Assembly: GCA_046708665.1 (NCBI GenBank)
Contig: JBKKDE010000044.1
Span: forward strand, 1-24,532
From: Candidatus Zixiibacteriota bacterium
GTDB lineage: Bacteria > Zixibacteria > MSB-5A5 > WJJR01
Direction: 5' to 3'
Length of the DNA: 24,532 nucleotides
In this document: in pieces, positions 1 to 24,532 of the stretch
Position numbering within the stretch: position 1 is the first letter of the stretch
Layout of the letters: every line of letters begins with the position of its first letter
The notes under the pieces: generated by a model
Told to the model about the DNA's origin: nothing
The model's input: only the letters and a program-made list of their open reading frames with translations
The model's database searches: none
Made by a program: the position numbers and the translations under genes

Positions 1-265
1 GCATGGCCGACCGCAGCCGGTTGAACACTTCGGTCCGCTCATAAACTTCCCACGACGCGATCCGATCACGTGTCCGCGTCCAGTAGAACGCCGCAGAGTC
101 CCCGCGTGTCCCGACAATGATGTACACCTTGCCACGACGCGACCCGACGACGAGTGCGAGTCGTGTCCGATCCGGTGACCGCCGAATCTGTTCGACTACG
201 CCGCCGACCAGTTCGTTCTGGGCCTCAGCGACCAGTCGTGCGAGCTGCCATCCGATAACTTTCAT
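1..265 (-). CDS. Partial CDS (N-terminus, runs off the left edge); probable RqcH/FbpA (NFACT family) ribosome quality-control protein
   Basis: Not in the supplied track. ATG at 265 (minus) opens 88 stop-free codons to the edge: MKVIGWQLARLVAEAQNELVGGVVEQIRRSPDRTRLALVV... This resembles the NFACT N-terminal pattern (G..L..L..E....L.GG.+.+I). The position divergent from yicC-gmk-rpoZ echoes Bacillus yloA(rqcH)/yloC. Confidence 0.55.
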   Translation of the reverse strand, partial: MKVIGWQLARLVAEAQNELVGGVVEQIRRSPDRTRLALVVGSRRGKVYIIVGTRGDSAAFYWTRTRDRIASWEVYERTEVFNRLRSAM

Positions 266-305
266 TCGTTCAACGCCTTGTACCCCGCAAATGCTGAATG
301 AGTAA

Positions 306-335
306 TTGACTTACCCCTCAAGAATGGTGATTATA
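306..335. promoter_or_regulatory. Putative bidirectional sigma70-type promoter between the left partial CDS and yicC
   Basis: + strand: TTGACT(306-311)-17 bp-GATTAT(329-334). Minus strand: TATAAT at 330-335, with no good -35. Confidence 0.4.
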
Positions 336-347
336 CAAGATTGTACC

Positions 348-1238
348 ATGGCAAAAAAGGACACGATCATATCAAGCATGACCGGATTCGGGCGAGGCGA
401 AGTCCTTAGGGATGGTTGCCGCGCCGTAATTGAGCTCTCGTCGGTCAATAGCCGCTTCCTCGAAGTGTCAATTCGACTGCCGCGTTGGTTGATGGGAATG
501 GAAGCGCCGTTGCGTGGCTTGATCGATAAACGGCTCTCGCGGGGCAAGATATTCGGGCAACTCACTTGGGAGCGCACCGATCTTGCGCCGACTCAGGCAT
601 TCAATGATCGGTTGGCCGATTGGTACGTCGAAAAGCTCGGAGCTATCGCATCACGACACAAGTCGCTCGGTCCACTCACTCAGGGTGACCTGCTCCGTGT
701 CCCCGATCTGTGGGGTTCACAGTCCGAGAATATCGATGCGACCATTGAGTCGATCCTAAATGATGCGCTGATCGCTGCGCTCGACCAATTGATCGAGGCA
801 CGCAATCGCGAAGGACAGGCACTGGCACACGATCTCGCAGAACGTGTTCGTCTGGTGGAAGACTATGTCGGCAAGATCAAAGCACTCGCCGACTTGGTTC
901 CCGCTGCCATGCGCGACAAGCTGGAAGCCCGTGTCCAAGAGCTGTTTGGTCAGGCGGGTTACGATCCGCAGCGACTGTCGCAAGAGATCGCCTATATGGC
1001 GGAACGCGCCGATATCACTGAAGAATGTGTCCGTCTGTCGGTTCACACGAAGCATTTTAGCGAGACACTCGACTCCGGCGAAGCCGCGGGACGTCGATTG
1101 AATTTCCTCATGCAGGAGATGAATCGCGAGGCGAACACGATCGGTTCCAAATCGGCGTCGTCGGAAATATCGACCTACGCGGTGCAGCTGAAGGAAGAAC
1201 TCGAACGGATTCGCGAGCAAGTTCAGAACATTGAGTAG
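348..1238 (+). CDS. yicC: YicC/YloC family endoribonuclease
   Basis: SMTGFGRG N-terminal motif, VNSRFLEV, RLSQEIAYMAERADITEECVRL, GRRLNFLMQEMNREANTIGSKS and C-terminal ERIREQVQNIE. ATG 348 preferred over TTG 306. Confidence 0.95.
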   Translation: MAKKDTIISSMTGFGRGEVLRDGCRAVIELSSVNSRFLEVSIRLPRWLMGMEAPLRGLIDKRLSRGKIFGQLTWERTDLAPTQAFNDRLADWYVEKLGAIASRHKSLGPLTQGDLLRVPDLWGSQSENIDATIESILNDALIAALDQLIEARNREGQALAHDLAERVRLVEDYVGKIKALADLVPAAMRDKLEARVQELFGQAGYDPQRLSQEIAYMAERADITEECVRLSVHTKHFSETLDSGEAAGRRLNFLMQEMNREANTIGSKSASSEISTYAVQLKEELERIREQVQNIE

Positions 1239-1263
1239 CTGAAGGGGCAGGCCGGATCTCAAG

Positions 1264-1881
1264 ATGAGCAGAGGACGTTGGACCGGCACCGGGCTGTTGG
1301 TTGTAATTTCGGCTCCCTCGGGCGGCGGCAAGTCAACTGTCATCAGCGCCTTGCGTCGACGTCACCCTGAGTTCTTATACTCGATTTCGGTGACTACCAG
1401 AAGCAAGAGGACCGGCGAACGCTCCGGAGTGCATTACTACTTCGCAACATCTGACGAATTTGAGAGACTGAAGAATGAGAAGAAACTGATCGAGTGGGCA
1501 ACGGTTCATGGACAGTCGTACGGGACACCCCGCTCAAACTTAGATCGCGCGATGAGTCAGAAGCGAGTGATGCTGTTCGATCTCGATGTCCAGGGTGCTG
1601 CCTCAATGCGAGGGTCCGAGCCAGATGTAGTCAGCATCTTCCTGTTGCCGACATCTATGGCGACATTAGTTCGACGGTTAAAGGGTAGACGGACCGATGA
1701 CAAGGGGACTATCGAACGGCGCCTCAAGACAGCCCAAGAGGAGCTCGCCCGCGCCGGAGAGTATCAGTATCTGGTCACGAACAATGACCTCGACGATTGC
1801 GTACAAGACTGTGAATCGATAATTCGAGCCGAACTTCTAAGGCGCGAACGGCGCCCCGCAGTTGCTGTGGCAGGGACGTGA
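1264..1881 (+). CDS. gmk: Guanylate kinase
   Basis: P-loop ISAPSGGGKST, SVTTRSKRTGERSGVHYYF, YGTP, LDVQGA; conserved position after yicC. Confidence 0.96.
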   Translation: MSRGRWTGTGLLVVISAPSGGGKSTVISALRRRHPEFLYSISVTTRSKRTGERSGVHYYFATSDEFERLKNEKKLIEWATVHGQSYGTPRSNLDRAMSQKRVMLFDLDVQGAASMRGSEPDVVSIFLLPTSMATLVRRLKGRRTDDKGTIERRLKTAQEELARAGEYQYLVTNNDLDDCVQDCESIIRAELLRRERRPAVAVAGT

Positions 1882-1921
1882 TAGAAACCTGAATGCACTT
1901 CGCTCAAGAAAGGTGTGATAA

Positions 1922-2275
1922 ATGGCCAAGTATGACATGGATGACCGCGCCGCAATGGACGCGGATCACGACGACGATCAATCGTTTTCCCCAGCCGCAC
2001 GGCCCGAACGGGCTCGCCCCTCGATCGGACGACGTCCCGCTCGGCTGGTTTCGTTGGAGCGGCTCACGGAGTTTGCCAAAAACCGCTACGAAGGTGTTCT
2101 GATCGCTTCAGCCCGGGCGCGGCAGCTCAATGCCAAGAAGCTGGCGATGGAAGAACGTGGTATGGAAGAAGCGCTCGACCTCAAGCGACTGAAGATGACC
2201 ACATTCGCCATGACAGAGCTTGTTGAAGGTAAGCTCAAGGTAGAACGTCCGAACGAATCCGCCGATAAGGCATAA
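1922..2275 (+). CDS. rpoZ: RNA polymerase omega subunit with N-terminal extension
   Basis: NRYEGVLIASARARQL core, and the conserved gmk-rpoZ order. AAGGT RBS at 1909-1913. Confidence 0.85.
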   Translation: MAKYDMDDRAAMDADHDDDQSFSPAARPERARPSIGRRPARLVSLERLTEFAKNRYEGVLIASARARQLNAKKLAMEERGMEEALDLKRLKMTTFAMTELVEGKLKVERPNESADKA

Positions 2276-2314
2276 TTTTAACACGCTGTTGCACAATTAG
2301 TTGTAGCAATTTTT

Positions 2315-2347
2315 CGACCGGCGTCTCATTGACGTCGGTCGATTTTG
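2315..2347 (+). terminator. Probable intrinsic terminator after rpoZ
   Basis: CGACCGGCGTC(2315-2325)/GACGTCGGTCG(2331-2341) 11-bp stem with one G-U pair, followed by ATTTTG. Confidence 0.5.
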
Positions 2348-2573
2348 CTTGTCAGAGGCGTGGGTTACAGCACAGATTTGCCGCCCTTTGCCACACTAGA
2401 AGGATGGGATAATTGATCATTTCTTTACCTATTGGCTAAGTCCCACATCTAATGTCCCGATAATCTGAGCGTAACTGTATCCCGGGCCGATTGAGTTCAA
2501 TTAGGGAACAGAAACACAGGATCACTGTTGGAAGCGTTCGGACCAGAGACGACACTCAAAACCTAAGGCCTTT

Positions 2574-4871
2574 ATGCCCAAGAACTTAGTAATCGTAGAA
2601 TCACCGACAAAGACCAAGACACTGAAGAAGTTCCTCGGTGCTGGTTATGCTGTAGAGGCCACGATGGGCCACATTATAGACCTCCCGGGAAGTCGGCTCG
2701 GGGTTGATGTGGAGAATGACTTCCGCCCCGAGTACGAGCAAATTGAAGGGAAAGAGAAGGTCATCAAGGCCCTCAAAGAGGCCGCGAAAAAGGCCAACGT
2801 CATCTATCTCGCGCCCGACCCTGATCGTGAGGGAGAAGCCATCGCCTGGCACGTGGCCAGCATCCTGAAAGGCACCAAGGCAAAGCTCCGCCGCGCTACA
2901 TTTAATGAGATCACCAAGACTGCGGTAAGCGAGGCACTTAAGAATGCCGGTGAGATCGACCAGCACAAAGTCGACGCCCAGCAGGCCAGACGCGTTCTCG
3001 ACCGCCTCGTTGGATATCAGATCAGCCCGTTCCTTTGGAAGACAGTCTGCCGCGGTCTGTCAGCAGGTCGCGTTCAGTCGGTAGCCCTACGCTTGGTGTG
3101 CGAACGAGAGGCCGAGATCCGCGCCTTCGTTCCGCAAGAGTACTGGACAATCGACGTTGATCTATTTAAGAAGGGCGACAAGTCGAAGACGGTTTTCACC
3201 GCCGCAGTGTCAGAGCGCGAAGGTGAAAAACTTGATATTCTCGAGGAAGCCACAGCCCGCAAGATTGAGACTGAACTGCGCGATGCGGACTACTCGGTCA
3301 CGAATGTCAAGACCACCGACCGCAAGCGCCAGCCCTACCCGCCGTACGTTACCTCCACCATTCAACAGGATGCCGCCGCACGTGTCCGATTCTCGCCGAA
3401 GAAGACGATGTCGGTGGCGCAGGGTCTGTACGAAGGCGTCGAAATCGGCGATAAGGGTCCGATCGGTCTCATCACCTACATGCGTACTGATTCTACACGC
3501 GTCGCTGCGGAGGCGCAGACCGCGGCGCGTGAATTGATCGTGTCCGAATATGGCGAGGAGTACTGTCCCGAGAAACCACCGGTGTACGCATCGAAGAAAC
3601 GAACCCAGGACGCGCACGAAGCCATACGTCCGACCTACTTTGATCTGCCACCGGCGACTATAAAGAAATACCTCTCGCCCGATCAGCTCAAACTCTACAC
3701 GCTGATCTGGAATCGTTTCATCGCCTCCCAGATGGCGCCCGCGGAAATCGAACGTACGTCAGTCGAAATCAGCGCCAAGGCGTCAGATCCGAAGTCCAAG
3801 AAAGGCGTTGAGTACACCCTTAAGACAGGTGCCGAGAAGATCGTATTCCTCGGATTCCTCAAAGTCTATGAGGACGTGACGGAAGAAAATGGCAACGGCA
3901 AGCCGACCGTATCACTGCCCAAGTTACAGGAGAAAGATCCTCTGTCGATGGTTGAGGTCAAGCCGGAGCAACACTTTACCAAGCCACCGGCGCGCTACAG
4001 CGAAGCGTCCTTGGTCAAGGAATTGGAAGCGAATGGAATCGGACGCCCGTCGACGTACGCGCAGATCATCTCCACGATCATTCAACGCAACTACGTGAAA
4101 CTCGAGGAGCGACGTCTCTATACGACCGACCTCGGGGAGACCGTCAACTCGATTCTCGTTGATGCCTTTTCGGAACTATTCAACGTCGAGTTCACGGCCG
4201 AGATGGAACTGGAACTAGACCGCATCGAGGAAGGCACCGAGTCGTGGACCGAGATCATGCACGCCTTCTATGGCCCGCTCTCCGGTTCACTCGAGCATGC
4301 CTCCGGGCGCATAGACGAAATCAAACAGTCACACCGTCAGATACTGCCCGATCCGTGCCCGGAATGCAGTGCGCAATTGATCGTTCGCTGGTCGCGCACA
4401 GGAAAATTCGTTGCCTGCTCCAGCTATCCGAAGTGCCGCTACACCAGCGACGCCGGCAAGTCTGACCCCTTGCCGACCGAAGCCACCGATCAGGTTTGCG
4501 AAAAATGCAGCTCACCAATGGTCATCAAGACAGGACGTTTCGGGCGCTTCATGGCCTGCTCCGGTTATCCAGGATGCAAGAACACAAAGGCGATCCCGAC
4601 TGGCGTGACATGTCCCGAAGATGGCTGCAAGGGCGATCTGGTTCCGCGACGCACACGATTCGGGCGCACGTTCTATTCGTGTTCAACGTACCCCGAATGC
4701 AAATACGCTGTCTGGAATCGTCCCGTGCCGCAGCCATGTCCGCAGTGCAGTTCCAAGTTCATGCTTGCCAAGTCCACGAAAGCGAAGGGCGAGCACATGG
4801 AGTGTCCGACGTGCAAAAACGTCGTACTTCCCGAAGTGAAAGTCGAGCAACCGGAACCGGTCGAAGTCTGA
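2574..4871 (+). CDS. topA: DNA topoisomerase I (type IA) with C-terminal C4 zinc ribbons
   Basis: LVIVESPTK, GHIIDLP, APDPDREGEAIAWH, LSAGRVQS, catalytic ITYMRTDS, GIGRPSTYA. Three zf-C4 repeats plus a terminal CPQC...CPTC. Confidence 0.98.
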   Translation: MPKNLVIVESPTKTKTLKKFLGAGYAVEATMGHIIDLPGSRLGVDVENDFRPEYEQIEGKEKVIKALKEAAKKANVIYLAPDPDREGEAIAWHVASILKGTKAKLRRATFNEITKTAVSEALKNAGEIDQHKVDAQQARRVLDRLVGYQISPFLWKTVCRGLSAGRVQSVALRLVCEREAEIRAFVPQEYWTIDVDLFKKGDKSKTVFTAAVSEREGEKLDILEEATARKIETELRDADYSVTNVKTTDRKRQPYPPYVTSTIQQDAAARVRFSPKKTMSVAQGLYEGVEIGDKGPIGLITYMRTDSTRVAAEAQTAARELIVSEYGEEYCPEKPPVYASKKRTQDAHEAIRPTYFDLPPATIKKYLSPDQLKLYTLIWNRFIASQMAPAEIERTSVEISAKASDPKSKKGVEYTLKTGAEKIVFLGFLKVYEDVTEENGNGKPTVSLPKLQEKDPLSMVEVKPEQHFTKPPARYSEASLVKELEANGIGRPSTYAQIISTIIQRNYVKLEERRLYTTDLGETVNSILVDAFSELFNVEFTAEMELELDRIEEGTESWTEIMHAFYGPLSGSLEHASGRIDEIKQSHRQILPDPCPECSAQLIVRWSRTGKFVACSSYPKCRYTSDAGKSDPLPTEATDQVCEKCSSPMVIKTGRFGRFMACSGYPGCKNTKAIPTGVTCPEDGCKGDLVPRRTRFGRTFYSCSTYPECKYAVWNRPVPQPCPQCSSKFMLAKSTKAKGEHMECPTCKNVVLPEVKVEQPEPVEV

Positions 4872-4906
4872 CGCACTTGCCTCAATTTTAATCTCTAAGA
4901 TTCGAC

Positions 4907-4939
4907 ACAGCCGTGGGGTTGCGTCATGCCCACGGCTGT
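4907..4939. other. Perfect 11-bp inverted repeat (stem-loop) between topA and xerC
   Basis: ACAGCCGTGGG(4907-4917) / CCCACGGCTGT(4929-4939), 11-nt loop, no U-tract on either side. Confidence 0.6.
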
Positions 4940-5026
4940 CATACCTTGTGCCCTCGCGTTCGTACTATCACGTGGCGTTCACTTTCTGTGCTCAACGCCA
5001 AACATTGAACGCACTGGGGCAAGAGT

Positions 5027-5929
5027 ATGGCGGATACATTGTCGGTGTGGGCCAAACGGTTTACCGAAGACCTGGGCGCGGTGCGCCGCTATTCGCCGCT
5101 CACGGTCACGGCCTACGAGCGCGATTTGTCACGCTTCATTGTGTCGCAGAAACTCACAGATGTGCCCCCTGGTGATCGCACATTTTCCCCGCAACGGTTT
5201 CAGAATCATCTGGCCTCACTGGCTGCAGACGGACTCTCAAATCGCTCTATAGCTCGATCCGCCGCAGTATTGCGGTCGTTCCTTTCATTCCTGTACCGAC
5301 GCGGCGCAACTGATGCCGACTGGGCCGAACGGGTGCCGTCGGTCAAGTTTGCTGCGTCTCTGCCCCGGTTCGTGAGCGAATCCCAGATGCACACATGGCT
5401 CGCGGCGCTTCCAACTTCGACTCGCTGGGAGCTGCGCAATCGCGCCCTCATCGAGTTGATGTACGCGACAGGGGCACGCGTGGCTGAAGTTGTCGGATTG
5501 AATTGGCGAGAAGCCGACCTCGAGAAGCAAACAGTTCGCCTGTTTGGGAAGCGTAGCCGTGAGAGAGTCGCCCCGCTGGGGGAACACGTGGTGAATACTC
5601 TCAACGCGCTGATCGCCGCCAGCCCGGCCGCGGCCACTGTGGAGACCATGCCCATCTTCGTCAATCGACGCGAGGGACGGCTAACGACCAGAAGTGTCTC
5701 GAACATCGTCGCCGACTCATTCGCGCTCGCGACTGGCGGACACACATCCCCGCATCGTCTCAGGCACACATGCGCCACACACCTGCTTGACCACGGCGCC
5801 GACCTCTTGTCATTGCAGCAATTGCTCGGGCACCAGAGCATTTCTACAACGCAGATATACACACACACCACTCCTCACAGACTTGCCGAAGTGTACAAGA
5901 AACACTTTCCTGGCGAGAAGGCGGTATGA
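5027..5929 (+). CDS. xerC: XerC-type tyrosine recombinase
   Basis: Catalytic set intact: LMYATGAR, FGKRSRER, HRLRH, LLGH, TTQIYTH. Sits in the topA-xerC-hslV-hslU context. Confidence 0.9.
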   Translation: MADTLSVWAKRFTEDLGAVRRYSPLTVTAYERDLSRFIVSQKLTDVPPGDRTFSPQRFQNHLASLAADGLSNRSIARSAAVLRSFLSFLYRRGATDADWAERVPSVKFAASLPRFVSESQMHTWLAALPTSTRWELRNRALIELMYATGARVAEVVGLNWREADLEKQTVRLFGKRSRERVAPLGEHVVNTLNALIAASPAAATVETMPIFVNRREGRLTTRSVSNIVADSFALATGGHTSPHRLRHTCATHLLDHGADLLSLQQLLGHQSISTTQIYTHTTPHRLAEVYKKHFPGEKAV

Positions 5930-5932
5930 CCG

Positions 5933-6475
5933 ATGACGCGTGATCACCAGTGGCGCTCGACAACTATCCTCGGGCTCACCGTTCGCGGCAAGACTGCGAT
6001 GGGAGGCGATGGCCAAGTCACGTTCGACGATACCATCATGAAACACATGGCCAAAAAGGTTCGTCGGTTGGGCGACTGGCCGATCCTTGCGGGATTCGCA
6101 GGTGCGTCGGCTGATGCCTTCACGCTGTTCGAGCGTTTCGAGATGAAACTCGAAGACTTCAACGGCAACCTACCGCGCGCCGCGGTTGAATTGGCCAAGG
6201 ATTGGCGGCTCGACAAATACCTCCGTCGGCTCGAAGCCATGCTGGCCGTCATTGATGCCGAGCATGGATTGATCATTTCCGGAAACGGCGATGTCATCGA
6301 GCCCGATGACGGAATCGTTGCGATTGGTTCCGGCGCTCCGTATGCCGTTGCCGCCGCGCGTGCCATGGTTCGCCACACCAAGCTCAATGCCGATCAGATC
6401 GCGCGCTCAGCGTTGGAGATCACGTCTGATATTTGCATTTTCACCAACAAAGACATCACCGTGGAAGTGCTGTAG
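5933..6475 (+). CDS. hslV: ATP-dependent protease subunit HslV
   Basis: Ntn TTI active site after a short propeptide, [40 protein letters not shown]. Confidence 0.97.
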
Positions 6476-6486
6476 GACAATCATCG

Positions 6487-7914
6487 ATGCGCGAAGCCCA
6501 GAAATCCTCGAAGATCGCGAAGACCTCCGAGTCATCGGAGTTGCGGCTGGATGAAGAGCTGACCCCCCAACAGATCGTGACCGAGCTGGATCGGTTTATC
6601 GTCGGCCAGGATCGTGCCAAACGCGCGGTGGCCATCGCGCTACGGAACCGTTGGCGTAGACAGCACGTTCAGGGCGAGCTGCGCGACGAGATCATGCCGA
6701 ACAACATAATCATGATCGGCCCCACCGGTGTCGGGAAGACAGAAATCGCCCGACGTCTCGCCGCGCTCGCCGGCGCGCCGTTTCTTAAGGTCGAAGCATC
6801 CAAGTACACGGAAGTGGGATATGTCGGACGCGATGTTGAATCGATGGTCAGAGACCTGGCCGACTTGTCGGTGGCGATGGTCAAGCGCGAACGCGCCGAC
6901 AAAGTTGCCGACAAAGCTGCAGAATTGGCCGATGAACGTGTCTTAGACCTCCTGTTGCCGCCGCTCGCGCGTCGATCACAGAAACCCTCGTCGTCGGACG
7001 GGTCGGACCAGGAGGCGTTGGCAAAATGGGAGCGGACGCGCGTGAAATTGCGTTCTCAATTGAAAGAGAATATACTCGACGATAAACAAGTCGAATTGGA
7101 CTCAAGCCCCCAACGCTTCCCCATCGTCGAGGTACTTTCGCCATCCGGAATTGAAGACCTTGGGGTCAATGTCCAGGAAATGTTCTCTTCAATGATGCCC
7201 AAAAAAGCGAAGCGTCGCAAGGTGTCGGTCGCCGATGCTCGGCGCATTCTCACCGCCGAAGAAATTGACAAGCTGGTCGACATGGACGACTGCGTCGGTT
7301 TGGCCATCGCCCATGTCGAGAACTCCGGGATCATCTTCATTGATGAACTCGACAAGATTGCCGCGGATCGATCCAAGTTCTCAAGCGGCCCGGATGTCTC
7401 GCGCGAAGGTGTGCAACGCGACATATTGCCGATTATCGAGGGCACCAGCATCATGACGCGCTATGGTATGGTGAAGACCGATCACATTCTCTTCATTGCC
7501 GCAGGCGCATTTCATATCGCCAAGCCGTCCGACCTGATTCCCGAGTTGCAGGGACGTTTCCCGATTCGGGTTGAGTTGGACTCGCTCGTCGCAGCGGATT
7601 TCGTGCGCATCCTGACAGAACCGCAGAATGCGTTGTCCAAGCAATACAAGGCATTGCTCGCGACTGAAAAAGTGGAAATCGAATTCACCGACGATGCCAT
7701 TGACGAGATCGCACAAACCGCCCAAACCGTGAACGACCGCACTGAGAATATTGGCGCACGGCGGCTCCACACGATCATGACCACCCTGCTCGAAGAGCTG
7801 ATGTTTCGCGCACCGGGGCAGAAGGTCAAGAAAGTGGTGTTTGACCGTCGTGATGTTCAGAAGACATTGCGTGACATTGTCGAAGACGAAGACCTCAGCA
7901 GATACATCCTCTAA
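6487..7914 (+). CDS. hslU: ATP-dependent protease ATPase subunit HslU
   Basis: Walker [10 protein letters not shown], Walker [38 protein letters not shown]-terminal DLSRYIL. ATG 6487 (AGGA at 6473-6476) preferred over 6433, which overlaps hslV. Confidence 0.97.
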
Positions 7915-7924
7915 CAGCGGCACT

Positions 7925-7949
7925 TGATCGCGGGGTCGTTCCGCGATCA
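7925..7949. other. Stem-loop between hslU and argF
   Basis: TGATCGCGG(7925-7933)/CCGCGATCA(7941-7949) perfect 9-bp stem; no U-tract. Confidence 0.45.
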
Positions 7950-7967
7950 TTCATGGAGCTAAATGCC

Positions 7968-9002
7968 ATGGTTGCGAAGAAGTCGACTGCGAAAAAAGCA
8001 AAAGTGAAATCCAAGCTGCCTGCCAAGGCCAACAAGAAGATTGTGCCGTCGAAAAAGACTCCCACATCAAAGTCAGGGATGCCGGCTGGTGTAAAGGTGA
8101 AGGACTTTCTACGCGTCAGCGACTTTACCGGCGCCGAAATCCGCGCGACTATCGATTGGGCGATTGCCTGGAAGAAAGGAGAGGTTGCCCCACGTCCCCT
8201 GGCGAATCAGTCGGTGGGGTGCATCTTTCACAAACCCTCATTGCGCACGCGGCAAAGCTTCGAGACCGCAGTTTTCCGCTTGGGCGGTCATCCGATGTTC
8301 ATCACTGATGCTGAGATTCAGCTGGGTGTGCGTGAGTCGATCCACGATGTCGCCAAGGTCATGTCGCGGTATCTCGGTGCCATCGTAATCCGAACGTTCA
8401 AGCAGTCGGATGTCGATGAATTGGCACGTCACGCGACCGTACCTGTCATCAATGCTCTGACCGATGCTTCACACCCGTGCCAAATCATGGGCGATATCCT
8501 GACCGCATGTGAACACTTGGGTCGTATTGATAATCTGGCCGTTGCATTCATGGGTGACGGAAACAACGTTTTCCACTCGTGGGTAGAATTGGCAGCGAGG
8601 ATTCCCATGGATCTGCGGTTGGCCACGTCGCAGCAGACGTTACCGGATATGGAACTCGTTGAGATGGCGCGACGTGAAGGACTTTCCAAGATCACGGTGA
8701 CCCATGACCCCAAGGCAGCTGTCGCCGGCGTCGATCTTGTGTACACGGACGTGTGGGCTTCGATGGGGCAGAAGGATCAAGTGTACGAGAAGGAAAAACT
8801 TCTAAAACCATTCCAAGTCAATTCCAATCTCATAAGGGGTGCCAAATCGACCGCGATCGTGATGCATTGCCTGCCAGCCGAGCGCGGCCGGGAGATTACC
8901 GACGAAGTGATCGATAGCCGTCAATCAGTGGTCTTTGATGAAGCAGAAAACCGACTCTGGGCCCAAGGTGCAATAATCGCGCAATTGCTGGCCAGACGCT
9001 AA
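7968..9002 (+). CDS. argF: Ornithine carbamoyltransferase with Lys-rich N-terminal tail
   Basis: Carbamoyl-phosphate motif KPSLRT, HPCQ, DVWASMG (ornithine SMG loop), HCLP, AENR. GGAG RBS at 7955-7958 favours ATG 7968. Confidence 0.92.
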   Translation: MVAKKSTAKKAKVKSKLPAKANKKIVPSKKTPTSKSGMPAGVKVKDFLRVSDFTGAEIRATIDWAIAWKKGEVAPRPLANQSVGCIFHKPSLRTRQSFETAVFRLGGHPMFITDAEIQLGVRESIHDVAKVMSRYLGAIVIRTFKQSDVDELARHATVPVINALTDASHPCQIMGDILTACEHLGRIDNLAVAFMGDGNNVFHSWVELAARIPMDLRLATSQQTLPDMELVEMARREGLSKITVTHDPKAAVAGVDLVYTDVWASMGQKDQVYEKEKLLKPFQVNSNLIRGAKSTAIVMHCLPAERGREITDEVIDSRQSVVFDEAENRLWAQGAIIAQLLARR

Positions 9003-9035
9003 ACCGTGATATCTTCTAACTCACAGGAGGGTTGC

Positions 9036-9974
9036 ATGAGAAAGTGGTGGATCAACGGTCTCTGTATGATCATGGCAGGGGCTTTGACTATCTTTGCCGC
9101 CGGGTGCGGAGATGATGACAAAGGGAACAATAGTGGCACGGATTTGACCGTAGAGGAGCAGTACGTTCTCTCGCAACAATTGCTGGCCGCGGCTCCGGGA
9201 TTGATGATTCAGAACTTCGGATCACAGTATTGGGATGGAGTGGATCCCGAGGACTTTACATTCAATCTGTTTGGCCTTGGCAAGATGGTTCCTGCAAGAT
9301 TGGAGAAGCGCCTACCGGATGCTTTGCTCAAGCCGACCCGACTCGAAGCAGATACGGTCATCTATGTCTATACCAACGGATGGTGGAAATTCCACGTGGA
9401 ATACAGTCTGGACGACGATACAACCGGGATATCTGTGTCAATCCTGCTCGATGACTCTGTGCAGTTCCTGACCGGAGCGTTAACGCTGCAAATTACACCG
9501 AATGACTTTACCGAGACATTCATTCACCGGGGCGAAATGACACTTGAGGTAGCGATTGACGGTGATTCGTTGGGCACGTTTGCAGTAGGTCTCGGTGGTG
9601 AGAACGACTTCACCGTGACGGGTCTCAATGAATCAACCGTACTTGTCAACGGATCGACAGATGCTTCTATCGACTTTGAAGTCGTTAACGACTCGATCCA
9701 GGCCGACATCTTTATGGCATTCACGGGCGATGTGGACAACGTCGTCACGGATAATGAACCGGAATCGTGCCCGGACGAAGGCAATTTCACTCTCGGGTTT
9801 GAGATGGACTTTGAGGTCGTCGAGGGTGACGACTCCGCTGAGGCCTCTGGTGAGTGGGAAGTTCATGTCGAGTTTCTTGGCGATGGAATGGCGCATGTGG
9901 AAGTCCACGCTGAAGACGGAGACTTTGAAGTTGAGGGCGACGAGAGCATTTGCGAGCCGCCCCTCAATCGATAA
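9036..9974 (+). CDS. Hypothetical acidic, beta-rich lipoprotein
   Basis: AGGAGG RBS and ATG 9036. Signal peptide MRKWWINGLCMIMAGALTIFAAG-C with lipobox, then a polar linker GDDDKGNNSG. No family recognised. Confidence 0.8.
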   Translation: MRKWWINGLCMIMAGALTIFAAGCGDDDKGNNSGTDLTVEEQYVLSQQLLAAAPGLMIQNFGSQYWDGVDPEDFTFNLFGLGKMVPARLEKRLPDALLKPTRLEADTVIYVYTNGWWKFHVEYSLDDDTTGISVSILLDDSVQFLTGALTLQITPNDFTETFIHRGEMTLEVAIDGDSLGTFAVGLGGENDFTVTGLNESTVLVNGSTDASIDFEVVNDSIQADIFMAFTGDVDNVVTDNEPESCPDEGNFTLGFEMDFEVVEGDDSAEASGEWEVHVEFLGDGMAHVEVHAEDGDFEVEGDESICEPPLNR

Positions 9975-9996
9975 CCCAATTTCCGAACTATTTTCT

Positions 9997-10031
9997 ACCC
10001 CGCCCGTATCCAACGGGCGGGGTTGTTTTTT
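9997..10031 (+). terminator. Intrinsic (rho-independent) terminator
   Basis: ACCCCGCCCGT(9997-10007)/ACGGGCGGGGT(10013-10023) perfect 11-bp stem, followed by TGTTTTTT. Confidence 0.88.
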
Positions 10032-10090
10032 ATGTCGGGAATATGTTCCATGCCCCGCCGGTAATTGCACAACTGGAGAGGAATAATCAC

Positions 10091-10921
10091 ATGACGAGAT
10101 CTTATGGAATGGGTCGTATTGGACTGGCAGTACTGATTTTTTCCGTGCTTGGAGTTTCTGGTTGCATGTCTGACAAAGCGGCCAATAGTGAAACACCGAT
10201 GGAGGCCGCCCGGTATCCAGCGCTGGAGACTCATGTGGAGAAGGCGTTTGCTGAACTCTGCGCCTCGTTCAATGACGCATTGGCGGCCCGCTTCGAGACT
10301 GACACCGCCCTCATCCCCGGAATCGACTGGCCGTTTGAGATGCCCCCGCGTCGCCGCGACGGAACGACAATCTTCGTCGACGAAAACACCAGTTGGGGGG
10401 TTGGCTACAACCGGCAAGTCGATACTACACGCTATGCTGCGTTTTGGGATCTGGGGCGACTCGTTGACACAGGAGTCATCGCCCACACGTCTCCGATCGT
10501 CGCCACGCGTGTCGAGCATGAGTTGTCGTATGGCCGCATCGACGGATTCGGCGACGAAGAAGTGTCATGGGATGCAACCCTCGATGTGACGTTGTCGGAA
10601 CTGGACACGGAAACGGCTCAGTTGGCTGCAAGTTTCGAGGCCAGCCACCAAATCCCAGAGCGGTGCGGCGGGCTCGCCTGCGATGTTATCGGGATTGTGG
10701 TTTCGAACGGCCAGCTTGGCATAGTCGGTGGACAGCTTGATTTGGCGACGCTGTCCGGAACCGTCACGGGCTCGATAAAACTCACAGAATTCGATGTGAT
10801 CCTTGGTCACGACGCAATCTTCACGTGGGAGCTCTCCGGTACCATCTCCAATGGAGTGGCCACGGTGACCGTGTCATCGGGCAATTTCCAGGCGACGGGT
10901 AGCTATCCGCTCTGCCCTTGA
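10091..10921 (+). CDS. Hypothetical beta-rich lipoprotein, apparent distant paralogue of 9036..9974
   Basis: GGAGAGG RBS and ATG 10091 (the longer ORF would read through the terminator). Lipobox VLGVSG-C. Shares motifs with the upstream lipoprotein. Confidence 0.75.
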   Translation: MTRSYGMGRIGLAVLIFSVLGVSGCMSDKAANSETPMEAARYPALETHVEKAFAELCASFNDALAARFETDTALIPGIDWPFEMPPRRRDGTTIFVDENTSWGVGYNRQVDTTRYAAFWDLGRLVDTGVIAHTSPIVATRVEHELSYGRIDGFGDEEVSWDATLDVTLSELDTETAQLAASFEASHQIPERCGGLACDVIGIVVSNGQLGIVGGQLDLATLSGTVTGSIKLTEFDVILGHDAIFTWELSGTISNGVATVTVSSGNFQATGSYPLCP

Positions 10922-10953
10922 TCCATCCGGTGCCTCGGAAGTATCGTGCACCG

Positions 10954-11400
10954 ATGGAAGAGATCATCAAATACAGCGGATGCTTCGTCTGCGGGGATGA
11001 GAATCCTCACGGGCTCCGTATCCCTTTCTTCCATGAAGATGGTCAGGCGGTTGCCGAGTACACCGCCGACTCGCAGTTTCAGGGGTATCGTGGAATCTTT
11101 CATGGCGGGCTCGTCGCAACGTTGTTGGACGAGATCATGGCGAAGTCAGTACTGGCGCAGAAGCGTTACTGCATGACAGTTGAAATGAATGTTCGTTTCA
11201 AGAAAGCGATTCCAGTCGGAACGAAGCTGCGGCTCACCGCTCGGGTTACCGCTGATCGAGGCCGACTAATCGAAACCGCGGGAGAATTGACTGGGCCCGA
11301 CGGTACAGTCCACGCGACAGCCACGGGAAAATACATGGAGGCTGCATCGAAGGTCGAGAATATCCTGCAATCCTTTCCGAAGACATCGCAACTGCCATGA
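10954..11400 (+). CDS. PaaI-family (hotdog fold) thioesterase
   Basis: CFVCGDENPHGL, FHGGLVATLLDE, MNVRFKKAIP. ATG 10954. Confidence 0.88.
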   Translation: MEEIIKYSGCFVCGDENPHGLRIPFFHEDGQAVAEYTADSQFQGYRGIFHGGLVATLLDEIMAKSVLAQKRYCMTVEMNVRFKKAIPVGTKLRLTARVTADRGRLIETAGELTGPDGTVHATATGKYMEAASKVENILQSFPKTSQLP

Positions 11401-12377
11401 ACAATTCAAACTTCATTCTACGTCCCTACAAAGGGGCAAGCGACAACTCCGCGCTCTCTGCCATCGCGCACGAGGCGACAGGGGAGCCGTACTCTCCGGA
11501 AAAAGTCGCATACGAACTCAACGTTCCCGGCCTCAATCATCTGCGCGACACGATTGTCTGTGAACTCCCCGATGGGCGCATTGACGGATATGCCTGCATC
11601 TGGATCGATGATGTGAAAGATATCCGGCAGGGCCGACTGCGTTACTGCCGAATAGCCGCTCAATCGCCGGAACCGTCACTGCTGGCCCGTCAAATACTCC
11701 TTTGGGCAGCACGACGCATGCAGGAGGAATTGGACTCGACCGACCGTCCCGTCGCGATCATCGAGCTCGTCAAAGAAGCAGACATGGTCCGACGCGAATT
11801 CCTCGAGGATTCCGGATTTCAGCCAATTCGCTACTACCAGATCATGCGATTGAAAGATCCTGCCTCACTGCAGGAGATTCCATTGCCGGATGGCCACCAT
11901 TACATTCACGGGCCGGGGCACGAAGGCGCACCCGAATATGTCGCCATGTTCAACGACACGTGGATTGACCACTATGGATTCATTCCGTTAACAGTTGAGG
12001 AGTTCATCCACGATATCGACGACGACCCCGACTACAATCCAACGCTCGACATTGTCGTAAAACGATCCGATGGACACTTTCTCGGATTCGCGTATTGCCG
12101 TTTGGAACAAATGGATGCCACACTTGGGGAAGTCATGGCGATTGGAATTCGTCGTGGTTTTCGCGGGACCGGTCTCGGTCGCGTGTTGCTCACACATGCG
12201 GTGCGAACTCTTGTGGAGCGCGGGGCAACGGAGATCGAGCTAAGCGTTGACTCGGAGAATCCCTCAGGCGCTGGACGCTTGTACGAGTCAGTCGGCTTTC
12301 GCGCAATTTCTGTCTCGCGCCGGTATCAGCTATCACAGGACGGCGTGATTCGTCTCGCCACTCTGAATTCCTGCTGA
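11397..12377 (+). CDS. Tandem GNAT N-acetyltransferase (MshD-like two-domain architecture)
   Basis: C-terminal acetyl-CoA motif A IGIRRGFRGTGLGRVLL and motif B VDSENPSGAGRLYESVGF. The N-terminal GNAT-like half lacks a clear motif A. 4-nt overlap with the thioesterase. Confidence 0.85.
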   Translation: MNNSNFILRPYKGASDNSALSAIAHEATGEPYSPEKVAYELNVPGLNHLRDTIVCELPDGRIDGYACIWIDDVKDIRQGRLRYCRIAAQSPEPSLLARQILLWAARRMQEELDSTDRPVAIIELVKEADMVRREFLEDSGFQPIRYYQIMRLKDPASLQEIPLPDGHHYIHGPGHEGAPEYVAMFNDTWIDHYGFIPLTVEEFIHDIDDDPDYNPTLDIVVKRSDGHFLGFAYCRLEQMDATLGEVMAIGIRRGFRGTGLGRVLLTHAVRTLVERGATEIELSVDSENPSGAGRLYESVGFRAISVSRRYQLSQDGVIRLATLNSC

Positions 12378-12468
12378 CCGATAGAGTCCAACTTCGGCAA
12401 TCTCTTGCACTATCCTGAATAGGACTCAGCGGTCTTATACGACCTATCCTATTGAGATTAATGGTTTT

Positions 12469-13017
12469 ATGCTGGGACACTGCGACTCCCACCCGAACCA
12501 ATTGTCGGCATTTGATTTGCCTGAGTGGGCCCGGGGACGTGCCCCAACGACTATGCGCTGCTATATCTGGGGAACCAACAATCACGAAGACCGCGCCTGC
12601 GAGGCGAGGGGAGTGGCCAGTTTCGCCATCCCCGGCTGGGGACTTCAGTTTCGAGCGGTGCAAGAAGGTAGTGCTTCGGCTTGCGAAGCCGCGGCTCTCA
12701 TCGGATTGCTTCGCTTCATAGAGAACAATCCCAAAGTCTTCGAGGGAGAACGTGTCGAAATTCTGACCGACGCTTCCCAACTTGTAGAACAGCTAACGGG
12801 CAAACTTCCGACCGATCCGCATCTGCGAAGTGTCTTCGCGATCATTCGTACCGTACGCGAAAAAGTTCGGTTCGAACTCGCCTGGGTCCCACCCGATCAA
12901 AACCGTGCAATCGAAGGTGTTCTTGATCTTCCCCCGCTCAAGACCAAGTTTCAGATCCAACACGCCCCCACGATCAAGAAACCCGCCGATCCCGCCCCGC
13001 GTCGGTTCAATTCCTAG
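12469..13017 (+). CDS. RNase H-like fold protein, probably catalytically degenerate
   Basis: CEAAALIGLL ~ AEY.ALI.GL; VEILTDASQLVEQLTG ~ V..DS.LV..Q..G; WVPPDQNRAIE ~ HVPR..N..AD. The first-strand DG motif reads YIWG. Start uncertain (12469 or 12553). Confidence 0.6.
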   Translation: MLGHCDSHPNQLSAFDLPEWARGRAPTTMRCYIWGTNNHEDRACEARGVASFAIPGWGLQFRAVQEGSASACEAAALIGLLRFIENNPKVFEGERVEILTDASQLVEQLTGKLPTDPHLRSVFAIIRTVREKVRFELAWVPPDQNRAIEGVLDLPPLKTKFQIQHAPTIKKPADPAPRRFNS

Positions 13018-13031
13018 AGCGTCGTCCCCGC

Positions 13032-13060
13032 TTGCCTTACCCCATGCAATCGCTTAGTGT
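13032..13060 (+). promoter_or_regulatory. Putative sigma70 promoter for the ferredoxin-GGR pair
   Basis: TTGCCT(13032-13037)-17 bp-TAGTGT(13055-13060). An 8-bp hairpin (13064-13084) follows in the predicted leader. Confidence 0.35.
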
Positions 13061-13093
13061 GTAGTGCCGATCTTCGATTGGCACACCGGACCC

Positions 13094-13276
13094 ATGGCCT
13101 TCAAAGAACTTATTCTTGAGAAAGAAGCGTGCGCCGAGTGTGGCTTGTGCGTGGCTGTCTGCGGCTACGACGCATTGGTGTTACGTCCCACAGAGCTCGA
13201 AGTCATCCAAAGCGAGTGCGTGCTCTGCGATGCGTGCGTCATTGCTTGCCCTACGGAGGCGCTGTCCATCGAATAA
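13094..13276 (+). CDS. 2[4Fe-4S] ferredoxin
   Basis: Two CxxCxxCxxxC motifs: CAECGLCVAVC and CVLCDACVIACP. ATG 13094. Confidence 0.93.
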   Translation: MAFKELILEKEACAECGLCVAVCGYDALVLRPTELEVIQSECVLCDACVIACPTEALSIE

Positions 13277-13291
13277 CGGCGCCAAACTATC

Positions 13292-14497
13292 ATGACACAA
13301 TTTGATCGCTCATTCGACGTTGTGATCGTCGGTGCGGGCCCCGCTGGCGGATTGGCTGCGGTGACATCGGCCAGAGCGGGACTGCGCACGCTGCTGGTGG
13401 AGAAGCATCCCACCATCGGTGAGCCACTCTGCTGCGCCGAGGGTATTTCATTCTGCGGCCTCAACGACAATATCCCCGTAGATCCTAAATGGGTGTGTGC
13501 CGATATCGAGCGCTGTTACCTCGAGTCTCCGGGTGGCAACATTGTTCAGTTCGATCACCCCGACGCTGGGTACGTACTCTCGCGACGCCGTTTCGAGCAG
13601 GGGATGGCCGACATGGCTGCCGCACACGGCTGCGAAGTCGTGACAAGCACACAAGCGACCGGATTGGTCAATGGCGAACTCGACCGATTCAGCGGAATTC
13701 GACTTCTGGAGAACGGCCGCGAGTACACGGTTGGAAGTCAGGTAATAATTGCCGCCGATGGCGTCGAGTCCATGATTGCACGGTGGGCAGGGATCGACAC
13801 GCTTTTGCCCACCGACCATCTGGATTCTGCGGCGCAATTTCTCTTCGACAGTGTACCGGAGCTTGACCCGTCACGCATGGAATTCTACTTCGACACCGAG
13901 CTTGCGCCGGGCGGCTACGCCTGGGTATTTCCCAAGGGTAACAATCTCGCCAATGTTGGTATCGCGGTGGCACCAGTTGTGGCGGGGTCGAAGAAAGCGA
14001 TGCCGATGCTGCACGAGTTCATGAAGAAACGTTTCGGCAACTCGTCGCCGAAGCCGCTCAAGCGAACCGTAGGCGGAATTCCCGAATTTTGCGGGAGACG
14101 CTTCATGTTGCGAAAGAATGTAATGGTCACCGGCGACGCCGCGCGTTTGCTGGATTCGATCACAGGGGCAGGAATCGCGAATGCACTATGGTCAGGACGT
14201 CTCGCTGCCGAGGCCGCGAGCGAATTCATCAAAGATGGCTCACGCGATCAATCAATTTTGAAGCGGTACCCCGAGCGGTGGATGCAAGCGAGGGGCAGGG
14301 AGATGCGTTACTTTCTCTGGGCTCGTCAGATATTCCTGCGTATGAACAATCAGGATCTTGACGCTGCCATTGGGGCGTTGGCCGAATCCCACCACGGAAC
14401 GTCGATCACGGCTATCGACCCGATCGATGTCATCAAGAAAGCCCTGCGCAAGCGGCCGTCGTTACTGCGGCTTGCCCGCCACATTTCCTGGCGCTAA
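13292..14497 (+). CDS. Geranylgeranyl reductase family flavoprotein (DGGR-like)
   Basis: FAD motif IVGAGPAG, PLCCAEG (PxxC), GGYAWVFPKG (YxWxFP), GDAA and DSITGAGIANA. Confidence 0.9.
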   Translation: MTQFDRSFDVVIVGAGPAGGLAAVTSARAGLRTLLVEKHPTIGEPLCCAEGISFCGLNDNIPVDPKWVCADIERCYLESPGGNIVQFDHPDAGYVLSRRRFEQGMADMAAAHGCEVVTSTQATGLVNGELDRFSGIRLLENGREYTVGSQVIIAADGVESMIARWAGIDTLLPTDHLDSAAQFLFDSVPELDPSRMEFYFDTELAPGGYAWVFPKGNNLANVGIAVAPVVAGSKKAMPMLHEFMKKRFGNSSPKPLKRTVGGIPEFCGRRFMLRKNVMVTGDAARLLDSITGAGIANALWSGRLAAEAASEFIKDGSRDQSILKRYPERWMQARGREMRYFLWARQIFLRMNNQDLDAAIGALAESHHGTSITAIDPIDVIKKALRKRPSLLRLARHISWR

Positions 14498-14505
14498 CGG
14501 ACAAC

Positions 14506-14531
14506 AAAAAACCCCGGGGTTGTACCCGGGG
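14506..14531 (-). terminator. Intrinsic terminator for rpsT, between convergent genes
   Basis: CCCCGGG(14512-14518)/CCCGGGG(14525-14531) stem. The A6 at 14506-14511 is a U-tract on the minus strand. Confidence 0.7.
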
Positions 14532-14555
14532 CCGGATTGATCTATCAGTGTGACG

Positions 14556-14813
14556 CTACTTCTCCGCGTTCACCTTACGTGCCAGGCGCGACTTGATGCG
14601 CGATGCTTTGTTCTTGTGGATGACACCTTTGGAAGCAGCTTTGTCCACGACTGAGGACACATCACGCAGTGTGGATTTCTTCTCGTCCACAGTGGAAGCG
14701 GCAATTGCAGTCTTGACTGCGGTGCGCACCAGAGATTTGACCGTACGGTTGCGGCCACGACGAACCAAGCTCTGGCGGTGACGCTTACGAACAGAAAGGT
14801 GTTTCCTCGGCAC
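14556..14813 (-). CDS. rpsT: 30S ribosomal protein S20
   Basis: Basic 85-aa protein with KRHRQSLVRRGRNRTVKSLVRTAVK and DKAASKGVIHKNKASRIKSRL. GTG start with AAGGA RBS. Confidence 0.96.
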   Translation of the reverse strand: MPRKHLSVRKRHRQSLVRRGRNRTVKSLVRTAVKTAIAASTVDEKKSTLRDVSSVVDKAASKGVIHKNKASRIKSRLARKVNAEK

Positions 14814-14860
14814 GTTGAATCCTTACTCGGACAGTGTTTTAGCCATTGGCCGCCACAGTT

Positions 14861-14913
14861 TCGACGGCTATCCTACAGACTGACATTATAACGGCATCTG
14901 CCCAAAAAGACAA
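14861..14913. promoter_or_regulatory. Overlapping divergent promoters for rpsT and murJ
   Basis: Minus strand: TTGTCT(14913-14908)-17 bp-TATAAT(14890-14885). Plus strand: TCGACG(14861-14866)-17 bp-CATTAT(14884-14889), with an extended TGn. Confidence 0.6.
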
Positions 14914-16502
14914 TGACCAAAGACGCCCCCAGTGCAGCCCAAACCGAACTTGGGGCACGAGGATTCGCCCGTCAGACTCGGATCGTCTCGCTGGCGACAT
15001 TTGCTTCCCGTATCTTGGGCGTTGTCCGAGAACAGGTTATCGCGTACTACTTTGGCGCGGGTGCCGTCACCGATGCCTTCGTCGCTGCATTCCGAATCCC
15101 AAATCTGCTGCGGGACTTCCTGGCGGAGGGCGCATTCTCAGCCGCCTTCGTTCCAACTTTCTCGGAGGTGCTGACTAAGGAGGGACGGCCGGCGGCCATG
15201 GAGCTCCTGCGACGGGTCTTAGGAGTGTTCGTGCCATCGTTGGCGATCTTGTGCGTCCTGGGCATCGTTTTCACGCCTCAGATTGCTCAACTACTTTCCG
15301 GTGGTACGGAGCAGACACCCGGCAAGATCGAACTGCTCGTGCATCTCGCGCGCTGGATGTTTCCCTTCCTGCTTCTCATTGCGCTGGCGGCTGTCCTCAT
15401 GGGTGCACTCAACGCACTGGGAAAGTTTGGAATTCCCGCGCTCGCTCCGGCGGGGTTCAATATCGGAATGATACTCTGCGCGACGCTGCTTGCGAATCGC
15501 GTGAACCCACCGGTGCTAGCACTTGCGTGGGGTGTGCTTGCGGGAGGATTCCTGCAGTGGGCAGTGCAGGCGGTTGCCATCACGCGTGAAGGATTTGATC
15601 TTCGCATCCGGCTCATAGCCGGTTGGCGCGATTCACGCGTCCGGCAGATCGGGCGTCTGCTTGTGCCGGCTTTGCTTGGCCAAGCTGCGGTTCAGATTAA
15701 TATCCTCGCCATCACCCGTGCTGCTTGGCAGATGGGGGATGGCCCGGTGGCGTATCTGAATTTTGCATTCCGCATTTTGTTTGTCCCGCTTGGGGTATTT
15801 GCAGTCGCGGCGTCGACAGTGGGATTGGCGCGGCTCTCCAAACAGGTCGCCGAAGGTAATGAGGAGCAGGCCCGCGAGACCTTCCGTCAATCGCTGCAAA
15901 CTGTCCTCTTTCTCGTCACGCCCACCGCGATAGCTTTCCTCGCGCTGGGTGGCCCGATTTGCGCGGCTCTCTATCAGCGCGGGGAGTTTACGGCCCAAGC
16001 CGCGGAAAGTACCGCACGGGCTCTCGCGTTCTATGCGGTAGGTTTACCGGCAATGGCCGCCATTCGCGCCGTTACGCCCATATTCTTTGCGCATAAGGAC
16101 ACGAAAACGCCGACGTTATGCGGTGTCGCCGCAGTCGTCGCGAATCTCATCGGAATACTGTTCCTCACGGGGCCTTTGGGATACGCAGGCCTCGCACTAT
16201 CAGTTGCGTTGTCGTCGGTGTTGCAGGTCGGGATCCTTTTGATTGTCGCAGCGCGCAAATACAACACGACCGGGTATGGGATCGTAGCGGCGCACTGGAT
16301 CGGATTCATCGCAATCTCCGTCACCGCAGTTCTTGGTGGGAGATTCGCACTCGATGCCGGTTTGTTCGGCTGGATGCCATTCGGCGTGGTCGGACGCATA
16401 AGTCTGACACTCGCACTTGCAGCCCTGTTCTATCTGACTGTATCATGGCTACTTGGTTATCGAAATTTGGGGAGCCGTCGATCCTCGCGACGCATGCCGT
16501 AG
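14913..16502 (+). CDS. murJ: Lipid II flippase MurJ (MviN)
   Basis: SRILGVVRE, AFRIPNLLRDFLAEGAFSAAFVP, multiple TM segments, YQRGEF, FFAHKDTKTP; divergent from rpsT. Confidence 0.95.
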   Translation: MTKDAPSAAQTELGARGFARQTRIVSLATFASRILGVVREQVIAYYFGAGAVTDAFVAAFRIPNLLRDFLAEGAFSAAFVPTFSEVLTKEGRPAAMELLRRVLGVFVPSLAILCVLGIVFTPQIAQLLSGGTEQTPGKIELLVHLARWMFPFLLLIALAAVLMGALNALGKFGIPALAPAGFNIGMILCATLLANRVNPPVLALAWGVLAGGFLQWAVQAVAITREGFDLRIRLIAGWRDSRVRQIGRLLVPALLGQAAVQINILAITRAAWQMGDGPVAYLNFAFRILFVPLGVFAVAASTVGLARLSKQVAEGNEEQARETFRQSLQTVLFLVTPTAIAFLALGGPICAALYQRGEFTAQAAESTARALAFYAVGLPAMAAIRAVTPIFFAHKDTKTPTLCGVAAVVANLIGILFLTGPLGYAGLALSVALSSVLQVGILLIVAARKYNTTGYGIVAAHWIGFIAISVTAVLGGRFALDAGLFGWMPFGVVGRISLTLALAALFYLTVSWLLGYRNLGSRRSSRRMP

Positions 16503-16527
16503 CAACAATCGTCCACCGACTTGACGC

Positions 16528-18858
16528 ATGAACACCGTATCGAGCGCCGATACCCGTATCCGTTGGATCCCTGCTTCCATCGCACGCCACCCCGCACTAC
16601 TTGCCGCCGCCTGCATTTGCGTCGGAGTGTTCCTCGGCGATGCCATCGACATGAGTTCTGGGGCAATACTCGTTGCAACCGTGGTGCTGGGTATCGTCGG
16701 CCTTGTGGCTTCCCAATCCGTGATTCTCACGACACGGGTGGTTGGGGTGATTGCCGTCTGTGGGGCAATCGTCGCACTCGGGGCATGGCGCATTACCGTA
16801 ACGAACTCCGGTCGACCATCGCCATCACTGACCGAGCTGATCGCGTCAGGACGCCAAGTCAACATATTTGCACGCGTCGATGGTGTCCCTTATCAGAAGT
16901 CGAGCGGCTGGCGGCTTCCTCTTGAGTTACTGTCAGTCAAGAGCCCAAGCGGTAATCAGTCAATCGCTGGCCGCGTGCTCTTGACCTCGATAGCATCCCT
17001 GCACGGACTACAATTCGGCGATTACATACGCTTCGACGGTCGCGTTTTCGCGGCTTCGATCCAACGCAACCTCGGCGGGTTCGACTACGCCGAGTACCTG
17101 CACCGCCAAGGGTTCGACGCCACAGTCCGTCCGCAGTCGCCATTGTTAAAATGGCCACAGGACATGCACTGGTCGCTGTACAACATTGCCGACCCCGTCA
17201 GGCAATGGATTCGCGAAACATTTGCAAGAAGTCTGGACGATGACCCGCAGGCGCTACTCGTCGGGCTTCTACTTGGAGACACCGACCGGCTCCCCAAGCC
17301 GGTGTATGACGCGTTTCGAGAATCGGGTACGTCGCACCTGCTTGCGGTTTCGGGAGCCAATGTGTGGCTCGTTGTGGGGATGATTCTCCTGCCGATGTAT
17401 GCGTTTTCAGTTCCACGCTGGCCACGAACGATTATCGCGCTGATCGTCATCGTCTTCTTCAGTTTTCTCACACGCAATGAGCCCTCCGTGGTGAGAGCCT
17501 CTCTCATGGTTGGGCTGATTTTGGCGGGACGACTGATGTGGCGGCCGGTTGCTCCGTTAAACGCCGTGGGCGCGGCCGCGTTAATTATTCTGCTGCTGTC
17601 ACCGGCTCAACTCTTCCGACCCGGCTTTCAGTTGTCATTTGCTGCAGTGATTGGAATCATCATAGCTGTGAGACGTGTTGAGCCGAAGCTGCGGGGGATC
17701 TGGCGCACGCGCTTGGTCTACACGGTCGTTTTGTTCCTTGTCGCGTCGTTGGCTGCAACTGTTGCGACAGCCCCGATCTCAGCTTGGCATTTTGGAACAG
17801 TTCCTGTCGCGGGGCTTGTCTCAAATCTGCTAATGGTTCCTCTGGCCGGCATGACCGCGCACCTCGGCCTGTTGCTCTTGCCCCTCCAGGCTGCAACTTC
17901 GACAGGTTCGAGAGCACTTGCCGTGGCCATCGAATACTTGCTGCGGTTGTCCACGCACATCGCCCAACTGTTCGCTGATATGTCGTGGGCTACGCTTTCC
18001 TGGCCATCGCCCTCACTGTTGATTCTCGGTCACTTCGTATTGGTGATTTGCTTGATTCTCAACTGGCGTCATCGGTACAGTTGGTTCAGGCCTTTCGTCT
18101 ACTATGTCTGCATCTCGCTCACGGTGTTCGCAGCGGCTCGACTTAGCAACCCAACTTCGCCCGTCGCATCAATATCGCTCCTGGACACAGGTCGGCAACG
18201 AGTAGCAGTGCTCTCAACCAGCGCCGGGATGGCGGCTGGGACAATTGACGATCCGGGATTGGACGACGAGATCGACCAGTGGATAGTTCAGCCATTCCTG
18301 CGACACAAAACGGGTGAGCCCAAATTGGATGCTTGGACATCATGGCGACGGCTAGCCGATTCTCCCACGTTTCAGACGTACGGTTCCGATATCCGGCCAC
18401 AAATATGGAAGCGGTTCTACACTCACGAAGATCTCGACACTCTTGGCCGACCTCGAGTTTGGGCCGATTTATGGCCGACGGATTCAGCCGACATTCTTAT
18501 GATTCGTGATATTCCGACGATGCCGCTGCCGTTACTCCTCGCTGAGACGGGTACCACTCTACGCTCGCCAACCATAATTATCCCCTCGCAGGCAAAAGTC
18601 GGCTGGGTCCGTGAAGTGCTTGATAGATTACGTCCTACGAGCGTAGTCCTGTATGGTCGGTCGCGATTCGGAGAGGACCCAGAAGAGACACTCGCATTCT
18701 GGCGGCTACGCTTTCCTGAGGTTGAGTTCTATTCGTCCGCTGAATACGGCGGGATCACTCTCGATATCTTGCCGGGCCAGGCGACTCTTACCCACACTGT
18801 CTCAAGCCCGCCGAAATCCTATCGAATAAAGGTCTCGCACAATTCCCCGATAAAGTGA
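16528..18858 (+). CDS. comEC: ComEC/Rec2 DNA uptake channel with degenerate C-terminal metallo-beta-lactamase-like domain
   Basis: N-terminal TMs plus an OB-like region (LQFGDYIRFDG, GGFDYAEYL). Competence-domain motifs GTSHLLAVSGANV, PSVVRASLM, GFQLSFAAV. Confidence 0.9.
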   Translation: MNTVSSADTRIRWIPASIARHPALLAAACICVGVFLGDAIDMSSGAILVATVVLGIVGLVASQSVILTTRVVGVIAVCGAIVALGAWRITVTNSGRPSPSLTELIASGRQVNIFARVDGVPYQKSSGWRLPLELLSVKSPSGNQSIAGRVLLTSIASLHGLQFGDYIRFDGRVFAASIQRNLGGFDYAEYLHRQGFDATVRPQSPLLKWPQDMHWSLYNIADPVRQWIRETFARSLDDDPQALLVGLLLGDTDRLPKPVYDAFRESGTSHLLAVSGANVWLVVGMILLPMYAFSVPRWPRTIIALIVIVFFSFLTRNEPSVVRASLMVGLILAGRLMWRPVAPLNAVGAAALIILLLSPAQLFRPGFQLSFAAVIGIIIAVRRVEPKLRGIWRTRLVYTVVLFLVASLAATVATAPISAWHFGTVPVAGLVSNLLMVPLAGMTAHLGLLLLPLQAATSTGSRALAVAIEYLLRLSTHIAQLFADMSWATLSWPSPSLLILGHFVLVICLILNWRHRYSWFRPFVYYVCISLTVFAAARLSNPTSPVASISLLDTGRQRVAVLSTSAGMAAGTIDDPGLDDEIDQWIVQPFLRHKTGEPKLDAWTSWRRLADSPTFQTYGSDIRPQIWKRFYTHEDLDTLGRPRVWADLWPTDSADILMIRDIPTMPLPLLLAETGTTLRSPTIIIPSQAKVGWVREVLDRLRPTSVVLYGRSRFGEDPEETLAFWRLRFPEVEFYSSAEYGGITLDILPGQATLTHTVSSPPKSYRIKVSHNSPIK

Positions 18859-18911
18859 AAGGCCCCCGGAAGATAAGGCGGGTCAGGGAATCTCTTGGGC
18901 AGGAGAGCCGC

Positions 18912-20087
18912 ATGAGCTTTGCTGGGAATCTAAAAACGGTCGTTTTTGGCGATGTGCTGCAATTGATCTCGACCGGTCGCCGCACCGGGGCGCTGGTTCT
19001 CAATCGTCCCCATCGCGGCAAGAAAATTTACTTTCGAACGGGTGACATCATCGCTGCCTCGTCGGAGCCATCGACTGATGAGGAACGTCTGGGGCAAGTA
19101 TTGCTCCGCAAAGGGATGATCAGTGTCGAGGATCTGGAAAAGGCATTGAAGCGTCAAAAATCGACCGGACGACGCCTGGGTCAGATACTTGTCGAGCTCG
19201 GTACAATGAGCAAGGAAAGCATCACCGATGCACTGCGGCTTCAGGTCGAAGAGGTCGTCTACGGTGTATTTGGATGGAACGACGGCGACTTCCAGTTCGC
19301 AGAAGGGGAGAAGCCTGAGGCCTCCCAAATCTTGGTAGAACTGAACACGCTGTCTGTCATGATGGAAGGTGCCCGGCGCTTCGATGAGTACTCAGGAATC
19401 GCAAGCACTCTGCCAAACGAAGAGACAGTGCTGCGTTTTGTGCCTTCCCCGCATCTCAAGGATCCGGAGATTGTTCTGTCCGCCGAGGATATCGATGTCC
19501 TTTCTGGCGTCAATGGCCAGCGTTCCGTTGCTGAAGTCGTCGCCACGTCCTCGTATGGCGAGTACGCTGCCTCAAAGTCTCTTCATAAGCTCCTGACATC
19601 CCATCTCATCGAGCCCTGTCCGGACGTTGCCGTTGCGGTAAAACAGCGCGCCGATGAGGATGAACTGATCGCCTTCATTTTCAAGCTTCACGCCCATGCC
19701 TTGCTGACCATTCATGCCACGCTCAAAGAATACCTCGGACGCGCTGGAGATCGCCTCTACTTCCACATTCCCGCTCTATGCTACGATGACCCGTGGGATT
19801 TGGCTGCTCCGTTGATCGATGCCGACGGTGCGCGCTCGCAAGAGCTGTTTCGTGAACGCGTCTCGCGGATTCCGGGCCCAATCCGTCTCCACCGCTCAGT
19901 CGCTACGGCCCATGCCCTTGTTCATGAAGGGATGCGGACGGTCCGCGACACCCTGGGCGACACCGTCGCTCACAATGTGGCTGAGTCAACCAAACGTGAA
20001 CTCGCTGTGCTTCTGGCACAGAAGCGCGCGCTGGGAGACAAATACGACGTTCACAACGAATTCTTCGCAATTCTCAGGGGGAGATAG
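18912..20087 (+). CDS. DUF4388/PATAN-like protein with internal MshEN motif and wHTH-like segment
   Basis: AGGAG RBS and ATG 18912. DUF4388-type MSFAGNLKTVVFGDVLQLIS..RRTGAL and FGWNDGDFQF...MMEGARRFDE flank a tandem MshEN motif. LSGVNGQRSVAEV is wHTH-like. Confidence 0.8.
   Translation: MSFAGNLKTVVFGDVLQLISTGRRTGALVLNRPHRGKKIYFRTGDIIAASSEPSTDEERLGQVLLRKGMISVEDLEKALKRQKSTGRRLGQILVELGTMSKESITDALRLQVEEVVYGVFGWNDGDFQFAEGEKPEASQILVELNTLSVMMEGARRFDEYSGIASTLPNEETVLRFVPSPHLKDPEIVLSAEDIDVLSGVNGQRSVAEVVATSSYGEYAASKSLHKLLTSHLIEPCPDVAVAVKQRADEDELIAFIFKLHAHALLTIHATLKEYLGRAGDRLYFHIPALCYDDPWDLAAPLIDADGARSQELFRERVSRIPGPIRLHRSVATAHALVHEGMRTVRDTLGDTVAHNVAESTKRELAVLLAQKRALGDKYDVHNEFFAILRGR
19086..19244 (+). 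repeat. Tandem MshEN c-di-GMP-binding motif (2 x 24 aa, 5-aa linker)
   Basis: RLGQVLLRKGMISVEDLEKALKRQ-KSTGR-RLGQILVELGTMSKESITDALRLQ matches RLGxxLxxxGxxxxxxLxxxLxxQ twice with the canonical spacing. Confidence 0.88.
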
Positions 20088-20090
20088 TAC

Positions 20091-20480
20091 ATGAAATCGA
20101 TTCGATACATGCTCATGGTCTGCCTGGCCATTGTGTTCAGCGCAGCGACGGCGTTGGCGGATTCGCCGGCGACAACCACTTCTGAAAGCTCGTCGTTTCC
20201 GCCTGGTACTTTACTGCTTCAGGCCGTGGCCCTGCTCATCATCCTTGCATGTGTGCTTGTGGCATTCAAATTCTACACATCGATCAAGGGCGGTCGTGTT
20301 GGCCAAGGATGGATGTGGCTGTCCTGTGGACTGGTAGTATTTGCTGGTGCGCAACTGCTGCTCTTCGGCGGGCAGCTCGGGGTCCTGCCTCTTCTTATCA
20401 TCTGGGTCGATGTATTAAAAGTTGTGTCGCTCCTGCTGTTCTTCGTTGGCATCAACCAACTTCGCAAGATCATGGCCTGA
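20091..20480 (+). CDS. Small membrane protein (signal peptide plus about 3 TM helices), unknown function
   Basis: GGGGAG RBS, 3 bp after the previous stop. Signal peptide ending ALA|D, then three hydrophobic segments with a KGGRVGQGW loop. Confidence 0.75.
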   Translation: MKSIRYMLMVCLAIVFSAATALADSPATTTSESSSFPPGTLLLQAVALLIILACVLVAFKFYTSIKGGRVGQGWMWLSCGLVVFAGAQLLLFGGQLGVLPLLIIWVDVLKVVSLLLFFVGINQLRKIMA

Positions 20481-20714
20481 TGTACTCGGTCTGCATCCGT
20501 GCCGGGATTATTCCTCGTCCCGGCCATGGGATTTCTCCCATACCGACAATTCCAATCTCGGCCTCCGAAGACGGTTCCACGTGTGACCGTGCTGTGAGTC
20601 GGTGTTAAGACAACCGCCCTGTAGGTCGATATTAATAATTGTTCCAGGCACATAACCTCGCAGGGCGCTCAGCGCGGGGCATCATGTCGGACTGCACCTA
20701 AAATGAGGGCGATC

Positions 20715-21602
20715 ATGCTTAGCGTGGCGCAATTGGACGAACGCATCGAGAAGTGTCTGGCGATACTCGCCGACAACCCGCATTCACAAGTCTTCGCGGC
20801 ACTCGCGGATACATACCGCAAGCGTGGTGAGTTCGGACGCGCGTTCGCCGTTTGCAAGAGTGGGCTCAAGCACCATCCCGATTATGCACCCGCGCACATC
20901 GTGATGGCCAAGCTGTATCTGCATCAGGGCATGTTCCAAGACGCACTGAACTCGCTCAAGCATGCTGAGGCGCAGGATGGCGTTACACGAGCATCGGAAT
21001 TCCTGGAGGCTGAGACTCTCATCGGCGTGCACGACTTTGATGCCGCGCACGCGCTAATCGAAAGGCTCCGCGCCACCGATCGGAACAACCCAGACGTGCT
21101 TGAATTGCAAGCAAAACTCAAGGCGTCGCGGGTGGTCTCGCCGAAGCCAACAAGCGTCGACGACAGAGCACCAGGAGCGACAGATATCGAGCGAGCCACT
21201 GTGCCGGAGCCGGCGGACGCCGTAGAGTACGTTGACTGGACGATGTGGGCACTCGAGATAGCAAAGCTGCCGCATGTTCAGAAGGCCTTTGCAGTGGAAC
21301 TCAGCGACAAAGGAACAACTCCGTTCTCAGTGCTCGCAGAAGCTGGTCCTGGGCACGATGCCGCGGATACGGTCAGCATTTGCGTCGCGCTCTTTGCGTC
21401 ACTCGATTCCCAATGCCGGGCCAAAGGCATCGGCATCGTTGAAGAACTGCGCATTGAGCGTCCGGACGGCGAAATCTGGTGCCATCGTTCCAGCGGACGC
21501 CTCGTAGGATTTTCAGGTGGACACGGTCTCTCATACGGCGCGCTTCGCCAGAAGGCATTGGACGGTGCCGCGCGGGTCAACAGTTACGAAATGAGTCAGT
21601 GA
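20715..21602 (+). CDS. TPR protein with C-terminal degenerate Roadblock/LC7-like domain
   Basis: TPR-type helices FAALADTYRKRGEFGRAFAVCKSGLKHHPDYAPAHIVMAKLY. The C-terminal EIAKLPHVQKAFAV...GIVEELRIERPDGEIW...SYGALR follows the Roadblock secondary-structure pattern. ATG 20715 (GAGG RBS) or 20703. Confidence 0.7.
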   Translation: MLSVAQLDERIEKCLAILADNPHSQVFAALADTYRKRGEFGRAFAVCKSGLKHHPDYAPAHIVMAKLYLHQGMFQDALNSLKHAEAQDGVTRASEFLEAETLIGVHDFDAAHALIERLRATDRNNPDVLELQAKLKASRVVSPKPTSVDDRAPGATDIERATVPEPADAVEYVDWTMWALEIAKLPHVQKAFAVELSDKGTTPFSVLAEAGPGHDAADTVSICVALFASLDSQCRAKGIGIVEELRIERPDGEIWCHRSSGRLVGFSGGHGLSYGALRQKALDGAARVNSYEMSQ

Positions 21603-21609
21603 GGACGCC

Positions 21610-22566
21610 ATGACAGGGACGATTTCGCGAAAGACATCGTATACGCCAATTGTTCTGCGCCTGGCGATTTACTCCGCGCTGTTGGTCTTGGTACCTCTCG
21701 TGCTGTACCCGAGGGGGTTCGGATTCCCTGCGTTGGATCTCAATCCCGCGATCGGACTCTTGGAATGGGCCTTCTACGTTGCCGTGCTCAGTCTGTCCGC
21801 GTCACGGCTCCCCTTCTCAACCCGTGTAGTCGCCGCAGGCTTCACCGTGCTCTTCCGCTTCACGATCGGGGCTATTGCTGGTTGGCTTGTCGGATTTGCA
21901 CATGGCGTGCCACAGTCGGAGACTGTTGTTGGTATGATGTGGTCGTATCCTATGGCCTTGATCCCCCACGTGCTCTTTGCCGCGGTGATTACGAGCCCCT
22001 TATGGGAAAACCTGATGTCGACACAACCGTCGCGTCAGTCGCCCCGTGCAACGGGCCGTACCAAATTCGTGTCTCCGGCGCTGTCGCCATCGACAGTGCG
22101 CACCAATTCTCACAACGCCACGGCATCGCGTGTGGCCTCCGTTGCTGGCGCACTGAATCAAGAGCCGTCATTCGATGATGCAGTGTCTTATATCGGTGAG
22201 TACACCGGCGTTCGTTTGTGCTGGATCGTGGACCGCGATGGTCTTCCCATCGCTGTGTGGCAACGCCAAATGTATACCGGAGATGCCGACTTCTGGGCTC
22301 CCGTTTCAGTCGAAATGATCGATTTCCATAGACAGCGTCTGTCGACCGGGGGTGACGTTTGCCAACCCGATCGGCTCGAAGTGCGCACCAATCAAGGACG
22401 GCTGGTGGTGGAATCGGTTCGTGACGTGTGGCTCGGCGTGCTAACAGATCCCGACGCTGATGAGTTGATCAGCGTACGAATCACGCGCGCACGGGAAATG
22501 ATTGCGAAACATTTGCAAGCGGAGGGCGGACTGACCATAGCCGCCGGGGAGGTTCAATATGTTTAA
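21610..22566 (+). CDS. Membrane protein (about 4 TM) fused to a C-terminal Roadblock/LC7 domain
   Basis: Four hydrophobic segments in the first ~135 aa, then an S/T/P/R linker. From ~22168: GVRLCWIVDRDGLPIA...RLEVRTNQGRLVV...WLGVLTD, which is Roadblock-like. Confidence 0.75.
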   Translation: MTGTISRKTSYTPIVLRLAIYSALLVLVPLVLYPRGFGFPALDLNPAIGLLEWAFYVAVLSLSASRLPFSTRVVAAGFTVLFRFTIGAIAGWLVGFAHGVPQSETVVGMMWSYPMALIPHVLFAAVITSPLWENLMSTQPSRQSPRATGRTKFVSPALSPSTVRTNSHNATASRVASVAGALNQEPSFDDAVSYIGEYTGVRLCWIVDRDGLPIAVWQRQMYTGDADFWAPVSVEMIDFHRQRLSTGGDVCQPDRLEVRTNQGRLVVESVRDVWLGVLTDPDADELISVRITRAREMIAKHLQAEGGLTIAAGEVQYV

Positions 22567-22897
22567 GGAACTGGCTCAACTGAACAGGACCACAGGCGTG
22601 ACAGGCAGCATGCTTGTCGGACACGACGGAATCGTGATTGCAGCGGATCTCGACGAGAAAACTGACGACGACACTCTGGGAGCGTTGGCGTCTTCGATCG
22701 CGGCAACCGTGCGTCGGTCGATGACGGAACTCGGCGCTCATGAATTCGCGCAGATTACCGTCGAAGCGGACAATCAGAAAATCTTCCTGACCGATGCAGG
22801 TATCGGAACGCTGGTCGTCACGACCGAGCCCCGTGTAAACATCGGCCTCGTCCGTCTTGAGATTCGCAACACCATTGGCGCGTTCGCGCGCGCTTGA
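22559..22897 (+). CDS. Stand-alone Roadblock/LC7 protein (MglB/MglC-like)
   Basis: GVTGSMLVGHDGIVIA, LGALASSI, QITVEADNQKIFL, NIGLVRL. GGAGG RBS; 8-nt overlap with the upstream gene. Confidence 0.9.
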   Translation: MFKELAQLNRTTGVTGSMLVGHDGIVIAADLDEKTDDDTLGALASSIAATVRRSMTELGAHEFAQITVEADNQKIFLTDAGIGTLVVTTEPRVNIGLVRLEIRNTIGAFARA

Positions 22898-22937
22898 CGC
22901 AGAAGGGTTCACGAACCACACGGAGAATGAAGGAGCT

Positions 22938-23915
22938 ATGGTTTCGATTAACTACGCCTTCCGCGAAATAAGCTGCAAGATCGTCTACTATGGTCCCGGC
23001 CTGTCCGGAAAGACGACGAACCTGCAGTACGTGCACGACCGCGTTCCCGCGAAGTCGCGCGGCGACCTCATCAGTCTCGCGACCGAGGCCGACCGTACTC
23101 TGTATTTCGACTTTCTGCCGATCCACGTAGGAGACATCGGGGGATTCTCGACCAAGTTCCAGCTCTACACAGTCCCTGGTCAGGTGTTCTACAACGCGAC
23201 GCGCAAGCTGGTTTTGCGCGGCGTGGATGGGATCGTCTTCGTTGCCGATTCACAGTTGGCCAAGATGGATGAAAATATTGAGTCGCTCGCGAACATGTAT
23301 GAAAATCTACGCGAAAACGACATCGATGTGCAAGCCATGCCGTTGGTGTTGCAGTACAACAAACGCGATCTGCCCGACATCGCATCAATTGAAGAACTCG
23401 AGAAGACGATCAATCCCGACGGCCGTCCCATTGTGGAGGCGAGTGCCGTCAAAGGCGTTGGTGTTTTCGATACGATGAAGCGAATTACCAAGCTCGTACT
23501 GGAAGACACAAAACGCAAAACATCCGGGCAACAGCCGTCGACTCCGACCGCGACCAAACCGACGACTCCGTCGGTGCCGATCGACGGCATGCTGACGTCA
23601 TCGGGCCCGGTGTCCGAGTTGCGGCAGTCAACAGCCGCACGCGCGGAGGACGGATGGAACACGGACCGCCATGGCGCGGGAGCCGCTGCGGTCGCGGTCG
23701 TTGAACCGGCAGCCGCATCAAAATCCACACGTGGGCCCATTGGCGTGTCAGCAGAAAGTTCACCGAGTTCAGAAGCCAGGATAGCAGGAACGGCTCACTC
23801 GACAACGCGCAACGATAATGCGGCGTCGGTTGTAACGGCCCAAAGAAGTACACGAATTCGTCGTCGTCAACGATCACTGTTCGATCGCCTCTTTGGCTGG
23901 CTGTTCGGACGTTAG
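22938..23915 (+). CDS. mglA: MglA-family small Ras-like GTPase with long C-terminal extension
   Basis: INYAFREISCKIVYYGPGLSGKTTNL (G1), DRTLYFDFLP (intrinsic Arg finger), TVPGQVFY (catalytic Gln), NKRD (G4). AAGGAG RBS and ATG 22938. 325 aa versus ~195 aa for M. xanthus MglA. Confidence 0.93.
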   Translation: MVSINYAFREISCKIVYYGPGLSGKTTNLQYVHDRVPAKSRGDLISLATEADRTLYFDFLPIHVGDIGGFSTKFQLYTVPGQVFYNATRKLVLRGVDGIVFVADSQLAKMDENIESLANMYENLRENDIDVQAMPLVLQYNKRDLPDIASIEELEKTINPDGRPIVEASAVKGVGVFDTMKRITKLVLEDTKRKTSGQQPSTPTATKPTTPSVPIDGMLTSSGPVSELRQSTAARAEDGWNTDRHGAGAAAVAVVEPAAASKSTRGPIGVSAESSPSSEARIAGTAHSTTRNDNAASVVTAQRSTRIRRRQRSLFDRLFGWLFGR

Positions 23916-23927
23916 AGGAGGTCTTGG

Positions 23928-24404
23928 ATGTCGTCAGGAGCTTATGTTTTATATGAAGATCAGATTGACCGCATCAACACAGCGCTCTTGCGCCTGTTGA
24001 AAAAGGCGGAAGCAAAGTGTGCCATCCTGGCGGATAAGGACGGGCACTTGATCACGCGCCAGGGATTCACCCAGTCACTGGATACAACGGCGTTGGCAGC
24101 GTTGCTCGCAGGCAGCTTTGCCTCCACCCGCGAGATCGCGCGGTTGGTTGGTGAGCCGGAATTCTCGGTCCTTTTTCACCAGGGAGTCCGCGATCACATT
24201 CACATCTGCCTGGTTGGAGAGCGTTGCATCCTGGCCATCGTGTTCGATGACCGAACGACGATCGGCATGGTGCGACTCTATGCCAAGGAGACCGCTGATC
24301 GACTGAAGGAGCTAACAACACCGGCGGCCGACGGCCGGGCTGACCTGTCGGACGATTTCTCGACCAGCGCCGGGGAGAAGATCGACAGCATGTTTAAGGA
24401 GTAG
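23928..24404 (+). CDS. mglB: MglB (Roadblock-family GAP for MglA)
   Basis: Closely resembles M. xanthus MglB from memory: LYEDQIDRIN, AILADKDGHLI, LDTTALAALLAG, LFHQG, IVFDDRTTIGMVRL, C-terminal IDSMFKE. AGGAGG RBS. Confidence 0.92.
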   Translation: MSSGAYVLYEDQIDRINTALLRLLKKAEAKCAILADKDGHLITRQGFTQSLDTTALAALLAGSFASTREIARLVGEPEFSVLFHQGVRDHIHICLVGERCILAIVFDDRTTIGMVRLYAKETADRLKELTTPAADGRADLSDDFSTSAGEKIDSMFKE

Positions 24405-24532
24405 GGCTCCGGGTGGTTCGGGTAGAGGCGCGAAGCTGGAATCGTACACATAATCGGCATGCGGTCATGACTCAAAAGACCAGGGATTGTAAATAACGTG
24501 TCGCAGGAACTAGGACACATGCTGGTGCAGGC

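Follow-up and report, generated by a model that had tools for sequence, protein, structure and literature searches.

It has been previously reported that the geranylgeranyl reductase (GGR) of Methanosarcina acetivorans, MA1484, is encoded beside a small ferredoxin, MA1485, and that this ferredoxin is required in vivo for the full reduction of archaeal lipids in E. coli (Isobe et al. 2014, as reported in PMC7852524 and PMC10821996). The review PMC10821996 likewise describes the M. acetivorans GGR as dependent on the ferredoxin from its own locus, and it places 4Fe-4S genes in the GGR loci of A. fulgidus and T. acidophilum. Archaeal ether-lipid genes are known from bacteria of the FCB group as well: Ca. 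Cloacimonetes carry GGGP synthase (GGGPS), DGGGP synthase (DGGGPS) and a GGR (Villanueva et al. 2021, PMC7852524), and Zixibacteria are among 12 FCB phyla listed with orthologues of GGGPS and DGGGPS (Coleman et al. 2019, PMC6431249). Both precedents had been cited in a first-pass annotation of the DNA studied here, and both are borne out by what these sources say of the genes concerned.

The window, that is, the whole stretch of 24,532 nucleotides that was analysed, comes from an uncultured Zixibacteria-type MAG (G000) that is 81% complete. On its forward strand, a 60-aa ferredoxin ORF (13094–13276; ATG at 13094, TAA ending at 13276) is followed by a 401-aa GGR-family flavoprotein ORF (13292–14497; ATG at 13292, TAA ending at 14497). 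The spacer from the ferredoxin stop to the GGR start (13277–13291) measures 15 nt, as first annotated, and has no evident Shine-Dalgarno-like sequence. The pair had also been credited with a promoter of its own; this did not hold up in a scan of the forward strand upstream of 13094, which gave no match to the sigma-70 consensus, a consensus outside which FCB-type promoters fall. The gene upstream of the ferredoxin lies on the same strand and ends 76 nt away. On the 3′ side, the convergent gene rpsT (S20) sets the boundary of the pair with its intrinsic terminator on the reverse strand, a GC-rich hairpin with a T-run behind it (14510–14533; 9-bp stem with 7 GC pairs; −24.3 kcal/mol, z −1.7). 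The GC content of the pair (0.57–0.58) equals that of its flanks, and we therefore see no sign of recent transfer.

The upstream protein is a 2x[4Fe-4S] dicluster ferredoxin. It scores above cut-off for Pfam Fer4, Fer4_21, Fer4_9 and Fer4_7, it falls within the size expected of this class (about 55–60 aa, with Fer4 dicluster Pfam matches), and it contains two CxxCxxCxxxC motifs (nt 13130–13162 and 13217–13252; C13/16/19/23 and C42/45/48/52-P53), whose eight cysteines, together with P53, are invariant in 40 orthologues. In all 42 orthologous loci inspected in the phylum, and in 64 of 80 related loci from metagenomes, the gene that immediately precedes the GGR on the same strand encodes a ferredoxin; with such counts the pairing is not due to chance. 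Furthermore, the ferredoxin stop and GGR start codons overlap by a few nt in many orthologous loci, which points to co-translation of the two proteins as one unit. A dedicated small ferredoxin encoded beside the GGR, here at a distance of 15 nt, is the arrangement of the M. acetivorans module, to which we liken the pair by description. From this adjacency and the published precedent, the ferredoxin is presumed to be the electron donor to the GGR.

The downstream protein was assigned to the GGR superfamily by both general models, TIGR02032 (GG-red-SF; 194.3 bits, cut-off 158.8) and Pfam GGR_cat PF22578 (68 bits, cut-off 27). Its best NCBIfam score was with the Thermoplasmatales DGGGPL reductase (197.6), followed by GG-red-SF. 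It remained below the cut-offs of the archaeal DGGGPL reductase equivalogs, which are models that rest on archaeal clades (NF041160, 197.6 versus 780; NF041080, 121.8 versus 580; NF041385, 70.7 versus 700). The best sequence match in the PDB was 3oz2, the T. acidophilum DGGGPL reductase Ta0516, aligned over the full length (residues 7–390 versus 4–388, E 5e-55, about 30–32% identity). The same structure was the top Foldseek match of the AF2 model (pLDDT 92), with TM 0.88/0.89 and an rmsd of 2.3 Å; the S. acidocaldarius GGR followed with TM 0.85. We accordingly refer to the Thermoplasma-like, ferredoxin-linked lineage to which this GGR belongs as type A. Its sequence predicts that it works like the archaeal DGGGPL reductases (EC 1.3.1.101 / 1.3.7.11), yet outside their clades. 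A second GGR-like match in G000, on contig C329, was rejected as a weak member of the GGR/FixC/monooxygenase superfamily (best TIGR02032 score 78.9 versus the cut-off of 158.8).

The three motifs quoted in the first-pass annotation are all present in the GGR. An FAD-binding GxGxxG (G14–G19; 13331–13348) comes first, with G14, G16 and G19 invariant in 39 orthologues, and it is followed by PxxC (P45-L-C-C48; 13424–13435; P45 and C48 invariant in the same set), YxWxFP (Y209-A-W-V-F-P214; 13916–13933; Y209, W211 and F213 invariant, P214 nearly so) and ITGAGIANA (I290–A298; 14159–14185; G292, G294 and I295 invariant in 39 orthologues); G281 and D282 are also invariant. In the alignment with the T. 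acidophilum enzyme, C48 pairs with the conserved cysteine; in that with the S. acidocaldarius enzyme (3atq), the conserved cysteine is shifted by one column and faces C47 of the GGR. According to PMC10821996, Cys47 of the Sulfolobus enzyme is essential for catalysis and PxxYxWxFP is characteristic of the GGR catalytic cavity; by analogy, YxWxFP of this GGR probably lines the substrate cavity. The counterpart of ITGAGIANA in the Thermoplasma enzyme is ITGGGIANA, and the motif is absent from the Sulfolobus enzyme. The claim that these motifs typify archaeal DGGGPL reductases thus stands only in part: ITGAGIANA is common to the Thermoplasma enzyme, but the cysteine and YxWxFP occur throughout the GGR family and are not archaeal only.

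Ta0516 therefore resembles the GGR in fold, full-length homology, GxGxxG, catalytic cysteine, YxWxFP and ITGxGIANA, and its locus includes a 4Fe-4S gene (PMC10821996). The two differ in that the present host is bacterial and its GGR scores 197.6 against the equivalog cut-off of 780, and in that the Thermoplasma enzyme is reported in the same review to use NADP(H), whereas here a ferredoxin is always encoded directly upstream.

MenJ and BchP/ChlP belong to the same flavoprotein family, TIGR02032, and MenJ-like reduction of a menaquinone side chain had been named as the mundane alternative. Mycobacterial GGR-family enzymes carry out this reaction (NCBIfam NF045655), MenA adjoins MenC in G000, its genus has MenD, MenB and MenA, and a long-chain polyprenyl synthase is present. 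However, the GGR reached 61.8 bits on the MenJ model NF045655 (cut-off 700), and every other named subfamily model that it matched (ChlP/BchP and DGGGPL reductases) scored higher. It was also below cut-off for the BchP-ChlP models TIGR02023 (121 versus 343.3) and TIGR02028 (68.5 versus 505.3), and G000 has no chlorophyll synthase. A BchP/MenJ-like paralogue without a ferredoxin (type B), which lacks ITGAGIANA, is a different gene in the phylum and forms a long, well-supported separate branch. In an internal tree rooted on this paralogue and built without named archaeal, MenJ or ChlP references, the Zixibacteria GGRs and the operon-linked GGRs of other bacteria formed one clade apart from it. 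The profile scores, the match to 3oz2 by both sequence and fold, and the separate paralogue branch all argue against a grouping of the GGR with MenJ or ChlP/BchP.

The distribution of menaquinone genes gave a concordant picture. Four genomes (G030, G121, G091 and G064) have the ferredoxin–GGR pair, GGGPS and a third UbiA-clade prenyltransferase, UbiA3, but lack MqnA and any MenD or MenB match that passes its cut-off; the same search found all Men genes in the control genome G022. Conversely, MenA is present in 45 of 45 genomes of family f3 and 10 of 11 of family f5, but this GGR in only 4 of 45 and 0 of 11. With its low MenJ score and its presence in genomes that have no recognisable menaquinone pathway, we consider it very unlikely that the pair serves menaquinone reduction. 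A caveat to this reading is that the lineages without a menaquinone pathway keep a sub-cut-off MenA-like UbiA.

We then considered the enzymes that would supply an ether-lipid substrate, for which the first-pass annotation had proposed a genome search. Across the phylum, GGGPS was found in 109 of the 121 genomes sampled, with relatives of G000 above the equivalog cut-off (TIGR01769, 173 > 161.55); a DGGGPS-like UbiA was found in 116, with matches that are all below the model cut-off (at most 230 versus 296), and UbiA3 in 111. GGGPS and the DGGGPS-like gene were not found in G000 itself, at 81% completeness, but a contig ends precisely at each of the two syntenic sites, and both genes are carried by four near-complete genomes of the same genus (G022, G027, G032 and G048); from this synteny we infer that G000 probably has them too. 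G000 has three UbiA genes, CtaB, MenA and UbiA3, the last within a gene order, uppS-cdsA-UbiA3, that is kept in its family, and a short-chain FPP/GGPP-type synthase is also encoded. Neither G1PDH nor CarS was detected, even in relatives that are 99–100% complete. The search thus succeeded for the two synthases at the level of the lineage, but not in the assembled G000, nor for G1PDH and CarS. The only Fe-ADH_2 match above cut-off in G000, considered as a G1PDH candidate, proved to be AroB; a second, sub-cut-off Fe-ADH_2 match lies on contig C212. The apparent internal stops of the DGGGPS-like genes of family f3 were natural stop codons at the match end, with neither recoding nor pseudogene formation.

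The three genomes without any of the three transferases (G063, G081 and G087) also lack the GGR. Such a pattern fits an association between the GGR and GGGPS plus the UbiA genes, but it carries little statistical weight, since nearly every genome of the phylum has those transferases. Roughly one in two of the genomes sampled encodes GGGPS and the UbiA genes yet has no type A GGR, so that saturation would be at best optional.

Taken together, the Thermoplasma-like enzyme, the synthases of the lineage and the persistence of the pair without a menaquinone pathway support the proposal that the pair saturates the isoprenoid chains of archaeal-type ether lipids, and we regard ferredoxin-driven saturation of such lipids as its most likely function, with a probability of roughly 60%. 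With both genes acting as one unit, the dicluster ferredoxin would supply the FAD bound by the GGR with low-potential electrons, and the GGR would hydrogenate the C=C bonds of geranylgeranyl chains. The likeliest substrates would be isoprenoid glycerol ether lipids, either of the GGGP/DGGGP type or in their CDP-activated or head-group-bearing forms. The ether lipids of the lineage would be made by GGGPS, the DGGGPS-like UbiA and the UbiA3 encoded next to uppS-cdsA, and the missing CarS may be replaced by bacterial CdsA.

In Zixibacteria, the neighbours of the pair are rpsT, murJ, comEC and an Mgl cluster, a neighbourhood that says little about function, and no clustering with lipid genes was seen. 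The nearness of murJ across the phylum would suit saturation of another isoprenoid, such as a polyprenol/dolichol-type carrier lipid or a squalene/phytoene-derived hydrocarbon. Reduction of polyprenols and other terpenoids has been suggested for archaeal GGR paralogues (PMC10821996), and G000 encodes a member of the squalene/phytoene synthase family, as do 12 of 13 genomes of its family. Nevertheless, the oppositely oriented rpsT and its terminator stand between murJ and the pair. The adjacency of rpsT and murJ is common in bacteria regardless of GGR. Neither SQS_PSY nor uppS clustered with the pair in the 122 loci inspected, and its operon partners elsewhere are GGGPS and UbiA enzymes; on this evidence a role in such isoprenoids appears improbable.

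These operon partners were seen in metagenome loci of other bacteria. One locus (L109) unites UbiA3, the DGGGPS-like gene, ferredoxin, GGR and GGGPS in a single operon; another (L169) has ferredoxin, GGR, IdsA, the DGGGPS-like gene and GGGPS; and GGR with GGGPS occurs in L121 and in L127, whose contig also encodes DnaB and is thus bacterial. Weak GGGPS matches of 22–46 bits in some further loci were discarded as non-specific TIM-barrel matches. The order UbiA3, ferredoxin, GGR recurs in 7 further distinct metagenome contigs.

ChlP/BchP-type GGRs act on geranylgeranyl diphosphate (GGPP), and the pair might likewise reduce free GGPP, or a partly reduced form, to a phytyl-type diphosphate that UbiA3 or a MenA-like enzyme would attach to an acceptor other than a glycerol ether. 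Five loci with the UbiA3, ferredoxin, GGR operon have no GGGPS in view (L131, L135, L140, L155 and L179), and UbiA3 is not a canonical DGGGPS by its profile scores (only 35–40 bits on DGGGPS models; its profile matches 6m31 with only E 3e-12). Against this, many of the contigs are short and GGGPS may lie beyond their ends; L109 joins UbiA3 to both the DGGGPS-like gene and GGGPS; and UbiA3 lies beside cdsA in the lineage of G000, while in L140 a PgsA-like CDP-alcohol transferase follows the GGR, both of which point to a glycerophospholipid product. Reduction of free GGPP therefore strikes us as rather unlikely, and we retain the saturation of ether lipids as the preferred reading.

Published accounts of the ether-lipid trait already exist for Cloacimonetes and for the FCB group at large, and the pair is a further example of it, not a new kind of system. 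Like the FCB set described in PMC7852524 and PMC6431249, the Zixibacteria system comprises GGGPS, a DGGGPS-like UbiA, polyprenyl synthases and a euryarchaeal-type GGR without CarS or G1PDH. Unlike that set, its genes are dispersed, a UbiA3 clade accompanies it, and the ferredoxin partner is strictly conserved; no such partner was found described in the parts of the two reports that deal with these genes. What is added at the scale of the phylum is the pair at a fixed position, its independence of menaquinone genes, and the operon links to GGGPS, the DGGGPS-like gene and an uncharacterised UbiA clade, which jointly define a four- or five-gene set for heterologous reconstitution. If saturated isoprenoid ethers are indeed made alongside fatty-acid lipids, a widespread phylum of sediment and groundwater would be added to the bacteria in which the archaeal/bacterial "lipid divide" is blurred, and Zixibacteria could be an unrecognised source of archaeol-like biomarkers.

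UbiA3, near-universal in Zixibacteria beside uppS-cdsA, is found elsewhere in operons with the ferredoxin–GGR pair, the DGGGPS-like gene and GGGPS. As a more tentative extension, for which we hold only limited expectation, UbiA3 might act as an enzyme distinct from the DGGGPS-like one and add an undescribed step, for example a further prenylation or the use of a different acceptor. In that case the pathway would end in a saturated isoprenoid ether lipid unlike archaeol, and the module might have come down by vertical descent from the ancestor of the phylum. In most of the families sampled, the pair occupies the same fixed place on the chromosome; families f14 and f17 are without that synteny, and other families have lost the pair.

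The ferredoxin gene (13094-13276, forward strand) encodes a 60-aa protein with two CxxCxxCxxxC motifs and Fer4-type dicluster Pfam matches, and 15 nt separate it from the geranylgeranyl reductase (GGR) gene (13292-14497, forward strand). The 401-aa GGR matches Pfam GGR_cat and scores 194.3 bits against the NCBIfam geranylgeranyl-reductase family model (cut-off 158.8); all three motifs quoted by the first-pass annotation were found in it, namely PxxC (P45-C48), YxWxFP (Y209-P214) and ITGAGIANA (I290-A298). Downstream lies the convergent rpsT with its hairpin terminator (14510-14533), followed by murJ and comEC. A 182-aa ORF with a weak RNase HI-like match (21 bits) lies 76 nt upstream of the ferredoxin (12469-13017, forward strand); an ORF of homologous size precedes the pair in our control G022, a 99% complete relative of the same genus, but not in genome G007, and we therefore place this ORF outside the conserved unit. 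The pair had also been credited with its own promoter, which is unsupported because a sigma-70 consensus scan, from which FCB-type promoters would escape, detected none before the ferredoxin. The GC content of the pair is that of its flanks. The window's contig, C44, belongs to a 2.37-Mb MAG of 421 contigs (estimated completeness 80.85%), and named homologues of the window's proteins stem from Candidatus Zixibacteria MAGs. The closest genome records (CAYJMP010000002.1 and CAYTTY010000012.1; loci L011 and L012) carry the submitter label 'uncultured Ignavibacteria bacterium' whereas protein homologues bear Zixibacteria labels; the taxonomy assigned at submission looks inconsistent.

Among profiles, the window GGR scored best against the Thermoplasmatales DGGGPL reductase (197.6 bits), followed by a second DGGGPL reductase model (121.8), BchP-ChlP (121) and MenJ (61.8), falling under the equivalog cut-off of all four. 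The best solved structure by sequence was T. acidophilum Ta0516 (3oz2; E 5e-55, full length), with Sulfolobus GGR reaching only ~70 bits, and an AlphaFold2 model (pLDDT 92, pTM 0.91) also superposed best on 3oz2 (TM 0.88, rmsd 2.3 Å, 30% identity). We refer to this Thermoplasma-like, ferredoxin-linked lineage as type A. The phylum has a second GGR paralogue, type B, detected in 23 of the 45 genomes assigned to family f3 and in several members of the family to which the window's MAG belongs (loci L071-L078, e.g. L073:4628-5824 and L074:4778-6001); it was not found in that MAG or in G022. Type B scores 91-129 against BchP-ChlP, 62-100 against MenJ and only 45-63 against the Thermoplasmatales model; it has no adjoining ferredoxin, carries the degenerate motifs GYGWIIP and FTGEGIGKA, and is 27% identical to the window GGR. 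In a tree of Zixibacteria type A sequences, metagenome relatives and type B, the last formed a long, well-supported separate branch. The profile ranking, the 3oz2 match and this separation from type B indicate that the window GGR stands apart from MenJ and ChlP.

A GGR orthologue was present in 57 of 121 sampled phylum genomes. We inspected 42 of these loci (identity 32-100%), and a ferredoxin lay immediately upstream on the same strand in every one, the stop codon of the first gene often overlapping the start codon of the second; rpsT-murJ-comEC synteny was retained at most. Across the aligned orthologues, neither the ferredoxin's eight cysteines nor the motif residues of the GGR vary. Because 37 of 39 Zixibacteria GGR sequences fell in a single clade (SH-aLRT 99), the pair is old in the phylum. 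It has been lost in some families: type A was found in 0/11 genomes of f5 and 4/45 of f3. Two pairs, L095 (G092, family f17) and L098 (G117, f14), lack rpsT-murJ synteny and branch outside the main clade, among UbiA3- and GGGPS-linked metagenome sequences, which suggests that they were acquired separately.

The first-pass annotation had proposed that this bacterium may saturate the isoprenoid chains of archaeal-type ether lipids. A search of the MAG for PcrB/GGGPS, CarS and G1PDH found none, and its three UbiA genes are CtaB, MenA (adjoining MenC) and an unclassified prenyltransferase, UbiA3. In G022, GGGPS lies between alaS and gmhA and passes TIGR01769 (173 vs 161.55) and NF003198 (249.6 vs 247), and a DGGGPS-like UbiA scores 135.8 against PRK12884 and 123.3 against PRK12882. 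In the window's MAG, alaS is cut off at the edge of contig C126 (position 11), gmhA is missing, and the counterparts of the two genes that flank the DGGGPS-like UbiA in G022 both reach contig edges (C158 position 11, C251 position 2); the absence of both synthases is thus uninformative. Across the phylum sample, GGGPS was found in 109/121 genomes and a DGGGPS-like UbiA in 116/121 (118-230 bits, every score under the 296 cut-off); CarS and G1PDH were not found in five relatives of 99-100% completeness. The published pattern for Cloacimonetes and other FCB phyla is the same. UbiA3 occurs in 111/121 genomes, and the three without GGGPS, DGGGPS-like UbiA and UbiA3 (G063, G081, G087) also lack GGR.

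In the window's MAG, UbiA3 (contig C218, L003:1369-2280, reverse strand) neighbours cdsA (L003:2290-3099) and uppS (L003:3117-3677) in a conserved order uppS-cdsA-UbiA3-nlpC. Its database annotation is generic only, and the best PDB match of its profile is M. jannaschii DGGGPS, albeit weak (E 3e-12). That the GGR instead reduces free GGPP, feeding a UbiA prenyltransferase with another acceptor, seems to us improbable.

Scanning metagenomes with the orthologue alignment yielded 80 loci (31-47% identity) whose GGRs scored 350-580 bits against the type A profile vs 87-110 for type B. A ferredoxin lay directly upstream in 64, and Zixibacteria synteny was seen in only 10. Several loci link the GGR to ether-lipid synthases: L109 (UbiA3, DGGGPS-like UbiA at 231 bits, ferredoxin, GGR, GGGPS), L121 (GGR, GGGPS), L127 (GGR, GGGPS at 180.6 against TIGR01769), which is bacterial since its contig also encodes DnaB, and L169:1-5454 (JGI24025J20009_10007572), with ferredoxin, GGR, an IdsA-type prenyl diphosphate synthase, DGGGPS-like UbiA (248 bits), GGGPS (303 bits) and a B12-binding radical-SAM protein. 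The last is TIGR04013-like (77 bits), and a relationship to tetraether synthases is conceivable. In L131, L135/136/138, L140, L155 and L179 the gene immediately before the pair, and in L150 the one before a lone GGR, belongs to the UbiA3 clade (100-190 bits); L140 also has a PgsA-like CDP-alcohol transferase after its GGR. In the tree, the Zixibacteria clade has these operon-linked clades as its closest neighbours (joint group SH-aLRT 97).

The mundane alternative, MenJ-like reduction of menaquinone side chains, fared poorly. MenA exceeded its cut-off in 98/121 genomes, including 45/45 of f3 and 10/11 of f5, families mostly without type A GGR. Conversely, G030, G064, G121 and the single-contig genome G091 all have the pair, GGGPS, UbiA3 and the DGGGPS-like gene; in them neither MenD nor MenB reached its cut-off, and MqnA was not found. 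MenD (425 bits), MenB (467 bits) and MenA were all recovered in the control G022. Such lineages retain a MenA-like UbiA far under MenA cut-offs (L087:4267-5163 in G091; L089:4191-5108 in G030), so they may rely on uptake-based quinone synthesis. A conserved MenJ-like role is nevertheless unlikely, and we regard quinone reduction as the least probable reading. In G091 the MenA-like UbiA adjoins an HpnI-like glycosyltransferase.

We favour, with a probability of roughly 60%, ferredoxin-driven saturation of isoprenoid glycerol ether lipids. The ferredoxin would reduce the FAD of the GGR, which would saturate the geranylgeranyl chains of lipids whose synthesis involves GGGPS, the DGGGPS-like enzyme and perhaps UbiA3, and CdsA may supply CDP activation. 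Of this, the family, the fold, the pairing, the gene content of the lineage and the operon links are observed, while the electron-donor role, the substrate and the production of such lipids are inferred. Such a system is already known from the FCB literature: Coleman et al. 2019 (PMC6431249) describe GGGPS and DGGGPS orthologues in all 12 surveyed FCB phyla, Zixibacteria included, and Villanueva et al. 2021 (PMC7852524) active Cloacimonetes enzymes and euryarchaeal-type GGRs in those MAGs; a 2024 review (PMC10821996) notes ferredoxin genes in archaeal GGR loci. Our analysis contributes the view across the whole phylum, the evidence for independence from menaquinone and the repeated association with the UbiA3 clade. 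Action on isoprenoids of another kind (polyprenols or squalene/phytoene products, for example) is improbable; in its favour is a squalene/phytoene synthase (SQS_PSY) family gene in the MAG; this gene lies at C152:1353-2165 and occurs in 12 of 13 genomes of the MAG's family.

Follow-up and report, generated by a model that had tools for sequence, protein, structure and literature searches.

We read the seven genes described here, with a probability of roughly 0.7, as encoding the version of the MglA/MglB polarity switch that Zixibacteria have, one that would control the type IVa pilus motor in association with the membrane. They lie in a window of 24,532 nucleotides, that is, the whole stretch of DNA that was analysed, which is an entire contig of a Zixibacteria MAG and ends 128 bp past mglB. 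An earlier sequence-only reading had proposed an Mgl system in which a single MglA is accompanied by four Roadblock domains, an expansion that domain searches and structure models bore out. The features are:

14913-16502: MurJ, upstream of ComEC
16528..18858, + strand: ComEC, conserved upstream neighbor (Pfam Competence/DUF4131)
18912..20087, + strand: PATAN (DUF4388) protein, 391 aa, with an inserted tandem MshEN motif (Pfam, NCBIfam)
19086..19244, + strand: the two MshEN motifs in tandem, 24 residues each (59-82 and 88-111) and 5 residues apart (motif search)
20091..20480, + strand: small membrane protein (smTM), 129 aa (translation, conserved position)
20703 (or 20715)..21602, + strand: TPR-Roadblock fusion (Pfam TPR, AF2, hhalign, Foldseek)
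21610..22566, + strand: 4TM-Roadblock fusion (AF2, hhalign, Foldseek)
22559..22897, + strand: free Roadblock/LC7 protein, 112 aa (Pfam Robl_LC7)
22938..23522, + strand: MglA G domain, residues 1-195, predicted group-1 type (similarity to M. xanthus MglA)
23523..23915, + strand: MglA tail (translation, comparison of orthologues)
23928..24404, + strand: MglB, putative Roadblock GAP including the C-terminal extension (similarity to M. xanthus MglB, NF052242)

ORF calls placed all seven genes on the + strand at these coordinates and with the spacing previously given: 3 bp from the PATAN gene to smTM, about 222 bp from there to TPR-Roadblock, 7 bp to 4TM-Roadblock, an 8-nt overlap with the free Roadblock gene, 40 bp to mglA and 12 bp to mglB. 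The conserved start of TPR-Roadblock is probably the Met at 20715. Because all large ORFs of the 24.5-kb window are carried on the + strand, co-orientation by itself has no weight; what counts is the tight junctions and their conservation. The layout is one of two tightly spaced blocks, PATAN-smTM and a five-gene block, rather than a single unit, and across related loci the gap between them is about 107 bp. A promoter and terminator scan returned sites no more numerous than in shuffled sequence, and no RNA-seq run was found to contain the locus, so we infer the operon structure from the spacing. Whether ComEC is part of the system is uncertain.

The G domain of MglA matched M. xanthus MglA with E 3.3e-75 (5ymx/6izw) and 3t12 with E 1e-69. 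It has the P-loop, the intrinsic Arg finger, the Thr for Asp replacement in PM3 (T..GQ) and the catalytic Gln of group-1 MglA proteins, and mglB lies within four genes, at a median of 15 bp over 91 loci. The Arg-finger and T..GQ motifs were found in 93/93 orthologues and the P-loop in 92/93. By sequence the G domain is of the canonical group-1 kind and supplies both the arginine finger and the catalytic glutamine itself. The tail, 130 aa in the window, begins with about 110 aa of low-complexity linker and ends in a basic patch and an amphipathic C-terminus formed by the last ~18 aa (23859-23912); no domain was found in it by Pfam or NCBIfam. Although tail length ranges from 100 to 316 aa, about 90 orthologues retain the basic/amphipathic end, with a median of 8 K+R in the last 25 aa. 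The hydrophobic moment of this end is 0.67 (phylum median 0.53) vs 0.39 for the linker, and the C-terminus is predicted to be a membrane-targeting sequence. MglB matched M. xanthus MglB with E 1.6e-32 over residues 6-157, including the C-terminal extension, as well as Robl_LC7 (E 3.7e-12, Pfam) and NF052242 (E 2.8e-23, 82.8 bits, under the equivalog cut-off of 200), and appears to be a canonical GAP-type Roadblock protein.

Both fused domains were missed by Pfam in the window proteins and were identified by hhalign profile-profile comparison, AF2 models and Foldseek. In the TPR-Roadblock protein, TPR helices (residues 8-145; TPR_19 E 8e-14, also TPR_14, Pfam) are followed by a disordered linker (150-172) and the Roadblock domain (179-298). 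Pfam did not call Robl_LC7 (PF03259) there, the gathering threshold not being reached, while several orthologues carry a precomputed PF03259 match. The 4TM-Roadblock protein has four TM helices within residues 12-136, a disordered linker (139-182) and the Roadblock domain (188-317), which scored 18.4 bits for Robl_LC7, below the Pfam cut-off of 23; E52 and R83 of the 4TM domain are invariant in the alignment. Against the free Roadblock, hhalign gave 98.5% (E 3e-15, 110 columns) for the TPR-fused domain and 96.7% (E 4e-10) for the 4TM-fused domain, with negative controls at 0.1-0.2%. The AF2 models (pLDDT 88.4 and 78.5, respectively) have the topology a-bb-a-bbb-a, the second also showing the four TM helices. 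Foldseek matches of the fused domains, at a TM by target of about 0.7 for the TPR-fused and 0.8-0.88 for the 4TM-fused one, include LAMTOR2/3, Asgard and Streptomyces Roadblock proteins and MglB. The modelled folds thus confirm both as predicted Roadblock domains, as had been proposed. The membrane anchors also held up at the level of prediction: they are the 4TM domain, the small TM protein and the basic amphipathic MglA C-terminus.

The free Roadblock protein (Robl_LC7 E 3.6e-15, Pfam) is among the best conserved Roadblock proteins here, at 45-94% identity over 20 loci. Its nearest solved relatives in a profile search were Asgard Roadblocks (E 1e-12), and the profile also matched CvnB5, MglB and LAMTOR2. 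The Roadblock paralogue MglC has MglB and RomR as binding partners (PMC4719450). Up to E = 10 the free-Roadblock profile matched no chain under the name MglC, in a library where the presence of an MglC chain is unconfirmed, and for this reason any analogy to MglC would be functional only. Among the cluster proteins Pfam and NCBIfam gave no Ragulator family above cut-off, the only match being a sub-threshold one to LAMTOR5 in the free Roadblock (13.3 bits vs 27). In a tree of the Roadblock domains, 4TM-Roadblock, free Roadblock and MglB each formed one clade (supports 99/88, 96/90 and 85/89), and the paralogues are therefore older than the divergence of the 20 sampled Zixibacteria lineages. The three extra domains are of the generic LC7/LAMTOR type, unlike the MglB type, and form separate orthologous groups.

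In the PATAN protein the DUF4388 (PF14332) match (E 1.3e-32, Pfam) is split into two stretches, and the MshEN motif fills the interruption between them. The MshE-related c-di-GMP motif NF053729 (NCBIfam) scored 64.6 bits vs a cut-off of 38 over residues 59-111, and a motif search on the translation found both MshEN motifs intact, in agreement with the consensus that Wang et al. reportedly defined in 2016 as a tandem pair of 24-residue motifs separated by 5 residues. All of the 10 divergent orthologues examined pass the NF053729 cut-off. Column conservation over 97 orthologues showed that at motif 1 Arg gives way to Leu in 53% and Gln to His in 60%, so that the first Arg and the first Gln are substituted in most of the phylum. 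Because motif 1 is partly degenerate in this way, c-di-GMP binding may not be general across the orthologues. The earlier description of the switch as c-di-GMP-gated goes further than the motif supports; the tandem motif itself is canonical in this protein. Over its C-terminal ~230 aa the protein has the usual character of PATAN proteins and no Pfam family; for residues 160-391 the atlas matches were PatA_N-bearing clusters. A PATAN orthologue was found in every locus examined, and there are 3-4 GGDEF genes per genome. The adjacent smTM protein, by its translation, begins like a signal peptide and contains about three hydrophobic helices, and a Pfam scan assigned it no family. Its position is conserved, the gap from the PATAN gene having a median of 2 bp in 96 loci.

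A gene-neighborhood survey found the arrangement conserved across the phylum. Gene order was identical in 20/20 and 80/80 related loci, all 100 that were examined, wherever the contig allows, and the 4TM-Roadblock gene was present in 252/257 Zixibacteria genomes and 119/120 genera. The junction between 4TM-Roadblock and free Roadblock has a median of -8 bp (94 loci; 100% at 20 bp or less), and that between TPR-Roadblock and 4TM-Roadblock a median of 13 bp (about 95 loci). The hosts of the module in Zixibacteria are uncultured. Downstream, pilB adjoins mglB and is co-oriented with it in 84/84 related loci, and pilB-pilT-pilC-pilS follow mglB in 64/70. The module had been called self-contained, which is wrong: relatives always have pilB after mglB, usually with pilT-pilC-pilS behind it, and the most likely role of the module is therefore to control type IVa pili in association with the membrane. 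PilM was present per genome, and no flagellin was found in the window's own genus. Upstream, MurJ and ComEC occur in nearly all loci, with a median ComEC-to-PATAN gap of about 120 bp; because these two genes are syntenic as well, part of the synteny may reflect a generally stable region, not function. MglA, TPR-Roadblock and 4TM-Roadblock were all not found in three genomes, G018 (96% complete), G027 and G150 (96%), which retain PilM, and pili therefore do not strictly need the module. In other lineages (loci L123-L126) TPR-Roadblock and free Roadblock are again found in the company of MglA/MglB, Che genes, PATAN-TPR proteins or pilMNOPQ-pilBT, and a free Roadblock directly follows TPR-Roadblock in the unrelated contigs L121, L125 and L126. 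The Roadblock gene set varies there (two, three or four) and the order differs.

By analogy with Ragulator, we infer that the Roadblock domains may heterodimerise into a platform. It is possible, if doubtful, that there is no heteromeric platform and that each extra Roadblock homodimerises and acts separately, so that the Mgl module would have gained accessories but form nothing like Ragulator; the 4TM fusion would then mark a fixed place in the membrane, the TPR fusion would serve as adaptor for effectors and the free Roadblock would modulate MglB, comparable to Myxococcus MglC. The solved prokaryotic Roadblocks among the best matches (MglB, Asgard, Streptomyces) are all deposited as homodimers or homo-oligomers, three is an odd number for strict pairing, and the varied number and order of Roadblock genes in other lineages agree with separate action. 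The stop of the 4TM-Roadblock gene, however, overlaps the start of the free Roadblock gene at essentially every locus, and TPR-Roadblock and free Roadblock are direct neighbors in the unrelated contigs; this is the pattern expected of obligate partners.

The output of the module could also be an envelope process other than twitching, either DNA uptake through competence pili and ComEC or the polarity of envelope growth and division through MurJ. We consider this unlikely. Type IV pili and ComEC act jointly in natural transformation, nearly all loci have MurJ and ComEC ahead of the module, and PilM can be retained where the module is lost. Yet the ComEC-to-PATAN gap is wide beside the 2-22 bp found within blocks, the TPR-Roadblock, Roadblock and Mgl genes of other lineages accompany Che and pil genes rather than ComEC or MurJ, and MglA, PATAN and pilB/T/C are all tied to pilus-based motility in studied organisms. 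That the adjacency is inherited gene order with no functional link, the apparent system being due to slow rearrangement of this region in a phylum of small genomes, is very improbable: the entire window is co-oriented and the housekeeping genes MurJ and ComEC share the synteny, but junctions overlap or nearly abut, MglA, TPR-Roadblock and 4TM-Roadblock are lost jointly, the same families re-assort in other lineages and MglA-MglB is a known functional pair.

In the pilus-controller reading that we prefer, the tail would keep MglA at the inner membrane. The Roadblock domains would dimerise, mutually or each with itself, into a membrane-fixed platform that positions MglB and/or MglA and recruits partners via the TPR domain, a role that in Myxococcus falls to MglC/RomR/RomX and SgmX. 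MglA-GTP would then promote the engagement of PilB at one pole, and the PATAN-MshEN protein would bind c-di-GMP and contact PilB/PilC as cyanobacterial PATAN domains do. If this is true, the second messenger c-di-GMP is coupled to pilus extension.

Parts of this picture are published. PATAN genes adjoining mglA/mglB (PMC4316618) and PATAN occurring with GspE_N/MshEN (bioRxiv 10.1101/2021.06.11.447907) are already known, PATAN domains of Synechocystis bind the N-terminal part of PilB1 as well as PilC (bioRxiv 10.1101/2021.06.11.447907), and Bdellovibrio bacteriovorus has an MglA-TPR(Bd2492)-RomR-CdgA hub (PMC3983030). We found no paper that covers the whole arrangement, in line with the earlier suggestion that it is undescribed.

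The actinobacterial conservon (CvnA kinase, CvnB Roadblock, CvnC DUF742, CvnD GTPase) shares an MglA-family GTPase, a Roadblock protein and a membrane component with the Zixibacteria module. The difference noted earlier stands, since Pfam and NCBIfam found no kinase (HATPase_c/HisKA) and no DUF742 in the seven proteins; in addition the Zixibacteria GTPase is of group 1, not group 2, and is associated with pilus genes. The Gemmatimonadota Che-Mgl-PATAN-TPR-DnaA-like cluster (L125) also pairs TPR-Roadblock with a free Roadblock and has MglB as well as PATAN proteins carrying an MshEN-like insert. That cluster, however, sits in a chemosensory operon with a DnaA-like ATPase, has no TM-like segments among the genes checked, and has its PATAN fused to TPR. 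Cyanobacterial PatA-type PATAN regulators (PixE, PixG, LsiR) likewise have a PATAN domain associated with the pilus motor, whereas the Zixibacteria PATAN protein lacks a receiver domain, its gene is paired with that of a small membrane protein, and its input would be c-di-GMP via the MshEN insert, not phosphorylation.

The resemblance to Ragulator-Rag (LAMTOR1-5, RagA/C) is analogy and not membership. Several putatively membrane-tethered Roadblock domains lie beside a small GTPase in both, and the predicted Zixibacteria folds superpose on LAMTOR2/3. In contrast to Ragulator, no LAMTOR1-like wrapping subunit was found among the scanned cluster proteins of Zixibacteria, the 4TM domain fused to a Roadblock and, separately, the tail of the GTPase would provide the tethering, and MglA has no Roadblock C-terminal domain, which is the docking element of the Rags, and no sign of an obligate heterodimer. 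In the Bdellovibrio bacteriovorus hub, too, MglA goes with a TPR partner, and with them a c-di-GMP receptor and type IV pili, all joined there at a pole. To our knowledge Bdellovibrio lacks MglB, which Zixibacteria have; its c-di-GMP receptor is a degenerate GGDEF protein, whereas the candidate receptor here is the PATAN protein with the MshEN insert, and Zixibacteria have additional Roadblock domains and membrane anchors.

The polarity module of Myxococcus xanthus (MglA, MglB, MglC, RomR/RomX, RomY and SgmX on PilB) shares a group-1 MglA with the same catalytic motifs, a canonical MglB with the C-terminal extension, extra Roadblock paralogues, a TPR protein and the link to the type IVa pilus extension ATPase. 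The Zixibacteria module differs in the tail of MglA with its basic amphipathic end and in having three extra Roadblock domains, not one, of a type not detectably MglC-like. One of these is integral to the membrane and another is joined to a short TPR domain, whereas SgmX is, as we take it, a large TPR protein without Roadblock. No REC-domain gene was seen in the Zixibacteria window, its Pfam-scanned ORFs containing no receiver domain. The Myxococcus genes are dispersed, whereas those of Zixibacteria stand in one array with pilB-pilT-pilC.

The seven genes of the module (18912-24404, + strand) have the coordinates and junctions that the sequence-only reading assigned to them, as checked on the ORFs and their translations. 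The source MAG comprises 2.37 Mb in 421 contigs and is about 81% complete; the window is one entire contig of 24,532 bp, and its + strand carries every large ORF. The module genes encode, in order, a PATAN(DUF4388)-MshEN protein, a small membrane protein, a TPR-Roadblock protein, a protein with four transmembrane helices and a Roadblock domain (4TM-Roadblock), a free Roadblock protein, MglA with a tail, and MglB. The features referred to below are:

Upstream in the window, + strand: housekeeping genes for YicC, guanylate kinase, topoisomerase I, an XerC-like protein and HslVU
Other housekeeping genes upstream, + strand: an aspartate/ornithine carbamoyltransferase-family gene, GNAT, geranylgeranyl reductase, MurJ and ComEC
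16528-18858, + strand: ComEC, 776 aa; in almost every Zixibacteria locus it lies, with MurJ, directly 5' of the module
18912-20087, + strand: gene 1, PATAN/DUF4388 protein, Pfam match at E 1.3e-32 and split in two
23523-23915, + strand: low-complexity tail of MglA, about 100 to 316 residues long in orthologues

A scan for sigma-70 promoters and terminators returned sites no commoner than in shuffled sequence, and Rfam gave no match over 18500-24532. The read runs that contain the locus are DNA metagenomes only, from freshwater sediment and soil.

The module is conserved throughout the phylum. The 4TM-Roadblock gene is present in 37 of the 41 nearest genomes, and a profile search of Zixibacteria genomes at 80% completeness or more found it in 252/257 genomes and 119/120 genera. 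The comparison covered 20 loci excised from whole genomes and 80 located by the TPR-Roadblock profile; wherever the contig allows, the order MurJ, ComEC, PATAN-MshEN, small membrane protein, TPR-Roadblock, 4TM-Roadblock, Roadblock, MglA, MglB is constant and on one strand. Junction lengths, measured in about 95 loci, divide the module into two compact blocks. The first joins the PATAN and small membrane protein genes (median gap 2 bp), and the second runs from TPR-Roadblock to 4TM-Roadblock (13 bp), the free Roadblock (-8 bp, always 20 bp or less), MglA (22 bp) and MglB (15 bp); about 107 bp lie between the blocks and about 120 bp between ComEC and the first. The related-locus records name Candidatus Zixiibacteriota, and some are labelled 'uncultured Ignavibacteria'. 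Several MAGs with a Zixibacteria-type locus (L039, L071 and many others) carry the labels 'uncultured Ignavibacteria', 'Acidobacteriota' or 'Terriglobales', which are probably automatic mislabels.

Five genomes yielded no 4TM-Roadblock. In two the assembly is broken, the matches lying at contig ends; in the other three, G018 (96% complete), G027 and G150 (96%), the same queries also failed to find MglA and TPR-Roadblock, and PilM is kept. Thus the module genes were lost together, and pili can exist without them. The three genomes belong to two Zixibacteria lineages, each apparently with joint loss of MglA, TPR-Roadblock and 4TM-Roadblock.

The module had been read as self-contained, which the loci of relatives contradict. 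In a near-complete relative mglB is followed on its 3' side by pilB (MshEN and T2SSE domains), pilT, pilC and a PilS-like kinase gene. pilB adjoins mglB, co-oriented, in 84/84 loci with at least 2 kb of downstream sequence, and pilB-pilT-pilC-pilS is found in 64 of the 70 loci with at least 6.5 kb; the window contig simply stops 128 bp after mglB. Zixibacteria genomes also encode PilM and three to four GGDEF proteins; in the window's own genus the search for flagellin was negative.

The count of four Roadblock domains proved correct, because profile comparison, structure models and Foldseek agree on the two fused domains. The product of gene 5 (22559-22897) is clearly Roadblock/LC7. In the gene 3 product Pfam identifies TPR repeats but nothing in the C-terminal part, and the Robl_LC7 match in gene 4 is partial and below threshold. 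With profiles built from orthologue alignments from 20 related genomes (A1 for the TPR-Roadblock protein, A2 for the 4TM-Roadblock protein), hhalign matched the free Roadblock to the C-terminal part of the TPR protein with 98.5% probability (E 3e-15, 110 columns) and to that of the 4TM protein with 96.7% (E 4e-10), and the two fused domains to each other with 97.4%. Both are more distant from MglB (72% for TPR-Roadblock, 56% for 4TM-Roadblock), and MglA and the small membrane protein, used as controls, scored 0.1-0.2%. The AlphaFold2 model that A1 gave for the TPR protein (pLDDT 88) has a TPR domain at residues 8-145 and, beyond a disordered linker, an a-bb-a-bbb-a domain at 179-298; that of the 4TM protein, from A2 (pLDDT 78.5), has four transmembrane helices within 12-136, a disordered linker and the same a-bb-a-bbb-a arrangement at 188-317. 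Among the PDB hits that Foldseek gave for both models are LAMTOR2/3, the Roadblock proteins of Asgard and Streptomyces, and MglB, with TM scores by target of about 0.7 (TPR-Roadblock) and 0.8-0.88 (4TM-Roadblock).

The free Roadblock is highly conserved, with 45-94% identity across 20 loci. Its profile matched Asgard archaeal Roadblock structures best (E 1e-12), then CvnB5 (7e-6), MglB (1e-4), and LAMTOR2 and dynein LC7 (2e-3), and no chain named MglC was found in the structure library up to E 10. A maximum-likelihood tree of the four Roadblock domain types from 21 genomes places 4TM-Roadblock (99/88), free Roadblock (96/90) and MglB (85/89) in one clade each; the TPR-fused Roadblock is fast-evolving and its placement unresolved, and it does not mix with the other types. 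This clade-by-type pattern indicates that the paralogues are older than the split of the sampled Zixibacteria lineages and that they have been kept as separate functions.

The 4TM protein carries an invariant Glu (E52, helix 2) and an invariant Arg (R83, helix 3) inside predicted membrane helices (transmembrane part, window 21610-22020), and its Tyr56 is nearly invariant. These conserved intramembrane charges suggest that the 4TM part is a functional membrane domain, beyond a simple anchor. In one family an in-frame TGA was seen within the 4TM-Roadblock match; we considered recoding or gene fission and rejected both, as the TGA is a slightly earlier stop codon. An Atlas feature search with the 4TM protein returned weak Roadblock clusters only (0.79), and among AFDB clusters other proteins too align across both the membrane and the Roadblock parts.

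The GTPase and its partner are readily recognised. The G domain of gene 6 matches M. xanthus MglA at E 3e-75, and the orthologues keep the arginine-finger and T..GQ motifs in 93/93 cases and the P-loop in 92/93. The match of gene 7 to M. xanthus MglB (E 1.6e-32) is full-length and takes in the C-terminal extension. In nearly every MglA orthologue the C-terminus is formed by a basic patch and, after it, a short segment that is amphipathic and hydrophobic, with a median of 8 Lys+Arg in the last 25 residues; the hydrophobic moment is 0.67 in the window protein (phylum median 0.53) versus 0.39 for linker windows. From this basic and amphipathic pattern we infer that the tail is membrane-targeting.

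The PATAN Pfam match is broken at residues 59-111 by an MshE-type c-di-GMP motif (NF053729, 64.6 bits, cut-off 38), in which two 24-residue MshEN motifs are intact and separated by a five-residue spacer. All of 10 divergent PATAN orthologues passed the NF053729 cut-off (39.9-58.6 bits). Motif 2 keeps its Gln in 97% of orthologues, while motif 1 has Leu in place of the first Arg in 53% and His in place of the last Gln in 60%; a strict tandem-MshEN regular expression matched twice in just 6/96 orthologues. The insert is conserved in the phylum with motif 1 relaxed, as column counts and NCBIfam scans show. Because motif 1 is altered in most orthologues and the fully canonical form occurs in the window's own genus, c-di-GMP binding is plausible for the window protein and uncertain elsewhere in the phylum. 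PATAN proteins are listed among the structural neighbours of the Roadblock domain model m1ba9d2e36b74 (Atlas row 8, TM 0.48; AFDB ranks 19 and 23), which raises the possibility of a Roadblock-like PATAN core; hhalign of the window PATAN protein against Roadblock profiles was negative (0.1-2.8%). Gene 2 encodes a 129-aa membrane protein that matches no family.

TPR-Roadblock proteins also occur outside Zixibacteria. When 1.84 billion representatives were searched with the profile, 104 proteins reached E 1e-30 or better, and full-length TPR-Roadblock proteins are among the lower-scoring ones of this set. Atlas clusters of equally long TPR-Roadblock proteins are labelled mostly Gemmatimonadota or Zixibacteria, and the taxonomy of the non-Zixibacteria proteins is that of these Atlas labels (Gemmatimonadota). 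Four loci from other lineages have the following gene sets:

L123: MCP, CheW, X-Roadblock, Roadblock, TPR-Roadblock, MglA
L124: TPR-Roadblock, 1,066-aa protein, 2-TM protein, Roadblock, tail-less MglA (199 aa), MglB
L125: Che genes, PATAN-TPR, TPR-Roadblock, Roadblock, MglB, DnaA-like ATPase, second PATAN-TPR
L126: TPR-Roadblock, Roadblock, X-Roadblock, MglB, Roadblock, then pilMNOPQ-pilB-pilT

TPR-Roadblock and free Roadblock thus recur as an uncharacterised pair alongside Mgl, Che, PATAN and pilus genes. In these loci the pair sometimes stands without MglA, and the 1,066-aa protein of L124 has four TM-like segments at its N-terminus and a weak match to Roadblock at its C-terminus.

MglA and MglB are the model for Ras-like polarity control in bacteria, and mechanistic knowledge of them comes nearly all from Myxococcus, in which MglA is a soluble protein whose regulators are encoded at scattered places in the genome. 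We read the Zixibacteria module as an Mgl-type, membrane-associated controller of pili, with a probability of roughly 0.7. By analogy with established systems, MglB would act as the GAP of MglA, MglA-GTP would promote PilB function at a pole, the PATAN protein would contact PilB or PilC, and its MshEN motif would bind c-di-GMP. From the anatomy of the proteins, the tail may hold MglA on the membrane, and 4TM-Roadblock and the free Roadblock, whose genes overlap, could form with TPR-Roadblock a membrane-fixed platform that positions MglB and/or MglA, its TPR domain recruiting partners. Since complex prediction for the three non-MglB Roadblock domains, with the free Roadblock as partner, gave no verdict (score 0.54; one control 0.87), the platform is offered here as a proposal. 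A bolder form of it, in which a membrane-embedded, Ragulator-like heteromer of TPR-Roadblock, 4TM-Roadblock and free Roadblock is the missing exchange factor or landmark for membrane-tethered MglA, replacing RomR/RomX, and a c-di-GMP-binding PATAN protein couples it to PilB, we consider unlikely. If true, bacteria would have a counterpart of Ragulator that acts at a membrane on a Ras-like GTPase, one widespread in FCB-group phyla.

The array kept across the whole phylum holds the pilus motors beside the switch, with three extra Roadblock domains, membrane anchors of two kinds and a candidate c-di-GMP input. This layout suggests that the switch can run on a membrane, in the way that eukaryotic small GTPases work on Roadblock/longin platforms. 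Since other lineages also have the TPR-Roadblock and free Roadblock pair together with MglA/MglB, Che and pil genes, knowing what the pair does would be relevant to many uncultured bacteria and to the evolution of GTPase Roadblock platforms. Each part is small and is either soluble or contains soluble domains, which opens the predicted interactions to heterologous expression.

Parts of this arrangement have precedents. The proximity of PATAN genes to mglA/mglB was pointed out in 2006 and 2014 (PMC4316618), and two mglB-family genes are coupled to some mglA genes. In Synechocystis, PATAN domains bind the N-terminal part of PilB1 and PilC, and the same preprint remarked on PATAN proteins annotated with GspE_N (10.1101/2021.06.11.447907). 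In Myxococcus, SgmX co-occurs with PATAN proteins (PMC11580455), and the Roadblock paralogue MglC binds MglB and RomR (PMC4719450). We found no paper that treats Zixibacteria together with MglA, and none describing an Mgl cluster with Roadblock domains fused to TPR or TM parts.

The arrangement seen in the sequence-only reading was confirmed, and domain content, conservation, tight junctions, pilB-pilT-pilC adjacency, joint loss and separate orthologous groups are shown by the data; its interpretation as a self-contained, membrane-tethered, c-di-GMP-gated MglA switch with a Ragulator-like platform is supported in part, self-containment having been set aside. The module belongs within the MglA/MglB polarity-switch family as a distinct, enlarged, membrane-tethered variant whose description we did not find in the literature. 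It is not a conservon, as that reading also held. It is analogous to Ragulator and not a member of it, and the tail of its MglA resembles the hypervariable region with membrane anchor of eukaryotic Ras-type GTPases.

Follow-up and report, generated by a model that had tools for sequence, protein, structure and literature searches.

The window, by which we mean the whole 24,532-nucleotide stretch of DNA analysed, contains at positions 18912..20087 (+ strand, like every feature described below; stop codon included) a gene for a 391-residue PATAN/alpha-clip protein, here termed P0001. A DUF4388 protein had been predicted at this position, and the match to the PATAN/DUF4388 profile of Pfam (PF14332; 112.8 bits against a gathering cut-off of 25) bears this out. 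Because a Shine-Dalgarno sequence, GGAG, can be read directly at 18902..18905 (6 nt 5' of the ATG at 18912), and because the N-termini of orthologues agree – Met occupies the aligned start in 39 of 40 aligned orthologues, most of which open with MSFAGNLKTV or a close variant – this ATG is taken to be the true start. An alternative upstream start, GTG at 18855, is ruled out by the same N-termini and by the position of the Shine-Dalgarno sequence. Scanning the surroundings of the gene for promoters and terminators gave nothing exceeding a shuffled background. The P0001 sequence occurs in DNA metagenomes only (freshwater sediment and soil); no RNA run contains it.

The PATAN core is interrupted by an insertion. 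Its N-terminal half (aa 1-56; 18912..19079) consists of a strand, a helix and three strands, as judged from positions 1-74 of the PF14332 profile, the secondary structure of the AlphaFold model and a Foldseek match to PatA (P39048); its C-terminal half (aa 121-168; 19272..19415), a strand plus a long helix, is defined by a second stretch of the profile (positions 48-120) and by the model. Between the two lies the alpha-clip (aa 57-120; 19080..19271), a four-helix bundle of MshEN_N type delineated by the NCBIfam profile NF053729, by phmmer and by superposition of the model. The PF14332 match is split because the clip of P0001 has two hairpins and the profile one. A winged-helix-like segment and a helical C-terminal domain had been expected beyond this point, and both are seen in the model (pLDDT 85; winged helix at aa ~170-236): an acidic winged-helix domain (aa 169-236; 19416..19619; assigned from the model, VIA matches and pI) is followed by a family-specific helical bundle (aa 237-391; 19620..20084). 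Comparisons between predicted models align P0001 with PatA P39048 (Foldseek E 1.6e-4, aa 3-190) and with aq_1845 (E 2.7e-9). Over aa 1-240/250 the model is matched by numerous DUF4388 cluster representatives and ESM Atlas clusters, and the winged helix is part of this common PATAN module.

The C-terminal bundle has no Pfam match and no usable ESM Atlas feature match, and its structural matches are helical bundles only, with uninformative Z. From 1.84 billion cluster representatives, an exhaustive HMMER search with aa 166-391 returned just 35; in nearly all of them the segment occupies the same C-terminal position of ~390-aa proteins, the rest being fragments and a few longer proteins. By this search the bundle is almost confined to P0001 orthologues. 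A scan against Pfam and NCBIfam gave no sign in P0001 of a REC, ATPase, GGDEF or EAL domain, DUF4388/PATAN being the only Pfam match; the absence of ATPase and REC domains noted in the original prediction is thus confirmed. Pfam likewise gave no match to PF05157 or PF00437 (no MshEN_C/T2SSE_N1 and no T2SSE ATPase domain) or to Response_reg, so that P0001 is not a PATAN-REC response regulator of the PatA type. It falls into the class that Wang et al. (PMC5013675, Supplementary Table 4) call 'MshEN_N only'.

Three nucleotides 3' of the PATAN stop begins a gene for a 129-aa small membrane protein (20091..20480) with a signal-like N-terminus and hydrophobic helices; it holds the same position in loci L001-L005 (gap -4 to +22 nt) and is a candidate membrane partner of P0001. 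There follow a TPR protein (20703..21602; profile scan), for which a Roadblock-like C-terminus is weakly suggested (the L005 orthologue has a weak Robl_LC7 match), a membrane protein whose C-terminal domain is Roadblock-like (21610..22566; weak Robl_LC7), a free Roadblock/LC7 protein (22559..22897; PF03259, E 3.6e-15), an MglA orthologue with a C-terminal tail of ~130 aa (22938..23915; M. xanthus MglA 5YMX, E 3e-75, aa 3-193), MglB (23928..24404; 6IZW_B, E 1.6e-32) and the 5' end of pilB (24498..24532), cut by the contig end. The latter continues on contig C358 of the window's own genome, which carries pilB-pilT-pilC: the window's terminal 253 nt agree with that contig, read as reverse complement, at 246 of 253 positions. 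An Rfam scan of the window, including the 222-nt gap at 20481-20702, gave no match (e.g. to a c-di-GMP riboswitch).

The tandem motif in the alpha-clip

Two 24-residue repeats separated by exactly five residues had been proposed at 19086-19244, and translation gives the same coordinates and spacing. Motif I, RLGQVLLRKGMISVEDLEKALKRQ (19086..19157), is joined by the linker KSTGR (19158..19172) to motif II, RLGQILVELGTMSKESITDALRLQ (19173..19244); all three were read from the translated sequence, and the motifs are also covered by NF053729. Measured against the consensus RLGxx(L/V/I)(L/V/I)xxG(L/V/I)(L/V/I)xxxxLxxxLxxQ (two copies of 24 residues at a spacing of five), both repeats have RLG, Gly10, Leu21 and Gln24. 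Repeat I departs from the strict consensus only conservatively, at Met11; repeat II departs conservatively at Met12 and Ile17, and non-conservatively at Thr11. The NF053729 profile ('c-di-GMP_motif, MshE-related') aligns along its full length (53/53 positions) with aa 59-111 and scores 64.6 bits against a cut-off of 38 (E 5e-18), or 68.2 bits when the genome was scanned; on this score the tandem MshEN_N motif far exceeds chance.

Alignment by phmmer pairs aa 58-112 with aa 8-62 of V. cholerae MshE (5HTL; E 1.4e-7), and the clip also with Thermus PilF (E 5.8e-18): as judged by sequence comparison, it is homologous to the N-termini of MshE, PilF and PilB. The clip of the AlphaFold model superposes on c-di-GMP-bound MshE (5HTL) with an rmsd of 0.6 Å over 53 columns (45% identity) and on 8PDK/8PFA with 0.9 Å (~50% identity); a VIA structural match to the predicted clip reached Z 7.0. 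In MshE, mutation of Gly3 of either motif or of the Leu positions abolishes binding or reduces it more than 10-fold (PMC5013675), and P0001 has all of the residues shown to be essential there (Gly3 of each repeat and the Leu positions). As to the Arg at position 1, PilF K167L binds c-di-GMP with a Kd of 2 nM, position-1 Arg is dispensable in that protein, and the extended consensus for the start of the motif is (R/K/L)LG (PMC11731258). Reduced affinity owing to the Thr-Met of repeat II, suggested in the original prediction, is a weak worry, since position 11 is L, I, V, T, M, F, N, A or Y among orthologues and the residues essential in MshE are intact.

Conservation across the phylum

An orthologue of P0001 is present in 200 of the 201 genomes searched from the phylum (source labels mostly Zixibacteria), and nine of ten diverse orthologues exceed the NF053729 cut-off. 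Gly3 of both repeats is almost fixed (G61 in 21/21 orthologues, G90 in 20/21), as is Gln24 of motif II (Q111, 21/21), and the hydrophobic positions are kept in at least 90%. Other positions vary. In motif I, Arg1 has become Leu in 14 of 21 orthologues (Leu being the usual replacement, which fits the extended consensus) and Gln24 has become His in 12; in motif II, Arg1 is replaced by Gln, Ala or Pro in eight of 21 and by Lys in six more, and Gly10 by Asn, Glu, Asp, Lys, His or Gln in 15. The window copy belongs to an order in which both repeats are canonical.

Gene order is constant. In all 25 orthologue loci (5/5 in L001-L005 and 20/20 further loci) PATAN is followed by the small membrane protein, the TPR protein, three Roadblock proteins, MglA, MglB and PilB; PilT comes next where the locus reaches that far, with no separate PilT match in L032 and L039. 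The linkage to mglAB that had been put forward as a check on the original prediction is therefore phylum-wide, none of the 25 loci being unlinked, and it is as strong as synteny allows. As for c-di-GMP-related genes, the window genome has four GGDEF genes, one EAL gene and one PilZ gene, and GGDEF matches were found in 20/20 relatives (three to five each).

The PilB of the cluster provides a comparison from within. Its NF053729 score is 45.2 bits vs 64.6 for P0001 (the highest in the cluster), it has Glu at position 1 of motif I, and only five of 26 loci retain Gly3 of its motif II (missing in 21). In these alignments the glycines essential to the motif are retained far better by the PATAN protein than by PilB; given the loss of motif II Gly3 from most copies of PilB, P0001 would carry the better sensor motif of the two. 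This difference in glycine retention is what the present analysis adds. Already in print are the placing of the motif within PATAN domains – through the resemblance of the clip to the start of PilB and the prediction of MXAN_3211 as a binder – and the linkage of PATAN to MglA/MglB.

Proposed function, alternatives and known systems

Receptors for c-di-GMP are far outnumbered by c-di-GMP enzymes in most genomes, and the route of the messenger to polarity GTPases and pilus motors is only partly understood. We infer that P0001 is a non-enzymatic c-di-GMP receptor, a reading well supported computationally: the motif profile is above cut-off, the predicted fold superposes on ligand-bound MshE and PilF GSPII-B, the essential residues are present and the genome encodes c-di-GMP enzymes. 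If so, then the protein would be a cytoplasmic, non-enzymatic PATAN-family adaptor with an intact MshEN_N module, in which a single c-di-GMP monomer is gripped jointly by the two helix hairpins of the clip. If the contacts are like those in MshE, backbone amides around Gly3 and the Leu/Ile triad would hold each guanine, and the position-1 Arg would stack against the base. Since the clip sits between PATAN-core strands, with the winged helix and bundle behind it, ligand binding is proposed to re-orient these parts with respect to one another and thereby to change the choice of partner. The proteins encoded by the invariant genes downstream (the closely coupled small membrane protein, the TPR protein and the Roadblock proteins together with MglA/MglB), the PilB and PilC N-termini, or both, are likely partners. 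The explanation that we favor, and consider probable though by no means secure, is that P0001 is a PATAN adaptor whose c-di-GMP-binding clip couples the level of the messenger to the motor of the type IV pilus – to where, or whether, that motor is active in twitching, adhesion or DNA uptake.

In the original prediction the signal could enter the MglA switch. Of this the linkage to mglAB stands, but MglA as the target is not given by synteny, because the same cluster holds PilB, PilT and PilC. A sub-variant of our favored explanation – and a rival to input into the MglA switch – is that the receptor acts directly, and only, on the PilB/PilC motor (in the manner of FimX/PilZ or of PATAN-REC proteins), supplying in trans the sensing lost by PilB while MglA/MglB provide a parallel, independent polarity input. 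This possibility is a serious one, if on the unlikely side. The only partners of PATAN domains known from experiment are the N-terminus of PilB1 and PilC's N-terminal domain, both in Synechocystis (bioRxiv 10.1101/2021.06.11.447907); pilB-pilT-pilC lie downstream of the PATAN clusters (with the PilT proviso for two loci given above), and the motif of the cluster PilB has deteriorated as described above. Against this, a Gemmatimonadota locus (L006) has two PATAN-TPR proteins with motifs above cut-off (NF053729 52.5 and 44.4 bits) next to Roadblock-Roadblock-MglA-like genes, and no pilB was called within its ~17 kb, which argues for a separate link between PATAN and Mgl.

A second alternative dispenses with the ligand. 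The clip could be a structural or protein-protein module only, one that mimics the PilB N-terminus to dock PilC or PilM, P0001 then being a constitutive pilus/Mgl scaffold. Han et al. noted a likeness between the PATAN clip and the beginning of PilB's N1 domain and proposed such mimicry or competition (bioRxiv 10.1101/2021.06.11.447907). Moreover, the MshEN-like bundles of PilF GSPII-A and XpsE do not bind: binding has been lost from XpsE, and GSPII-A has a near-consensus motif in which restoring the consensus alone gave no rescue (PMC12002112). By that analogy a near-consensus motif is not sufficient for binding, and the embedding of the P0001 clip in a different domain could occlude the binding face. 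The polar contacts (motif I Arg1 and Gln24, motif II Gly10) drift across most of the phylum, and therefore the conserved Gly and Leu residues could reflect maintenance of the fold alone. Yet the window copy is complete and canonical in both repeats and outscores every other motif in its cluster, and the glycines at the helix starts, which with motif II Gln24 are the (near-)invariant positions, are not obviously needed for a four-helix bundle; the commonest replacement of Arg1, Leu, improves binding in PilF (PMC11731258). On balance a pure scaffold seems doubtful.

That P0001 is instead a c-di-GMP-responsive transcription factor, its winged helix binding DNA to control the downstream operon, is very improbable and was rejected: the modeled fold at aa 170-236 does match MecI and Nur, and JGI labels the orthologues P0012 and P0036 'predicted transcriptional regulator', but all orthologues have an acidic domain here (pI 4.9 for P0001 itself and 4.2-6.1 for 21 orthologues, net charge about -4), the domain's best structural matches (the MccB RRE, 3H5A, and GATOR1, at the middling VIA Z of 5-7 seen also for MecI) bind peptide or protein, and no DNA-binding Pfam family is matched in P0001. 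Going by the model, the winged helix is probably a protein-binding rather than a DNA-binding module.

Should PATAN clips bind c-di-GMP, a large, multi-phylum DUF family would turn out to be second-messenger sensors, among them regulators of phototaxis in cyanobacteria and motility proteins of Myxococcus, and the Zixibacteria cluster would represent a complete and compact wiring from messenger to adaptor to small GTPase to pilus motor. It is conceivable, if improbable, that PilB of this phylum has largely lost its MshEN site and that sensing has moved to the PATAN-clip protein, a ligand-gated coupler between a membrane-tethered MglA/MglB/Roadblock switch and PilB/PilC – and, more generally, that PATAN clips supply the widespread but so far missing input of c-di-GMP to MglA-type GTPases in phyla without RomR. 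With both repeats canonical, the window copy is a good construct for first binding and structural work. The host itself is uncultured, and in vivo a stand-in would be needed.

Makarova, Koonin, Haselkorn and Galperin are said to have described, in 2006, PATAN (PatA N-terminal, DUF4388) proteins with an 'alpha-clip' insertion, examples being PixG, PixE and LsiR of Synechocystis and MXAN_3211 and SgnC of M. xanthus. With these P0001 shares the two repeated helix hairpins and a genomic link to mglA/mglB and to genes of the type IV pilus; unlike PatA it has no REC domain, and it has a C-terminal helical bundle of its own. PATAN genes adjoining mglA/mglB have been recorded (bioRxiv 10.1101/2021.06.11.447907; PMC4316618), and MXAN_3211 is among the predicted MshEN-type c-di-GMP binders, although in the published alignment its motif (FFG...FLG) is less canonical than that of P0001 (PMC5013675 supplement). 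In the Gemmatimonadota proteins, TPR repeats take the place of the P0001 bundle, and the setting is a Che operon. No c-di-GMP binding data for a PATAN clip were found in the literature that could be searched. Binding has reportedly been demonstrated by experiment for Bdellovibrio Bd2402 (REC-MshEN_N-UNK); this is perhaps a PATAN-clip protein, and might then be a direct precedent.

MshE (5HTL; Wang et al. 2016, PMC5013675) and Thermus thermophilus PilF GSPII-B (8PDK; Neissner et al. 2024, PMC11731258) have, like P0001, two RLGxxhhxxGhhxxxxLxxxLxxQ repeats with a five-residue joint, folded as a four-helix bundle (45-51% identity and rmsd 0.6-0.9 Å over 53 residues between these and P0001). They differ from it in that their bundle heads a T2SSE ATPase, whereas that of P0001 lies inside the PATAN beta-core; P0001 has Thr11 in repeat II, it lacks the MshEN_C/T2SSE_N1 subdomain that adds contacts and affinity in PilF, and binding of c-di-GMP by it is predicted. 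As to the RomR- or CdgA-like role originally envisaged, the Pfam and NCBIfam scans gave no homology to either protein, and since P0001 has neither REC nor GGDEF the likeness is one of functional analogy only. RomR itself combines a REC domain with a Pro-rich and a C-terminal region. CdgA of Bdellovibrio is a degenerate-GGDEF c-di-GMP receptor in a hub with RomR, the TPR protein Bd2492 and MglA (Milner et al. 2014, PMC3983030). Its fold and binding mode are unrelated to those of P0001 (a GGDEF I-site as opposed to MshEN_N), and its interactions were shown by experiment, those of P0001 being proposed. Nonetheless both – P0001 by prediction – would be non-enzymatic c-di-GMP receptors at an MglA/TPR polarity hub, which in the case of CdgA controls type IV pili.

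A four-helix clip of the MshEN type in a PATAN protein

Direct reading of the DNA encoding P0001, the 391-aa PATAN/DUF4388 protein at 18912–20087 (+), gives two 24-residue repeats, RLGQVLLRKGMISVEDLEKALKRQ (repeat I, 19086–19157, +) and RLGQILVELGTMSKESITDALRLQ (repeat II, 19173–19244, +), separated by exactly five residues, KSTGR (19158–19172, +): repeats, spacing and positions are as originally noted. A GGAG lies 6 nt 5' of the ATG at 18912, and Met occupies the aligned start in 39 of 40 orthologues, the majority of which open with MSFAGNLKTV or a near variant; a longer GTG-initiated frame from 18855 was dropped for these reasons. DUF4388/PATAN is the only Pfam family matched (PF14332, 112.8 bits; cut-off 25), and Pfam finds no REC, ATPase, GGDEF, EAL or PilZ domain, in agreement with the earlier statement that REC and ATPase domains are lacking.

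Residues 59–111 match, over its full length, the curated NCBIfam domain model NF053729 ("c-di-GMP_motif, MshE-related") with 64.6 bits against a cut-off of 38 bits, and this match is beyond chance. When compared with the PDB by phmmer, aa 58–112 align with aa 8–62 of Vibrio cholerae MshE (5HTL; E 1.4e-7), and P0001 aligns further with Myxococcus xanthus PilB and, at E 5.8e-18, with the GSPII domains repeated in Thermus PilF. In an AlphaFold2 model (40 orthologues as input; mean pLDDT 85) the region forms four helices (aa 60–120) that superimpose on c-di-GMP-bound MshE with an rmsd of 0.6 Å (53 columns, 45% identity) and on c-di-GMP-bound PilF GSPII-B at 0.9 Å (49–51% identity); a second, independent structural aligner recovers the match with Z 7.0. 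By all sequence and fold criteria tested, P0001 is a member of both the PATAN family and the "MshEN_N-only" receptor class, for which c-di-GMP binding is predicted.

The same model places the clip (aa 57–120) between strands of the PATAN beta-core (aa 1–52 and 126–165), followed by a winged helix (aa ~170–236) and a helical bundle (aa 237–391), the latter two corresponding to the wHTH-like segment and helical C-terminal domain noticed at the outset. Because P0001 has two helix hairpins and the Pfam profile only one, the PF14332 match is broken into profile positions 1–74 and 48–120. Structure searches return Nostoc PatA and Aquifex aq_1845, and many DUF4388 or "PatA-like N-terminal" proteins align to aa 1–240 at 3–5 Å: PATAN core, clip and winged helix are therefore a common module. 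The C-terminal part, on the other hand, has no Pfam match, and when 1.84 billion representatives were searched exhaustively by HMMER with aa 166–391, only 35 proteins were found, nearly all matched at the same C-terminal position of ~390-aa proteins (the remainder being fragments and a few longer proteins); the bundle is thus family-specific.

A DNA-binding role for the winged helix was rejected, because the domain is acidic (pI 4.9 in the window, 4.2–6.1 in all 21 orthologues compared) and the winged helices closest to it in structure bind peptides or proteins. The model of aa 1–340 also bears a weak likeness to GATOR1 NPRL2/NPRL3 and the SEA complex (Foldseek probability 0.14–0.33), confined, by VIA (Z 6.5–6.8), to the winged helix. 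These proteins are regulators of Rag GTPases, whose docking platform is the Roadblock-domain Ragulator; given the Roadblock link the modelled match is suggestive, and too weak to serve as a foundation.

Conservation of the predicted binding site

In MshE the backbone amides of Gly3 of each repeat read guanine and substitution of this residue abolishes binding, while substitutions at the hydrophobic motif positions cost more than 10-fold (PMC5013675). Both repeats are canonical within the window's own order, and across the rest of the phylum these most critical residues are retained: among 21 orthologues Gly3 of repeat I (G61) is present in 21, Gly3 of repeat II (G90) in 20 and Gln24 of repeat II (Q111) in 21, and at least 90% have the Leu positions. 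Polar contacts are seen to drift: in repeat I, Leu replaces Arg1 (14/21) and His replaces Gln24 (12/21); in repeat II, Arg1 gives way to Lys, Gln, Ala or Pro (14/21) and Gly10 is substituted in 15/21. Leu at position 1 allows binding, and is beneficial in PilF GSPII-B (K167L, Kd 2 nM), the extended consensus being (R/K/L)LG (PMC11731258); nine of ten diverse orthologues score above the NF053729 cut-off (43.6–55.6 bits). Repeat II does carry the Thr at position 11 that had raised concern over reduced affinity, but this position varies freely among orthologues and the risk appears minor. A greater caution comes from PilF GSPII-A, which has a near-consensus motif without binding and was not rescued by restoration of the consensus alone (PMC12002112), so that sequence alone cannot prove binding by the clip; the PATAN surroundings could occlude the predicted site.

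Gene order and c-di-GMP machinery across the phylum

The window is an entire contig of a 2.37-Mb MAG (81% completeness). A full-length orthologue (32–84% identity, aa 1–389) is found in 200 of 201 sampled genomes of the phylum, and in 178 of the 179 of high quality; source labels of the relatives conflict (mostly Zixibacteria, some Acidobacteriota or "uncultured Ignavibacteria bacterium"). Gene order was read in five metagenomic loci and in 20 genomes from 15 GTDB families. In 25/25 loci the order is PATAN, small membrane protein (present in 5/5 metagenomic loci, detectable by tblastn in 8/20 genome loci), TPR protein, membrane Roadblock fusion, Roadblock, MglA, MglB and PilB: linkage to mglAB, on which the original prediction had been staked, is clear. 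PilT is next in 23/25 (in L032 and L039, two of the genome loci, the sole PilT match lies inside the PilB coordinates), and PilC follows in all five metagenomic loci, those in which it was queried. Upstream lie murJ and comEC (14913–18858 in the window), as in the four metagenomic loci with enough flank, with comEC in each case immediately adjoining the PATAN gene. This position links a DNA-uptake channel gene with the pilus/Mgl cluster, and for this reason the output may be as much DNA uptake as twitching.

The MglA and MglB of the window are closely homologous to those of M. xanthus (E 3e-75 and 1.6e-32). Only 128 nt separate the end of mglB from the window end, and the last 253 nt (24280–24532) match the reverse complement of the end of another contig of the same genome (C358; 246/253), which encodes PilB (TIGR02538, 710 bits, above cut-off), PilT and PilC; given this overlap, pilB-pilT-pilC follow mglB here too. 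The break between the contigs is apparently strain variation in the assembly, and the pilB ATG of C358 is ATT in the window copy, so that the earliest start available is the GTG at 24498. MglA (22938–23915) has a ~130-aa low-complexity tail with a basic and hydrophobic stretch at its end; since orthologous loci encode MglA of 318–366 aa, against ~195 aa in M. xanthus, this tail is a conserved feature of the phylum.

With one PilZ and four GGDEF matches, of which one is in a fusion with EAL, the window's genome is equipped to make and break c-di-GMP, and each of 20 relatives checked has 3–5 GGDEF matches. A new point of the present analysis is that PilB of the same clusters carries a poorer, degenerate motif throughout the phylum: repeat I begins ELG, repeat II reads K-F/L-A/S/T/E with Gly3 missing in 21 of 26 loci (L001–L005, L020–L040), and the NF053729 score is 45.2 bits, as opposed to 64.6 for the PATAN protein. 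The latter is on these grounds the cluster's best candidate c-di-GMP sensor, and may sense in trans for a motor that would have lost its own site.

Two further proteins of this genome carry related motifs. A second PilB-like ATPase (contig C386) has the genome's best motif (76.4 bits), and a 699-aa protein (contig C70; L019:495–2594, +) combines a full N-terminal MshEN domain (NF053729, 49.2 bits; PF05157) with a C-terminal PATAN (aa 582–680) which, being matched in one unbroken 99-residue stretch, probably lacks the double clip. Its middle (aa 374–446) faintly matches an HD-GYP-type response-regulator phosphodiesterase family; its layout is similar to the MshEN-HD-GYP-REC-DUF4388 architecture that Wang et al. 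2016 give for MXAN_2809 (PMC5013675).

Proposed mechanism and relation to known systems

The original interpretation is supported in part: that P0001 is a c-di-GMP receptor is likely from motif and fold, and MglA, the target first proposed, is one possible partner, PilB and PilC being others. With moderate confidence, we consider it most likely that the clip binds one c-di-GMP and that engagement of a partner then shifts. The ligand would be held between the two hairpins in the MshE manner, and whether the clip is occupied or empty would alter the way in which products of the downstream genes are engaged by PATAN core, winged helix and C-terminal bundle.

Experimental precedent comes from Synechocystis, where PATAN regulators contact the PilB N-terminus and the PilC N-terminal domain (bioRxiv 10.1101/2021.06.11.447907). 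MglA, MglB and the Roadblock proteins have a comparative precedent: in a Longimicrobiales MAG (Gemmatimonadota; L006, 8001–14866) two PATAN-TPR proteins that exceed the NF053729 cut-off (52.5 and 44.4 bits) flank Roadblock-Roadblock-MglA-like genes and a DnaA-like ATPase within a Che operon, and no pilB was called in the ~17-kb locus read. A further candidate partner, and possible membrane anchor, is the 129-aa membrane protein (20091–20480) that begins 3 nt past the PATAN stop. It has a signal-like N-terminus and hydrophobic helices, and its position is constant (gap –4 to +22 nt in 5/5 metagenomic loci) while its sequence diverges fast.

The component ideas are already known. As cited in the preprint on the Synechocystis regulators, a description from 2006 has the alpha-clip of PATAN consist of two repeats of a helix hairpin, found also at the start of T2SS/T4P ATPases (bioRxiv 10.1101/2021.06.11.447907); Wang et al. 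2016 list MXAN_3211, a PATAN protein with its motif at ~aa 57, as one of the MshEN proteins predicted to bind c-di-GMP (PMC5013675); the PATAN-mglA/mglB neighbourhood is published (PMC4316618); and NCBI curates a model of the motif. In our literature search no PATAN clip turned up whose binding of c-di-GMP had been studied by experiment. Specialists would thus be unsurprised by P0001, whose value is as a clean, well-preserved and phylum-wide example, and a suitable construct for an overdue binding test. Lacking REC, it falls outside the PatA-type response regulators; nor is it homologous to RomR or CdgA, whose upstream role it had been proposed to fill, and the likeness to CdgA (PMC3983030) is one of functional analogy only.

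Follow-up and report, generated by a model that had tools for sequence, protein, structure and literature searches.

To our knowledge, small GTPases have no partners older than Roadblock proteins, and those studied in bacteria are soluble. In eukaryotes, Roadblock dimers become a signaling platform through fixation to a membrane, as in Ragulator.

MglB may combine GAP and exchange properties (PMC13408092), and in Myxococcus a complex of MglB, MglC and RomR determines where MglA can act (PMC10329633). MglC, an additional Roadblock paralog of this MglA polarity module, is an adaptor rather than a GAP, and several Roadblock dimers form a localizing scaffold in the RomR/MglC/MglB assembly (PMC4719450, PMC7949163, PMC10329633); the surfaces by which MglC binds MglB and RomR are its FDI and KRR patches (PMC10329633). 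Streptomyces conservons (CvnA-D) are membrane-associated G-protein systems in which an MglA-family GTPase is encoded together with a Roadblock protein and a membrane protein (PMC13343842, PMC4316618), and a survey of prokaryotic small GTPases mentions membrane helices for the conservon kinase only (PMC4316618). MglA of Bdellovibrio is bound by TPR proteins (PMC3983030), the pilus motor of cyanobacteria is bound by PATAN regulators (bioRxiv 10.1101/2021.06.11.447907), and eukaryotic Rag GTPases dock on membrane Roadblock heterodimers (PMC5680233).

Here, we analyzed a stretch of 24,532 nucleotides from a Candidatus Zixiibacteriota bacterium (the window), which carries a co-directional row of genes for ComEC, a PATAN protein, a 129-aa membrane protein, a TPR protein, an integral-membrane Roadblock protein (hereafter TM-Roadblock), a free Roadblock protein, MglA and MglB. 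The features discussed below are as follows.

16528-18858, ComEC
18855..20087, + strand, PATAN (DUF4388/PatA_N) protein with an MshEN-type c-di-GMP motif, head of the module
20091..20480, + strand, small membrane protein of 129 aa with a signal-peptide-like N-terminus and hydrophobic segments
20703..21602, + strand, TPR protein with a degenerate C-terminal Roadblock domain
21601..21605, + strand, Shine-Dalgarno-like GAGGA before the TM-Roadblock start, read directly from the sequence
21610..22566, + strand, TM-Roadblock gene, 318 aa (open reading frame confirmed, with orthologs and purifying selection)
21643..22017, + strand, predicted four-helix transmembrane bundle, residues 12-136, N-in/C-in (hydropathy and AlphaFold2)
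22018..22161, + strand, disordered, basic linker rich in Ser, Pro and Arg, residues 137-184 (pLDDT <50, pN 0.46)
22162..22524, + strand, long-form Roadblock/LC7 domain, predicted cytoplasmic, residues 185-305 (AlphaFold2, Foldseek, VIA)
22546..22552, + strand, GGGGAGG, ribosome-binding site of the free Roadblock gene, within the last TM-Roadblock codons
22559..22566, + strand, 8-nt stop/start overlap ATGTTTAA (TAA at 22564-22566, ATG at 22559)
22559..22897, + strand, free Roadblock protein of 112 aa, predicted heterodimer partner (Pfam Robl_LC7, E 3.6e-15)
22938..23915, + strand, MglA-type GTPase with a long low-complexity tail; likely start ATG at 22938 after GAAGGAG
23928..24404, + strand, true MglB ortholog (E 1.6e-32 to M. 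xanthus MglB)

Like MglB of M. xanthus and T. thermophilus (PF03259; PDB 6hjm, 6izw, 3t12 and 1j3w), TM-Roadblock has the long-form fold (Z about 16-17), a predicted alpha2/beta3 dimer face and a gene beside that of an MglA GTPase. In contrast with MglB, it is membrane-integral by way of a four-helix bundle and a tether, it scores below the Pfam threshold, and it showed no match to MglB in a profile search of PDB sequences or with NCBIfam. A possible assignment of TM-Roadblock as the MglB GAP ortholog was rejected, both because the operon already has a true MglB and because of this lack of a sequence match. MglC is soluble, homodimeric and brought to the pole by RomR, whereas the anchor of TM-Roadblock is built in; its structural match was also weaker (7ct3, Z 12.0, ranking below MglB and LAMTOR2), and no sequence match between the two was seen.

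Ragulator (LAMTOR1-5) holds Roadblock heterodimers at a membrane as a platform for small GTPases (PMC5680233), a likeness in which the heterodimer of the present locus is a model, and LAMTOR2 was among the best structural matches of the TM-linked domain (Z 16-17). However, the anchor of Ragulator is lipidated LAMTOR1, which is not a Roadblock protein, whereas here the Roadblock protein itself is membrane-integral; moreover, Rag GTPases carry Roadblock domains of their own, whereas MglA has none. We regard this likeness as one of design, with no descent implied. In the conservon, finally, CvnA is a histidine-kinase-like membrane sensor and the CvnB Roadblock protein is soluble, whereas here Roadblock is fused to the membrane part and no kinase is involved.

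Domain architecture and membrane topology

The original prediction described about four transmembrane segments, a linker of about 50 residues and a Roadblock-like domain, and both hydropathy and AlphaFold2 agreed with this architecture. The transmembrane helices covered residues 12-32, 46-63, 69-98 and 102-137 according to the Kyte-Doolittle profile and two AlphaFold2 models, with a kink at Tyr113 in helix 4, and the N-terminal domain modeled from 69 diverse orthologs reached a pLDDT of 88.6 and a pTM of 0.78. The linker was highly variable in length among orthologs (whole proteins of 293 aa for P0158 and 362 aa for P0157).

The distribution of Lys and Arg was averaged over the 69 orthologs. 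On the inner side, the mean counts were about 2.4 for the N-side (N-terminal residues and the start of helix 1), 1.0 for loop 2 and 2.1 for the first 13 residues after helix 4, whereas loops 1 and 3 on the outer side had 1.16 and 0.39, respectively, giving totals of about 5.5 inside and 1.55 outside. This positive-inside bias, together with the number of helices, favors an N-in/C-in arrangement in which both termini and the Roadblock domain are predicted to be cytoplasmic rather than periplasmic. Consistent with a cytoplasmic partner domain, the free Roadblock protein, MglA and MglB had no export signal.

Within the membrane bundle, Glu52 (helix 2, codon 21763-21765) and Arg83 (helix 3, codon 21856-21858) were invariant in all 69 sequences. 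Near-invariant positions included Pro34, Tyr56, Tyr113 and two Pro columns at residues 115 and 125, which are Met and Ala in the 318-aa protein itself. Judging from these alignments, the constraint on the bundle exceeds what a passive anchor would need. It is possible that Glu52 and Arg83 form an intramembrane ion pair, or that they contact the 129-aa protein, PilC or pilins.

Foldseek on the transmembrane region, which the original prediction had suggested, was run against the PDB and yielded no relative (best E 0.94). Comparison of the bundle alone with Atlas features gave a top value of 0.82, which is at noise level, and the Atlas shape comparison gave only query-normalized TM values <0.4. 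The best value of a wide VIA search was Z 7.1, against helical bundles of soluble proteins, which does not exceed the noise stated for helical models, and Pfam matches over the 69 members were scattered and single, none of them recurrent. The bundle is without a recognizable relative in these searches, although such a lack of match is no proof of a new fold. The suggestion that the transmembrane domain senses an envelope cue found no support, as the outer loops are short (about 13 and 3-8 residues) and no known sensor was matched. Because of these short loops and the lack of a known relative, a role as sensor of an extracytoplasmic or periplasmic ligand is unlikely; an intramembrane role is possible, since Glu52 and Arg83 are invariant.

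For the C-terminal domain, AlphaFold2 gave residues 188-305 an alpha-beta-beta-alpha-beta-beta-beta-alpha order. This is the long three-helix form of Roadblock and agrees with the alpha1-beta1-beta2-alpha2-beta3-beta4-beta5(-alpha3) order of the Roadblock/LC7 fold (PF03259). The top Foldseek matches were all of Roadblock type (probability 1.00, TM about 0.8 by target), and VIA-align matched Asgard Roadblock3, LAMTOR2, a Streptomyces Roadblock protein and MglB of both Myxococcus and Thermus over 112-124 residues (Z 15-17.4, rmsd 1.9-3.1 A), so the Roadblock identity proposed at the outset is well matched in structure.

Sequence comparison was less decisive. Pfam Robl_LC7 gave TM-Roadblock 18.4 bits (E 0.0018), covering residues 196-219 only and below the 23-bit cut-off, and it reached E<=0.01 in 10 of 21 orthologs (best 2e-4). 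The family profile retrieved chance matches only from PDB sequences (PPAR-alpha, E 0.2) and no solved Roadblock protein, and no ordinary Roadblock protein was among its 150 best listed matches in 1.84 billion representatives. When the C-terminal domain was aligned with the free Roadblock alignment by hhalign, the register was correct but the E value of 0.06 was marginal, and the Roadblock assignment therefore rests on structure.

Gene neighborhood

TM-Roadblock was found two genes upstream of MglA at every locus examined, in line with the genomic association of Roadblock proteins and GTPases. Distant members of the family share the order ComEC, PATAN, small membrane protein, TPR, TM-Roadblock, Roadblock, MglA and MglB, followed by genes for PilB(MshEN), PilT, PilC and a PilS-like kinase. 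The contig of the window stops after MglB; a genome of the same genus continues directly with PilB, PilT, PilC and the PilS-like kinase.

At the head of the module, the longest PATAN frame would begin at GTG 18855 and share its first 4 nt with the end of the ComEC gene (18855-18858). The 129-aa membrane protein, which is without a Pfam family, occupied the same slot in every cluster examined, and its Gly68, Trp74 and Lys126 were invariant in six orthologs; it may be a partner of the four-helix bundle within the membrane. The TPR orthologs begin at the Met of codon 5 (20715). Robl_LC7 was found at the TPR C-terminus in 11 of 21 orthologs (best 3.1e-6) and is degenerate in the genus of the window; this domain was absent from the original prediction. 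With it, the operon has four Roadblock domains per one MglA, and a Pfam Robl_LC7 search over the rest of the assembly, which is 81% complete, gave no further Roadblock match.

The tail of MglA (window 23500-23915) varies in length between orthologs and has a basic-aromatic end, ...LFDRLFGWLFGR; similar ends were seen in divergent MglA orthologs (L045:1888-3279; L048:32-1141 (-)).

Junction between the two Roadblock genes

Upstream, the GAGGA before the TM-Roadblock start overlaps the TGA stop (21600-21602) of the TPR gene. Downstream, the 8-nt overlap with the free Roadblock gene was found exactly as claimed. Translational coupling of the two genes had also been proposed, and in agreement with it the stop/start junction was kept across the phylum. 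At 27 loci of several families in which both genes could be called, the genes overlapped by 8, 17 or 20 nt or lay 2 nt apart (two loci), and a GGAG-type site was embedded in the upstream gene at every one of these loci. One divergent locus (G066) had an 11-nt gap.

The main junction types, with overlaps of 8 and 17 nt, each had their own C-terminal ending (L008-L037). The C-terminal 'E..[YH]V' of TM-Roadblock coincides with the GGAG site and ATG of the next gene (window 22546-22566). Because it overlaps these translation signals, its conservation at the protein level is probably imposed by the free Roadblock gene.

Distribution and conservation of the family

A word-indexed search returned 36 relatives, of which the named ones were Zixibacteria MAGs. 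A wider family profile, which included two more distant members taken via their neighboring genes, matched 198 of the 201 sampled genomes of the phylum and 106 of 108 genera, nearly always with one copy. Among the three unmatched genomes, G066 does carry a divergent version of the gene at the usual place beside Roadblock and MglA (L045:566-1489); the Glu, Arg and Tyr-x-Pro landmarks are retained in its product, and the C-terminus is Roadblock-like. In the other two (G053 and G090, each 96% complete), TM-Roadblock, free Roadblock and MglA were all not found with the queries used, and it looks as if the whole module was lost, or was not assembled, together.

An exhaustive profile search of 1.84 billion representative proteins gave 192 clusters at E<=0.001. 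Nearly all of the 150 best listed matches were 290-356 aa long and aligned end to end, and none of these exceeded 356 aa; short matches look like truncated gene calls. With these mostly full-length clusters and the occurrence in almost all genomes, TM-Roadblock is a closed, phylum-wide, single-copy family. Long open frames that resembled fused forms in G164 and G162 were rejected, as they proved to be separate genes. A search for related loci with close alignment found six, and the names given by the submitters included Zixiibacteriota, 'Ignavibacteria' and 'Acidobacteriota'.

In comparison with one ortholog of the same genus, pN was 0.09 for the Roadblock domain, 0.19 for the transmembrane domain and 0.46 for the linker, with a saturated pS of 0.62-0.75. 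These values indicate a real gene under purifying selection, which is strongest on the Roadblock domain. Divergence was much faster in families f8, f14 and f15, where the profile gave E values of 1e-15 to 1e-29 as against 1e-50 or better in most others, and some genomes of these families had two matches.

Proposed pairing with the free Roadblock protein

Residues 183-318 of TM-Roadblock (21-row alignment) were modeled together with the free Roadblock protein (30-row alignment). The complex had an ipSAE of 0.67 (0.68, 0.67 and 0.64 in separate runs) versus 0.32 for the best control; the score mark used here was reached by 58 of 80 solved complexes and by 2 of 110 mismatched pairs. The runs agreed in at least 93% of contacts, and the partner had a pLDDT of at least 82. 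The modeled interface joins alpha2 (228-244) and beta3 (251-263) to alpha2 (43-60) and beta3 (62-73) of the partner, and the beta3 strands are antiparallel (255-260 with 63-69), as in the textbook Roadblock dimer. According to this model, TM-Roadblock most likely pairs with the free Roadblock protein through the canonical alpha2/beta3 interface. However, such a pass shows likeness and compatibility rather than binding, because Roadblock dimers have already been solved and resemblance to them may explain the score, and the model does not separate heterodimers from homodimers or from pairing with the TPR Roadblock. Thus, the proposed heterodimer is supported as far as the modeled interface goes, while homodimers are compatible with the same result. 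Across the phylum, the free Roadblock protein showed 54-61% identity and the TM-linked domain 29-39%, and these unequal rates are a mild argument against an obligate pair.

The most serious alternative is that TM-Roadblock forms a homodimer that serves as a membrane-bound, MglC-like adaptor, that the free Roadblock protein pairs with itself, and that the junction provides co-expression only. Most solved bacterial Roadblock proteins are indeed homodimers (MglB, MglC and the Asgard Roadblock entries), the very different rates of the two domains would fit separate dimers, and the complex test cannot tell a cousin from a true partner. On the other hand, the junction is maintained phylum-wide and the heterodimer model scored clearly above its controls, and we consider this alternative unlikely.

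Discussion

In our view, the balance tips modestly toward a hetero-Roadblock platform that regulates MglA, or localizes it, for type IV pili and of which TM-Roadblock forms the membrane-fixed half. The N-in/C-in four-helix bundle would hold the cytoplasmic Roadblock domain at the inner membrane by a flexible tether, basic and about 50 residues long. TM-Roadblock and the free 112-aa Roadblock protein would be made together via their conserved stop/start junction, and pairing via alpha2/beta3 would give a heterodimeric Roadblock platform anchored to the membrane. This platform would belong to a phylum-wide MglA module with the PATAN/c-di-GMP protein, the TPR-Roadblock protein, MglA and MglB, a module that adjoins pilB-pilT-pilC and in which MglA appears to carry its own membrane-seeking tail, so that switch and platform would both operate in the plane of the membrane. 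By binding MglA or MglB there, the platform might control the place or the duration of MglA-GTP action on the type IV pilus machine, a design that would be akin to Myxococcus MglC/RomR or to eukaryotic Ragulator. The link to MglA is suggested by two observations, the invariant synteny and the shared absence in two unmatched genomes, and the GAP, GEF or landmark activity that had been predicted for the platform is putative.

A more elaborate counterpart of Ragulator can be drawn, in which the TM-Roadblock/Roadblock heterodimer, stacked with TPR-Roadblock and MglB, would hold membrane-tethered MglA at the base of the pilus, and Glu52/Arg83 would read an intramembrane signal for the GTPase switch. 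Candidate signals would be the pilin pool (via Glu5, a conserved residue of pilins), PilC or the proton-motive force. We regard this extended scheme as speculative and rather improbable.

Two further readings have low probability. The partner of TM-Roadblock might instead be the Roadblock domain in the TPR protein encoded upstream; this pairing would tether a TPR effector or adaptor to the membrane and leave the free Roadblock protein to serve MglB or MglA. A gap of 7 nt separates the end of the TPR gene from the TM-Roadblock start (-32 to +27 nt at other loci), about half of the TPR orthologs have a C-terminal Roadblock match, and the rate of this domain is nearer to that of the TM-linked domain; however, the overlap and the embedded ribosome-binding site tie TM-Roadblock to the free Roadblock gene, and the TPR Roadblock is degenerate in the genus of the window, and we regard this pairing as very unlikely. 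Equally doubtful is a direct action on the pilus machine (PilB/PilT ATPases, PilC platform) rather than on MglA, either as a membrane-bound NTPase regulator, NTPase regulation being a general function proposed for Roadblock proteins (Koonin and Aravind 2000, as cited in PMC4316618), or as an intramembrane pilin sensor: the cluster is contiguous with pilB-pilT-pilC-pilS and the invariant Glu52/Arg83 suggests contact within the membrane, but MglA-type regulators surround the gene, which lies upstream of MglA; the queries for free Roadblock and MglA likewise found no match in the two unmatched genomes; and the fold searches showed no resemblance to PilS-type proteins or to other membrane components of the pilus.

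Returning to the membrane-fixed hetero-Roadblock platform, we found no TM-Roadblock fusion in the titles and abstracts of the retrieved Roadblock-MglA-MglB papers, none is described in PMC4316618, and a search for literature naming both Zixibacteria and MglA found none. TM-Roadblock gives a familiar type of regulator a new architecture, without amounting to a new type of system. All members of the family come from uncultured organisms, and its putative function is read from genomic context.

The present results define a four-helix membrane domain that as yet has no name and in which one Glu/Arg pair is invariant, and the proposed pairing offers a small, testable two-protein interaction. Finally, this membrane-built Roadblock protein belongs to the single-copy core of the phylum, appears to be co-translated with another Roadblock protein and has the pilus motor and an apparently membrane-seeking MglA as genomic neighbors; this arrangement suggests that, in some bacteria, a Ras-like polarity switch may operate on the surface of the membrane.

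Follow-up and report, generated by a model that had tools for sequence, protein, structure and literature searches.

A conserved C-terminal tail that may tether the Ras-like GTPase MglA of Zixibacteria to the membrane

The study of Ras-like spatial switches in bacteria takes MglA as its model. To our knowledge, all mechanistic work on MglA, in Myxococcus, Thermus and Bdellovibrio, regards it as a small soluble protein, with a location set entirely by partners. The model MglAs, from M. xanthus and T. thermophilus (PDB entries 5ymx, 6h17, 6hjh and 3t12), are soluble and 195-197 aa long, end right after the last helix, and reach the cell pole via partner proteins. Here, we describe an MglA encoded by a Candidatus Zixiibacteriota bacterium, in a contig of 24,532 nucleotides (JBKKDE010000044.1). 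This whole stretch of DNA was analysed and is referred to as the window. All features given below are on the + strand. The protein has the same P-loop, Arg finger, TVPGQ and NKRD motifs as the model MglAs, an adjacent MglB gene and, like them, a link to type IV pilus genes. However, it is longer by 132 residues. An earlier inspection of the DNA (the sequence-only reading) had noted this tail, and its absence from M. xanthus MglA. The latter is correct; M. xanthus-type MglAs have only 192-197 aa. We found that the tail design is common to the whole phylum, and absent from every MglA studied so far. A literature search returned no account of a membrane-binding or tailed MglA although, with subscription journals thinly covered, an earlier description is not excluded.

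The mglA coding sequence (positions 22938..23915) runs from an ATG start codon to a TAG stop codon and specifies 325 aa. A Shine-Dalgarno element, AAGGAG (22930..22935), was read from the sequence 2 nt 5' of the ATG. The homologous ATG is the start in all 30 of the phylum orthologues that were extracted first. Residues 1-193 (22938..23516) form the G-domain. In phmmer searches, residues 3-193 matched M. xanthus MglA (5ymx and 6h17, E 3e-75, ~65% identity) and T. thermophilus MglA (3t12, E 1e-69). Both M. xanthus chains stop at the end of this region. The sequence-only reading had placed the end of the domain near EDTKRKTSG, in agreement with ...LVLEDTKRKTSG at residues 186-197. The G1 P-loop is GPGLSGKT (residues 19-26), which fits GxxxxGK[ST], and the intrinsic Arg finger is R53, within D52-R53-T54 (DRT) and beside the G2 threonine. 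Both are invariant in 113 homologues. The G3 motif is T78-V-P-G-Q82 (TVPGQ, not DxxGQ) and an NKRD motif was also found. An intrinsic Arg finger and a TVPGQ G3 motif are the defining features of group-1 MglA proteins (Wuichet & Sogaard-Andersen, PMC4316618). The protein meets the criteria for this group in its P-loop, Arg finger, TVPGQ motif, similarity to characterised MglA, and coupling to an MglB gene. We conclude that the G-domain is that of an intact group-1 MglA. Note that catalytic intactness is judged from motifs; GTP hydrolysis, and its stimulation by MglB, are inferred. No second MglA was found in the assembly, which is 81% complete.

The gene order, Roadblock-mglA-mglB with extra Roadblock, TPR and PATAN genes, is unlike that of model MglA loci. 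The mglB gene (23928..24404), 12 nt 3' of mglA, encodes a Roadblock/LC7 GTPase-activating protein (PF03259, 3.7e-12). Its product also matches the NCBIfam MglB model NF052242 (2.8e-23), under the curated cut-off. On the 5' side of mglA is a gene for a free Roadblock/LC7 protein of 112 aa (22559..22897; PF03259, 3.6e-15). A further gene (21610..22566) encodes a membrane protein, with at least two Kyte-Doolittle transmembrane windows and a weak, sub-threshold, C-terminal Roadblock-like match (PF03259, E 0.0018), which is possibly a membrane-anchored regulator. The TPR protein (20703..21602; TPR_19, 8e-14) is a candidate MglA effector or adaptor, and a PATAN (DUF4388) protein (18855..20087; PF14332, 1.6e-32) heads the cluster. 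Linkage of PATAN and MglA has been noted before (PMC4316618). In a complete genome of the same genus, genes for PilB, PilT, PilC and a PilS-like kinase are directly 3' of the mgl operon. These four are inner-membrane machinery, and the mgl operon also codes for membrane-embedded partners.

The tail consists of a linker and an end module. The linker, residues 194-295 (23517..23822), is recognised by composition, conservation, dN/dS and AF2 as hypervariable and disordered. Of its 102 aa, 62% are Ala, Ser, Thr, Gly or Pro, compared with 28% in the G-domain, while large hydrophobic residues make up 13%, against 37%. The end module, residues 296-325, begins with a conserved pre-basic motif, A-S-V-V-T-A-Q-R-S-T-R (residues 296-306; 23823..23855), that includes the near-invariant Ser304. 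Next is the core of a polybasic patch, IRRRQR (residues 307-312; 23856..23873). Last is an aromatic and hydrophobic peptide, SLFDRLFGWLFGR (residues 313-325; 23874..23912), where F, W and L account for 7 of the 13 residues. This peptide is a predicted membrane-inserting helix, on the basis of AF2, hydrophobic moment and Wimley-White energy. Net charge over the last 30 residues is +7, with eight Arg in the last 23, and the protein ends ...RIRRRQRSLFDRLFGWLFGR. The letters given for the terminus by the sequence-only reading match exactly, and 23874-23912 does correspond to residues 313-325. The same reading had described a tail of ~130 aa, rich in P, T, S and A. While the length stands, at 132 extra residues, a variable linker of that size does not; there are ~100 variable aa and a conserved module of ~30 aa.

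Structure prediction fits this division. With 113 sequences, AF2 modelled the G-domain confidently (pLDDT mostly 85-96) but gave residues 214-301 a pLDDT of <50 and no secondary structure. At the extreme C-terminus, beyond the folded domain and this low-confidence linker, a short helix was predicted at residues 315-323. Confidence here is moderate (pLDDT ~56-61) and the helix has two Gly within it. A complex prediction that combined the tail peptide (residues 290-325) with MglB, the TPR protein and the G-domain scored 0.00, which is uninformative on binding either way.

We compared MglA across 98 genomes of the phylum. Membership was defined as Zixibacteria by NCBI labels, which are inconsistent for MAGs; some 'Ignavibacteria' and 'Terriglobales' records are genomes of the same GTDB class as the window. 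Each ORF was extracted individually; open-frame length overstates gene size in high-GC genomes. All 98 complete genes encode an MglA of 311-511 aa. A basic patch was scored in 95 of the 98, before an F/W/L-rich end. In 94/98 phylum genomes and in 120/121 database homologues, the 10-mer with the strongest interfacial preference in the tail is no more than 6 aa from the C-terminus. Frequencies of the majority residue are 0.84 (G-domain), 0.26 (linker) and 0.52-0.66 (end module). Hence, in the alignment check proposed by the sequence-only reading, the end peptide was kept while the linker diverged. Similarly, dN/dS is ~0.03 for the G-domain, ~0.3 for the linker and 0.04-0.14 for the last 30 aa. 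Judged from these comparisons, strong purifying selection acts on the end piece and the linker is hypervariable. The consensus of the pre-basic region is V-x-x-A-Q-[KR]-S-[LT]-R, with Val298 kept in 83, Gln302 in 87, Ser304 in 109 and Arg/Lys306 in 111 of 113 homologues. For the terminal hydrophobic positions, the counts are 102 (L/F314), 105 (F/W315), 96 (L318), 96 (F319), 97 (W321) and 77 (L322), again of 113. Within the genome, mglA is the only one of 5441 ORFs (at least 100 aa) to pass a filter for a polybasic-plus-hydrophobic C-terminus. Note that the filter thresholds were set post hoc. When a profile of the C-terminal 36 residues was searched against 1.84 billion representative proteins, it recovered MglA tails or fragments and two repeat proteins, and no other family.

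The sequence-only reading had proposed that MglA binds membranes directly through its tail, and that this would be refuted if orthologues ended right after the G-domain or a frameshift explained the tail. Within the phylum no orthologue ends there; all 98 are tailed. An artefact, with frameshift, read-through or mis-assembly fusing MglA to non-coding sequence, has almost no credence with us. No support for an artefact was found; third-position GC content drops from 0.70 in G-domain codons to 0.58 in those of the tail, which is consistent with a composition rich in Ala, Pro and Gly. Against it, the same in-frame layout recurs in 98/98 phylum genomes and 120/121 database homologues, selection on the final 30 codons is purifying, and mglB, with its own Shine-Dalgarno element, begins just 12 nt past the stop codon. 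The frameshift or read-through explanation was discarded, as the comparative data already refute it.

A likeness to the membrane-targeting sequence of MinD had also been claimed, and this is stronger than first thought. The commonest ending in the phylum, KKRGFFKRLFGIK, is nearly that of E. coli MinD, KKGFLKRLFGG (read from NC_000913). No MinD above the curated cut-off was found in the assembly or in three close relatives, and FtsA was not found in the 81%-complete assembly. Close relatives do encode FtsA, ending ...LTGKLSNVLSQLI. With no in-genome MinD or FtsA available as a control, the E. coli proteins were used. The Wimley-White interfacial energy of the terminal peptide is -4.87 kcal/mol, compared with -1.56 for MinD and -2.78 for FtsA, and the median for the C-termini of tail-less MglAs is -0.16. 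By this measure, the peptide is more membrane-seeking than either proven sequence. The hydrophobic moment was another check suggested at the outset. The highest moment in the protein, 0.687, does fall at the terminus (residues 312-322; P=0.033 against shuffles, for a window picked post hoc). However, periodicity was not significantly above that of same-composition shuffles for a 14-mer (P=0.24), and the median P for phylum termini is 0.36 (n=91). The proven E. coli MinD sequence gave P=0.31 in the same test. Since this sequence also misses significance, the shuffle test has no discriminating power. We conclude that, statistically, helical periodicity cannot be told apart from an effect of composition, and that the test lends no support to a membrane helix.

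Three other types of C-terminal signal were considered and rejected. CAAX prenylation is ruled out by the lack of Cys in residues 194-325. For a PEP-CTERM or LPXTG sorting signal, a signal peptide is missing and the basic patch is before, not after, the hydrophobic part. For a transmembrane tail anchor, the protein has no 19-aa Kyte-Doolittle window of at least 1.6.

Tails are also found in other phyla. Among 24 complete best-hit MglA ORFs from Planctomycetota, 22 have a markedly hydrophobic 17-mer (Kyte-Doolittle at least 2.2) in the tail, mostly at the extreme C-terminus and after basic residues. One Planctomycetota MglA ends KKKGFLGRLFRIFKK instead. While these transmembrane calls are from hydropathy only, a transmembrane segment in place of the peptide points, independently, to the tail being a membrane tether, with anchors that arose convergently in another phylum. 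Some Fibrobacterota MglAs have a basic patch and GF[LI]xK[FL]F at the end. Fibrobacter-type tails end in a different conserved motif, DDEIELRPYVPKKK, that is not amphipathic. Hence, MglA tails can bear other terminal peptides.

Our data support direct membrane binding, with backing from comparative evidence only. We put the probability at roughly 70% that a permanent, or semi-permanent, tether holds MglA at the inner membrane, on its cytoplasmic side. There are no binding data for any member of the group, so that binding itself, its strength, and its effects on polarity are inferred. Such a tether would have three parts. The disordered linker of ~100 residues would provide a contour of up to ~35 nm and, we infer, a mean span that is likely <10 nm. 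The Arg-rich patch would make electrostatic contact with anionic lipid headgroups, and the Phe/Trp/Leu-rich end would insert, as a short helix, into the bilayer interface. The G-domain could still reach MglB, the other Roadblock proteins and the products of the TPR and PATAN genes, as well as the type IV pilus motor encoded close by. However, MglA would diffuse in the two dimensions of the membrane and not through the cytosol. The logic would be that of K-Ras and Rho, with their hypervariable region and polybasic/lipid anchor.

One counterpoint concerns specificity. A module of ~30 aa, with a near-invariant Ser304 and found only in MglA among 1.84 billion proteins, is more than a generic lipid anchor needs. 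This hints at a partner or regulatory site, and a partner-binding role, added or alternative, is not excluded. The last 30 residues could be a short linear motif for a protein, not lipid, as is the C-terminal peptide of FtsZ, which, at the end of a disordered linker, is bound by FtsA or ZipA. Candidate partners are the TPR protein, a Roadblock protein, PilB/PilT and MreB. We regard this as unlikely, though it deserves to be taken seriously. The order of GTPase, disordered linker and conserved C-terminal peptide is that of FtsZ, terminal peptides are frequent ligands of TPR domains, and the MglA-specific module includes the conserved, non-hydrophobic, pre-basic motif with its Ser. Moreover, Fibrobacter-type tails have a clearly non-membrane ending. 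Yet the ends in the phylum drift among RSLFDRLFGWLFGR, KKRGFFKRLFGIK, KKKKFFLFRWFSRDND and GFFLWRFFKQLFKR, keeping basic-then-aromatic chemistry and no fixed interface, the commonest being near-identical to a lipid-binding sequence. The substitution of a transmembrane segment in Planctomycetota relatives also argues against a protein ligand.

Those same relatives bear on two further explanations. The terminal helix might fold back on the G-domain in one nucleotide state, as autoregulation or as an Arf-like, nucleotide-gated, membrane switch; a possible dock is the pocket that takes the C-terminal helix of MglB in M. xanthus. Although MglA has a known allosteric pocket for helix binding, and terminal helices act as switches in the small GTPases Arf and Ran, fold-back is impossible for a transmembrane-anchored protein. 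In addition, a variable linker of 100-300 aa would couple poorly to nucleotide state, and AF2, with low-to-moderate confidence for the tail end and none for the linker, showed no docked conformation. We consider fold-back improbable. Hardly better than conceivable is binding of the Arg-rich stretch to a non-lipid polyanion (nucleoid DNA, RNA or polyphosphate), with the hydrophobic end driving self-association or condensates. Eight Arg so close to the C-terminus do resemble arginine-rich nucleic-acid-binding motifs, and condensate formation would be in keeping with a long linker of low complexity. However, most phylum members have Lys, not Arg, and the aromatic end directly follows the basic patch, a combination characteristic of binding at the membrane interface. 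Here too, the transmembrane-anchored relatives favour membrane.

Membrane tethering could be taken further, in a scheme that we offer only tentatively and think rather doubtful as a whole. The entire MglA cycle would be confined to the plane of the inner membrane. Together, a constitutively tethered GTPase, membrane-embedded Roadblock regulators and PATAN/TPR adaptors would be a self-organising system of membrane patterning, Min-like or Ragulator-Rag-like, that needs no polar landmark of the RomR type to position the neighbouring type IV pilus motor. Two near-invariant serines in the polybasic patch, Ser304 and Ser313, might provide a switch for electrostatic release, like those of MARCKS and K-Ras. 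If tailed forms do bind membrane directly, whole phyla (Zixibacteria, many Planctomycetota, with true transmembrane anchors, and part of Fibrobacterota) would run MglA like eukaryotic Ras, Rho and Rab. Polarity models would then need diffusion in two dimensions in place of three-dimensional diffusion and capture. Such proteins would also be a simple natural example of convergent evolution in GTPase membrane anchoring.

Parallels with other anchored proteins are partial. Ras/Rho proteins, such as K-Ras4B, share with tailed MglA a GTPase domain, a variable unstructured linker, a polybasic stretch and a C-terminal hydrophobic anchor. Unlike them, this MglA has neither a CAAX box nor any Cys in its tail, is anchored by peptide and not by lipid, and has a linker that is ~5 times longer. 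Without Cys in the tail there can be no prenylation, so the resemblance is functional only, and does not imply that the tails share an ancestor. FtsZ has the same three-part layout, in which a hypervariable linker and conserved terminal peptide link a GTPase to the membrane. However, the peptide usually binds FtsA or ZipA, not lipid, and FtsZ has a tubulin-like fold and polymerises. Mycoplasma FtsZ has its own amphipathic helix (bioRxiv 10.1101/2023.08.29.555414). For Arf-like GTPases of Asgard archaea, an amphipathic helix has been proposed to allow direct membrane association (PMC11914678), but this helix is N-terminal, next to the fold and nucleotide-gated, and the proteins are of the Arf family, not the MglA family. 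MinD and FtsA have membrane-targeting sequences that, as in tailed MglA, are at the extreme C-terminus, with basic and then Phe/Leu-rich residues. That of MinD is a lipid-binding amphipathic helix; in E. coli, one copy of it binds too weakly, and binding is gated by ATP-dependent dimerisation (PMC8155659). The host folds differ, a ParA/MinD ATPase compared with a Ras-like TRAFAC GTPase, and this is analogy, not homology. The MglA peptide is longer and more aromatic than that of MinD, follows a net charge of +7, and is on a 100-aa leash off the fold. From its length, aromatic content and charge, we infer that membrane binding by monomeric MglA is plausible.

The tail is the 3' portion of a single open reading frame, mglA (window 22938-23915, + strand), which runs from an ATG to a TAG stop codon and encodes 325 residues. 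A Shine-Dalgarno sequence, AAGGAG, lies 5' of the ATG at 22930-22935 on the same strand. Residues 3-193 match M. xanthus MglA end to end (PDB 5ymx, 6h17 and 6hjh; E about 4e-75) and also align with T. thermophilus MglA (3t12; E 1e-69). Both chains end where the alignment ends, at residue 193, confirming an earlier statement that M. xanthus MglA has no tail. The sequence-only reading was also exact, on reading the ORF, for the end of the G-domain (...LVLEDTKRKTSG) and of the protein (...RIRRRQRSLFDRLFGWLFGR). Every group-1 MglA hallmark listed by Wuichet and Sogaard-Andersen (PMC4316618) was found: GPGLSGKT, an intrinsic arginine finger (D52-R53-T54), the TVPGQ G3 motif (T78-V-P-G-Q82) and NKRD. 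The window's assembly, which is 81% complete, yielded a single MglA.

Past the G-domain are two parts of very unlike behaviour, a linker (residues 194-295) and the last 30 residues. The linker is 62% Ala, Ser, Thr, Gly and Pro, against 28% in the G-domain, has 13% rather than 37% large hydrophobic residues, and is balanced in charge (+9 and -9). Across an alignment of 113 homologues, the majority-residue frequency is 0.26 in the linker, 0.84 in the G-domain and 0.52-0.66 in the last 30 residues. The terminus is thus conserved despite linker divergence, the point for which the sequence-only reading suggested an alignment. Similarly, dN/dS is about 0.3, 0.03-0.04 and 0.04-0.14, respectively. Note that these values, computed against three same-genus orthologues, are rough since dS is saturated. 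Two small linker islands, SSGPVS and the Trp-containing EDGWNTDRHGAG (residues about 235-247, window 23640-23680), occur in same-genus orthologues and are not family-wide. With the 113-sequence alignment, AlphaFold2 modelled the G-domain confidently (pLDDT 85-96 in most blocks) and gave residues 214-301 pLDDT below 50 and no secondary structure. The one helix predicted in the tail spans residues 315-323 (pLDDT about 56-61).

The conserved last 30 residues, of net charge +7, include the pre-basic motif V-x-x-A-Q-[KR]-S-[LT]-R. An Arg-rich patch follows, and then the peptide S-[LF]-[FW]-x-R-L-F-G-W-L-F-G-R. Ser304, within residues 296-306 (window 23823-23855), is present in 109 of the 113 homologues. 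Together with Ser313 (90 of 113) it lies within or beside the polybasic patch, a placement that, by position alone, resembles the electrostatic switches controlled by phosphorylation in MARCKS and K-Ras. Neither Cys nor a hydrophobic window of membrane-spanning length was found in the tail. Hence, any anchoring by the tail would be peripheral and without lipidation. In sum, the MglA switch is intact, and a disordered, hypervariable leash joins it to a C-terminal basic/aromatic module that is conserved.

The same architecture recurs widely. Among the 120 top-scoring database homologues (297-435 aa), nearly all finish with a basic patch and then a terminus rich in Phe, Trp and Leu, although their linkers cannot be aligned. 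We also sampled 101 genomes of the phylum and took the MglA gene from every scoring genome, for a total of 98 complete ORFs from as many genomes. Their lengths run from 311 to 511 aa (median 360). In 95 of them, the last 30 residues contain a 10-mer with at least four Lys/Arg. In 94 of the 98, no more than six residues separate the C-terminus from the tail's most interface-seeking 10-mer, and the same holds for 120 of 121 database proteins, the sole exception having an obviously aberrant ending. In its own genome, the window MglA alone, among 5441 ORFs of at least 100 aa, passed a filter for polybasic-plus-hydrophobic C-termini, the thresholds of which were chosen after the target had been seen. 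That the tail is some kind of artefact is very unlikely. Frameshift or read-through, for instance, is ruled out because the tail recurs in frame across the 98 phylum ORFs and the database homologues. The sequencing error that would have undone the sequence-only reading is therefore absent.

That reading also proposed a terminal amphipathic helix. Placed on a helical wheel, L314, F315, L318, F319, W321, L322 and F323 cover about 200 degrees, opposite S313, D316, R317, G320 and G324, and residues 312-322 have the highest hydrophobic moment of any 11-mer in the protein (0.687). Periodicity did not significantly exceed that of same-residue shuffles for the terminal 14-mer (P=0.24). For each of 91 distinct phylum termini we took the share of shuffles that equalled or exceeded the observed moment; the median share was 0.36. 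The proven MinD sequence, our positive control, also fails (P=0.31), and FtsA and the window's best 11-mer, picked post hoc, both score about 0.03. The shuffle test is powerless on such short, hydrophobic-rich peptides. What supports an anchor is composition, position, conservation and the AlphaFold2 helix, not periodicity. The peptide could also bind in the manner of MARCKS, as a basic/aromatic motif that stays partly unstructured.

A one-genome-per-species scan gave 80 group-1 loci. From these and the initial set of 30 phylum loci we built a quick maximum-likelihood tree of G-domains. In it, every MglA with a basic/aromatic end like that in the window falls in one clade (SH-aLRT 98). The closest named relatives are Candidatus Zixiibacteriota. 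Some clade members are labelled 'Ignavibacteria' or 'Terriglobales' by NCBI; two that were checked belong to the window's own GTDB class. Labels such as 'uncultured Ignavibacteria', 'Ignavibacterium sp.' and 'Terriglobales bacterium' disagree with how GTDB groups several of these MAGs (loci L040, L045 and L047 versus genomes G009, G097 and G093). The L045 and L047 records share contig numbers and coordinates with genomes of the window's class, and the L040 and G009 G-domains are identical.

Elsewhere, MglA is tail-less (192-197 aa) in Myxococcota, Desulfuromonadia, Bdellovibrionota, Gemmatimonadota and many Acidobacteriota. Planctomycetota encode MglA in 92 of 151 sampled genomes. In 22 of 24 complete best-hit ORFs the long tail includes a 17-mer of strong hydrophobicity (Kyte-Doolittle 2.2-3.3), which in most of the 22 lies at the extreme C-terminus after basic residues. 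Judged by sequence, this segment is a putative tail anchor. One Planctomycetota MglA ends KKKGFLGRLFRIFKK instead. Across the Planctomycetota loci L052, L063, L064, L083, L096 and L121-L150, most MglAs have a long tail that bears such a segment, usually at its very end; in a few (L122, L126 and L145), 60-90 residues follow the segment and would be outside the cytoplasm. Several Planctomycetota genomes have up to nine MglA paralogues, with open frames of up to 1445 aa. A well-supported clade of Acidobacteriota paralogues (L069, L078, L082 and L092; 384-767 aa) has a C-terminal extension, possibly a folded domain, with a beta-like end (...L-x-L-x-I/L-D-I/L...) that is neither a basic/aromatic peptide nor a transmembrane segment. 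Of 61 Fibrobacterota genomes, 49 encode MglA, and every one of the 22 complete ORFs extracted is long. These fall into two groups, one with a terminal basic patch plus GF[LI]xK[FL]F, the other with the non-amphipathic end DDEIELRPYVPKKK. Fibrobacter-type proteins (315-331 aa; L156-L160, L163, L167 and L169-L172) share a strongly conserved end, ...DD[DE]IELRPYVPKKK. Being acidic then basic, and non-amphipathic, this end probably serves as a linear motif for binding protein, not as a membrane anchor. Hence, tethering is not the sole possible role of such tails. On the G-domain tree, the basic/aromatic ending requires at least three independent changes, with root and direction unresolved. Unrelated MglA lineages have disordered tails capped either by a MinD-like peptide or by a segment that, judged by hydropathy, is truly transmembrane. 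Of the indirect arguments for the tail as a membrane tether, this is the strongest.

The main alternative, which we consider unlikely, is that the end module is a protein-binding linear motif, like the FtsZ C-terminal peptide. Consistent with this, the module is confined to MglA among 1.84 billion representative proteins, its conserved pre-basic part is non-hydrophobic, and Fibrobacter tails bear a clearly different motif. However, the peptide drifts within the phylum and only its physicochemical character is kept. Less likely are that the terminal helix folds back on MglA as an autoregulatory element, or that the tail binds a polyanion.

Membrane tethering also fits the genomic neighbourhood. 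Upstream of mglA, on the same + strand and tightly spaced, are genes for a PATAN/DUF4388 protein, a small protein with four hydrophobic segments, a TPR protein, a membrane protein with a weak Roadblock match and a free Roadblock protein; mglB (+) begins 12 nt 3' of the mglA stop codon. The contig stops at 24532, short of genes beyond the mglB cluster. A complete same-genus genome, G020, has the same cluster; there (L120:11402-17309) pilB, which carries an MshEN domain, pilT, pilC and a gene for a PilS-like PAS histidine kinase are directly 3' of mglB. Regulators and likely output machine are thus in or at the inner membrane, as suits a membrane-tethered switch. We infer that the Arg patch would dock on anionic lipids and the F/W/L peptide would insert as a short interfacial helix. 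The G-domain may then sample a shell of several nanometres beneath the membrane, diffusing in two dimensions to meet its Roadblock regulators and the pilus motor.

The GTPase family and the kind of anchor are both known; their combination appears undescribed. We found no description of a tailed, membrane-binding or tail-anchored MglA in full-text literature, our coverage of which excludes most subscription journals, and the main survey of prokaryotic Ras-like GTPases is silent on C-terminal extensions of MglA (PMC4316618). MinD above the NCBIfam cut-off was not found in the window's assembly (G000) or three near-complete relatives (G020, G025 and G007), which do have FtsA. Hence, in the genomes searched, a MinD-like MglA peptide occurs without a canonical Min system. 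Read from NC_000913, E. coli MinD ends ...EEEKKGFLKRLFGG and FtsA ...GSWIKRLNSWLRKEF. The commonest phylum MglA ending, ...KKRGFFKRLFGIK, is nearly identical to the MinD peptide. On the Wimley-White interfacial scale, the best terminal segments score -4.87 kcal/mol for the window MglA, -2.78 for FtsA and -1.56 for MinD; medians are -4.3 for basic/aromatic-ended MglAs and -0.16 for tail-less C-termini. MinD's targeting sequence binds lipid as an amphipathic helix; the E. coli version needs dimerisation, one copy being too weak, whereas the longer B. subtilis version functions as a single copy (PMC8155659). Monomer binding is therefore a plausible inference: by analogy, a peptide that is longer and more aromatic, with net charge +7 ahead of it, could hold an MglA monomer on an anionic membrane. 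The window's addition is this own-family variant. Compared with the usual Lys-rich, MinD-like ending of the phylum, it is Arg-rich, longer, more aromatic and about 3 kcal/mol more interface-seeking.
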